This document shows positions 1 to 64,000 of a stretch of DNA of 64,000 nt, piece after piece; position 1 is the stretch's first letter; each line of letters begins with the position of its first letter. The DNA is taken from positions 434,001 through 498,000 of the forward strand of contig NW_003314271.1 in NCBI RefSeq assembly GCF_000143415.4. Reading direction: 5' to 3'. A program made the translations under genes and the position numbers. Below the pieces are notes generated by a model, which did no database searches, was not told the DNA's origin, and worked only from the letters and a program-made list of their open reading frames with translations. Source of the DNA: Selaginella moellendorffii (taxonomy: Eukaryota; Plantae; Lycopodiophyta).

Positions 1-21
1 ACAAGTCAAATCTATGCCTAC

Positions 22-568
22 CTTCAACTTGAGCGTATGAAATGCTGGAGAAAGCACATTTCTCCGCTGAGACCATTCCTGGCCGCCTTCCAGCCCGAGG
101 ACTCCATGGCCTACAACGTCAATCACGACCTGAACTTGATCGCTCGACTTGGGGAAGTTTTCAAACTGCCTGGACAGGATCTCGCGAGCACAGTCGGGAT
201 CGAAGAATGTGACATCGGGAACATCCAGGGACCTTGTCAAGTATGGCTTTCCTGCGGCACATTTTCTCTGTAGAGAGGGAAGTCTGTATAGAAAGCACGG
301 CCTTACCATACTTGGACGACCACAAGACAACTTCGGGCGTGACATGAGCGACAATGTCGTGACAGGTTTCCATCACCTTGCCCTGGTTCTCAATCCTCAT
401 CTGGTATTGCTGGCCACTGTTGCCAGCCAAGAACTTGGGCGGCGGTCCCTTGAGCCCCTGCTGCTTTAGTATCCCCTCTATTCTCCTCGAGCGCCTCCAT
501 GGTCGCGCAAGCCTCCAGAGCAGCGCCGCGCAAATGCCCACCACACCAAGCACAAGCAACGCAGCCAT
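22..568 (-). CDS. Cytochrome P450, CYP72 clan (exons 1-2; gene continues off the left edge)
   Basis: Exon 1 (568-307) has an N-terminal anchor, GLKGPPPKFLAGN and HDIVAHVTP..WSSKYG. After a 54-bp GT-AG intron, exon 2 (252-22) reads GKPYLT...GHGVLGLEGGQEWSQRRNVLSPAFHTLKLK, then a GT donor. Both motifs and intron positions are typical of the CYP72 clan. Confidence 0.85.
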
Positions 569-572
569 AGAG

Positions 573-595
573 CTCTCTCTCTCTCTCTCTCTCTC
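573..595. repeat. (CT)n/(GA)n microsatellite just upstream of the P450 start codon
   Basis: Run of ctctctct... seen directly. Confidence 0.95.
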
Positions 596-1225
596 CGTTT
601 CGGCTTAATGCTAGGTTAGCAATGAATCTTGCTCTTAATCCAGCCCCGCATTTGATGCGAGTAGAGCTAAGTTCGCTTGGTTTCTCTCTCTTCTTGATCT
701 TTCTTTTTTTCTTTTTTGTTCCCAGACAAGGAAGCAGGAGTGTAAGTTCTTTAACCCTTTTCAAAAATGATGTACGAAGAACAAAAGAAGCTTGTCCATG
801 GACCAAAGTTTCTGGCCCGCTACGAGGACGAACTCGCTCGCGAGGGGTGCACACAAACCAAGAGACAGAGGGACGTGCCCACGAAGCCAACAAGAGGCTC
901 GAAAAGGTGATCAGTTTCTTTCTAGCCATCTACGTGACCGGGGGTGTGTCCGAGCTCGGCCCTGAAGGTTCAATTCTAGTAGAAATATTTCGAAGGTCCG
1001 GCGTCTGAAGCATTCCCATCGGATGACTGTTGTCTCCCGCACCACAATGGCTCTTAAGCTGCGATCGAATGCCCGACCTTTTGCCACGACGCTCTTCTTT
1101 TCAAAGCATGGCAAACTCTGAAAAGCAACACGTCCTGAATTATTGTTTAATTTACATTAGGTACTCGAGCAAGAAAATTCAACCCTGCTTTAGATCGATA
1201 CCTAGATCTAGGTGGCTTGGATACA

Positions 1226-2434
1226 ATGGCCAATCGACTCGCATCATCTCTGGCAAGCAAATGGAAGCTAGTCCAAGGCCAGACATTCTGGAAAGGCATG
1301 CTTGGGAATCCCATGGACGAAACTCTCTGCCAGGAGCTGATCCGCTACGGCCAGCTAATCCAATGCGTGGTGGATGGATTCAACGAAGTCAAGGCATCTC
1401 GCTGGTATGGCCTGTGCATTCACGGCAAGTCACAGCTATTCCACAAGCTCCAGATGGGCAACACCGGCTACACGATCCACAAGTACATCTATGGCAGCAC
1501 CAGAGATCGCCCCCGTCTAATCACAGGTACTGGTACCACCAGGGAGCCCCACACTGGATGGTCTGGCTATCTTGCCATGTCGAACGACCAAGAAAGCTTG
1601 AGATTGGGACGAAGAGACATCCTCCTTGCGTTTCGGGGCATGGAGCTCACTCGGGAGTGGTCGGAGATCGACTCACTCTTGCCCCTTCCTCGGCTGTATC
1701 CAGCGAAACCGGCAGTGGCGGCCGGAAGCTCGTCGCCCGTGTTGGTGTCCGACCATGTAGCCTCACTCTACACTCACTGCTATCCAGGCGAGGAGTTTGG
1801 AAGCACTTGTGTCCGGGATCAGATTGTTTCCACGCTCAGGGGCCTCATCGACGCAAACAGGGACGAAGAGCTGAGCATCACGGTGGCCGGGCATAGCTTG
1901 GGAGGTGCGCTTGCAACCCTGTGTGCCTACGACATTGTCAACGAGAGTGTCAACGCAGCTCCCAATGGTAAGATGATCCCGGTGACCGCATTTGTCATTG
2001 GTGGTCCCCAAGTTGGCAACTATGCGTTCAAGGTGGCGGCGGAAGGGTTGCAAAGCCTGCGAGTCCTCACCGTGGTAAATCCCTTGGATGTGGTTACCAA
2101 GCTCCCGGGAAACGCTCTGGGTTACGTATCTCACATTGGGGTGCTGCTGGAAGTCGTCCACACCGGCTTGGCTTATCTTAAGCACAAACCCGAGGATCTT
2201 GCAGTGCATGACTTGCAGCTCTACTTGCATCTGATTGGCAACAAAGTGGAGCCTTTCAAGTATCACCAGCTTGAGCTTCTGAACAAGTCTGCGGATCTGC
2301 TGGCGAATCCGATCGTTCCGCCCAAGTGGTGGTATGTCCGAGGTGTGGATGTGATTGTCAGTGTGGACGAGGAAACGGGGAAGCTGTGTTTCAAGCTGAC
2401 AAATGTCTCTCCAAGTGATCCAGAGTACAGTTGA
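1226..2434 (+). CDS. Phospholipase A1 / lipase class 3 (DAD1-like family), intronless
   Basis: ORF with W.G.L..P.DE.L.QELIRYG, W.GYLAMS, RLGRRDILLAFRG, lipase motif GHSLGG, GGPQVGN, VVNPLDVVTKLPG, VHDLQLYLHLI and LLNKSAD...VPPKWW. Confidence 0.92.
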   Translation: MANRLASSLASKWKLVQGQTFWKGMLGNPMDETLCQELIRYGQLIQCVVDGFNEVKASRWYGLCIHGKSQLFHKLQMGNTGYTIHKYIYGSTRDRPRLITGTGTTREPHTGWSGYLAMSNDQESLRLGRRDILLAFRGMELTREWSEIDSLLPLPRLYPAKPAVAAGSSSPVLVSDHVASLYTHCYPGEEFGSTCVRDQIVSTLRGLIDANRDEELSITVAGHSLGGALATLCAYDIVNESVNAAPNGKMIPVTAFVIGGPQVGNYAFKVAAEGLQSLRVLTVVNPLDVVTKLPGNALGYVSHIGVLLEVVHTGLAYLKHKPEDLAVHDLQLYLHLIGNKVEPFKYHQLELLNKSADLLANPIVPPKWWYVRGVDVIVSVDEETGKLCFKLTNVSPSDPEYS

Positions 2435-2817
2435 GTTCATGGATGGACTTTTATGATCAAGCTGTGTTCATGGATGATTGTATTCTTATTCCACTACTGC
2501 TATATTCCAGTTTGCAAACCTGGAAGTTCTGACTTTGAACTATGCTCAAGGAAGAAGCAGCGACTCCAGACGCTCTAGCTTCGTCTGGATTGCAGCACTT
2601 GTGCTACATCCGGATTCCGGATGAGAATGACTCAATAAAAATGGTACACTATAGTCTTTGAACTGAAGCTCCAAGTTACTCTCATCTTTGTTTCCAAGGC
2701 ATGGGAAACCTGAAAAGCAACTCACTGACTTACCACTCTTTGACCTGCATTTTCTCTGTTTTTTACTACCAGCGCAGTCTTGCAACCCTAGATCTACCTT
2801 GCATAGGATCCTAACAT

Positions 2818-3990
2818 ATGCAATCGGTCCACATCATCCTTGGCAAGCAAATGGAAGCTAGTCCAAGGCCAGACGTTCTGGGAAGGCATGCTTGGGAATC
2901 CCATGGACGAAGCTCTCTGCCAAGAGCTGATCCGCTACGGCCAGCTCGTCTAATCCGTGGTGGATGGATTCAACGAAGTCAAGGCATCTCGCTGGTATGG
3001 CCTGTGCGTTCACGGTAAGTCACAGCTATTCCCCAACCTCCAGATGGACAAAACCGGCTACACTATCCACAAGTACATCTATGGCACCACCAGAGATAAC
3101 GATCGCTCTCGTCTTACCACAGGTACCACCAAGGAGCCCCACACTGCCTGGTCTGGCTACCTTGCCATGTCCAATGACAAATAAAGCTTGAGATTGGGAC
3201 GAAGAGACATCCTCCTTGCGTTTCGGGGCATGAAGCTCACTCGGGAGTGGTCGACGCGCTCTTGCCTCTTGCTCGGCTGAATCCAGCCAAACCGTCAGTG
3301 GCGGCCGGAAGCCCCTCGCCCGTGTTGGTGTCCGACCATGTATCCACACTCTACACCCATTCCTATCCAGGTGAGGAATTTGGAAACAATTCTGCCCGGG
3401 ATCAGATAGTTTCCACGCTCAGGAGCCTCATCGATGCAGACAGGGACGAAGAGCTGAGCATCACGGTGGCCGGGCATAGCTTTGGAGCTTCGCTCGCGAT
3501 CCTGTGTGCCTACGACATTGTCAACGAGAGCGTCAATGCAGCTCACAATGGTAAGGTGATCCCGGTGACCGCATTTGCCATTGGTGGTCCTCAAGTTGGC
3601 AACCATGCGTTCAAGGTGGCGGTGGAAGGGTTGCAAAGCCTGCGAGTCCTCACCATGGTATGGATATGGTTACCAAGCTGCCGGGAAACGCTCTGGGTTT
3701 CGTATCTCACATTGGGGTGCTGCTGGAAGTTGTCCACACCAGGTTGGCTTATCCCAAGCACGAGGGTGTTCTAGTGCATGACTTGCAGCTCTATTTGCAT
3801 TTAATAGGCAACAAAGTGGAGCCTTTTAAGTATCACTTCTGAACAGGACGACAGATCTGCTCGCAAACCCAATCGTTCCGCCCAAGTGGTGGTATGTCCA
3901 AGGTGTGGATGTGAATGTCACTGTGGACGAGGAAACAGGGAGGCTACGTTTCAAGCTGACTAATGTCTCTGCATGATACAGAGTTTAGCT
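2818..3990 (+). pseudogene. Decayed tandem duplicate of the phospholipase A1 gene
   Basis: Colinear with 1226-2434 but has in-frame TAA at 2951-2953 and 3182-3184, and frameshifting deletions near 3253, 3660 and 3836. Confidence 0.93.
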
Positions 3991-4496
3991 AAGGAACTTT
4001 CATGATCAAGCCAGTTTGTATTCTCATTACAGTCTCTCGAATCCGAGTTTGCAGATTCTATCAGCTTGTCTTGGCTTCGCTGGCGTCAAATCTTTGCTCA
4101 AGGAATCAGCGGTCTTTGATAGTTTGTCTGCTCCATCTGATGAAGGTTACAAAGATGTGAAATCACTGAGCAGAGTTCTCAGTCGGGCTTTAAGGCCGCC
4201 TATCTTTTCGCATTGTCTCTCCCAGTATTGCTCAATTTCTTGGATCTCAAATTACACCTCTTCTATTTTACTTCGATCAAGCTTGTGACCAGGCATGATC
4301 GGTCACAGAGCTCCATTTCAAGAAATCTTTTGTGCAAGAAGAAATCTTTTGCAGGAGGTGTGTTTCTGGCACCCCCAAGCTAAAGTATTCATTTTTTTAA
4401 AAAACACTGACTTCCACAGGGGGCACCCCAAGTGCCGCCACTATCTAAACCCCTTGGATAGTTCAAGCGTCCACTGAAACACTACTCTTAGACTAG

Positions 4497-5938
4497 GCGA
4501 TAGCACTCAGCACCATTCTTGTCAAGCCGGAGCAACTCGACGAGGCCGAGCTCCGCAGTGCCGTGCTCTCAGCCACCCTTGCTCGATTCACGTCGCTGCC
4601 GGCCGATGATCAGCTCACGCAGCTCCTTGAGTTTGTACAATGTACGAAGAGGTCAGAAGAACTAAAGAAAAACTCCTCACACTTTTCTTTCTTGTTTTCC
4701 CTTCTTCAGCACTCAAGGAGATGCCGCTTGCCCTCCCATCCCAGCATGAGTTCGATGCGTACGAGCTCCCCACCAAGTTTTTCGAGATCATCTTAGGAAA
4801 GCGTCTCTCAAGTTCGGGTAAGGTCTTAATCTTCGGGATTGTTTTGAAGGGCGTGTTTCCGATCTTGCAGGGCCTTGTACTTCAAGAACTTTGAGCCCAT
4901 TGCACTGGACGAGGCCGAGGATGCTATGCTCGAGCTTTACTTCGAGCGAGCTCGGATCCAAGATGGGCAGACAATACTAGACATTGGTGCTGGATGGGGC
5001 TCGGCTTCTTTCTACATTGCAGAAAGATGCCCTCGCAGCCACATCACTGCTGTCTGCTCCAAACTTCAAAAGGATTACATTGACAACAAATGCAGGTAAG
5101 CTTTTGGTTTCTTTAATTGCTTTCCAAGATCCCGAGGACAGATAAGTCACTAGTGCTGGTTTTCATTCAGGGAACTTGGCATTTCCAATGTCCGAGCTAT
5201 AGAGTCCGATATCTGTACACTTTAGTTGGATGAAACTTTCGATCGGGTTCTTTGCATTGAACTGCTTGAGGTGAGCGATCTGTCTTTTTCTTTCAAGTCT
5301 GGTGAGCCATAAAGATTTGATACAGTACTTGAAGAACTATAAGCTACTGTTCAAGAAAATTTCGTCGTGGATGAATCCGGATAGCCTGCTTTTCAGTGAG
5401 GCCCTGACTCACAAGTCCTTCGCGAGGCATTACCAGGTAGTATAGCTCCTGGAATAATACAGCTCTAAAGTATATGTTGATGTAGGAAACTCAAGGTGAT
5501 GGGATGACAGCTTGGATTGGAAAATACTTTCTGAATGGAGGAACACTCCTTGCGGACTCCCTGCTTCTCAACTTTCAGGTAAGATAGCAATTTGACATAA
5601 CTCTCAGTGATTAACAATTGTCCTGACTCAACCAGGATGATCTATCCATTGTTGATCACTGGCGTATCGATGGAAGGCATCATGGTCTTTCCAGGTAAGG
5701 CTTGAGTTTCTAAAGAGAAAAGCCAGCCACTAAGCGTTTGAGGGCAGTGATGCGTACGCAAGACAAATGTCTGAGAATGCAGATTTGATCCGGCCCATAT
5801 TCAACGACATCTATGGTAAAGAGCAGGCCAACGTTTGGATGGGGCGATGGAAAGCTGTGTTTATTTTGTTCGCGGAGATGTATAAGTTTGACAACGGCAG
5901 CAGTGGCTCCTTTCTCATTATCTCTTCAAGAAAAATTA
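4497..5938 (+). pseudogene. Coclaurine N-methyltransferase-like (CMAS family) SAM-dependent methyltransferase, multi-exon, disrupted
   Basis: Exons encode YELPTKFFEIILGK, LDEAEDAMLELYFERARIQDGQTILDIGAGWGS, YLKNYKLLFKKISSWM, GGTLLADSLLLNFQDDLSIVDHWRIDGRH and W.GRWK..F....E. There is a TAG where the start is expected (4494), a +2 frameshift near 4805 and a -1 frameshift near 5897. Confidence 0.8.
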
Positions 5939-6351
5939 AAGGTTCCTATAGAATATCTTTTGAATTTAATTCTCTAAAGTATAAACTGTCTCCAAAGATT
6001 TATGTTTTAGTTGAGCTCAGTGCTGTTCTTACTAACCGTGTTATCACGTCTATGATCAAACATGTAATAATATGTTAGTAAGACTTTTGGATGTGGATGT
6101 CTGGCTGCCTCCACTTGGGCGCTACAAGACCCTCAAAAACATTATTAAATGACACAGATGGCTAAAGTCAAGAGGTGGGGTACATGATCCCACACTATCT
6201 CCGTGGGTCGCAAAAGTGGGAGTTATTGCAAAGTTGGCGAAGTGTTCAACGAAGAGAATACCACAACACCACGGATCTAACGTGGGCCGGGTGAGTTTCA
6301 AAATATATACGCACAGATTGTCCATCTCAATAGATTTTTCGGTTCTTGAGG

Positions 6352-7725
6352 ATGGAGACCAAGCACTTGCAATCTCGTGTCGCCATAGTCACCTTTCCAC
6401 TACATGGCCACCAAAATCCGATGATGCGATTGGCGTGTCGCCTTGCAAGCTTGGGAATCCGGGTCACATTCTTCACCAGTAAATGGTTTGAGAAATCCGC
6501 AAAACCATCCAAGGCCTACGAGGAGCTCATCAAGGTGGTGGGCATCGAGGGAGGATTGGATGACAATCAGCTCAACAGCAGCAACGATGCCATCGCCGAT
6601 GTGTTGCGAGAATCCGAGAAGATGAGACAGCCCTTTGAGAAGCTAGTGCTCGCCGATGAGGAGGAGAATGGGACGCCATTCGCGTGCTTGATTGTCGACG
6701 CGTGCTTCCCATGGCTTCCGGAAGTTCGTCACAGGTTTGTGGCTGGATTCTGGGCGAGCACCGTTGCTTGTGCGAGTGTCATGGTTACGCTGCCAGACCT
6801 CGTAGCGAAAGGATACCTCCCAGCCCAAGGTGAGAAGTTGCTTTCTCCAGGAGCAAATGGACTAGCTCTAGCAGGCATTCCATTCTACTTCCACACCGCC
6901 AACGAGGAGGATCTCAGGATGAGCATCGAGTTTGGGCAGGTGCTTCTTCATCCTGGGATGAGCTGCCTGCTGCTAAACAGCTTCGAGGGCGCGGAGAAGC
7001 AGAGAATCCAAGAGCTCCAGAGCCTGCTGCCTTGTCCGTGCCTCCCAGTGGGTCCTCTAATGGCGACTGACCAGAATGGGATCGCTCGACACGCTGATCG
7101 TTGCCTCGAGTGGCTCGACGAGCAAGAGCCCAAGTCCGTGGTCTACGTCTCCTTTGGAACGCTCGCGTATGTCTCCGCGAAGCAGTTCGAGGAGCTCGCG
7201 CTGGGGCTGGAGTCGAGTGGAGCGTCCTTCCTCTGGGTGGTCAGGCCTACACTCGTTGACAAGCAAGAAGACGTTGAGATCTTCCTCGAGGAGTTTCGAA
7301 AGAGGACGAGCGCGAAAGGTTTGATCGTAGCTTGGGCGAATCAGCTCCAAATCCTGGCTCATCCATCGGTTGGATTGTTTCTCTCGCACTGCGGCTGGAA
7401 CTCGACGTTGGAGGCTGTGTGGAGCGGCGTGCCCGTGCTGGCCTGGCCCCTCTTTGACGAGCAGAACGTTTGCGCTCGCTATCTCGTCCACGACTGGAAG
7501 GCTGGCACTCCGATCAGCGACGCTGCACTGGCGAAGTCGGGCGTGCTTGTAAGTCGGAAGGAAGTCCGAGATGGCGTAAGATCCGGCCTCCGGGACGAGT
7601 CTCTTCGCTACAGCATGAAGCGAGCGTCCAAGGCTGCTCGCGAGGCTGTCCAGCCAGGAGGCTCCTCGTTTTCCAGCATCGAAAAGCTAGTCCTTGCGAT
7701 TAAAGCCGGATCATGGAGCTCGTAG
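6352..7725 (+). CDS. UDP-glycosyltransferase (family 1 UGT), intronless
   Basis: N-terminal FPLHGHQNPM with catalytic His; complete PSPG box WANQLQILAHPSVGLFLSHCGWNSTLEAVWSGVPVLAWPLFDEQ; C-terminal PGGSS. Confidence 0.95.
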   Translation: METKHLQSRVAIVTFPLHGHQNPMMRLACRLASLGIRVTFFTSKWFEKSAKPSKAYEELIKVVGIEGGLDDNQLNSSNDAIADVLRESEKMRQPFEKLVLADEEENGTPFACLIVDACFPWLPEVRHRFVAGFWASTVACASVMVTLPDLVAKGYLPAQGEKLLSPGANGLALAGIPFYFHTANEEDLRMSIEFGQVLLHPGMSCLLLNSFEGAEKQRIQELQSLLPCPCLPVGPLMATDQNGIARHADRCLEWLDEQEPKSVVYVSFGTLAYVSAKQFEELALGLESSGASFLWVVRPTLVDKQEDVEIFLEEFRKRTSAKGLIVAWANQLQILAHPSVGLFLSHCGWNSTLEAVWSGVPVLAWPLFDEQNVCARYLVHDWKAGTPISDAALAKSGVLVSRKEVRDGVRSGLRDESLRYSMKRASKAAREAVQPGGSSFSSIEKLVLAIKAGSWSS

Positions 7726-7919
7726 AGTTCTTTGAAGTATCGTGAATTCTTCACTCCCTTCTCACACTGGATCATCGTCTCCAAACACCATACAGAAACT
7801 TCTTTCAACTCCATTGATTTCATCAAATTCGTTTCGTTTTACTGGTCTTGAATTGAGAACGTTTGGTTTTCTTCTCGAGGGGTATAGCTTAGAGCACTCC
7901 TTCGTCTTCGTCTTCCCAG

Positions 7920-9113
7920 ATGGAGGTGGAGTCGCCGGCGCATCTCTCCGCGGCGTGCGAGCGCCTGTTGAGCTCGGGCCTCTACTCGGACATCACTTTC
8001 CAGACGGGGGACGACTCCACCCCCGCCCACCGCTGCATCCTCGCGTCCCTCTCGCCAGTGTTTAGCACCATGCTCTCGGCCGGCCTCCAGGAGCAAGAGA
8101 CCGCCACGATCGCCATCACCGACATGACCACTCCACAGCTCCGGGCCTTCCTCCTCTTCCTCTACACGGGTCGCCTGGAGCAGCAAAAGGTGGCGGAGTC
8201 GGGCTTGGCCGTGCTTGCCGCCTGTCACAAGTACTGCCTCCCGGGACCTCTCATGAACGCTTGCGTCGCCGGCCTGTGTCGATCCATCACCTGCGAGAAC
8301 TGCCTCGGCCTGCTGGAGCTCGCGGATCTCTACGGCCAGGAGGCGCTGGCTGCCAAGTGCCAGAGCTTTGTCACCAGTCACCTGTCCGAGTTCCTCGATT
8401 GCAATGGAAAAGCGCTCGTCTCAAAGAATGCGGAGCTCCTGCTGGACCTGGTGAGAGATAGACTGCCACCGCTTGGCTTCCGGGAGATCAAGCTCTGGTT
8501 CCGACGATACAACACCCAGAAGGTCCGCTTGCATAAGGTCGTTCTTCCAGCCGGTAGCACTGTCGCGGAGCTTGTGTCCGAGGTGAATAAGCAGCTCAAC
8601 CGGCCGAACAAGCTCAGGGTGTCGCTCCGGATTCTCCAAGTTTTCAACCATCGGATCGGCCGCATCTTCAAGAGGAAGGATCCCATCTCGGTCATCAGCC
8701 AGGAGGAGTCGGACGGTGATGGCCTGCGAGCCGAGGAGGTTCCACCGGACGACGAGAAGTCTCTGGCTGGTAAGTCTGTGATTCACGTCCACCACTTCCG
8801 GACTGGGACCTGGTCGTATGAAGCTTTCGGAGAGCCGTTTGCAATGCACGTTCACCACCAGGAGACTCTTCGCAGGATCAAGCAGAGGATCAAGGCGAGG
8901 CTGGCTGTGTCCAACGAAACTTTTGAGAAGTGGAAGTTTGCCAAGTTCCATACGGTACCAGGCCTGAATGAATACGTTCCCCCGGTTTATCTCGACGACA
9001 ATATGCCCATGGCGGTGCTTCTGACGGTTGATGGATGCTCGTCCTCTAGAGCAATGTCAACGTTGCCTCTTGGCATCCACCACACCCAGGATGTCTTGGG
9101 GTCTTGCAAGTAG
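7920..9113 (+). CDS. BTB/POZ protein fused to a USP7/UBP12-13 C-terminal ubiquitin-like region, intronless
   Basis: N-half: YSDITF...PAHRCILASLSPVFSTML, FLLFLYTG, AACHKY, ITCENCLGLLELADLY (BTB plus BACK-like helices). C-half: LPAGSTVAELV, LRILQVFNHRIGRIF, LRAEEVPPDD, IHVHHF, FGEPF, ETLRRIKQRIKARL, FEKWKFA, LGIHH, resembling the plant UBP12/13 C-terminus. Confidence 0.8.
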   Translation: MEVESPAHLSAACERLLSSGLYSDITFQTGDDSTPAHRCILASLSPVFSTMLSAGLQEQETATIAITDMTTPQLRAFLLFLYTGRLEQQKVAESGLAVLAACHKYCLPGPLMNACVAGLCRSITCENCLGLLELADLYGQEALAAKCQSFVTSHLSEFLDCNGKALVSKNAELLLDLVRDRLPPLGFREIKLWFRRYNTQKVRLHKVVLPAGSTVAELVSEVNKQLNRPNKLRVSLRILQVFNHRIGRIFKRKDPISVISQEESDGDGLRAEEVPPDDEKSLAGKSVIHVHHFRTGTWSYEAFGEPFAMHVHHQETLRRIKQRIKARLAVSNETFEKWKFAKFHTVPGLNEYVPPVYLDDNMPMAVLLTVDGCSSSRAMSTLPLGIHHTQDVLGSCK

Positions 9114-9230
9114 AAAACATATCCTGCTTTCTTTTGAGTATTACAACCAATGGGTTGAGCTGACATTAAAAAAAAAACAGAGAGTTCTTGTACCCAAGTA
9201 CCTTGTGAAATTAAGCTGCTACAACGTTGT

Positions 9231-12200
9231 CTAGTGCGTCCTCGGTGTTCAACACTTCTACCAGCTCGACGTCCAAAATATCTTTCCGAGGATTAGCAGC
9301 GGCAACTATAACTCGAACGGCATCACCAGCTTCTAGCTTCACGTTGGTGCTCACCGATGTATGCAATCCCACCTGCAAGTCACATTAGCCAGCTTATAGA
9401 AAACAGGAAACACTGAAAACTTCATACCTCCTTGATGGAGACGACAACTTGTCCGTCTTTGACCCTGACTACCGACGCTTCATACAGCTCGTCCCTGGGC
9501 CGCCTCCGCAGATACTCAATAAGCCAGTACCTAGAGGACGCGTTTCCCAATTTTCTCGCCTCCTTCGTTTTCAAGTTGGCTAGCATAATCGCTGCCTCGA
9601 GCTGGCTACTGCTAAGCGGTGGAGACTTTTTGCGAAGGGCTGCTTTAACCTGTTAACCAAAACGATCACGATTTAACAAATCGTCAGTAAAAGAGTACAA
9701 GGAGAACCTGGTAGTGTGCCAACAAGTCACTATATCGTCTGATTGGAGAAGTAAACTGAACGTATCCAGGTAGGCCCAAGCTAGAGTGCTGTAGCGGTTT
9801 GGTGCAGTTCATCTCGACAGCCATGTCTGACTGTCCTCTGTATGGCAAAGCCAGAATCTTCTCGTTGCCGTAAGCAGCTATGGCCTCGCCACACAGAATC
9901 ATCATCTCTGAAACAAGTTGTCCAGAGGGACTGGTCATGTCGATCACCTGAAGCTTGATTTCGGGCTCAAACGAATCTGGATTGGTTACTTTGACTTCTA
10001 TCTGCCGAGTGGATAAATCAACTGCACCCTGTTTACAACATCCTCAAAGATCAACCACTGAAGCTAAATGAAACAACAAGCACCTGAGAAAGTCGCCATT
10101 CATAACGGAGTCGGGCAGCCTTCGCCAGCAAATTTAGCTCACGCTCTTCGTCTAGTTGATACATTATAAGCTCCGTTGCAGAGTCATACGAGAGTCGCAT
10201 CGACGGTTTTATCACTGAGCTGCATACCGAAGACTCTGCAATGCTTGAAACACCAAACTTGATTTTCCAGAGGTCCAGGTAGGCTAGCAAGCAATACACA
10301 CCTGCCATCTTTGTCGAGGATGACGGACACACTCACAGCGCAGCATTCCGTGTTCTGCCTAAGGCTCATCGGTCCAGTAGCTAAGTTCATGGGAAACATG
10401 GGAATCGTTTTCTCTGGCAGGTAAACGGTCGTTCCTCGGTGTTTTGCTTCTCTATTTAGTCTCAGGTTAGCCTAGCACAACAAATCAACACACGTGCACG
10501 CACCTTTCAATTATATGTTCCGGCTCTACCCATCTTGTCGGATCCGCAATGTGAATCCAAATTTTCACACGACCGTCGGGGAGCTCAGTCGCGCTCAATC
10601 CATCATCGATCTAGAAATGAATGTCAGGAAGCACAACGATAGACCAAAACACAAACCTCTTCAGTAGAATCTGAATCAATGGTGTAAACCTTCATGGCTG
10701 TTAAATCGACTCTAGAATCCTGATCAGACATAAAATTCCAGGCTTTAGAAAATTTAAGAATGAATAAAGCGCACCTTGTTTTGATCAAGACATGGCTCCT
10801 CTTCAAGAAGCTTTGCAGCCGCAATATGCTCGTCAGGAAAAGCAGTCGGAATTTTGGACTTTAGCAGTTCCACATTTACGTGAAACGGAAGAATACCTAT
10901 GCCGATTAAAACATCTAGAGCAGATTCAGGAGACTTCTGCTGTCCCAAGGCCTCCAAAACCTGGAATATATTAAATCAGAATCAAACTTTGATGCAACGT
11001 GAGTAGCTTACCTCTTTTGCCAAGTTCTTCTGAGTTTCATCGGCAAACGCATCTAACGCAAATTCCTGCAGAGCTTCTACGCGGGCGAGCGCGAACTTTT
11101 CCGAGGACCAACTGGTGGGAGATGGCTTTGAATCATGAGACCGTGCTAAGGCGGACTTGACCATGTTGATAAAATTCACCAGCTCCATTCGAGCGGTTTC
11201 CTCGACATTATACTGGTGTTGTAACTCCTGCACCTGATAAACAGAAAGATCAAACATGAGAGACAATGATGTCGAGCTTACCTCTGCACTAGACCGCGGT
11301 TCATAAAAGACAACAGGCCCTTTTTGCTTGCGCCTAAAGAACACTTGCTTTGAAGATAGCATACAATGCGTTGCATAGTACTCAACATGGGAAACATCCC
11401 CAAAAAGCACCTGCAATTGCGAGGCAGACGAGTCAACCATTTCAACAAAACGTCGACTCACAAACTTTGGCTAGCTTCTTTGAACTTATGGATTTCTCCT
11501 CTGACTCAACCAGCTCGTGCCATGCAATTTCTATAAGAGACAAGTCCTGCAAAACGCAAAATTGTTTCATAAGAAAAAAGTGAAAGAACAAAAAAAACCT
11601 GTATGGCTTCCGTTTGCTTCAGGAACTCAACGATGTCTTCTGGTTTAAACGTTTCTACATCTGGAACAACGTATCTTACTTTCCCAGGCTTCACCGAGTG
11701 GGAATTTCCATACTGCAAATGAGCTATAGCATTAGTTATAGAGCATACTTCTTCCAAAGCTCTGAAAGAATAGTCACCTGGTCTATGGCAATCCAGTTCT
11801 TCTTCCCTTCCGGCCTATCCACAACCGCACAAACAAGCTTGCCATCTTTTACAAGCTCTACAAGCATTCCTTTGCGAAAAATTTGATCGCCGGACGTCGC
11901 GACCTCCTCGCTCGCGCTCACTCTCAACTCTAGATACCTGCGAAGAATCCAAAAGAAACCAGCTAGAAGAAAGCAAAAGGATTCTATAGACAACGCCCAT
12001 ACCTCCCCCTGATTCTTTCCTTCTTCGTTTCTCCCGTCTCCACAAACAGACCGACAAGCTGCTTGAGACTGGCAAGGCCATCGCTCCATTTCCTACTCAG
12101 CAATCCATAGCTGCTACTCCAGGGGCCTTCAATCCCTCCCCGCATCGCCGACGAAGTCGTAAAACTCCTCCTGTTCCCTCGCCTGCCAAGCAAAACCCTC

Positions 12201-12337
12201 CGCGACGAAGAATCCCGCCGCGACGACGATACCACCCCTGCCGCCGCCACTCGATCAATGCCGCGCCCTGACGATGGCACCATCGCCATTGTCGCGTGCA
12301 GCGCGGAAGACAAGCAGGCTGCACAGAATCGCCCCAT
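9231..12337 (-). CDS. RNR1: Ribonuclease II/R (RNB domain), chloroplast/mitochondrial, multi-exon
   Basis: Transit-peptide-like N-terminus; RVDLTAMKVYTIDSDSTEE|IDDGLSA, WIHIADPT, RGTTVYLPEKTIPMFP, LVSEMMILCGE, HSSLGLPGYVQFTSPIRRYSDLLAHYQ. Confidence 0.9.
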
Positions 12338-12567
12338 AAGCGCCGCGACCAGCGGCGCTCAGCAAACCATGGCAAATGCGGGACGCGAATCAATCAAAGC
12401 ACGCGGAGCTGGGATCCAAGAGCCCTATCGCAGCTCTTTCACATAAACCCTATCTCTAAAACCCTCCCCTGTTCTAGGGCAAAACTAGGGTTCTTCATTA
12501 TCCCCATTATTACATACAAAAGGGGGTAAAGTGTTCTTCGAAAAATCAAGGAAAGAATTCCCAGTGG

Positions 12568-13101
12568 TCACTTGGAGCTCCCAGAGGCGTCGATCTGGCC
12601 CTCTTTCTCCTCGGCCTCCTTCTCTCTCGCCTCCTTCTCCTTCTTCTCCCTCTCGCGACGATCCGAAATCTCGAGCTCCACCGCATCCCAGCTCGACCGA
12701 TGCGTCGGCAAATGCTTGGATCGCTCGTAGCCCTCGTCGCGGATCCTGATCTTGTGCCCCTCGGGCACCTCCCACGGCTTCCACTCGATCATCTTGGGGA
12801 TGAGCTTGAGCTCGTCCTCGGCCTGCTTGATGAGCTCCTCCACTTGCCCACACCCAATCCTCTCCTCGATCTTCTCCCAGTCCTCCTCCTCCTGGCACAC
12901 CTTGAGCCGCGCATTCGTGATCTTGAGCACCGCCTGCTTGTAGAACGCCTCCTCGGGGATGCTCTCCGCCGCGAGCAGCGTCCGCTGGTAGAGCCCCAGG
13001 AGCTTCTCCCGCGCTTGCGGCTCCACCCGGAGGCCCGTGATCCCTGTGGATTTCTTCACCTTGGCCAGCAACGGGCCCGGATGGAAGCGCCGCGCCCACA
13101 T
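12568..13101 (-). CDS. NDUFA5: NADH dehydrogenase (ubiquinone) 1 alpha subcomplex subunit 5 (B13)
   Basis: KVKKSTGITGL.VEPQARE, IEERIGCGQVEELIKQAEDELKLIPKMIEWKPW. Confidence 0.93.
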   Translation of the reverse strand: MWARRFHPGPLLAKVKKSTGITGLRVEPQAREKLLGLYQRTLLAAESIPEEAFYKQAVLKITNARLKVCQEEEDWEKIEERIGCGQVEELIKQAEDELKLIPKMIEWKPWEVPEGHKIRIRDEGYERSKHLPTHRSSWDAVELEISDRREREKKEKEAREKEAEEKEGQIDASGSSK

Positions 13102-13239
13102 TCTCGATCTAGCGCCAAAACCCTCGCGAGCTCTCCCCTGTTTTTAGGGCTCTTCCGGCACGCGCAAGAACCCTAATTCACAGAGTTTTAACCATTATTA
13201 TAAAGGTCGTTACTTTCGCGAGACTACTAGAAGAAACCA

Positions 13240-15081
13240 TCACCTCGGCTGGAATGGAAGCCACCACCAGCGTCTTCGCGCCTGGAAACTGTCACTAGAG
13301 CTCGCTGCTATTCGATCGAAGCCCGGTTCTTGGCTAGAGTAATCCGGCTGCTGCCTCTGGACGTGACTACCACCATTTCCTTGCCTGCTGCTACCACCGA
13401 TGAGATGATTCCCCAGGCAAATCACCAGAACGATCCCCACCATGCTCAGCATCGGCGCCGCCGAGAGCAAGGACCATCCTCGTCCCCGGCTCGCCGGAGT
13501 TCCATTCCTCCGCTGCACTGCTCCTCCACTGGTGTTGCCTTCGTCGATCATGGTGGCGTCCAGCAGCGGTTCTTCGCTAACTCTTGCGGCTTCAAGTGGC
13601 GGCTGGATTTCTTCTTGTGCTTCCATCCTGCCGCTGCTGCTTGCACCGTCTTGAGCGCTCGTAGAGCTCGAGCTCCCGGGACGAGAAACACTCGCATCGC
13701 TTTGCTGCTGGGCGTCGTACTGCTCTTCGGTTTGCTGCTGGGACTCGACGTGCTCCACAGCTCGAGATGGCGTGCTCCTGCGTTGGCTGCTCATCCTCTT
13801 CTGGTCCTCGTAGTCGGGGTCGTCTGTTGGAAGCTCGAACCGGCAAACCGGGCATGAGTTTCTGGAGTCCAGCCACGGAAGGATGCAGTCGGCGTGGTAG
13901 AGGTGCAAGCACGGCATCTGCTTTGCCGGCTCGCCCACGCACACGGTGTCTTTGCACACCGCACACACAGCCGAGCCGTCATCGAGGTGAGCCTGCTCGA
14001 TGAGAATTGTCGGAAGCGTGTCCACTGCCGACTTGGCTGCTGGAGGAGCTCCTCTCCGCGAGTTGTCATTCTCGGCGAGCTGCTGGAGAAGAAGCTCGAA
14101 TCCCCTGGCATCGACGTAGTCCCCCGGATTGCCTACGTACTGCGGGACCTCGACTCGGACCTCGATGTTCTGTCCGACCAGATTCTGGAGGAGCTCTTGC
14201 AAGTAATGGTGCAAGTGCGTCGGCCTCCGCGCGTTGTGTCCCTGTTCTCTCCTCACCCGAGCATTCCTGCGCGGAGGCAGTTCCTCCGGTGGCTGCCGCT
14301 GCTCTTGCTCGTTGTGAGCTCCTTCATCGTCAGCGTTATCGTCCCCGCCACCTTGTCCAGCAGCACCTTCTTCGTCTCCAACTTCCTCCCATTCATCCTC
14401 GTCGTCCTCGTCGTCCTCGTCCTCAGACTCCCAGCGTTCCAAAAGAGCCGCTTCGACCTCACTCTCGCTCTCATCGTGATCACCGTCGCCATCATCGTGC
14501 GCTTCGCTACGTTGCAAACTCGACGAATTCTCTCGTTCCTGATTGGTGGCATCAGCACTCTCTTGCTGTGCTTCGCCATGCTGCTCATTCCTGCTATCAT
14601 CGCTACTTCCACTATTGTTCTCGTTGTTGGCTCTAGCTGCCTGTCCCAGGAGCTGCAAGACATGGACTAGCTGCTGCGGATAGAGCTGACCAAAAGCATC
14701 AGTGAGTGACACAGCCTGGGCCTGAGGAGTGCGAGCAACAGTGGGAGTGTTCCCTCTTCTTCTCCTCCTACGCAAAGTATTTCCCGGATATCCATGGCTG
14801 TCACTGCTGCTACCATTGTTGTTGCTGCTACTAATGTTTAAACTGCGACCAGGAGCCTCTTCCCCAGTTCTTGGAGGCGGCGATCCCAGAGGCTCCACAA
14901 AACCATTCCTACACTCGGAGCATATCATCACCGAAGGACCATCTTCCCGTGCTTCCACAGTCACCTCTTTCCGGCACTGGTAGCACCAATACCCCGGATT
15001 ATCTGCATTGCCCTCGCCAGAATGGCTGCTACTGCTGGCAACGTTGGAAGAAGACGATGCTTCAGGCTGAGGATCTGCCAT
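13240..15081 (-). CDS. RING-H2 E3 ubiquitin ligase with N-terminal C2C2 zinc ribbon and C-terminal hydrophobic segment, intronless
   Basis: YWCYQC...CSECRNGFVE; GNPGDYVDARGFE.LLQQL; GAPPAAKSAV; RING CAVCKD...MPCLHLYHADCILPWL...NSCPVCRFELPTDD; hydrophobic PMLSMVGIVLVICLG near the C-terminus. Confidence 0.9.
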   Translation of the reverse strand: MADPQPEASSSSNVASSSSHSGEGNADNPGYWCYQCRKEVTVEAREDGPSVMICSECRNGFVEPLGSPPPRTGEEAPGRSLNISSSNNNGSSSDSHGYPGNTLRRRRRRGNTPTVARTPQAQAVSLTDAFGQLYPQQLVHVLQLLGQAARANNENNSGSSDDSRNEQHGEAQQESADATNQERENSSSLQRSEAHDDGDGDHDESESEVEAALLERWESEDEDDEDDEDEWEEVGDEEGAAGQGGGDDNADDEGAHNEQEQRQPPEELPPRRNARVRREQGHNARRPTHLHHYLQELLQNLVGQNIEVRVEVPQYVGNPGDYVDARGFELLLQQLAENDNSRRGAPPAAKSAVDTLPTILIEQAHLDDGSAVCAVCKDTVCVGEPAKQMPCLHLYHADCILPWLDSRNSCPVCRFELPTDDPDYEDQKRMSSQRRSTPSRAVEHVESQQQTEEQYDAQQQSDASVSRPGSSSSTSAQDGASSSGRMEAQEEIQPPLEAARVSEEPLLDATMIDEGNTSGGAVQRRNGTPASRGRGWSLLSAAPMLSMVGIVLVICLGNHLIGGSSRQGNGGSHVQRQQPDYSSQEPGFDRIAASSSDSFQARRRWWWLPFQPR

Positions 15082-15655
15082 GGCTAGGTCTACCCCCTCG
15101 ACCGATTCCTCCGGCAAAATCTAGGATTTTGAGCTCATACCTCGGCAATTTCGCGTGATCCTAGCTCGCTGCAAGGTTCCAAGACTAATCCCTTGCCCCA
15201 GCTACACCTCCGCCGATGCGCGGAGAGAATTGCCGCCAACGCCAAGCGCAGTCTACGCGACGCCGGGGCGATCGCGCTGCTCGCGGTGCGATCGCCGCGC
15301 TCGACCTTCGCTCCTGGTGGGTGAAGAGGGGCGGCAACTCTTGCGTTCACCCAACCCAAACATTCTCGTATTTTTAGGGCCCAATTTCTCTAACACCGCT
15401 TAGAGATTAGAATATTCCGGCACATTGTATTGCATATTCTGTCGTATTGCCCTAAAATCAAATTGACGTCAAAATTTGAAATAGTGGCTCCAAAGTTCTT
15501 TCAAAATCTCGTGCGTGTGTACCACAAGCGAAGATCAATTTTCGCGAGCGCTCAAAGACTCCAAAATGGGTATTGATCTCTTCTTTGTTCCAGTCAGGTA
15601 TAAATCATCGCAAGAGCTCGAGTGATATCTCACAGAAGTTTAGATCACTACCTCG

Positions 15656-16857
<1,202 letters not shown>

Positions 16858-16881
16858 AAGTTTGCGGACCTCCATACCTTA

Positions 16882-18030
16882 TCAAAAATCGTACTTTGAG
16901 CGTCCACTCTTTAGAACGAAGCATTGTAGCGGCAGCAAGTCTTTGGTTGCTGCTACCTGATGTTTGTGAGAATCCCAAGCTTCGAGCATCAGCCTTTTCC
17001 TGGAGCCTTTGAAGTGAATAGCTTTGACGTCCAGAGGCATGCCATGGAACTGTCCAGCTCCTTCGGCAGGCGTCCAGTTATACGACGAGCAAGGTAGGAA
17101 CAGCACCTCCACCCCTTTAACTTGGCTCTTGAAAACTTTCCCCTGCTTGAACGAATCCTCGAGAGGATCCGCGAAGTGCCTCACCACCCAAGCGAATGCG
17201 AGCTGGTCACCCATCATCCGAGACGCTCGAAAGAAGTCCCTCCTGTAGGAATCCACGACGCTCTGGAGCAGCAGCTTTCCTTTGGCCAGACCATCTTTGC
17301 TGCCCCTCACGAAGATCATCCCCGAGTTGATGGGCTGTTCTTTGTTATTCCGGAACGTAAGAGCCACGTCAAAGCTGGGAAACTCGAGAAACACGCATCC
17401 CAAATCCCCCACGACGATCATATCCGAGTCGGCGAATATAAAATGCTGGAGCGAGTCGGCCTTTCCAACCTGTTTGATCTGATCGTCCAGGAATGCAATG
17501 TAAGAGTCCAGCCTTTGGAGCATGAGATTGCCGCGGGAGTAGTTCCCAGGCACTCGCTGGAAAGAGATCCCAGCAGGGAGCCTTTCGGTGGAAATCGCGG
17601 CGGCCGGATCTGTCAGTACGAGCTGCTGGGAATTGGGCATGGCCAGCCGCGCGGACTCCACAAACACGCGAAGAACAGAGTAGCCTTTCTCCAAGCCCCG
17701 CAAAACCCTGCCCCCAACTACAGAACCATCGCACTCACCACTGTGTCGATCGGGCGGGACGAACAAAGAAACCAATCCCACGCTCTGCGTACCACAGCTG
17801 GATGAAATCCAGGTTGCCGCTGGCTTCCCGGAGGAACTCCGGCACTGGATCCGCCCTGAAATACCCAGTCCCGCGACCAGATCATCGTCCTGGACGACGC
17901 TGCTGTGCTTGAGCTTGCTGCCGCTGCCGCCGCCGCGGTGGCGGCATCGAGGCGATGCCGGGGATCCGCGGAGGAGGAAGATCAGAGACGCGGAGAGCAC
18001 GAGCGCCAGGAAGTAAGAGATCAACCGCAT
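16882..18030 (-). CDS. Type II membrane protein, nucleotide-diphospho-sugar transferase-like (DxD)
   Basis: N-terminal hydrophobic anchor; FIFADSDMIVVGDL, INSGMIFVRG, GDQ, LFLPCSSYNW, IHFKG, a GT-A-like motif order. Substrate unknown. Confidence 0.7.
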   Translation of the reverse strand: MRLISYFLALVLSASLIFLLRGSPASPRCRHRGGGSGSKLKHSSVVQDDDLVAGLGISGRIQCRSSSGKPAATWISSSCGTQSVGLVSLFVPPDRHSGECDGSVVGGRVLRGLEKGYSVLRVFVESARLAMPNSQQLVLTDPAAAISTERLPAGISFQRVPGNYSRGNLMLQRLDSYIAFLDDQIKQVGKADSLQHFIFADSDMIVVGDLGCVFLEFPSFDVALTFRNNKEQPINSGMIFVRGSKDGLAKGKLLLQSVVDSYRRDFFRASRMMGDQLAFAWVVRHFADPLEDSFKQGKVFKSQVKGVEVLFLPCSSYNWTPAEGAGQFHGMPLDVKAIHFKGSRKRLMLEAWDSHKHQVAATKDLLPLQCFVLKSGRSKYDF

Positions 18031-18288
18031 TATCGCCCAGCATCCAAGAACCCTAAAATTTACTTTAAACCCCTATTATTTTAGGGTTCTTGGAGGGAGG
18101 GGCCAAGTTCCTGCGATTTGATGGAAAAATGCGCGCCGGGAGCTGGAAGCTGGGAGCTGGGACAATGATCCAGGTTATACTTTCTTTCTATATTTTCTTT
18201 ATGTAGATTTATAAGCTCTTACAATGGCAATTCGGTGCCTCTATGAGCTACTAGATTCATTTGTTCATTCTTTTTTCCCTTCGATTTT

Positions 18289-19547
18289 CTAGAGACTGTT
18301 GGTGTCTCGGAAGCTCCAGAGCTCTCCATCGCTGCTGGAGCGATCGATGTCCTGCTTGCTCAATCGCAACAGCAGTGCTACTTCTCCAGAGTAGTCATCA
18401 TTGCTCTCGAGGTACCTCGTCTCCTTGACGCCTTGATCCTGGCTGAGCTGCGCGGCCGCGAGCTTGTCCACGGTTCTCCAGTCCGTGAGCTGCTCGGCCT
18501 GGATGAGGATAGATGGCTGTTCTTCGGCTTCGTGGAGCTTGGCAGTAGAATCAAACTCGATTGCCTCGAGAGAGAACGCTGGTGGAGGATAGTTGTTCCT
18601 CATGATGATGTTGTTGCTACTGTCTGCAGTGAAGGAGTTCTTCATGCTGAAGGTGGACGGGCTCTCGAGCTGTGGAAGCCGGGAGAATGGATCGTTGTAG
18701 CTCGGGAACTCGTCGATTCTCTCAAACTCTTGCTTGCAAGAGAATTGCTGCTGCTGGTGCTGCTGCTTTTGGTGCTGGTTCTCTCGGATCATCCCGAAAC
18801 CGTGCGGTGGTAAGCTCATCTCTTGAAGCAATGTGGATTGATCTTCGTATCCAGGACTGGAATCGGACTTTTGGCCTTTGAGGTTCACCTTCTTCTTGAA
18901 AACTCGGCATACCACCCAGCCATCCTGGTCCTGCTGCATGGAAACAAGAGAGAAAAAAAAGGAAAGAAGGTTTGAGCACAGGAGTCTCTATGGATGATTG
19001 CTTACACAGTGCTATCACACTTACAGGACTGTTAGTGATGCTGCTTTGCTCGTCCTCGAGGCGGTACTCGTGCATTATCCAGTCGGTTTTCTGGCCGTTT
19101 GGAGCTCGTCCCTTGTAGAACACCAGCGTCTTCCTCATGCCGACGAAGTTGTACTTGGTGTGGATGGTTTTGTCCCGCCCGGTCGCCTTCCAGAAACCAG
19201 CCGTGGTTGCTCTGTTGGTTCGTGTTCCTGTGGGGTACTTCTTGTCCTTGTGGCTGAAAAAGTACCACTCGGTTTGCTCTGCTGATCCAATCCTACATTT
19301 CTCTGTGACAACAGGAGAGATTCAGCCAGGGGCCAGCAAAAGATGTTTTTGAGCAAGGTGGAAGCGAGTGCCTACCTTGTAAGTCCCAAGGCTCCATCTT
19401 ATACAGATCAATTTCGCGAATGACATCCAGATCGATTCTTCTGCAGGAGACTTTCTTGTGCAGGTAGTAGCCGACGAGTTCCTCGTCAGTCGGATGGAAT
19501 CGGAAGCCTGGTGGCACTCGGGAGTGTTTGTGCATCATCTGCGACAT
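18289..19547 (-). CDS. NAC transcription factor, VND/NST/SMB (VNS) clade (exons 19547-19376, 19302-19025, 18933-18289)
   Basis: [78 protein letters not shown], plus the VNS-diagnostic LPQLESP and TDWR.VDK.AA.QLS boxes. Confidence 0.93.
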
Positions 19548-22182
19548 GTTTTCCTGCAGCCAAAGCCCGTAAGTATCTTAAGTTCGATCAATCACCAGAG
19601 CAAGAGAGGAGAAAAGAGGTACAGTATCCATCTTTCTTACTTGCGATCAGATGTGACCGAGCCTCCTCCACCTCCAATGCAGGATTCCGAGCTTGAATTC
19701 CTGGAGAGAAGGAGCTAAGGAGGCAGCAGCAGCAGCAGCAATCGAGGCAGCGGCAGAACGGCATAAAGAATCCAAACAGCAAGAAGACAAACAACACGAA
19801 AGCGAGAGAAAAGAAAAGAGGGAGCTTGCTTGGCGATGGCGCTGGCTCGAGATGCTCTGCAAAAACCTCTGGAAGAAAGACACGCGAGGCCTTTTAAGTA
19901 GCCTGGCTATGGCGGGGGTTTTACTGGTAAGTTAGTTTCCTGTCAATTTTGTTGGCTGCATATCTTAGTTTTTGTTTGTTTGTGGTGTGAATGTGACCTT
20001 GTCTCTTGTGCTTTATGTGTGGGATCCTCTTGTTTACAGGACTAGTTTACACTTTTTTTGGCTGTAAAGAGGCTGCCTCTGCCGACTTAACCCGAATCTT
20101 CGCAATGTTTCCGAGCAGCAGAGCTAAAGTGGTTCTCCATTGTTTTGTTTGCAGCGATTTTGTCAGGTAAGTCAAGCTGGTATGGTGTGTTTGTTTTTCC
20201 CGATCTTATAACTCTACGATTTGTTTTTGGCAGCGTCGATCCAATCCAATCAGTCACTGTTGCTCGTGTACAGCCTAATCACTGGGGCGATTATGACGGG
20301 ATGGCATTTTCAAAGGGAAAGACACCGGAGGTACTCGACGTACAAAATGCTCTCGATACGAGAAGAACTTACAGGTTGTTCTACTGTAGAGTCTACAGCC
20401 CCGGGGTAGCCCAGCCTGGAGCTTCTTCGAGTTTTCGGGGCGGGAGTTGTGGTGGACGAAAGATGCTTTTGCGTCTCGCTTTTATCTTGGCCGAGACGAG
20501 GACATATTCCCCACCTTGTTAAGGAGGTAAAGCGCCTTCTTAAGCATGGCATGGACGTGAATTTGATGCTCTCTCTTTTGTTTTTTGTTTTTCCTTTTTC
20601 CAGGCTCGGCCCCGCGCGGTGCGGCCGTCGTGCGTCCGTGGTGGACGTCCCTCGCGCCGAAAGTGCGTTTCAAGCTTTTACCCAAGGTCCCCACAGAAAG
20701 AGGTACTCGAAAAATTCCTTTTTTTTCTTCCTTTACAGCAGTGAGGAGGCGCGTTTGATCGTGGCGAGGCGTGGTGAGCGCTCGTCCACCTCGCAAATCC
20801 TCGCATTTCCTCGCAAAATCACTGGAAGTAAGTGTTTTCTCTCTTCTCATCAAAGAGGTACTTGAAATTTTCGTTTTTTTTCTTTCTTTACACCAGTGCT
20901 CCTCTCGCGTTTGATCGTGGTGAGCTCGTGGTGGGCACTTGACCTCGCAAATTGTCCCGCAAAACCACTAGAAGTAAACGCTCGCGATTGACAATGGAAG
21001 TAAGTGTTTTTCTTCTCACGGAAAAGCTCAAAGCATCGCGATTGACAATGGTGAAAATCTCCAGATGCCGCGTCCGTCCATGGTGGACCTCCTCGCGATG
21101 AATATACTATGATAGCTATATCATATGAAACACCGAAAGCATGGTCCTTCCTTTTTTAATAATCTAAGCATTCCATATGATACTTAAGCCTATCATAATG
21201 CATCAATCACTCTTCCGTACGAAACTCCCGGGACGTGGATTCGCGTGGATCCAACGGGCGACGGCCGGCGGAATCTGGACGGCCACATGGGCCCTGTCGG
21301 CTGGATGCCCTTTCCGTGCCCTCGCATTGTCAGTTATGGACCACCGCCAGGTGGACACGCCTCGTGGCCCAAAATTCTCACACAGCCAAAGGCGACGATT
21401 ATCTTCCTTATCCCTGCGACTGCCAGATCTTTGTCGAAAACTTCTTTTCTCCCTGGAGCGCGCGCTTCTCCGGGCTTGATTGACGCATTATGGATTGCGA
21501 GCTTCGATTTAGCTTGTGAGATCGTGGGCGCGCGAGGAGGATAGTGTAAAATAATGGGAAGAAGACCATACGGAATTCCTTCTTTGCAGAGGGGAGAATT
21601 TTGTGTACTTGGGCATTGCTGCTGGCCACGCTCGAGGCAGTCCTTGCCAAGCATGCCCTGCGCGGCTAGAGCCCTGGTACCAGATCAAAGCAGCAAAATT
21701 GCGATTCCCTTCTTTTGCACTCTCATCTTTCTCTCTTTGGGCTGCTTTTTGGTGCTCACTCACTTATTTGGGGCTTTGCATTGCGCTGGGACTGCTGCTG
21801 CAGCTAGTACTGCTGCTACTGGGCGCGCACAGCGCCTGCGATCAAACACGAGGAATCTTCTGAATAGATTAACATTTCTTTGTTTTCTACGATCGTATAG
21901 CTTCTCTTTTGGTTGAGATGATAGCTCTGCGTTCCAGGGGAATGATTTCGCGAATCTAGGCATCGCATCTGTGCTGTTTCTACGAGCTTCTTGTCATCAT
22001 GGATCTAGTCCAAGACGAGAGCGCGCCAAGACAACCTTTTGCGGTGATAGAGATGGTGGCATTGTATAGAATTGATTAATTTATGTTTGATCATTTCTTT
22101 TGATGATTTGATTCGAATCTTGCCGTATAGCAAACTTACGAGTTGAAATTTGCAACTATCAATGCTAAAGTTTTGGAGAACT

Positions 22183-26621
<4,439 letters not shown>

Positions 26622-26699
26622 CCACACGATTCTCCAAAACACACGTTATTAGGTCCAGCGCAGTCAGCCCACGCTATTCTTATACCATAAGAAGAATGG

Positions 26700-27441
26700 T
26701 GACATCTCGCCTCAAAACCAATGTAAGTATAAACTCAGTAAAGAGAGAGCCCACCAAAAAATTTACATGGATAGGGCTTCATCAATTGTCTATTCACACA
26801 ACCAATATTGTGGATGGAAGTGCTTGAAATTCTCCATCTACAAAGGCATTCACCACTCCTTTTAAATCTTGAATCCAGAGATTCTCCTTGTTTGGTCTAC
26901 AAGCAGGACCACTAGCACTAGTGTCCACAACATTTCGCGCATTGTCCCAAGGATCATCCAGCCGATCACAATTCTGTGGAACATCCCGCTACATTCCTTT
27001 GACCATAAACACTACTAAACAAGCTTAAACACCATTTGCTTAATTATTAGAGAATATACTTACTGCGTCATAAACCCTCTTTTTAGTGTTCTTGACAGCT
27101 TTATTCATCATGCCTTTGAACCAGTGGAATGATCCCTGCTAGTGTTGATCAGACTGGGCAATGGAGCCATTCCATTCAGCAGCATCTCACGCCATGAGAG
27201 GTGAGGTACTTCGACATCATGCTTCCAGTAGTCTAGTGCTTTGTAAGGTTTGCTTGAATTGGCTTTGCTTTTGCAGTAGATTTTGTGAAATGAAAGATCT
27301 TAGCGAGGAAATTCGGTATGGTATGTGAGTTTTAGCTAGGTTGCAAATCTAAGCTCATTTCTTTTTGTGGGAATTGGCTGGAGCTGGTCCGTCAAATCTA
27401 TAGAGCTTGAAGTAAGACTGATATTAAACACTGAATGTGTA
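26700..27441. other. About 740-bp segment inverted relative to its duplicate at 35548-36279
   Basis: 26700 gacatctcgcctcaaaacc is the reverse complement of the end of 35548-36279; ...aaacactgaatgtgta (27441) is the near reverse complement of tacacatttagtgttt (35548). Confidence 0.9.
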
Positions 27442-28351
27442 CATTTAGTCTGATTTTTTGGTAGAATTGGAATGGATCACCAAAGGTTTTTTACAGTTAG
27501 AAGGAAGCAGTGGTCCTTGCCCTTGGGCTGTACACCAGGTAGTATACCTGGCACATCAGATGAACGCTAGCGGAGTGCTCTAGCAAATCCATTTAGCATG
27601 GCAGTACCAGCAGAAATGCTTGATGAAGAGGGTGCTCTAGTCCTCAATGTCCCTGGCCATAGCCAGGGTGCAGTCAAGGTGTGCTTGTAGATTTCAGATG
27701 GGTGATGTGCTTAGAAACAAAAACATTCCATGACCAGAGAAATAAAATTAAAAACCAGTCATGGAGAATCTTATAGGGTGGGGGATTTGGTCCTCGCACC
27801 AGATGCCCAAGTCGAGCAAAAACTCCCAGTGCCACCCGAAGTAAAGCGCATCACTTCCCATGCTCAACTCATTGTGTGCTACCCTGATCCACATTTGCCT
27901 AATGTGTTTCGATTAGAAAATTGCAGCGATAATTTGTGAAACTCAAAATATCATGGCTAAATTAGAAAATAATTTATTTCTGTAGCATTTATACTTTATA
28001 AGCACAAGATTAATCTTTCAACCATCATATTCAAAAGTGTTAAGTAAATTACAAATACAAGATTAAATTAAATAGTAGAATATCCCAAGCAGTAACCACC
28101 CCAGTTTCTTTAATCAATACCATATAATGGTTAGTTTCTACATTAAATTATTAGTTAAGATAAATATAAACACGTTATAATTTTTAAATACTGCAATCAG
28201 TTTGAACACAGTGAGTGCCTTGCATGCGTACTGTATTCATCATCCATCCCAATTTGCAAAATGATTCATGCTAAAACCTTCTTGGCCACAAAGCTGACAT
28301 GCCGATGGAGATTAAAATGCTTCTTCTAACACTTGCCTTCGCGTCCACTGC

Positions 28352-29889
28352 CTATCCACGTTCCTCGCGCTTCCTTCCAATTGTGTTCGTGGTGGCTGTG
28401 ATGTTGGTCACTTGGTGATCGTAGCTAACAATCCTTTTGACAAGTCCTGCGACACAATGCTGTGGAAAGATAGAAACGAGAAAACGCGGAAGTTACCCCG
28501 TGGAATTTCTGCCAGGAAGCGCGATGGAAGAGCTTGCTGCCCGCTGTCTTTCATAAGATACGTGACCTGCAAAGTTTCTGAGATTGTGAGAAAAGAATCC
28601 ACATTTCATCATCTTTTACCAAGATGGAGGTCTTCGCTTGAGTAAGCATAACATACAAAAGCCTTCTCTGTACAGGAGGGAGAGAGCGAGTGAGCGTGCA
28701 CAAGGAAGAATGATAATGAGGAACCTCACCTCTTCTTCAAGAATGTCTTGGGCATCAGAAACCATATCTGTGTCGAAGACTGGAAACACTCCCTCGTTGG
28801 CACGAGCTAAAATTATTGCTGGCCATTCCAAACCTTTTGCCTGTGCAGCACAACCACGTAAAAGAGTAATCTTTTCCTTCGCTGTACCTGGTGAATCGTA
28901 GAAAGCGTTACACAGTCCGACGGAGAACTCAACGTCTTGTTGTCTTCGCCAAGCTCATACTCGTCCAGTTTGAGCGCAACTTGATCCAAAAACACTCGTA
29001 ATCTCTGTATGTGATCTTTAAAGTCCGACTGGGAACTCCGCACAGTGCCTTGTCCAGGATCTCTCTTTTGCAGCCTTCTCATGTCCTTGTAACTCGCGTT
29101 CTTGCTTTTGCTCGCTGGATGAAGAGATTTAAGCGTAAGCATCCAAGTCCTAGCTAAGAAACCACATACCAGTTTGAGCTGATGTTTTGGCCATGACAAA
29201 AGCATTGTCACCATCAAAGGCCGCTGCTTCCTTGAGCAAAGCTTTGATACCAGCAAAGTCGGAGCCTCTGGACAAGTTGGCCGTGGAAGAAATCTGCAAA
29301 CTCGCCGTTCGAGCCTCCTCTCGATAAGGTCCAATCTGCTGGAGAAGGTTCATCACCACATCTTTCATGCCAAGTCTCTGGATTTCTTCTTTCGTGTCAG
29401 CCATGATCTTCATCAGCACCTGAGCTCCTTTTATCACCTCTTTCACCAAAACTCCCAATTTTTCGACAACCGGCTGGATCCACGGAGTTGAGAGACTGTC
29501 TTTGCTCATCCCCAGAACATGCGATCGTAGAGTTTTGAGCGACAACGATGAAGAGCCTGCTTGTTGGAGCTCCATCACGCACGAGAGAACTTCCGAACGA
29601 CCGTGTGGACAAAAGAGGAGCATCAGACGCTTGCAAGCGTAGTCATCGGAATCGTTCAGTATCAGCCTCAAGACCCCGAGTATATCTGCCAGAGCTTCAC
29701 CGGTGGAGCTGAATCCCTGTACTGTCGTCACTTCCTCCTGTGACTTTCATCTTGCATGGAACACCGATCGCCTGCAAGTGATGCTGTAGCTCCACACCGA
29801 CCCGATGGACTCGATACAGAACTGCAATCTCTCTCAGCTTCACCCCTTCTGCTCTCGAGCTCGACATAAAGTTGGAGATGGCGGCAACA
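28352..29889 (-). pseudogene. 5'-truncated duplicate of the UvrD-family helicase gene
   Basis: Matches the 3' half of 37233-40153 but stops at the duplication junction, so the ATPase motifs are absent; also an 11-bp frameshifting deletion near 29716. Confidence 0.9.
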
Positions 29890-30940
29890 CGCATTTCCTC
29901 GCAAAATCACTGGAAGTAAGTGTTTTCTCTCTTCTCATCAAAGCGGTACTTGAAATTTTCGTTTTTTTTCTTTCCTTACACCAGTGCTCCTCTCGCGTTT
30001 GATCGTGGTGAGCTCGTGGTGGGCACTTGACCTCGCAAATTGCCCCGCAAAACCACTAGAAGTAAACGCTCGCGATTGACAATGGAAGTAAGTGTTTTCT
30101 TCTCACGGAAAAGCTCAAAGCATCGCGATTGACAATGGTGAAAATCTCCAGATGCCGCGTCCGTCCATGTTGGACCTCCTCGCGATGAATATACTATGAT
30201 AGCTATATCATATGAAACACCGAAAGCATGGTCCTTCCTTTTTTAATAATCTAAGCATTCCATATGATACTTAAGCCTATCATAATGCATCAATCACTCT
30301 TCCGTACGAAACTCCCGGGACGTGGATTCGTGTGGATCCAACGGGCGACGGCCGTCGGAATCTGGGCGGCCACATGGGCCCTGTCGGCTGGATGCCCTTT
30401 CCGTGCCCTCGCATTGTCAGTTATGGACCACCGCCAGGTGGACACGCCTCGTGGCCCAAAATTCTCACACAGCCAAAGGCGACGATTATCTTCCTTATCC
30501 CTGCGATTGCCAGATCTTTGTCGAAACCTTCTTTTCTCCCTGGACCGGGCTTGATTGACGCATTATGGATCGCGAGCTTCGATTTAGCTTGTGAGATCGT
30601 GGGCGCGCGAGGAGGATAGTATAAAATAATGGGAAGAAGACCATACGGAATTCCTTCTTTGCAGAGGCTTCTCTTTTGGTTGAGATGATAGCTCTGCGTT
30701 CCAGGGGAATGATTTCGCGAATCTAGGCATTGCATCTGTGCTGTTTCTACGAGCTTCTTGTCATCATGGATCTAGTCCAAGACGAGAGCGCGCCAAGACA
30801 ACCTTTTGCGGTGATAGAGATGGTGGCATTGTATAGAATTGATTAATTTATGTTTGATCGGTTCTTTTGATGATTTGATTCGAATCTTGCAGCTTACGAG
30901 TTGAAGTTTGCAACTATCAATGCTAAAGTTTTGGAGAACT

Positions 30941-35397
<4,457 letters not shown>

Positions 35398-36399
35398 CCA
35401 CACGACTCTCCAAACCACACGTTATTAGGGCCAGCGCAATCATATTCTCGAAATTATACCAAAAGAAGAATGAAAACAGTTCGCTATTTCACTTTCTTGC
35501 AACCAACATTAAATAATAGATTAAATGGTAATTTTTAATTGAACTCTTACACATTTAGTGTTTAATATCAGTATTACTTCAAGCTCTATAGATTTGACGG
35601 ACCAGCTCCAGCCAATTCCCACAAAAAGAAATGAGCTTAGATTTGCAACCTAGCTAAACCTCACATACCATACCGAATTTCCTCGCTAAGATCTTTCATT
35701 TCACAAAATCTACTGCAAAAGCAAAGCTTACAAAGCACTAGACTACTGGAAGCATGATGTCGAAGTACCTCACCTCTCATGGCGTGAGATGCTGCTGAAT
35801 GGAATGGCTCCATTGCCGAGTCTGATCAACACTATAGTGCAGGGATCATTCCACTGGTTCAAAGGCATGATGAATAACTAAAAGGAGGGTTTATGTATGT
35901 ATGCATGACGCAGTAAGTATATTCTCTAATAATTAAGCAAATGGTGTTTAAGCTTGTTTAGTAGTGTTTATGGTCCAAAATGGCCGCTTACAGAAGCGCT
36001 CGGATGTTGCACAGAAACTGTGATCGGCGGGACAATGCGCGAAATGTCGTGGACACTAGTGCTAGTGGTCCTGCTTGTAGACCAAACAAGGAGAACCTTT
36101 GGATTCAAGATTTAGGAGTGGTGAATGTATTTGTAGATGGAGAATTTCAAGTACTTCCATCCAAAATATTGGTTGTGTGAATAGACAATTGATGAAGGCC
36201 TATCAACTTTCTGGTGGCCTCTCTCTTTACTGAGTTTATACTTACATATTCAACACGTTGGTTTTGAGGCGAGATGTCATATACAGGTTTGATTTTTTGG
36301 TAGAATTGGAATGGATCACCCAAAGGATTTTTAAAGTTAGAAGGAAGCAGTGGTCCTTGCCCTTGGGTTATACAACAGGTAGTATACCTGGCGCATCAG

Positions 36400-36537
36400 N
36401 NNNNNNNNNNNNNNNNNNNNNNNNNNNNNNNNNNNNNNNNNNNNNNNNNNNNNNNNNNNNNNNNNNNNNNNNNNNNNNNNNNNNNNNNNNNNNNNNNNNN
36501 NNNNNNNNNNNNNNNNNNNNNNNNNNNNNNNNNNNNN
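36400..36537. other. Assembly gap (N run)
   Basis: Run of n; the duplicate copy (about 27560-27700) suggests its content. Confidence 1.
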
Positions 36538-37232
36538 GTGATGTGCTTAGAAACAAAACATTCCATGACCAGAGAAATAAAAATAAAAACCAGTCATGGA
36601 GAATCTTATAGGGTGCGGGATTTGGTCCTCGCACCAGATGCCCAAGTCGAGCAAAAACTCCCAGTGCCACCCGAAGTAAAGCGCATCACTTCCCATGCTC
36701 AACTCATTGTGTGCTACCCTGATCCACATTTGCCTAATGTGTTTCGATTAGAAAATTGCAGCGATAATTTGTGAAACTGAAAATATCATGGCTAAATTAG
36801 AAAATAATTTATTTCTGTAGCAATGGTTTGCTTAATATTCCATTATAAACATATTTATAATTTATAAGCACAAGATTAATCTTTCAACCATCAGGTGGTA
36901 AAATAAACTAGAATATATTCAAAAGTGTTTAGTAAATTACAAATACAAGATTAAATCCAAGCAGTAACCACCCCAGGTTCTTTAATCAATACTATATAAT
37001 GGTTAGTTTCTACATTAAATTATTAGTTAAGATAAATATAAACACGTCATAATTTTTAAATAAATATACAGCTGCAATCAGTTTGAACACAGTGAGTGCC
37101 TTGCATGCGTACTGTACTCATCATCCATCCCAATTTGCAAAATGATTCATGCTAAAACCTTCCTGGCCACAAAGCTGACATGCCGATGGAGATTAAAATG
37201 CTTCTTCTAACACTTGCCTTCGCGTCCACTGC

Positions 37233-40153
37233 CTATCCACGTTCCTCGCGCTTCCTTCCAATTGTGTTCGTGGTGGCTGTGATGTTGGTCACTTGGTGAT
37301 CGTAGCTAACAATCCTTTTGACAAGTCCTGCGAAACAATGCTGTGGAAAGATAGAAACGAGAAAACGCGGAAGTTACCCCGTGGAATTTCTGCCAGGAAG
37401 CGCGATGGAAGAGCTTGCTGCCCGCTGTCTTTCATAAGATACGTGATCTGCAAAGTTTCTGAGATTGTGAGAAAAGAATCCACATTTCATCATCTGTTAC
37501 CAAGATGGAGGTCTTCGCTCGAGTAAGCGTAACATACAAAAGCCTTCTCTGTACAGGAGGGAGGGAGCGAGTGAGCGTGCACAAGGAAGAATGATAATGA
37601 GGAACCTCACCTCTTCTTCAAGAATGTCTTGGGCATCAGAAACCATATCTGTGTCGAAGACTGGTAACACTCCCTCGTTGGCACGAGCTAAAACTATTGC
37701 TGGCCATTCCAAACCTTTTGCCTGTGCAGCACAACCACGTAAAAGAATGATCTTTTCCTTCGCTGTACCTGGTGAATCGTAGAAAGCGTTACACAGTCCG
37801 ACGGAGAACTCAACGTCTTGTTGTCTTCGCCAAGCTCATACTCGTGCAGTTTGAGCGCAACTTGATCCAAAAACACTCGTAATCGCTGTGTGTGATCTTT
37901 AAAGTCCGACTGGGAACTCCGCACAGTGCCTTGTCCAGGATCTCTCTTTTGCAGCCTTCTCATGTCCTTGTAACTCGCGTTCTTGCTTTTGCTCGCTGGA
38001 TGAAGAGATTTAAGCGTAAGCATCCAAGTCCTAGCTAAGAAACCACATACCAGTTTGAGCTGATGTTTTGGCCATGACAAAAGCATTGTCACCATCAAAG
38101 GCCGCTGCTTCCTTGAGCAAAGCTTTGATACCAGCGAAGTCGGAGCCTCCGGACAAGTTGGCCGTGGAAGAAATCTGCAAACTCGCCGTTCGAGCCTCCT
38201 CTCGATAAGGTCCAATCTGCTGGAGAAGGTTCATCACCACATCTTTCATGCCAAGCCTCTGGAGTTCTTCTTTCGTGTCAGCCATGATCTTCATCAGCAC
38301 CTGAGCTCCTTTTATCACCTCTTTCACCAAAACTCCCAATTTTTCGACAACCGGCTGGATCCACGGAGCTGAGAGACTGTCTTTGCTCATCCCCAGAACA
38401 TGCGATCGTAGAGTTTTGAGCGACTGCAACAGCGATGAAGAGCCTGCTTGTTGGAGCTGCATCACGCACGAGAGAACTTCCGAACGACCGTCTGGACAAA
38501 AGAGGAGCATCAGACGCTTGCAAGCGTAGTCATCGGACTCGTTCAGTATCAGCCTCAAGACCCCGAGTATATCTGCCAGAGCTTCACCGGTGGAGCTGAA
38601 TCCTTTTGCTGAGACTGTACTGTCGTCACTTCCTCCTGTGACTTTCATCTTGCACGGAACACCGATCGCCTGCAAGTGATGCTGTAGCTCCACACCGACC
38701 CGATGGACTCGATACAGAACTGCAATCTCGCTCAGCTTCACCCCTTCTGCTCTCGAGCTCGATATAAAGTTCGAGATGGCGGCAACCTCGCACAGCACGT
38801 TTCTACACTCGCACATCGCGACGAGCTTCCCCGTCGGAGCCGTGGTTCCAATGGACTTCCTCATCCGGCTTTCGTTTCTCGATATCACCGATCGTGCTGC
38901 CGCGACAATGGCACCTGTGCTGCGAAAGTTCCGTTCCAGTTTTACCACAGTGGCGCCACCGAATGTCGACGAGAAGCTTTCCAAGTTTTGGATTCCAGCG
39001 GCTCCTCTCCAGGAATAAATCTGCTGGTCGTCATCCCCGACTACTGTGACGTGGTGATGCCTCGTAGAAAGCGCTTGCAAGAGCTTGAATTGTCCGGTGT
39101 CCGTATCCTGAAACTCGTCGACTAGTAAGAAGCTGTTACGTAAAGGAAGGAGAAGAAAACTCCATGCTCACCCAAGATATGCTGCAATTTCATGTCCAAA
39201 GAGTCCAGAATACCTGGAAAACTTTCGAGCACATCGTTGGTACGCCTTGTAAAAGAGTTGAAATCGATAGCATTGATGTTTTGGAGGTGTGAATGGTATC
39301 TCTCGAGAACCCAGTCAAGCATGCCACCACCTTTCTTGGCGCTGTTCAAGGCAGCGGTGTCATGTTTTCTTTGCATCTGTCCAATCTGTTTCATCATTCG
39401 ATAAGCTTCGGTCCTAAAGAGCTGCTTCTTCAAAGATCCCTGCGAGAGAAAAAGAAATAAGAGTTCGAATGAAGATTGTTTTTTCATTTGATCAAACCTC
39501 GCATTTCTGGCCATTGCTCCTCATGAGATGCCACTCGTAGACAAGCTCCTGCAGCAACTCCAGCTGAAAAAGAATAGGAGAAAACATCCACAAAACAGGA
39601 AATGAGAAGAGAAAAAAAAAGGGGGAAAAACTTGCCTGCATCTTTGGCGTGAAAATGGTGAAGTCGGGAGCCAACTTTGCTTGCGAGGGAACAGCCCTGA
39701 GAATCGACAAGCAAAACGAATGGAAGGTCCCAACACGAACACCCTCGATGGAAATGCCGCTGTTTGATCCAAGCTTCCTCAGCCTCGAGAGAAGATCTTG
39801 CCCAGCTCGACGAGTAAACTACCAAAACCACGCCAAGAACAAGGACAAGAGAGATCAAAGCTTTGAGTTTTCTTCCTTCTTTCCATACCGTGACCGCAAG
39901 GATCTCCTTGGCCGGAACACCCTGCTCAAAACGCAAGCCAATAAATCCAATCCTCGCAAGAAAACCGACTTACATTCCGGATCAAATGAAGAATGCGATA
40001 GCACAAGACAAGCGTCTTCCCTGATCCCTGCCACCATCGATCAAGACGAATCGAGAAACCCCAAATGCAGCTTACCGCGGCCGCAAGAATCATAAGCGGG
40101 CATGAAATGGGCGCCGTGACCGCGGCTACTTGCGACTCCGTGAGCTCCACCAT
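37233..40153 (-). CDS. UvrD/Rep/PcrA/Srs2-family superfamily 1A DNA helicase, multi-exon
   Basis: LTESQVAAV, PLMILAAA|GSGKT, VDEFQDT, VVGDDDQQIYSWRGA, KLERNFRST, IAVLYR, VTLSTIHQ|AKGLEWP, EEE..RLLYVTLTRAK, PSRFLAEIP. Confidence 0.9.
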
Positions 40154-40159
40154 CCTCCT

Positions 40160-40168
40160 AAACCCTAA
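40160..40168. promoter_or_regulatory. Telo-box (AAACCCTAA) just upstream of the helicase ATG; similar boxes lie near 12444, 13169, 18049 and 60953
   Basis: Literal motif near the start of housekeeping and replication genes, a known plant cis-element pattern. Confidence 0.55.
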
Positions 40169-40811
40169 AACCCCAAGGCCAAGCTACCAAGCCATCTTTA
40201 TTCGATTTTTTGAGATGAAACCACTGGTTTCTTCGATCACGAGAAGAATTTTCTTAAGCAGTAGCTTGTACTTGATCACTCCAGAGAGATTCTCCAACCC
40301 TTTGGCTCGTCACCTGGAACCGTCTCCGCGTAAACAACAGATCAATCAAGGATGGATTTTCAAACCAGTAGAAGCAGCACTGTAACATATTGTGAGCTTC
40401 ACGACCCCAAGGAAAGAAGAAAAAAAGAGAGCTTTCAAGCTTTGTATCTCTGAAAGATAGGAAAGTCTTTTATGCTTTTATACGCTGGTGAAAGAGGATC
40501 TAAGTACAGATCAGCTAATTTGTTTGGTTGCCATTGAAAATGCCCAGCTTTGGCAGCCCTTTAAAAACTGGCCACAGACAAAGTGGCATTGCCTTCTTTG
40601 AGAATAAAGAAATAGTAATAGATCAAGAGATCATCATTATAATCCGTGGGTGTCATGCTTCTTGGTGGGCGTTGTGAGAAACAAATGAATGGATATGAGA
40701 AAGAGATAAGATTTTGGGTTTTTCTTCCATACCTTAATAACCGTATATTTTGGAATGAAGAAGCACAAGACGAGAAGACGAATCGACGCAGATAAATCGC
40801 AACTCAAAAGT

Positions 40812-41417
40812 TTATTTGTGGAAATACAAACTTTCGGCAATAGCTTCACCGGCAACGTAGCTGATCACTAGAGTCACCTCCAGATGAGATTCCCCAACCC
40901 TTGTGGCCGTTACCTTGAACCGGTTATCAAGGACGCTGGCTCTCCAATCCCCCATTCCAGCGTAAATGACATTCCAATACACATACAAGTTGAAGACCCT
41001 CTGACCATCGCTCGAGTAAACATCAAACGAGCCCTCGGTACCAGTGGGAGACCAGTTCCTCCCACTCGCAGTGATGTGGTACTCGCCCCACGCTGTCATG
41101 GTGAGACCATTGGGAGATCCAATCTCCGTGTAATCGTTCCTTCCACGGACCCATTTCCCATATCCAAGCCACGAGTTTGCGACGTAGAGTGTCAAGGGAC
41201 CTTGGGTGTAGTAGATTGTCAGTGCAAAGTAGTTGTCCTCGCCCTTGAGCGATTCTCGTGTTGGAAAATCACCAAAAGCAAATGTTACGTTTCAGATCAA
41301 ATAGAAAGAGAATACAGTAACATTGTTGAGATGAGTAGCAACTGGAGGAAGTTCACGACCCAAAGAAAGAGTAGCCAACAAGGAGAAGAACGCTACAAGC
41401 GCTCCAAGCTTTGCCAT
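40812..41417 (-). pseudogene. Aegerolysin-like gene copy A, probably disrupted
   Basis: Highly similar to 42032-42627, but one G is lost at the donor, the acceptor CAG is changed to CAC, and the stop codon is lost (read-through to ESLYFHK*). Confidence 0.7.
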
Positions 41418-41419
41418 GG

Positions 41420-41590
41420 NNNNNNNNNNNNNNNNNNNNNNNNNNNNNNNNNNNNNNNNNNNNNNNNNNNNNNNNNNNNNNNNNNNNNNNNNNNNNNNNN
41501 NNNNNNNNNNNNNNNNNNNNNNNNNNNNNNNNNNNNNNNNNNNNNNNNNNNNNNNNNNNNNNNNNNNNNNNNNNNNNNNNNNNNNNNNNN
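41420..41590. other. Assembly gap (N run) inside the aegerolysin array
   Basis: Run of n. Confidence 1.
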
Positions 41591-42031
41591 TTTGTGACTA
41601 GGGGCCATGGGTAATTGTCCTCGATACGAGATTCTCCTGTCGAAAAAATGCTTTACCCAGGGAAGTGTGCAGCAATTTGACAACCCAAGAAAGAACAAAG
41701 AAGAACAAGAGCAAGAAGAAGGGAGCTCCAAGATTTATGCTGGTGAAAGAGGACGGGCTGTAGTAACGAATTGAAAATGCCCAGCTTCGTTCAAGTCTGA
41801 GAAACGTGGGAAACCACTCACCAAAAACAGAGTATTACTTTCTTGGGGCGGCCCGACCGAGTGCTCTCCATTCTCTCGCCACTTCAGAACATAGTCAAGA
41901 TCTGTTAAGCATTTTCCTGGCTTCCTCCAGAGCACGCATTTTCTATTCCCTTTGCCAGATCTTGTGAAGTCAAAAGACAATTAAAACACCAGGAAAAGTT
42001 TATTTGAATACTTAGATGGATAGATTCACTT

Positions 42032-42627
42032 TCAAGCAATAGCTTCACCGGCAACGGACTTGATCACTAGAGTCACGTCCAGATGAGATTCCCCAATCCT
42101 TGTCGCCGTCGCCTGGAACCGGCTATCAAACACGGTTCTTTTCCATTCCCCCATTCCAGCGTAAACAACGTCCCAGTAGACATACAAGACCCTCTGACCA
42201 TCGCTCGAGTAAACATCAAACGAGCCCTCGGTACCAGTGGGAGACCAGCTCCTCCCACTCGCAGTGATGTGGTACTCGCCCCACGCTGTCATGGTGAGAC
42301 CATTGGGAGATCCAATCTCCGTGAAATCGTTCTTTCCACGTACCCATTTCCCATATCCAAGCCACGAGTTTGTGACGTAGAGCGTCAAGGGACCTTCGGT
42401 GTAGTAGATTACCAGTGCAAAGTAATTGTCCTCGCCCTTGAGCTTGGAATGAGAATCTCCTGTTGGAAAAACCACCAAAAGCAAATGTTACATTTCAGAT
42501 CTAACAGAAGGAGAATAAATGAACCAGTAGCATTGTTAAGATGTGTAGCAACTGGAGGAAGTTCACGAGCAAGAAGGGGAGCAACCAAGAAGGAAAAGAA
42601 CGCTACAAGAGCTCCAAGCTTTGCCAT
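42032..42627 (-). CDS. Secreted aegerolysin-family protein, copy B (exons 42627-42525 and 42459-42032; 176 aa)
   Basis: Exon 1 is a signal peptide (MAKLGALVAFFSFLVAPLLA), joined by a phase-1 GT-AG intron. Exon 2 reads LYVTNSWLGYGKW...EIGSPNG...ITASGRSWSPTGTEGSFDVY...YVYWD, matching the aegerolysin pattern L.WGK...GR...SGT.G.FD...YWD. Confidence 0.8.
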
Positions 42628-42967
42628 GGCTTGCATCTCCAAAAGTGATGAGAGCTCTTATTTATGCTTTTGGCAACTCTCAGCTAGTTTGTTTTTATGT
42701 GAAGGATAATAAAGGTGGGATGGTTTTATCACCGACAATTTAAGTTTATTAAGTAAGGTCTTTTAAACTTAACTTGGACTGAAATTTGTGTAATATTGAA
42801 AATAATATATTGCAAGTGCATGGAATATGGAAATTGAATATAGAAAATGTGCATATTAATTAGCCCAAAAGCCCTAATTTATATACAGAAGTGAATGGTC
42901 TGCATTAAAACTAATCTTATAGCTACCAAAATCCCATTATGCTAATATTAATATATAGTATTGTAAC

Positions 42968-43003
42968 CACACATCACATCACATCACATTGTCACATCAC
43001 ATC
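42968..43003. repeat. (CACAT)n pentanucleotide repeat
   Basis: cacatcacatcacatcacat...cacatcacatca seen directly. Confidence 0.85.
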
Positions 43004-43329
43004 ATCTTTCTTCTTGGAATAATAAAAGATTATCGAGGTTCTCTCGTAAATGGGCCGAGATCTAGAAGAACATTAGAAAGAGGCATCAGTGAATTTATAG
43101 GTGGTATCAATTGTTTTGATCCATTTATATAAAGTGTTTTAACCGTTGCACATGCAGAACTTTTAGAGGATCGGCCTATTGAATGTTATGGCAAACCTCA
43201 TAAACTTGTGGTTAAACTTGTTGCAACCTGATATAATTCTTTCCATTGAGCAAGGAACCTCTTAAATAAACCTTGTACCCAAAACAAACTAACATTAAGT
43301 CATCCACTTTATACTCTATATATAGGTAG

Positions 43330-44060
43330 ACGATGATGGGAGTTGTAGTGCTATTGTTATCCCACTTGTATGCAGCCTAGGTGTTTGGCAGACTTTGCTC
43401 AGACAAGTGGAAAAATGCTCATTAAATACTAATCCCACGACTTGGCATCAGCAGCTTGTGGCAATTGTCAAAGTAAATATAGCTCTGTTAGTAATATTGG
43501 ATCATGACTATATAAGAGTTTACATGGTGAAACACTAATAGAACTTTACACCCCTGTGACATATGCATACCAAAAAGATAATAAATAACTATCCCAATTT
43601 AAATGTTGAAAGTTTACATACTTTGCAATTATTCCTTTGAATGTCCAAATGAGCTATTCCACCAAATTGTCTAACTTTAGATGATAAACACTCATGAAAG
43701 TGTGCCGTATCCCTAACCAAGACATTAAAACACAAAATGCCTCAGCCATAAAATATAGGACTATTATCTGAAAAAATCTGTTTCGGACAAGAATGTTGAA
43801 ATACCACTCGATTGAGGAGGAAGTATCCAACAACAATTGCAAATATACTAGCAAGAGCACCAAGTTCCACCTAACGAGTCAAATAGTCAAAAGCAATAAT
43901 AACATACTTATTGCCAACGAAAAAAATCCCATAAGATCAAATGCCACCAACTCAAACGGATGGGAAATTGCAATTGACTCCAACCGTCCTTTTGAAACAC
44001 GAGGGGGAGTATTACAAATTTGGCATCAAACACAACTACACATATACTAAATAGCATTAT
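43330..44060 (-). mobile_element. Decayed Ty3/gypsy LTR retrotransposon integrase remnant
   Basis: Minus-strand translation across stops and frameshifts gives YMCSCV*CQIC (zinc-binding CxxC), PFELVAFDLMG, GNKYVIIAFDYLTR*VE, FQHSCPKQIFSDNSP, LGIRHTFMSVYHLKLDNLVE and KSWD*YL, in the order of the rve core. Confidence 0.8.
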
Positions 44061-44167
44061 GTCACATCTTTAGGCAATAGAAAGACAATGATGGTGTATC
44101 AAGAGTCCTTAGGAACAAGCTGTAAACACTCAAGGTAAACCTAAGTCCTTAATAAGACCAAAATGAG

Positions 44168-44300
44168 GATTGTTGGATTATTGGATGAGCTATAATGTTT
44201 GTTAGATTGTTGGATGGCTATAATGTTTGTATTAAATTGTTAATGGCTATTTAATGTTTGTTGGATTGTTGGATGGCTATAACATTTGTATTAAATTACA
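44168..44300. repeat. Imperfect minisatellite, about 28-30 bp unit (gattgttggatggctataatgtttgtatta), about 4 copies
   Basis: Seen directly, adjacent to the gypsy remnant. Confidence 0.8.
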
Positions 44301-46372
44301 ATTGAAAATTAAGTTAACTTGCCAACTCAAATTTTCAACTTGTGAACTGAAGAATGGTTTATACTTAACTAGGGTATGCATTGACATGATCTTCCCATCA
44401 TTGATATGCCCTTCTATCTACTACATATAGCTTCCATATGCCCACTCTTTTATGCATGGCTCCTACCCACCCACTCAATTGTCTATAACTTTTACCTACA
44501 CTCCCACCCACCCACTCGCTTCCATCCCTGCCTATGCCCTAGCGTGTGCCCTAATTATTTTCCATGTGGCCAAAGGCTCAACACTTAGCCAGCCAACTAT
44601 AGGGAATACACTAAGAGTTTTTACAAAATTTTGGATTTTGTGTTTATAGGGGGTAAATATCTTTTCTACTTTATAAGAGGTTTTTTATTATACTCTATAT
44701 TGGAATTTCCTGCTAATTATTTAATTTTTATGTTGAACTCTATATGAATTATTATTGTGAAACTTTGAATCATGGATTACTTTTTTCAAATTTTTTTGTA
44801 TTAACATTATTTATTGCTGCTGAATTATTTTTTAATTCCTATTTTTGTCAAATGTTTGGATACATTTTAGTTTTTTGTTGTTATTCCTAATTAAGAGTGC
44901 AATGTGTTTATTTAGAATGATTGTTTATGCAAGTGGTAATGAATATACTTAGAATATACTTGGATATTCTGGCATTTAATATTTAATTATACTAATCTAC
45001 TGTAAATTATACACATATTTGTAATTTATAAAGTTTCTTAAACACCTTTGAGTATATTCTAACTTATTCTATAATATTGTTAATATGCAATTAAATTAAT
45101 CCTTTTTTGTAAATTATAAATACATTTATAGTTTATAAGCTTTCTTTTAATTCTTCTTAATATTTTTCTCTAGCTTCAATATTTCAGGCATTTTTGTCAT
45201 GATTTTCAACAGTTATATTAGTGATTCTGTGGGAGCTTTTGTGGCAAACAGTTTATAATTGCCCAATAGAACTTTCAAATGTTCTACTTGATTTATCATT
45301 ATCATATTTTCATCTTCCAAAGAGGAGGATGATATAAATTCTGTAAATACATTTGCTCCCTTCTTAGGTAATACATTAGTATACTAATATAGCATATAAA
45401 TTGTCCATTTGGGACTAAATTTAGTTTATCCATTATTATATTTAAGTAGAGGTTTAAACCCCAATTAATATACTTATTCTCGTATCCTTAGTTATAATGA
45501 TGAGATATTTTAATTTATTATACAAAAATATTCTTAGCATATCTAAAGAATGTATATATTCTAACAGAATATTCTTTAGTCACACACTGGTTATGAAGTA
45601 TAATGAGACAGGATCCACATGTCTATCACCGTGTTCCTACACCATGTGGGAGTCACTGGGTGGAAATCAGTTCTCATGACCTTCAACAATGCCTTCTATG
45701 CACCTCCAGCCAAGTATCTCTATCATGTTGCATAGCCTTCCAACCTGTGCAGGCTCAACTCCATGGGACCCCTTGGGCCAAGAGGGATCTCCCTAGTCTC
45801 CTGGAAAATCAGGCTGCTTTGCACCACTTGGCTATCTACCTGCATAGAATGGAGGACATTCGGGCAGCTCAAGCACAAGAGAGTGTAGGGAGTATCCCTC
45901 TTGTTCCAAGTGGTCTTATGCCTAACAAGCCCCAGAAACGACGAGTGTGTGGTACTGGGAAATTTGGCCAAGTGATTGTTTGAATCAGTTGTGAGGACAA
46001 TGGTGTTCTAGGATCTCGTGCTACCGTGCTACTGGGCTCCAACGTTAAATGCCCGGGTGAGTATTTTGGGAGGATTCAGTGGCTTTAGTGACTGGCAAGC
46101 TTTGGCAAGCCTTTTCTATGAGCCATGATGCCGGGAATGAAGAATGCAATAAGGAGCTCGATTGATTGTGCCCGACATAAAGTTTATTTTATTTTATTTT
46201 TAGATGGAACACAAAATATCTTCTGTGGCCGTTCCAGGCCATCAAATTTCAAATGAGCCCTTGGTGGGGTGATGTGATATTCACCCCACGGACCATCTGG
46301 AGATCTCGCGAAATCGCTCGTGGAACGGACATTTCCCCCAGCTTAAGCGACAAGTTTGTGACTTGGAGCTTC

Positions 46373-46640
46373 TTGAGCTTGGAATAAAATCACCAAAAGC
46401 AAACGTTATATTTCAAGAATCAGCTCATTGAGGAGAAATGGATGAACCAGTGCATTGTTGATGGATGGGTTCACCACCCAAGGAAAGAGCAACCAAGACG
46501 AAGGAGACTTCAAGAGCTTGGTTCTGGATCTTTTTGGTTTTTTTTTGTTGTGTGTGTGTAAAACATTTCCTCCTCAGCCCTTCTTCGCATTAATAAAAAA
46601 ACAAACAAAGCCAAAAAAGAGCTCCAAGCTTTGCCATGTC
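46373..46640 (-). pseudogene. Remnant of aegerolysin signal-peptide exon and intron
   Basis: Segments cttgagcttggaat, aaaatcaccaaaagcaaa, gaaccag..cattgtt and gagctccaagctttgccatg match 42436-42628. Confidence 0.75.
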
Positions 46641-46799
46641 GTGCCATTTCGTTTTGACTTCAGTAAACCTGATAAACGACTAATTAATACAAAGCTATAA
46701 ACTTTAAATTTTAAATTCAAACAAAAAATTCAGAAAAAAAAAAACTACATGCACTGGTTGCCATTCATTTTCTCACGAATTCGAATCCAGCTGATCAGA

Positions 46800-47802
46800 A
46801 TGTCTTGTTCCTGCTCTTTGACGAGCCATGGAGAATCAAGCGTCGCGGCTAGTACCACCACCAAATTCTTGCACAAGAGTTCTTCCACCACAAAATCTGG
46901 ATGGACTCGCTTGAAATCGCCCAGAAAATCAGGTTTGTCCTCGACGTGCTCGACACGCGGGAGGGTCGTGTGCGACATCTCCGATTACATTGGCGGGGAT
47001 TTGCTGCGCTTCGACAGGGGCAAATTCTACAAAGATGTGGAGAAATTCGGCTCCATTGCCATCTATCCTCCTCCAGAGGGAGGCTACGAAGGGAGGTACG
47101 CAAACAAGCTCCAAATGGAAGGCTACCATATCATGGCCATGAGCGCCAAGGGATTGGGAGACCTCGAATCTTATCTCACCAAAGTTCATGGAGTTCGCCC
47201 AGTAAGTTAGAATTTAATGTAGAAGTTGTTCTTTTCTTATGTATGTTTTTTTTTTAGCCTCATCTGGGGAAGCAAGCGATTTCAGTGTGGTATTTCCCTC
47301 CCGAGATCGATTATAGATTGTCTATGCTTCCAGAAGATTGCAAGGGCCTCGTTCTATGGCTTCTCGAATGCGAGGTAAACAAACAAACAAAAAAAAAAAA
47401 AACAAGAGTGGATTCTTAGCTCTAGATACTTTTTGGAATTTGTGCTTGTTTCTTAGGTGCTGTCCAAGGCAGAGCTCCAGTTTCTAACTTTGTTGCCTGC
47501 GCTACGCCCCAAAGTCCGGGTCATTGCCGAGTGTGGAGGATGGTAACTTGGATAGAATCGATCTGGATCAAATCTAAGTGATGCTAAACTTGCTTTTCCA
47601 CAGGCGAAAGTTTGTGTGGACACCTCTCAAGAACATTGCCGGGACATCGGTTCCAGACGAATCCCAAGTTTCCAAAGAGATAAGCAAGCCTTTGGTGCTC
47701 GTCCCAGAGCAAGGGAAGGATTTGGTCGTTCCAGATCCCTCCAGATCATCGCCCGAAGCATCAGCACAAGAGCAACAAGAAGCGAACACCCTCTCATCTT
47801 GA
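46800..47802 (+). CDS. ndhN: NAD(P)H-quinone oxidoreductase subunit N, chloroplastic (4 exons)
   Basis: Transit peptide; DYIGGDLL, AIYPPPEGGYEGRY, SAKGLGDLESYLTKVHGVRP|PHLGKQ, KGLVLWLLE, VRVIAECGGW|RKFVWTPLK. Confidence 0.93.
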
Positions 47803-49104
47803 TCATCTCGAGATCTTCCAAGTTTCAAGAAACTCGTCTTCCCCGTACAAACTTAGACTGGATTCGATGATCGCGACAAAATGCGGATTAGAAGGATCAA
47901 ACTGTGTGTTCTCCTCATGTCAATCATTGACGGTATAGTCCAAATTATGGAAACAGTTGTCTCCATTCCACCGTCCAAGCAAGAGCCCTAACCTTGAAAA
48001 GGTGACAAAGCGTAAATCTAAGGAATCTCAGCGACATGCTTCCATGTTTTGTGGCGCATTGCGCGGGCCAAGACGTGCCCGACCCGTCGGTCCGGTTGGT
48101 TGGTTGGCCATGCATGACATTCGGACATTGGTGGCACGAACAAAAATTTAACATGCCACGCTTCTCTTGGCGTTTGTAACCATTGTTCCATTTTTCTAAG
48201 TTGATCAAATCCAAGCTTGGTTTGTTTGTATGTTTCAAGTTGACCTAACATCTTGATCTAGATCCCAAAGGATTGAGGGGTGCATTGCATCTAACCCATA
48301 GTTTTATCGATTTGATCCAGCGCTTTGGAACGGGATGGTTATTCTCTTGGCAGAAGACAATGTCACAAATTAGCTGGTCTCACGTTTCCAAAGGGTTTGT
48401 TTTGTGTGCTTGGAATTAAACAAATTTGAGCGCGAATGATTGTAGCTTTGAATGCAAGCTAGATCGATCCATTCACACTACTCGAGTTTTAAAATTTTCG
48501 TGGCAAAGGTGTGAGGGCACGACGAAATATCCCACAACTACGTGGGAGAGCCGTAATTGATCTTTACCTGTTTGAAAATCTCACGAGAAATTTCAATGTG
48601 GGAGGGAGGGAATGAAAACCATGACACACATGGTTTTGCGGGGGCAAAATTTATGGGAAGTTGACGGACGAGACGGGGAATTATAAGTGTACGGACGGGT
48701 TCCACTCCGGTGGGGGTTTCTTTTTGGTTTCTCTTGTCCTTTGGTTTGGGCCACACTGGTCATTTCGGCGAGCCCTAAAACCGGGGTTCTTCTACTACAG
48801 GCATTACGCACGGTGGCGCTGGCAGCCCAGCGCTTCGATCCACGCGCGGCGCCCGCGCTTCGATTCCTCCAGTTTGATGCGGTTTCCTCGCTCTCCTGCG
48901 CGCCTTGGATGATATTTCGATCAGTCGGCCATCCGATTCCTCCATCTCCCCGGTCCGGATTTCGCGATCCGCTCGCCGTGGATGTGAATTCCTCCTCCTC
49001 TCGGGCTCCTCTCTCCTGTGGCGGAGCTTGGAATTCGTCGGGATCGGCGGATCGCAGGGATTTTCTTTCCACCGCTTCCAAGAAAGTGGAATATTTCCCA
49101 AGAT

Positions 49105-50391
49105 ATGGATTCTTCGACGGCGGCGGCGGCGGTGTCATCGATCCTGCCGGGCGCAGGATCCAGTGTGGGAGTGACAGTTGCAGGATCGCCCACGGCGGAG
49201 GAGGATTCTTCTTCTTCCAGGAAGAATTCCAGGAGCAGTAGCGGCGGCGGATCCAAGCAGCAGCAAAAGAAGAAATTCGTGGGTGTGAGGCAGAGGCCGT
49301 CGGGGCGATGGGTAGCGGAGATCAAAGATTCGACGCAGAAGCTCCGGCTGTGGCTGGGCACTTTCGACAATGCCGAGGACGCCGCGCGGGCATACGACGA
49401 CGCCGCGAGAGCTCTCCGCGGCGCCAACACCCGGACCAATTTCAAGCTGCCAGGGAACGCTAGCGGACGATTCTCCAAGGCGACGCGGATGCTCCTCCAG
49501 CGCGTCGCGATGAGATCGTCTGGCAGCGAGGCTCTCAAGGAGAATCAAGCCTTGATCGCCAGCGACAACAACAATCCAGGAGCCGTGGCAGTAGCGGGGG
49601 CATTTCCCCATGGCCTGTATCATGCCGCTGGTGGATCTTCTTCGGACTCTTCGCCCATGCAGAGCTTCTCTTCGCAGCAAGTCCCCGGCAAAGACAAGCT
49701 CGCCGCTGTAGATCCAGGCAAGTCCATAGCTCCTCGCGCTCTCCAGCAGCACCAATTCTACGGCACCTCTCCCTTCGGTGGTGGATTCCAATCGCCAGCG
49801 CTCGCCACCCAACAGCAAATCCACAGCAAGAGCGTCTATGGGGCGTTCATAGAGAAGCTTGGCAAGGTGCCAAGACCACCACCGCCACCTCCTGCCAAGC
49901 ACGATCTTCCATACGTGAATGGCTACCACGGGCCACTTATGTCCGAGAACGAACGCGCTCCTCAAGAGACGACGATGATGATGGAGTTCCAAGACGATCA
50001 AGGTGGTAGCGGCGGCGAGGACTACATTTTCAAGTCCTACTCCGCCACGTCCTCGCGCTTCATGTCTCCCTCGATCCGGGTACCTCCCTCCGACAGATAC
50101 AAAGTGGCCCCGTCCATTCACGTCTACAACACGGCGGCGCAAGCGGCGGCGGCGGCCGCTGCCGACCTGTCCGACTCCGACGCTCTCATCCAGGCTCCAA
50201 ACATCCGCGGGAGCGAATCGCCCATCATTCTCAACAAGGACGATCCGATGGTCTCGGCGGTCCCAGCGGCGGCGATGGCGATCAGCTCCTGCGACTCAGT
50301 CTCTCCCGGCCCCTCGACGCCCAGCGGCGAGGAGGAGGAATCGTCCAGCTTCTGGAGCTACTTCGACCAGGCGCTGTGTGCCGTGACTTGA
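49105..50391 (+). CDS. AP2/ERF transcription factor, ERN1/RAP2.11-like (group V)
   Basis: [57 protein letters not shown]; acidic C-terminal FWSY motif. Confidence 0.88.
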
Positions 50392-50992
50392 AAGCGAGGC
50401 AGGGCGAGAGCTTTCCGGTTGCGGCCAGCGCACACGAAAGAGGTAACGCGATCGTGCGCGATTTTTATACCACCACTCACTCGCTGGCTCACTCATTTCT
50501 CGGCGATCGCAGAGATAGGCAGACATGGAAAGGGAGGAAGTCCTCCAATCTAAATGCCGCGCGCGAGGCAGGCACCCACCAGCACTAGCAGCACTGACCC
50601 AGGAGAAGAGGAGGCTTCATTCATGTCGTGCATTCATTCTTCCAGAGACGATCTCGCGAAGCTGTAATTATACCGGCGTGTACAATCCGTTTTGCTTTTC
50701 ATGTTCCAGTCCAATAAGTAAACACGAGGTTTGCTCATACTTCGCTACAGAGAAAGAAAATCGAACAAAAGTACCTAGTGCCAACTCTTTTTTGTCAGTT
50801 CTCTTGATCAAACCAAATCAATCAATCTCGACCCAAATCGAGTTCTTTCCATGCGAAACAAAAGGATGAAATAATGGGTGAAGCTTGTTGGAGCACACAC
50901 CAAAAAAATCTCTGGCTTTTACTCTTCTCTTCGCTGGGTCTTGTAAGGAATCAGGTAATGGTACACGCCCCTCTTCTCCTTGTTGTTCTTCA

Positions 50993-52224
50993 TCAGAGAT
51001 CCCACCGCTTCTTTATTCTAAAGAGGAGCACTGCCTCCTGGAGATTGTTCTGCGGCAGCTGGAGCATCACCTGGAGCTTGCATTTCTTGGGGGCGGACTT
51101 GGCACCTTCGTCTTCCTTGCCAACCTGCGACGCACAAGAAGAGAAAGAACCGCTCTGTTAAAGAGTTTTCCCGTCCAGATAGAATAAGGAAAGCGAAAAC
51201 GAGAGCTCACCCACGCTGACGCCCAGCTCACTCCCACGTCCGAATCGTATCCCATCTTTATCTTGAAGTTCTCCGTTGCCTTGTGCTTGAATATGGCGCT
51301 CCACGCCTCGTTGTTGAAATTGTACATGTAGCTGCCATACGAAAGATTCAATGTAGCTTCCAAACTGCTTGAACTCTAAGCAGGAACCTTAGCTTGTTTG
51401 CTTCATCAAACTGCCGCTTGAAAGACACTGCTAGCGCCTGTGACGGCCATGATATCGTGGGGCACAGCGTCATCTCCTCATCCTGCCATGAGATCACAAA
51501 CGTCGCAGTCAAGAGAAAAAAAGTGGGAGGAGATTTGCTTACTTTGAACTTGTATTTGAGGGAGGCATTCTCTTCCTTGTAATCCGCAACGAAGACACCG
51601 CTCCCAAGTGACGCACCAACGAAGCCGCTGATAGATAAGGCCCGTGCTTCGTTCTTCATCTCGTCTTCCAGTTTGATCTCGCCATTGGGAAACGTGAAGC
51701 TTAGTCTCGGCTGACAAAGAAAAGAAGAATAAGTACTTGGAATTGTCAATGCCAGTAGTTCTTCCGAGTTGCGAGAGCTTACCCGGGATGTGGGGGGAGT
51801 TTCGGTAGCAATCTCGGCCTTGTATCTCGAGTCCTTAGTCGTTGCGATAATTCTCAGCTCGCCTTCTTGCGCCTGGAACTCTTTCGTCAATCTCAAGGCA
51901 TGGCACGATCGAACAGACCTTGACGTCCTGCATGTACTTTGCTTGCACATATCGGCCCAAGTTTGCAGACATTGTGACGAGCGCATTCTTTTCTTCGTAG
52001 TCGTAGAGCACGGAGAGATACTTGGTCACCAGCCCGAGCAAAGGATACCGGAATTCTCCCGACGGGTCTCTCTGGAACGAGGCCTTCAACTTTGCCATGC
52101 CATTAAGCATGCGAGCCGTGACTTTGTTCACCACGACGCTCGCCTCACTGTCATACTCGGATGACACTTTCATGGCCATGATCCTCCGCCAGTCATCCAC
52201 GTCTTTGGACGCTTGCAAATCCAT
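50993..52224 (-). CDS. OEP37: Chloroplast outer envelope pore protein 37, multi-exon
   Basis: KVSSEYDSE..VVVNKV....AKLKASFQ, SVLYDYEEKN, QEGELR, PRLSFTFPNGEIKLE, AVSFKRQF, KIKMGYDSDVGVSWASAWVG, LLFRIKKRWDL*. Confidence 0.88.
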
Positions 52225-52813
52225 CTTTGGGTGTGGCTGCAAGGACAACAAGATAACAATGCTGATAAGAAACTGAAAGAACAAAGGAGAAAATGACGAA
52301 ATTCCATCCCAACACGCCAAGAACCAAGCGATGGCCAAGAAATCCACAAGAAAATGCCAGACAAAGCCCTAGATCTACCAGCATTGCGAGATTGGCGAGC
52401 AAGGAGGAGCGAAATCACTTACACGGGGCTACCGATTTGGCGGAAAAGAAAACCCTGGCAGCTAAGATTAGTCCCGGCGCCCAAGAAACCGGGAGAGATC
52501 GCCTCGCCGCGGCGCCAGGATCCGCGCCATCGCCAATGCCGCGGCAGCTCACGATGGAAGGCGCGCTCCACAAAACCCCAGAAAAATCAATCCACGCCCT
52601 TCCTCCTTGTCCTCATCAAACCTAAAGTCCCTCTCTTCTTTGAGCTCGTGGAATACAGAGGGGAAAATTCAAACTTTTTCCTCCCTATATTTTAGAGTTT
52701 AGCCTTTTTCGCATTTTCTTTTTGTTTTTCCGAATAATGACAACCACAACCAAAAGGATACATGGAATATTCATATAATTTACAAAATTAAAGGTGGTGT
52801 TGATTTATAAACC

Positions 52814-54237
52814 CTAGGATTCATCGTCCCAGAGATCTTGGAGGGTTTTGTAAGGGCCATTGGTGGCATTGCAAAAGAACCAGCACGTATTCGTTCGCCG
52901 CTGGCTGATCTCCTGGAGATCCCGCATGTGTTGCTCACTCAAATCCCACCCAAACACGTCAAAGTTCTCCTCAATCCGCGAGGGATTAAAACTCTTGGGA
53001 AGAACACTCGCCCCATTCTGGACCCCCCATCGCAGAGCAACCTGGGAAAAAAATTTAAGGAATCCTGGAACTTAGCAGAGGATGGAAGTTTTTGGGCTTG
53101 TCCTGTCTTTGCTTCGGATTCTGGAAAGAAAAGTTTGATTTTTCTTTCTTACCTGGGCTGGAGTTTTGCCGAGCTTGAAAGCTATAGCATTGATCACAGG
53201 GTGTTGAATCACTTCTGTGGTGCCGTAGTACGTGCCTGGCGCAGCAAGGGGTGACCATGCACTGACGTGAATCCCCTTGGAGCTGCAAAATTCACGAAGA
53301 TGTCGCTGCTGCCAAACCGGATGCATCTCCACCTTGACAAGCAACGGTCGTCATTTCTTTTAACACACAAACAATCAAGACAAAGTTCTATTTTCTTCTT
53401 CTTTCCTTGTGAAAAGAGAATCAAGAGAAAGAAGAACTAAAGAGGATACTAAAGAGAATTAAAAGAAGAACCATCAAGAGAATAAGAATTATAAAGGATA
53501 AGAGAAAAACTTACTTGATCCACTGCAGGGGTGATTGTGGCGTAGCTGAGCAAATCGGTGAGCTTCTTGATGGAGAAGTTGCTGACACCGATCGATTTGG
53601 CGAGGCCCAGGCCGATGCATTTCTCCATCTCACGCCAGGTGCTCTGGATGTCCACCGGGAGGATCTCCTCCTCCTTTGGCGGGAGCTTAGTGCCCTTCTT
53701 GAGCTTCACCGGGAAATGCATCAGGTAGAGGTCCAAGTGATCCAACTGGAGCTTCCTAGATCAATGTGATTATATCGAATCTCTCTCTCTTTTCTATACA
53801 AGCAAGAAAAAAAAAAAGGACGAACTGTTACAAGCATGATTTTATACATACTTTAAGCTCCGTTGCAACGCAGGGATCACATCCTCAGGGTCGTGATCGT
53901 CGCACCATAGCTTGGATGTGATAAACATCTCCTCTCTCTTGACGATGCCACTGCCAAAAGCTCTTGACAGCGCATCACCAATCGCTGGCTCACTCCCATA
54001 AGAGCTCGCCGTGTCGATATGACGATAGCCAATCTGGAAAAAATCCACAAAACAAAACAAAGGATTCACAGTGGAAGACACAATGAGCAAGAGAAAGAGA
54101 AACACCTTGATTGCATGAAGCATAGCATCAGTGATCACATTCCGGGGCACGGCGAATCCAACGCTGCCGAGGCCGAGTGCTGGGATTGAATCCCCGGAAT
54201 TAAGAAGGTAACGCAGGGGTTTGGATTGAGTCGGCAT
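52814..54237 (-). CDS. Aldo-keto reductase (plant AKR4-type), multi-exon
   Basis: [13 protein letters not shown]; [11 protein letters not shown]; FITSKLWC; LDLYLMHFP (D-Y-K-H tetrad); IGVSNFS; QVEMHP; KTPAQVALRW; ends LQDLWDDES*. Confidence 0.93.
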
Positions 54238-54800
54238 TGCCTCGCCTGAAAGAAGAAAGACAAGGAAAGGATTTGGCGAGGAGACTGGAAAAAGAAGGAT
54301 CTATGAGCGAAATAGCAAGTGGAAGAACAGCTGATTTCTCGATATTTTCTCTTTTCTCCCACACTCTGTTTTTAGTTGGGTTTCTTTTTCCTTCCTCCTC
54401 CTTCCATTCGCTCCTTCTACTGTCCAAATCAATCCACAGGGAAAGTACTGGAATATGAATGAATTGGCAGCCAATCCGGGGGATTTGACTCCATGTCTGT
54501 GCTGGCGCTCTCGTTTTCATATTTAAGAAGGCACCATCAGCACAAACAAAGCTCATGTATGGCATACTTACAACAGTGGCAAAAAATTTGATCCTGGGAT
54601 CGGATCCAGGATCGGAGCGCCAGATGCAGCCAATTTGCCAACTCACTTGAAAGTCAGTGGACGAATCAAAGCCTTTTCTCCCACCATTGTCTATTTTGGT
54701 TTATCTTCAATGGTCATGGGAATCAAAGATTTGGGGCTTTTGGATTGTTCTGCAAAAAATTCTCCACTTTTCCACTGCTTAGCTGGAAAATGATTTGCAT

Positions 54801-57782
54801 ATGCGAGACTTGCTCAGCCGGATACGCGTGTTTGCAGCACAGAGGGATTTGTCACAGGCAAAACATCTCTACTCCCTTCTCCAACAAAACAGATACTGTC
54901 TGGACAAGCTCACCACGAATCAGCTCATGAGAATGTTTGGCAAGTGCGGGAGCGTCGAGGATGCCCGCAAATTGTTTGATCAGATTGACAACCCCGACAC
55001 AGTGCAATGGAACATCATTGTTACTGCATATGCCCAAAACGGGCATTTTCAGAACGCAAAGTCGATGTTTGATTCAAGCCCACAGCGTGATATGGTTTCT
55101 TGGAACACAATGTGTCAGAGTTTTTCGTGGAGTCACAAAGTTGATGAAGTGTCTCAATGCTTGCAAAAGATGCCACAGCACAATGTAGTCTCGTGGAACA
55201 GCCTGCTTTGCACATTTGCCCAGAACGGGCATTATCCGAAAGCGCAGGCATTGTTCGTGGCAATGCCTGAAAAAGACGTGATTTCTTGGAACATTGTCAT
55301 CTCCCAGTACGCGGAGATCGATCTAGATCGAGCAAAGTTGCTGTTTGATCGTGCTCCCCAGCACAGCGTCGTGACTTGGAATGTTTTGATTGCGCATCAC
55401 TGTGAAGAATCGAAGAGGGTGTTTGATGCGATGCCTTGCCGAGATATAGTCTCGTGGAACAGTCTCTTAGACGTGGATCAGGACCAAGAAATCTTTTCTA
55501 AGATGCCCTCGCACGACGCAATCTCGTGGATCACAGTCATTGCAGCAAATGCCCGTGAGGGGCATCTGGATTGTGCCATGGATCTCTTCGATCGCTCGCC
55601 AAGCCGATCGCTGGCGCTGTGGAACGTCATCCTCTCCGGATTCGCGAGCTCCGGGGACGTGAATCGAGCTCGATCGATCCTCTCTTCCATGCCCCGAACG
55701 GATGTGATCTCGTGGAACTCGCTCCTCGCGGGACTGCTCGAGTTTTCTTCTCTCCGCGACGCAGGCGAGCTCTTCGCAGCGATGCCGCACAGAAATCTCT
55801 CGTCGTGGACGCTGCTCGTGGGCGGATACGCGCAGCACTGCGAAACGCCCCGCCAGGCCGCCGCGATCTTGCTGGAATCGATGCCGCAGTGGGACCTTGT
55901 GCCATGGAATGCCGTGCTCTCGGCGATGGCGCGCGCGGGCGACGCCGCTGGAGCCAAAGACCTCTTTGATCGGATGCCGGATCATCGCAATGCCGTGAGC
56001 TGGATCATCTTGTGCGAGCTTGGCTGCTCAATGATCCCATTTGAGGCGTTTGACAAGATGCCCGAGCACGGTACCGCGGCGGTACTCGCCGTGGTGGCCG
56101 CCTATGCGCGGTGCCTGCGGTGGGATACCGCGCGGTACCTCTTCGAGACGCTTCGTCACCGGACCCTGGTGGCGTGGAACGCGTACCTCGCGCTTTGCGT
56201 CGCTCAGTCAGCGCTGGCCCGGCCCGCCGCGGTACTGGGCCGGATGCCGCAGTGGAGCGCCGTGTCGTGGAGCTCGATCGTGGCGGCCAGCGGCAAGAAC
56301 TCCAAGCTGGGCATGGATCCTGACGAGGAGGAGGCGAGGTTGCTGATAGAAATGACCGCGGCGGCAGCAATTGAGTCGTCCTCCCCCTCCCCGGAGCCGC
56401 GATCGATCGCGCTAGCGACGACGCTGCTCGTGGCGCACGCCCTGAATGGCGATACCGCCAGCGCCAAGTCGGTGTTTGACGATACCACGCGGCGCGACGT
56501 GGTGGCGTGGACCGCCATGGTGACGGCTTCGTCAATGGGCAAGGACCCCGACCATGCCGCCGCGGTACACCGCCGGATGCCAGCGTGGAATGTGGTGTCC
56601 TGGAATGCGCTCGTCTCGGCATATGCCCAAAACGGGCATACCGCCGCGGCACGCGCCGCATTCGACGCCATGCCTGAGAGAAACCTCCGTTCTTGGAACA
56701 GCATCATCGCGGGGCTCGCTCACAATGGCCTTCCGCGATTGGCCATCGATCTCTTCGAGAACGAGATGGATCTACCGCCCAACGAGGTGACGCTCACGAC
56801 GCTCCTGGATGCCTGCGCGGAGCTGGGCGATCTGGCGCTGGGGATCGCCCTCCACAAACGCTGCGCCGAGCTCGACCTCGATCGCCACAGCGTCGTCGCC
56901 ACCGCGCTGCTCGACATGTACTCTCGGTGTGGGCGCGTGGATCAAGCCAAGCGCGTGTTTAATTCCATGCGCGCCAGGGATGAGCGCGTCGATCTCGTGA
57001 CGTGGAACGCTATGATCGCTGGATTCGCGAGGAGCGGCCACTCCATCGAAGCCCTGGAGCTCTACCGCGAGCTGGAGAAGCTTGATCGTGAGCTCCAGCC
57101 CGACGCCTCCACCTTCGCGGCGGTGATAGATGCCTGTGCCAGCGCGGTACCGCCGGCGGTATCCGAGGGGAGAGCGATCCACCGGCAAGCGATCGCGCGC
57201 GGGATGGATGACGATCCGGTCGTGGGCAGCTCGCTGGTGGCGATGTACACCAGGATCGGCGGATTAGACGCTGCCCAGCGATGCTTCGATAGGATCACTG
57301 CCAGGAACACGGTGGCCTGGAACTCCATGCTGGTGGGATTCGCGAACCACGGCAGCGCCACTGGGGTGATCCAAAGCTTCCACGCGATGCAGCTGGACGG
57401 GGCGATCGCGGACGCCGTGACGTTCGTGGCGGTGCTGAGCTCGTGCTCCCACGCGGGATGGATCGTCGAGGCCGGGCAGTGCTTCCAATCCATGGCGGCG
57501 GATTTCTTCATCGCAGCCACGCCGGAGCACTACAGCGCGATCGGGGATCTCCTCGCGCGGCTGGGGCAGATTGGCGAGGCGCGCTCACTCATCCGGGCCA
57601 AGCCCTACGAATCCAGCGCCGCGGATTGGATGAGCCTGCTATCGGCGTGCCGGATCCACTGCAACGTCGAGCACGGCGCGAGCGCAGCGGCGCAGGCATT
57701 CGAATTCGGCGAGCTTGACGATCCCATCGCCGCCGCCAGTGGCACTTGCAAGCTCTTGCTGGGCATCTTCTCCGCCCTCTGA
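54801..57782 (+). CDS. PLS-class pentatricopeptide repeat protein with E domain, no DYW, intronless
   Basis: Long run of about 31-aa repeats (MP..(D/N)VVSWN...AQNG), then FVAVLSSCSHAG, EHYSAIGDLLARLG and WMSLLSACRIH (E domain). Confidence 0.92.
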   Translation: MRDLLSRIRVFAAQRDLSQAKHLYSLLQQNRYCLDKLTTNQLMRMFGKCGSVEDARKLFDQIDNPDTVQWNIIVTAYAQNGHFQNAKSMFDSSPQRDMVSWNTMCQSFSWSHKVDEVSQCLQKMPQHNVVSWNSLLCTFAQNGHYPKAQALFVAMPEKDVISWNIVISQYAEIDLDRAKLLFDRAPQHSVVTWNVLIAHHCEESKRVFDAMPCRDIVSWNSLLDVDQDQEIFSKMPSHDAISWITVIAANAREGHLDCAMDLFDRSPSRSLALWNVILSGFASSGDVNRARSILSSMPRTDVISWNSLLAGLLEFSSLRDAGELFAAMPHRNLSSWTLLVGGYAQHCETPRQAAAILLESMPQWDLVPWNAVLSAMARAGDAAGAKDLFDRMPDHRNAVSWIILCELGCSMIPFEAFDKMPEHGTAAVLAVVAAYARCLRWDTARYLFETLRHRTLVAWNAYLALCVAQSALARPAAVLGRMPQWSAVSWSSIVAASGKNSKLGMDPDEEEARLLIEMTAAAAIESSSPSPEPRSIALATTLLVAHALNGDTASAKSVFDDTTRRDVVAWTAMVTASSMGKDPDHAAAVHRRMPAWNVVSWNALVSAYAQNGHTAAARAAFDAMPERNLRSWNSIIAGLAHNGLPRLAIDLFENEMDLPPNEVTLTTLLDACAELGDLALGIALHKRCAELDLDRHSVVATALLDMYSRCGRVDQAKRVFNSMRARDERVDLVTWNAMIAGFARSGHSIEALELYRELEKLDRELQPDASTFAAVIDACASAVPPAVSEGRAIHRQAIARGMDDDPVVGSSLVAMYTRIGGLDAAQRCFDRITARNTVAWNSMLVGFANHGSATGVIQSFHAMQLDGAIADAVTFVAVLSSCSHAGWIVEAGQCFQSMAADFFIAATPEHYSAIGDLLARLGQIGEARSLIRAKPYESSAADWMSLLSACRIHCNVEHGASAAAQAFEFGELDDPIAAASGTCKLLLGIFSAL

Positions 57783-58112
57783 GATTATTCTAAAATATTC
57801 TATCTAACGTATAAAGAAGCATATTCTTGTTTTATTCTTAGATTTGACCTTTCCCACTTTTAAGCAAGCTTAAATTCTACGACGTGACGTGGCAGGATAT
57901 GATCCGTCCGATAATGCCAAACCAGGAATATTTTCATCATCAGCTCTAATCGGGCACCGAGACACCTTCCAATCAGGCTGTCTGTGCTCGAAGGCCTCCA
58001 GAAAACAATTAGCTACTAGCCATGTACAGGAAAATGTTACCTCCTCTAATGTTCTGTGCTTCATCTTCGCGACTCGATTCTTCCTCGTGGATCTTCTTCG
58101 TGATCCACCGCA

Positions 58113-60279
58113 TCATAGTGTACAAACGCTGGGGTTATTCGTTGCCGATGCCGGGGAGAAGTCCAGCACGATCACACTCGTGTTGTCCTTGGTCTTGAGC
58201 AGACGAGCGTTGCCGACGAGCAGCTGTGCGATCTCTTCGGCGTTCATCGGTGGGAGTGGCATCCGGCCATCGATCGTGGACCGACCGTCCCGAGCCTGAG
58301 CGCGCGAGTTAGCGGGGTAAAATACATCGAAGGAAACATACCTCAATCGCCAGCTGAATAGCCCTGATCGGGCTTAGCACGTCCCAAAGCCCGTCGCTTC
58401 CCATGACTACTATACCTTTGCTGTCCTTGGTAATCTTGAGGACTTTGCTCACGTAAGGCTCCGCCGAGAAGCAGGATTCTTCCTCCTTGAGGAACTTATC
58501 ACCCAGAGCCCGTGCTATGTTCATCCCTGGAAAACCAGTCCAAACAGCAAAACAATTTACCAACCAGTGCAAGGAGACGTTTTTAGAACTTACCACAGAT
58601 GCGCGTTTCGCCATCTTTTAGCTTTCGTCCCATTTCCAGAAGCCGTGCTCTCTCTGTTGGACTAGTAAGCCTATGGTCCTCTGTCAAGACAACCGGCTTT
58701 CCTCCGACACTGAAAGAATGAAATCAAGTTCTGGAACTACCATAATCAAAGCAGACACAAACCTTAAAACACACGATGAATCACCGAGATTGGCACATTG
58801 CACGAAATACTCCTGACCAACGGTTGACCATAATAGAAGAACTGTGGCTGTGCAACCCTGGAAGTCAGCAATAGAACGGTTACACATTCTGACCCATAGA
58901 GCACAGCTACATACAACTCACCTCGTACTCGCAATTCAAGGCTTCTTCAGTTTCTTTGAATGCATCTTTTAAAACTTTAGCCGCATCACATTGAGTTAGG
59001 ACGTCGATCCTCTCTCCTTCCACCGTAAGAATGTCCGACAACTTCTGTGGTAAAATCCTGTTGTTGAAAACCAAAAAAAGAGGCTTCACCATACAGCTCT
59101 GGTATACACATTTGAATTAACATACCTGCTAGCAGCTTCGGCTGCTGCAGGACCGCCGTGCCCATCGAAAATGCAAAAGACTCCAAACTGGATGACACAA
59201 AAATGCTTAAACCACTGTCCAATGAACGGAAAAGTACTACCTGCTGAAGTCCTCGCAGTGGCCACTCACAGTGACAGACATCTTCCATTGACAATCTTTC
59301 CCTCCGAGAAGTCATCGCATCTGCAGCCACCCCAACACCAAATGGCACCGAAGATACAGAGAACTTGGCGTCCTTCGAAGCTGAGAGATGGACCTGCACG
59401 AACTCTCGTGTAAGAAAGCAGCAAATAAGAAGATTCCAGTATGATACTTACGAGTATTTGAGACGTCGATCCTAACGTCAAGACGTCACCACTGGTAAGA
59501 CCAACAGGTGCGCTTCGACGTCTGCGAGGTCCGGAAATGGATATGGACCTGTGATTTAGGAGTGTTCCATTTAGACTACCCAAGTCTACAAGCTCCCATC
59601 GTGAAACCTGAAACGTCTAACGACGATGAGTCCACGTATGAAGCACAAGACCAGGAAACTTACGTCACAGTTCCAATTTATCACTGCATGCTTTCCGGAG
59701 ACCTCGGAATCGTTCAACACAAGATCGTTTTGAGAAATCCGGCCGATCGACAAGGCGAGTCCGCCATCTTCCGGCAATGTTCTGAGAAGGCGATTACCCG
59801 CCGAAGGCCCAGTAAGAACTTCCAAGCTTATGCTACTACCTGCGTCTTCCAAACCAACAGTGTCAGGATTTAAAAAGAAAAGAAAACAGTGGAAGTCAAA
59901 GAAAGCATGCTTAGGCGACTGGCTTACGTTGTGCGCCGGTACCCGACGATGGTAGAGAATGCCTTTCGTGAAAATTCGGAACCACTAGAGAGTCGCGAGA
60001 GACGATGGTGGCCGACGCCTCAATCCTGGGTTCCTTCTTGTTCCCAAAGTTTGGGCGCTTGAGAGTCTCTCCAATGGAGAAATCTTTGGAGAGGAGAGAC
60101 TCATTTGCATCCTACAAGACAAAGAAGAAAAACTCACACACTTGGAAAGAAAAGAAACAACCAATTACCTCTTCATCGGTCGAGGCCGAGCAGCAACGCC
60201 GCTTAATTGCGCACGCCAGGAGGACGATGCAAGGAGCTATCAACACGGCGACAGCAGCGATCAAGACTGCCTCTTTCAT
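58113..60279 (-). CDS. KAPP: Kinase-associated protein phosphatase (TM - FHA - PP2C), multi-exon
   Basis: N-terminal TM; FHA LEVLTGPS..SIGR..NDLVLNDSEVSGKHAVINWN, DLGSLNGTLLN; PP2C MEDVCHC.WPL, FCIFDGHGG, GCTATVLL, ANLGDS, NIARALGDKFLK, MGSDGLWD, KTKDNTSVI. Confidence 0.92.
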
Positions 60280-60707
60280 GATGGAGTTCCACTCCCAGAC
60301 ATGTGTCCACTACCTAAAAACTCGAAATCCCTGGCCCGCGAGCAGCGATTCACCTCTAGAAACAAGCGCTAAGATAGAATCGGAGCTGGAGCTGGAGCGA
60401 TATTACGCATTGCGCCTCGCGCCCGTTGACGCAACCAAAGCTGCTCGATTCGGCGATTCCCAGCTACAATTTCCACGTAGCAGAGCCGGGGCCAATGCAG
60501 GAGCCCTTGCGGCAGCGCATTTGGCAGCTCCAGCTAGGAGGACGCTGCTGTGCTTGCTATAAGCCCTAAGTCCATGGCGTTGCGAGATACCTCGGATCTC
60601 ACCGTCCATCCCCTGGTCATTATGAGCCGGAATGGCGTGGGAAAAGAAGGAAAGAAGCTCGAACCCGGCACCTCCCACTTGGCTGCGACAACGCAGTGCT
60701 TTTGCTG

Positions 60708-60775
60708 ACGCGTGTCACGGCAATTCACCTGTCCGTGGCCTAGTGACGTGTCCAGTGACGTGGAGTAGTACGTGG
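60708..60775. promoter_or_regulatory. Cluster of ACGT-core (ABRE/G-box/Hex-like) elements plus a CE3-like motif
   Basis: ACGCGTGTC at 60708; ACGTG at 60746, 60758 and 60770. Confidence 0.45.
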
Positions 60776-60987
60776 ACCAGACCTAGAATGCCCGAGCCTG
60801 CTAACGAAGGGAAGCTAACGGAGCTATAGTGGCGGCCCGCAATTAGGGTTCTAGCGTCCGAGGGAGCGAGCGCGGGCGCGGGAGGCGCTGGTCGTGCGGC
60901 TGCTGGTTTGTGGAGGTTTTATTCGTTGTTTTCTCACTCCCAGGGTTTTGGGTAGGGTTTAAGCGCTTTGTGGCAGCCATTGGGGCC

Positions 60988-62318
60988 ATGGCGGAGAAGA
61001 AGAAGGCCAAGGCGGACCATGAGGAAGTGTCGGAGGTAGATAACGAGCTAGTTAGCGCTATTGAGAAGTTACAGGATGTACAAGACGAACTTGAGAAGGT
61101 ACTGAGGAATTTTGGGGATTTTGCGAGTGCTCAGTGAGCGTGAATTGGATTGACAGGTAAACGAGGAAGCTAGTGATAAAGTTCTGGAAGTTGAGCAGAA
61201 GTACAATGAGATCCGGCGGCCCGTTTACAACAAGAGGAACGAGATTATTCGAAGTATACCGGATTTCTGGCTCACTGCTGTAAGTGGAGAGAATGTAGGC
61301 CATTTTTGTCACTAAGTCGGGGGTGTGTGGATCATAGTTTCTGAGCCATCCAGTTCTATGCGATCTGCTAAGCGAGGAGGACCAAAAGGTTTGCCTCCAT
61401 TCAAAAAAATGTTTTTTTTTCCTCAAGTTTTCTGGCATTGATTGACACGTAACACAGGTTTTCAAGCATCTACAGTCTTTGGATGTAGAGGATTTCAAAG
61501 ACGTGAAATCTGGATACTGCATCACATTCGTAAGTCGTTCTTTGCACGTTCCCTCGGCATTTATTAAGCGTTTCAATTCCTTCTCTGTTTTTTTTTTTTT
61601 TTTATAATATTTTTATTTGTGTGTGTGTGTGTGTCTCGGACAGTCGTTCAAACCAAACCCATACTTTGAAGATACAAAACTAGTAAAGGTTTTCCGGTTT
61701 TCCGATGAAGGTACAACTTCGATTTCTGGCACGAAGATTCGATGGAAAGACGGAATGGTAAACGCAGAGCTTAGTTGATTTCTTGCGCAACTGACTTGGT
61801 TTTGTTCACAGGATTTAACAAACGGTGCCGCTGTAGAAAAGGAAGGCAACAAACGGCCTTTAATAGAAGAGAGGTTTGTTTAATTTGCTCAACAATATTT
61901 CATCGTTTTCTTCCCCGCAGCTTTTTCAAGTGGTTTAACGATAGCCAACAGAAGGAAACGACCGAGGGCATCCAAGACGAGGTACCGAATAAAAAAACTG
62001 CGTTTGTTTCTAATCCTTCAGGCCATGCTCTCCAGGTCGCGGATGTCATCAAAGAGGATTTGTGGCCCAATCCTTTGAAGTACTTCAACAATGTATAATG
62101 CTGTGCATTGCTTTCCAATTGCCGGTTCTGACGAAAAGTGGCAGGATGGCGACTCGGATGAATATGAAGACGAAGAAGAGGACGATGAAGACGGAACGGT
62201 GAGCTTGTCTCAGTTTTTTTCTTTTTAATCACATCCAAGATCTCAGGGCGCAAAGCGAGTTGCCGATGGTTTTGAAGAAGAAGAAGAAGAGCCAGACGAC
62301 GACGACGATGAGGAGTAG
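60988..62318 (+). CDS. NAP1-related protein (NRP/SET-type histone chaperone), multi-exon
   Basis: [14 protein letters not shown]|[25 protein letters not shown]|[37 protein letters not shown], acidic tail. Confidence 0.93.
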
Positions 62319-63579
62319 AAGCTGGTGCGCGAGCGATGTTCATAGCTTGAGAAAAATGACCCGCAGCCATATTAACACTACATTTCCGTGAGAGACACAC
62401 AGAGTGAGTGATAGCAAGTACGAGTTTCTACAGCAAAAGAAGGATTTTCCCGCGTAGGTAGCCTTTCCTTTTTTTTTTTGTTTAGTTTGTCCCCTCTTTG
62501 GAAAAGTATCAGGGTTGACTTCCACAAAACAAAAAAGCTTCGAATTCTTGCACCGGCAACTTGAAGCTCACGAGATGAGATGATTGAATTGTTGCAGTAG
62601 TGCCAAAGTCGCAGAAGACCTCAACAAAACCATTGAATCCTACCTTTTTTATGGTGGCCGTTGTGCAGGTGCGCAGAATTCTGAAACTTCAAGCTTGAAA
62701 ACCCCCCGGAATTCAAAGTTAGTAGACAAACAAAGCGAGGAAATCACAGAATCGAGTCGCGATGGTGACGCAAGCACGAAAAGGTGACAGATGGGATCCC
62801 AATTCACCCAATCTCCATGGCTACCGACCAAAACCCGCGCGGTCAACCACTCTGTGACCACGGGCCCTGCGAGTGTGAAAGCACTCCTTAGTCAACGCCC
62901 ACACTGTCAGTCAATGCCTTGTTCGCCCTGACAGGAAAGGAAGCTCCCGCGAAACCCAGCCATGGAAAGCGAGCAGCTTCCACTCACCATCACCGACCAG
63001 ATCCTAAAACCTCCAAGATCAGCGGCGAACAAGCGAGGATGAGCGGCGGCCAGGAATTCCGTAGCCGGTGCACGTATCACAGAAAGCAAGAAATATTCCC
63101 ACGACAAATGCGAAACACATGCGCGAAAGAAAGCCCTAATCAAAATGCGCTCAAATGAACAGGGTTTAAAAGCACAAAACCCCACGAAGCTGCTGGCCGG
63201 TTTCACATTGCGAGAGTTCGCACTCGGTCTTTAAAGCGTGCACCCTCTCTCCCCAATCCCAAACAAAAGCAACGTTTTTCGCCAATCCAGCTGGCGGACA
63301 CGAGGAGTCGGGTCGAGACGAGTTAAAACGAGTGCCGCAAGCTATATCTCGGGTTTCTTGGCTGAGCGCCATATATACCATCGCAGCGCGCTGACTTGCA
63401 ACTCACATTGATTTTGCGCGAAGGTGGGGGTGGCTGACTTTGCCCATTGTTGGAAGTAAAACAGCGCGTTCGGCCGCCGCTGGAATAAGAATCGCCACCG
63501 AATTCTCATTCTCGCAGGGAGAGGAAAGATCCTCGCGACGACGAGGCCAGCTTCACAGGGGAGGATCGCGCAAGTAGGA

Positions 63580-64000
63580 ATGTTGGCGGTGATGAATCAT
63601 GACACGAGCGCGGCCGGAGCATCGTCGCTAGGCTGGAGCGCGAGCAGCATCACCCAGTTTGATTTCAACAGCATCGACTTCGCGGGGATCCAATCGCCCA
63701 AGGCGGAGGTGTCCCCGGAGTCCTCGTCCAGCAGCTACGATCTCTCGGCGGTGGTGCCTCCGCCACCGACATTCGCGATCGCGCCCCCCGCGCCAAGAAC
63801 AACGACAGCAGAGCAGTCCCCTGTTTGCGTGCCGGGCTCCAACCCTCGGCCGCGATTCCGGGGCGTGAGGCGGCGGCCATGGGGCAAATGGGCCGCCGAG
63901 ATCCGCGATCCCAAGAAGGCCGCCAGAGTGTGGCTGGGGACGTATGATACCCCCGAGGACGCGGCGCGAGCTTACGACATGGCGGCGCTGCGCTTCCGGG
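63580..64000 (+). CDS. AP2/ERF transcription factor, group X-like (runs off the right edge; an upstream exon is possible)
   Basis: [49 protein letters not shown]. Confidence 0.88.

What the first reader, a model, noticed from the sequence alone, without database searches (positions are those of the whole stretch)
7920..9113. Intronless BTB adaptor fused to the C-terminal ubiquitin-like region of deubiquitinase USP7/UBP12-13
Seen: a single 397-aa ORF. The first about 180 aa are BTB plus BACK-like helices. The last about 210 aa reproduce, in order, motifs I recall from the plant UBP12/13 C-terminus (LP..STV.D, LR.LEVF.HKI.KIF, LRAEEIP, I.V.HF, FGEPF, ETL..IK.RI..KL, F.KWKFA, LGLEH). No USP catalytic or MATH domain is present. 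Established: BTB proteins are CUL3 substrate adaptors, and the USP7 C-terminal UBL domains bind partners and regulate catalytic activity. Inference: a protein-binding module of a deubiquitinase has been rewired onto an E3 adaptor, which could degrade UBP12/13 partners or act as a UBP12/13 antagonist. UBP12/13 genes are intron-rich while this gene has no intron, suggesting a retroposed chimera. I do not know this architecture from angiosperms.
Basis: partly seen in the sequence, partly recalled or inferred. Interest (0 to 1): 0.78.

Follow-up and report, generated by a model that had tools for sequence, protein, structure and literature searches.

The report
BTB adaptor carrying USP7's last ubiquitin-like domains
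The spikemoss Selaginella moellendorffii has an intact, transcribed, intron-free gene that joins a ubiquitin-ligase adaptor domain (BTB) to the last two ubiquitin-like domains of the deubiquitinase USP7/UBP12-13; a liverwort and a clubmoss share it, so it is an old, undescribed adaptor type of non-seed plants and not a recent accident.

Summary
Window 7920-9113 (+) is one 397-aa ORF with Pfam BTB (residues 15-120, E 1.4e-21) and USP7_C2 (189-366, E 1.2e-28). It has no catalytic, MATH or UBL1-3 domain.

- **BTB half:** its closest solved structure is SPOP (E 1e-16). It keeps the CUL3-contact motif (L56-Q57-E58 against SPOP M233-E234-E235).
- **C half:** it folds as two ubiquitin-like domains (pLDDT 78). 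These match solved human USP7 UBL4-5 (TM about 0.7).
- **What is missing:** the protein ends just after UBL5, so it lacks the tail that in human USP7 activates the enzyme.
- **Organism:** Selaginella moellendorffii. The published assembly carries a 98% identical allele (dN/dS 0.36).
- **Transcription:** RNA contigs from four studies cover the ORF without a splice. The strand is not shown.
- **Relatives:** an exhaustive search of 1.84 billion representatives found the architecture in only two other proteins, from Riccia fluitans (liverwort) and Diphasiastrum complanatum (clubmoss). Both are single-exon with the same domain boundaries.

The fusion is therefore ancient. It was not seen in seed plants, and I found no paper describing it.

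It most likely works as a dimeric CUL3 substrate adaptor whose di-UBL end binds the target; the target is unknown. This scan had noted the same stretch once before (s1-422251).

The parts
7920..9113 (+). Complete single-exon coding sequence, 397 aa plus stop
   Evidence: ORF; same gene model in GCA_000143415.2, L001 8001-9194; RNA contigs 7812-9133 with no joint inside
7935..8279 (+). BTB/POZ domain (residues about 6-120), including the CUL3-contact motif L56-Q57-E58 at 8085-8093
   Evidence: Pfam BTB E 1.4e-21; SPOP alignment places L56/E58 on SPOP M233/E235; E58 is invariant in the three fusion proteins and at least 90% conserved in 28 BTB sequences; pLDDT about 90-96
8301..8456 (+). Four helices after the BTB (residues 128-179): 3-box and BACK-like region
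   Evidence: phmmer alignment to SPOP runs to query residue 179 = SPOP 354; helices 128-138, 141-153, 155-169, 171-179 at pLDDT 73-92; Pfam BACK is below its cut-off
8475..8744 (+). First ubiquitin-like domain (residues about 186-275), equivalent to USP7 UBL4; ends with the LRAEEVP connector
   Evidence: Pfam USP7_C2; alignment to human USP7 916-1051; AF2 model; Foldseek best hits are USP7 HUBL/UBL45
8766..9089 (+). Second ubiquitin-like domain (residues about 283-390), equivalent to USP7 UBL5; ends at LGIHH
9090..9110 (+). Short C-terminal tail (7 residues), unrelated to the roughly 25-residue tail of UBP12/13 that ends in KIYN
   Evidence: alignment A3
9131..9201 (-). 3'-UTR intron of the convergent RNase II gene; the exon after it runs antisense into the 3' end of the BTB-UBL gene
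   Evidence: joint 9130..9202 with CT..AC ends in runs X1 and X3, and a loose end in X5

Best explanation
This is a real, constrained, transcribed single-exon gene of Selaginella moellendorffii. It encodes a two-module protein. The N-terminal module is a SPOP/BPM-type BTB domain with 3-box/BACK-like helices. The C-terminal module is the UBL4-UBL5 pair of the deubiquitinase USP7/UBP12-13. Catalytic, MATH and UBL1-3 domains and the C-terminal activating tail are all absent. The gene belongs to a small, old, intronless family also present in a liverwort (Riccia fluitans) and a clubmoss (Diphasiastrum complanatum). Inferred mechanism: the BTB dimerises and docks on CUL3 through the conserved phi-x-E motif and the 3-box, as SPOP and BPM do. 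The di-UBL module takes the place of the MATH domain as the end that binds the protein to be ubiquitinated, or a regulatory partner. The architecture, its age and the sequence constraint are shown here. CUL3 binding and the identity of the ligand are inferred.
For: Domains. The BTH half matches SPOP BTB-3box-BACK at E 1e-16, and the C half matches human USP7 UBL4-5 at E 3e-9. The AF2 model of the C half (pLDDT 78, pTM 0.75) has as its ten best Foldseek hits USP7 HUBL/UBL45 structures, with TM 0.63-0.73 over about 214 columns. The best ESM Atlas match is the plant USP7-like hydrolases, TM 0.78. The CUL3-contact motif is conserved: L/M-x-E in all three fusion proteins. Family: of the 150 best among 1.84e9 representatives, only P0001 (allele), P0002 (Riccia, 40% identity) and P0004 (Diphasiastrum, 32%) hit both halves. 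All are single-exon. All start the USP7 part at the first strand of UBL4 and stop right after UBL5. They share five residues absent from all canonical UBP12/13 sequences. Their BTB domains fall in one clade (SH-aLRT 95). Constraint: the two haplotypes differ by 7 synonymous and 8 non-synonymous changes with no indel, giving dN/dS 0.36 (one-sided p 0.048), close to the neighbouring UGT at 0.30. The flanking intergenic DNA is 5-6% divergent with indels. Transcription: contigs of four runs from four studies cover 7812-9133 without a joint. The same runs show GT..AG joints in the next gene, so they are RNA. The contigs also carry letters of both haplotypes.
Against: No binding was tested: no CUL3 sequence was available to the complex tool. 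The strand of the RNA is unknown, because contigs carry no strand and the convergent RNase II transcript overlaps the 3' end. Pfam BACK is below threshold. The Selaginella C half is more similar to angiosperm UBP12/13 (34-37%) than to the other two fusion proteins (25-34%). The C-half tree has long branches and no UBP12/13 from the same species, so a single origin is likely but not proven. No ligand of an isolated USP7 UBL4-5 pair is known to me.
Confidence: 0.6

Rival explanations
1. Regulator of UBP12/13. The di-UBL module docks in trans on UBP12/13, or on a partner that normally contacts the enzyme's own UBL4-5. The BTB protein then either brings CUL3 to the deubiquitinase to control its turnover, or competes with the enzyme's own activating module as an antagonist.
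For: The module derives from the region that regulates catalysis in USP7 (titles of 2ylm and 5jtv). In Arabidopsis, UBP12 without its C-terminal UBL region was inactive (PMC9483116).
Against: All three fusion proteins lack the C-terminal tail. From my own knowledge of the USP7 literature, that tail is the main activating and docking element. The complex prediction with the Malus UBP13 catalytic domain gave no answer, which counts neither way.
Confidence: 0.15
2. Scaffold independent of CUL3. The BTB serves only as a dimerisation or oligomerisation module that presents two or more di-UBL units, for example as a non-degradative adaptor.
For: Many BTB proteins act without CUL3 (general knowledge). 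Pfam BACK is below threshold.
Against: The phi-x-E motif and the helices after the BTB are conserved, and the closest solved relative is the CUL3 adaptor SPOP.
Confidence: 0.15
3. Decaying or functionless chimera: a retrocopy fragment fused by chance, kept only briefly.
For: The gene is intronless, and the C-terminal halves evolve fast. Other captured USP7_C2 fragments exist in angiosperms, for example gag plus USP7_C2 in P0076.
Against: The ORF is intact in two haplotypes and in two other lineages that separated long ago, with both Pfam domains still above their cut-offs. dN/dS is 0.36, and divergence is lower than in flanking DNA. The locus is transcribed.
Confidence: 0.04

Closest known systems
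SPOP / plant BPM (MATH-BTB) CUL3 substrate adaptors, and the plant At1g55760-type BTB proteins
   Same: The BTB with 3-box/BACK helices has SPOP as its best solved match (E 1e-16, 156 aligned residues). The phi-x-E motif is conserved. In the BTB tree the At1g55760-like clade sits next to the fusion clade.
   Different: There is no MATH domain. The recognition module lies C-terminal to the BTB, not N-terminal, and is a di-UBL. The gene is intronless, whereas the Selaginella At1g55760-like gene has intron(s).
USP7 (HAUSP) / plant UBP12 and UBP13 deubiquitinases
   Same: Residues 186-390 are homologous to UBL4-UBL5, the Pfam USP7_C2 region. Identity is 34-37% to angiosperm UBP12/13, and the fold matches at TM about 0.7 to 2ylm and 5jtv.
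   Different: It has no USP catalytic domain, no MATH and no UBL1-3 (USP7_ICP0_bdg), and it lacks the C-terminal tail. It cannot be a deubiquitinase.
BTB-only proteins Mp1g19060 (Marchantia polymorpha, P0035) and O6H91_09G013800 (Diphasiastrum, P0019)
   Same: They fall in the same BTB clade (SH-aLRT 95) and are single-exon.
   Different: They have no UBL part, and no remnant of one lies downstream of the stop codon.

Membership tests
BTB-type CUL3 substrate adaptor (SPOP/BPM-like) | BTB/POZ fold | tested here: met
   Pfam BTB 77 bits against a cut-off of 20.5; pLDDT above 90
BTB-type CUL3 substrate adaptor (SPOP/BPM-like) | phi-x-E CUL3-contact motif in the alpha3-beta4 loop | tested here: met
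   L56-Q57-E58 aligns with SPOP M233-E234-E235; M-L-E in Riccia and M-K-E in Diphasiastrum; the role of the motif is from my own knowledge of the literature
BTB-type CUL3 substrate adaptor (SPOP/BPM-like) | 3-box / BACK helices after the BTB | tested here: inconclusive
   Alignment with SPOP extends to its residue 354, and four helices are predicted at 128-179, but Pfam BACK scores 15.4 bits, below its cut-off of 20.9
BTB-type CUL3 substrate adaptor (SPOP/BPM-like) | Physical binding to CUL3 | not testable with these tools
   No plant CUL3 sequence could be handed to complex prediction
MATH-BTB (BPM) subfamily | N-terminal MATH domain | tested here: not met
   No MATH hit; the BTB starts at residue 6
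USP7/UBP12-13 deubiquitinase | USP (UCH) catalytic domain | tested here: not met
   No PF00443 hit; Malus UBP13 has one
USP7/UBP12-13 deubiquitinase | MATH domain and UBL1-3 (USP7_ICP0_bdg) | tested here: not met
USP7/UBP12-13 deubiquitinase | UBL4-5 (USP7_C2) | tested here: met
   100.7 bits; fold match
USP7/UBP12-13 deubiquitinase | C-terminal activating tail after UBL5 | tested here: not met
   All three fusion proteins end 0-16 residues after the LGxxH motif; canonical proteins continue for about 25 residues to ..KIYN
BTB-USP7_C2 family (proposed here) | BTB plus USP7_C2 in one single-exon ORF, with the junction at the first strand of UBL4 | tested here: met
   Selaginella (two haplotypes), Riccia, Diphasiastrum

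The most novel reading that the evidence does not exclude
Non-seed land plants keep an E3 adaptor built from a deubiquitinase's own regulatory module. Its di-UBL end recognises UBP12/13, or a protein that normally docks on the enzyme's UBL4-5. This couples CUL3 ubiquitination directly to the UBP12/13 hub, a control layer that seed plants lost.
Probability: 0.12. Interest if true: 0.8.

Novelty: new variant of a known kind. Interest (0 to 1): 0.5.

Why it matters
BTB proteins are grouped by the domain that picks the substrate: MATH, NPH3, TAZ, ankyrin, Kelch and others. A di-UBL taken from USP7/UBP12-13 is not among the described partners. I found no paper that mentions BTB together with USP7_C2. 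The public names of these proteins are misleading: 'kelch repeat and BTB domain-containing protein 12', 'ubiquitinyl hydrolase 1' and 'hypothetical protein'. The family is kept in a liverwort and in both main lycophyte lines but was not found in seed plants. It therefore marks a piece of the early land-plant ubiquitin system that the model angiosperms cannot show. It also gives a natural, isolated UBL4-5 module for asking what that pair binds apart from its own catalytic domain.

Tried and rejected
- **Word-index protein searches:** with the whole protein, with the C half alone, and with the three-protein alignment, these returned only the allele and Diphasiastrum. They are too insensitive to count as evidence of absence.
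- **Metagenome scans:** two scans, with patterns from the whole protein and from the C half, found no relative.
- **Complex prediction:** the C half (186-397) against the Malus UBP13 catalytic domain (195-545) scored 0.00, and the verdict was 'no answer'. It is evidence neither for nor against binding.
- **Mixed alignment:** a MAFFT alignment of BTB and USP7 fragments (A2) misaligned UBL4 onto the BTB, so I did not use it.
- **Full-length AF2 model:** the model from A5 is good only for residues 1-180. Its C half is unreliable because the alignment is shallow there, so I draw no inter-domain geometry from it.
- **P0015 / P0167:** hhalign of the USP7_C2 alignment against the metagenomic BTB protein P0015/P0167 was not significant (probability 0.2), so I do not count that protein as a family member.
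- **Remnants in BTB-only relatives:** tblastn found no USP7_C2 remnant downstream of the Marchantia or Diphasiastrum BTB-only genes.
- **Contig depth:** I did not use depth from contigs to rank expression, as the tool warns against it.
- **Rejected readings:** a recent Selaginella-specific chimera (orthologues exist); an assembly artefact (two haplotypes plus RNA contigs span the domain junction at 8475); and an exon of a larger gene (no joints, and the orthologues have matching N-termini).

Full report
**1. The observation**

Window 7920-9113 on the + strand is a single ORF of 397 codons that starts with ATG. Pfam finds two domains above their curated cut-offs. BTB covers residues 15-120 (E 1.4e-21). 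USP7_C2 covers residues 189-366 (E 1.2e-28). BACK is only a sub-threshold hit at residues 128-162. No USP catalytic, MATH or USP7_ICP0_bdg domain is found.

Against solved structures, residues 21-179 align best with human SPOP (BTB, 3-box and BACK; E 1e-16). Residues 213-353 align with human USP7 residues 916-1051, which lie in UBL4-UBL5.

**2. Organism, locus and gene integrity**

The only near-identical database protein is a Selaginella moellendorffii entry named 'kelch repeat and BTB domain-containing protein 12' (P0001, 98% identity). Its gene lies on GL377579.1 of GCA_000143415.2, between the same neighbours: a UDP-glycosyltransferase upstream and an RNase II gene convergent downstream. 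Window and scaffold are 97.3% identical over 12.7 kb with 40 gap openings. I therefore read them as two haplotypes or accessions.

Within the ORF there are 15 single-base differences and no indel: 7 synonymous and 8 non-synonymous. Nei-Gojobori dN/dS is 0.36 (one-sided binomial p 0.048). The neighbouring glycosyltransferase gives 0.30. The flanking intergenic stretches are 5-6% divergent and carry indels, against 1.3% inside the ORF. The numbers are small, but they point to purifying selection.

**3. Transcription**

I laid Logan contigs of four runs from four studies on window 6400-12300. All four runs show a series of short joints with CT..AC ends (46-71 bases skipped) in the RNase II gene. 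These are GT..AG introns on the minus strand, so the runs are RNA even though their records do not say so.

- In three runs one contig covers 7812-9133 (or to 9130 or 9137) with no joint.
- In the fourth run two contigs cover 6400-8509 and 8520-9370.
- The junction between the BTB half and the USP7 half (about 8475) is therefore spanned by RNA contigs, and there is no intron in the ORF.
- Eleven of the 'other letters' in the contigs are exactly the differences between the two haplotypes, in mosaic. RNA from both alleles is probably present.

There are limits. Contigs carry no strand. Coverage is continuous from the glycosyltransferase through to RNase II. A minus-strand 3'-UTR intron of RNase II (9131-9201) joins that transcript to sequence antisense to the last bases of the ORF. 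Transcription of the locus is shown. Transcription of the plus strand is likely but not shown.

**4. Relatives**

The word-index searches were nearly blank. Because the claim rests on absence of relatives, I ran the exhaustive HMMER search of 1.84 billion cluster representatives. Seven proteins scored below E 1e-30. Only three proteins align over both halves:

| Protein | Species | Length | Identity | Query residues aligned |
|---|---|---|---|---|
| P0001 | Selaginella moellendorffii (the allele) | 397 aa | 98% | 1-397 |
| P0002 | Riccia fluitans | 433 aa | 40% | 9-365 |
| P0004 | Diphasiastrum complanatum | 379 aa | 32% | 8-355 |

A local BLAST of both halves against all 150 listed hits confirmed that no other protein matches both. 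Pfam calls BTB plus USP7_C2 in both P0002 and P0004. Their source records are KAL2652883.1 (Riccia fluitans, Marchantiales) and KAJ7523272.1 (Diphasiastrum complanatum, Lycopodiales). Both genes are single exons: 1302 and 1140 bases for 433 and 379 codons plus stop.

The remaining hits to the C half are UBP12/13 proteins or fragments: ten of the listed representatives (eight from angiosperm records, two without a species record) plus three angiosperm members of their clusters. The hits to the N half are ordinary BTB proteins. I found no paper that holds both 'USP7_C2' and 'BTB', and none of the BTB or UBP12/13 papers I listed describes this architecture.

Caveats on distribution:
- Representatives are clustered at 50% identity, so close relatives of these three proteins are hidden.
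- Only predicted proteins are searched.
- No plant genome collection was available for a tblastn survey.

**5. One origin or several?**

In favour of one old fusion:
- In alignment A3 all three proteins begin the USP7-like part at the first strand of UBL4, without the preceding YYEVLDIPLPELQ connector.
- All three stop 0-16 residues after the LGxxH motif that closes UBL5. Canonical UBP12/13 continue for about 25 residues to ..KIYN.
- Five positions (R195, P229, I238, R245, D254) are identical in the three fusion proteins and absent from all ten canonical sequences.
- The BTB halves fall in one clade (SH-aLRT 95) with two BTB-only proteins, Marchantia Mp1g19060 and a Diphasiastrum paralogue, and one metagenomic protein. 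The At1g55760-like group lies next to this clade.
- In the C-half tree the fusion proteins form one side of a branch against the canonical proteins (96/94).

Against over-reading this:
- That branch is nearly trivial without UBP12/13 from the same species and without an outgroup.
- The fusion branches are very long.
- The Selaginella C half is closer to angiosperm UBP12/13 (34-37%) than to the other fusion proteins (25-34%). I attribute this to fast evolution of the captured module against a slowly evolving enzyme.

I put a single origin at about 85%. On the usual land-plant tree, that places the origin before liverworts and lycophytes diverged.

The BTB-only clade mates are also single-exon and carry no USP7_C2 remnant downstream. 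The Selaginella At1g55760-like gene has intron(s). The recipient BTB gene was thus probably already intronless. Capture of a 5'-truncated UBP12/13 retrocopy, which would carry exactly the 3' end of that gene, is a reasonable but untested route. One hit, P0076, combines a copia-type gag domain with USP7_C2. This shows that such fragments do get moved.

**6. Structure**

With alignment A3 (14 sequences), AlphaFold2 gives the C half (residues 181-397) a mean pLDDT of 78 and pTM of 0.75, as two beta-grasp units. The ten best Foldseek matches in the PDB are all USP7 HUBL or UBL45 entries (2ylm, 5jtv, 9a9w, 9k2w and others). Their E-values are 3e-13 to 3e-11, with TM 0.63-0.73 by query over about 214 columns. 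UBL1-2 entries and di-ubiquitin or ISG15 follow far behind. In the ESM Atlas the nearest clusters are plant USP7-type hydrolases, TM 0.78.

A full-length model (alignment A5) is confident for residues 10-170 (pLDDT about 87-96). It shows four helices after the BTB core (128-179). Its C half is poor for lack of alignment depth, so I draw nothing from the relative position of the halves.

**7. How it most likely works**

Shown: a SPOP-like BTB with following helices; the SPOP M233/E235 positions kept as L56/E58, and as M-x-E in both orthologues; and a di-UBL of USP7 type without the enzyme's other parts.

Inferred from what is established for SPOP, BPM and other BTB adaptors: the protein dimerises, binds CUL3 through the BTB and 3-box, and uses its other end, here the di-UBL, to bring in a target. 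I give this 0.6.

What the di-UBL binds is open. In USP7 this pair, together with the C-terminal tail, activates the catalytic domain (titles of 2ylm and 5jtv). In Arabidopsis, UBP12 lacking its UBL region was inactive (PMC9483116). A regulator-of-UBP12/13 reading is therefore attractive. However, the tail is missing in all three fusion proteins, and the one complex prediction I could run gave no answer. I give that reading 0.15. A CUL3-independent scaffold gets 0.15, and a functionless relic 0.04.

**8. Comparison, novelty and score**

The protein works like a BTB adaptor. It is not a member of the MATH-BTB subfamily (no MATH) and not a member of the USP7 family (no catalytic domain). It is a new domain combination within a known kind of system. 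The sequences already sit unrecognised in public databases under misleading names. The combination is confined, as far as these searches see, to three non-seed plants.

I rate it a new variant of a known kind, with interest 0.5. The architecture and its age are solid and undescribed, but there is no functional evidence yet and it does not bear on a long-standing question.

The scan had noted this same stretch once before (s1-422251). A neighbouring report (s1-368775) had already named the genome as S. moellendorffii, and my searches agree.

Noticed in passing
window 9131-9201 (- strand), RNase II gene about 9211-12335: The convergent RNase II gene has an intron in its 3' UTR (joint 9130..9202, GT..AG on the minus strand, seen in two runs and as a loose end in a third). 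The following exon runs antisense into the last bases of the BTB-UBL ORF, so the two genes have overlapping 3' ends.
   Followed up: partly
L004 8210-9316, L005 8001-8864, L006, L007 (metagenome contigs); proteins P0015, P0167: A 287-aa protein from ENA/Logan/JGI metagenome assemblies (19 cluster members) sits in the same BTB clade. Its roughly 100-residue tail looks like a single ubiquitin-like domain (MKVWSAGTIDNIKADIKNVL...), but it has no Pfam hit and no significant hhalign match to USP7_C2. It is single-ORF, and the organism is unknown.
   Followed up: partly
P0076 (539 aa) and P0006 (Papaver californicum, 406 aa): Other captured USP7_C2 fragments exist: one protein combines a copia-type gag domain, a ubiquitin-like stretch and USP7_C2, and another holds two USP7_C2 copies. 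The 3' part of UBP12/13 genes seems prone to duplication or capture.
   Followed up: no
P0001, P0002 (database names): The public names are misleading. The Selaginella protein is called 'kelch repeat and BTB domain-containing protein 12' but has no Kelch repeats. The Riccia protein is named 'ubiquitinyl hydrolase 1' in UniRef but has no catalytic domain.
   Followed up: yes
L008 3001-3591 (Marchantia polymorpha Mp1g19060) and L009 3001-3669 (Diphasiastrum): BTB-only, single-exon relatives lie in the same clade as the fusion proteins, and no USP7_C2 remnant lies downstream. They either never had the UBL part or lost it cleanly.
   Followed up: partly
P0002 residues 1-51 (Riccia fluitans): The liverwort orthologue has a 51-residue N-terminal extension rich in K, R, E and G (..KRKEGDLDGGGGGGKRKERGG..) that resembles a nuclear localisation signal. 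It is absent from the two lycophyte proteins.
   Followed up: no
window 6346-7725 (+) and 7726-7919: A UDP-glycosyltransferase gene ends only 195 bases upstream of the BTB-UBL start codon. RNA contigs are continuous across this spacer, and in one run a single contig runs from the glycosyltransferase into the BTB half.
   Followed up: no
window 1096-4258 against L001 1274-4189: BLAST shows cross-matching blocks at 86-94% identity around the Lipase_3 gene. This suggests tandem duplicated segments that differ between the window and the published scaffold.
   Followed up: no
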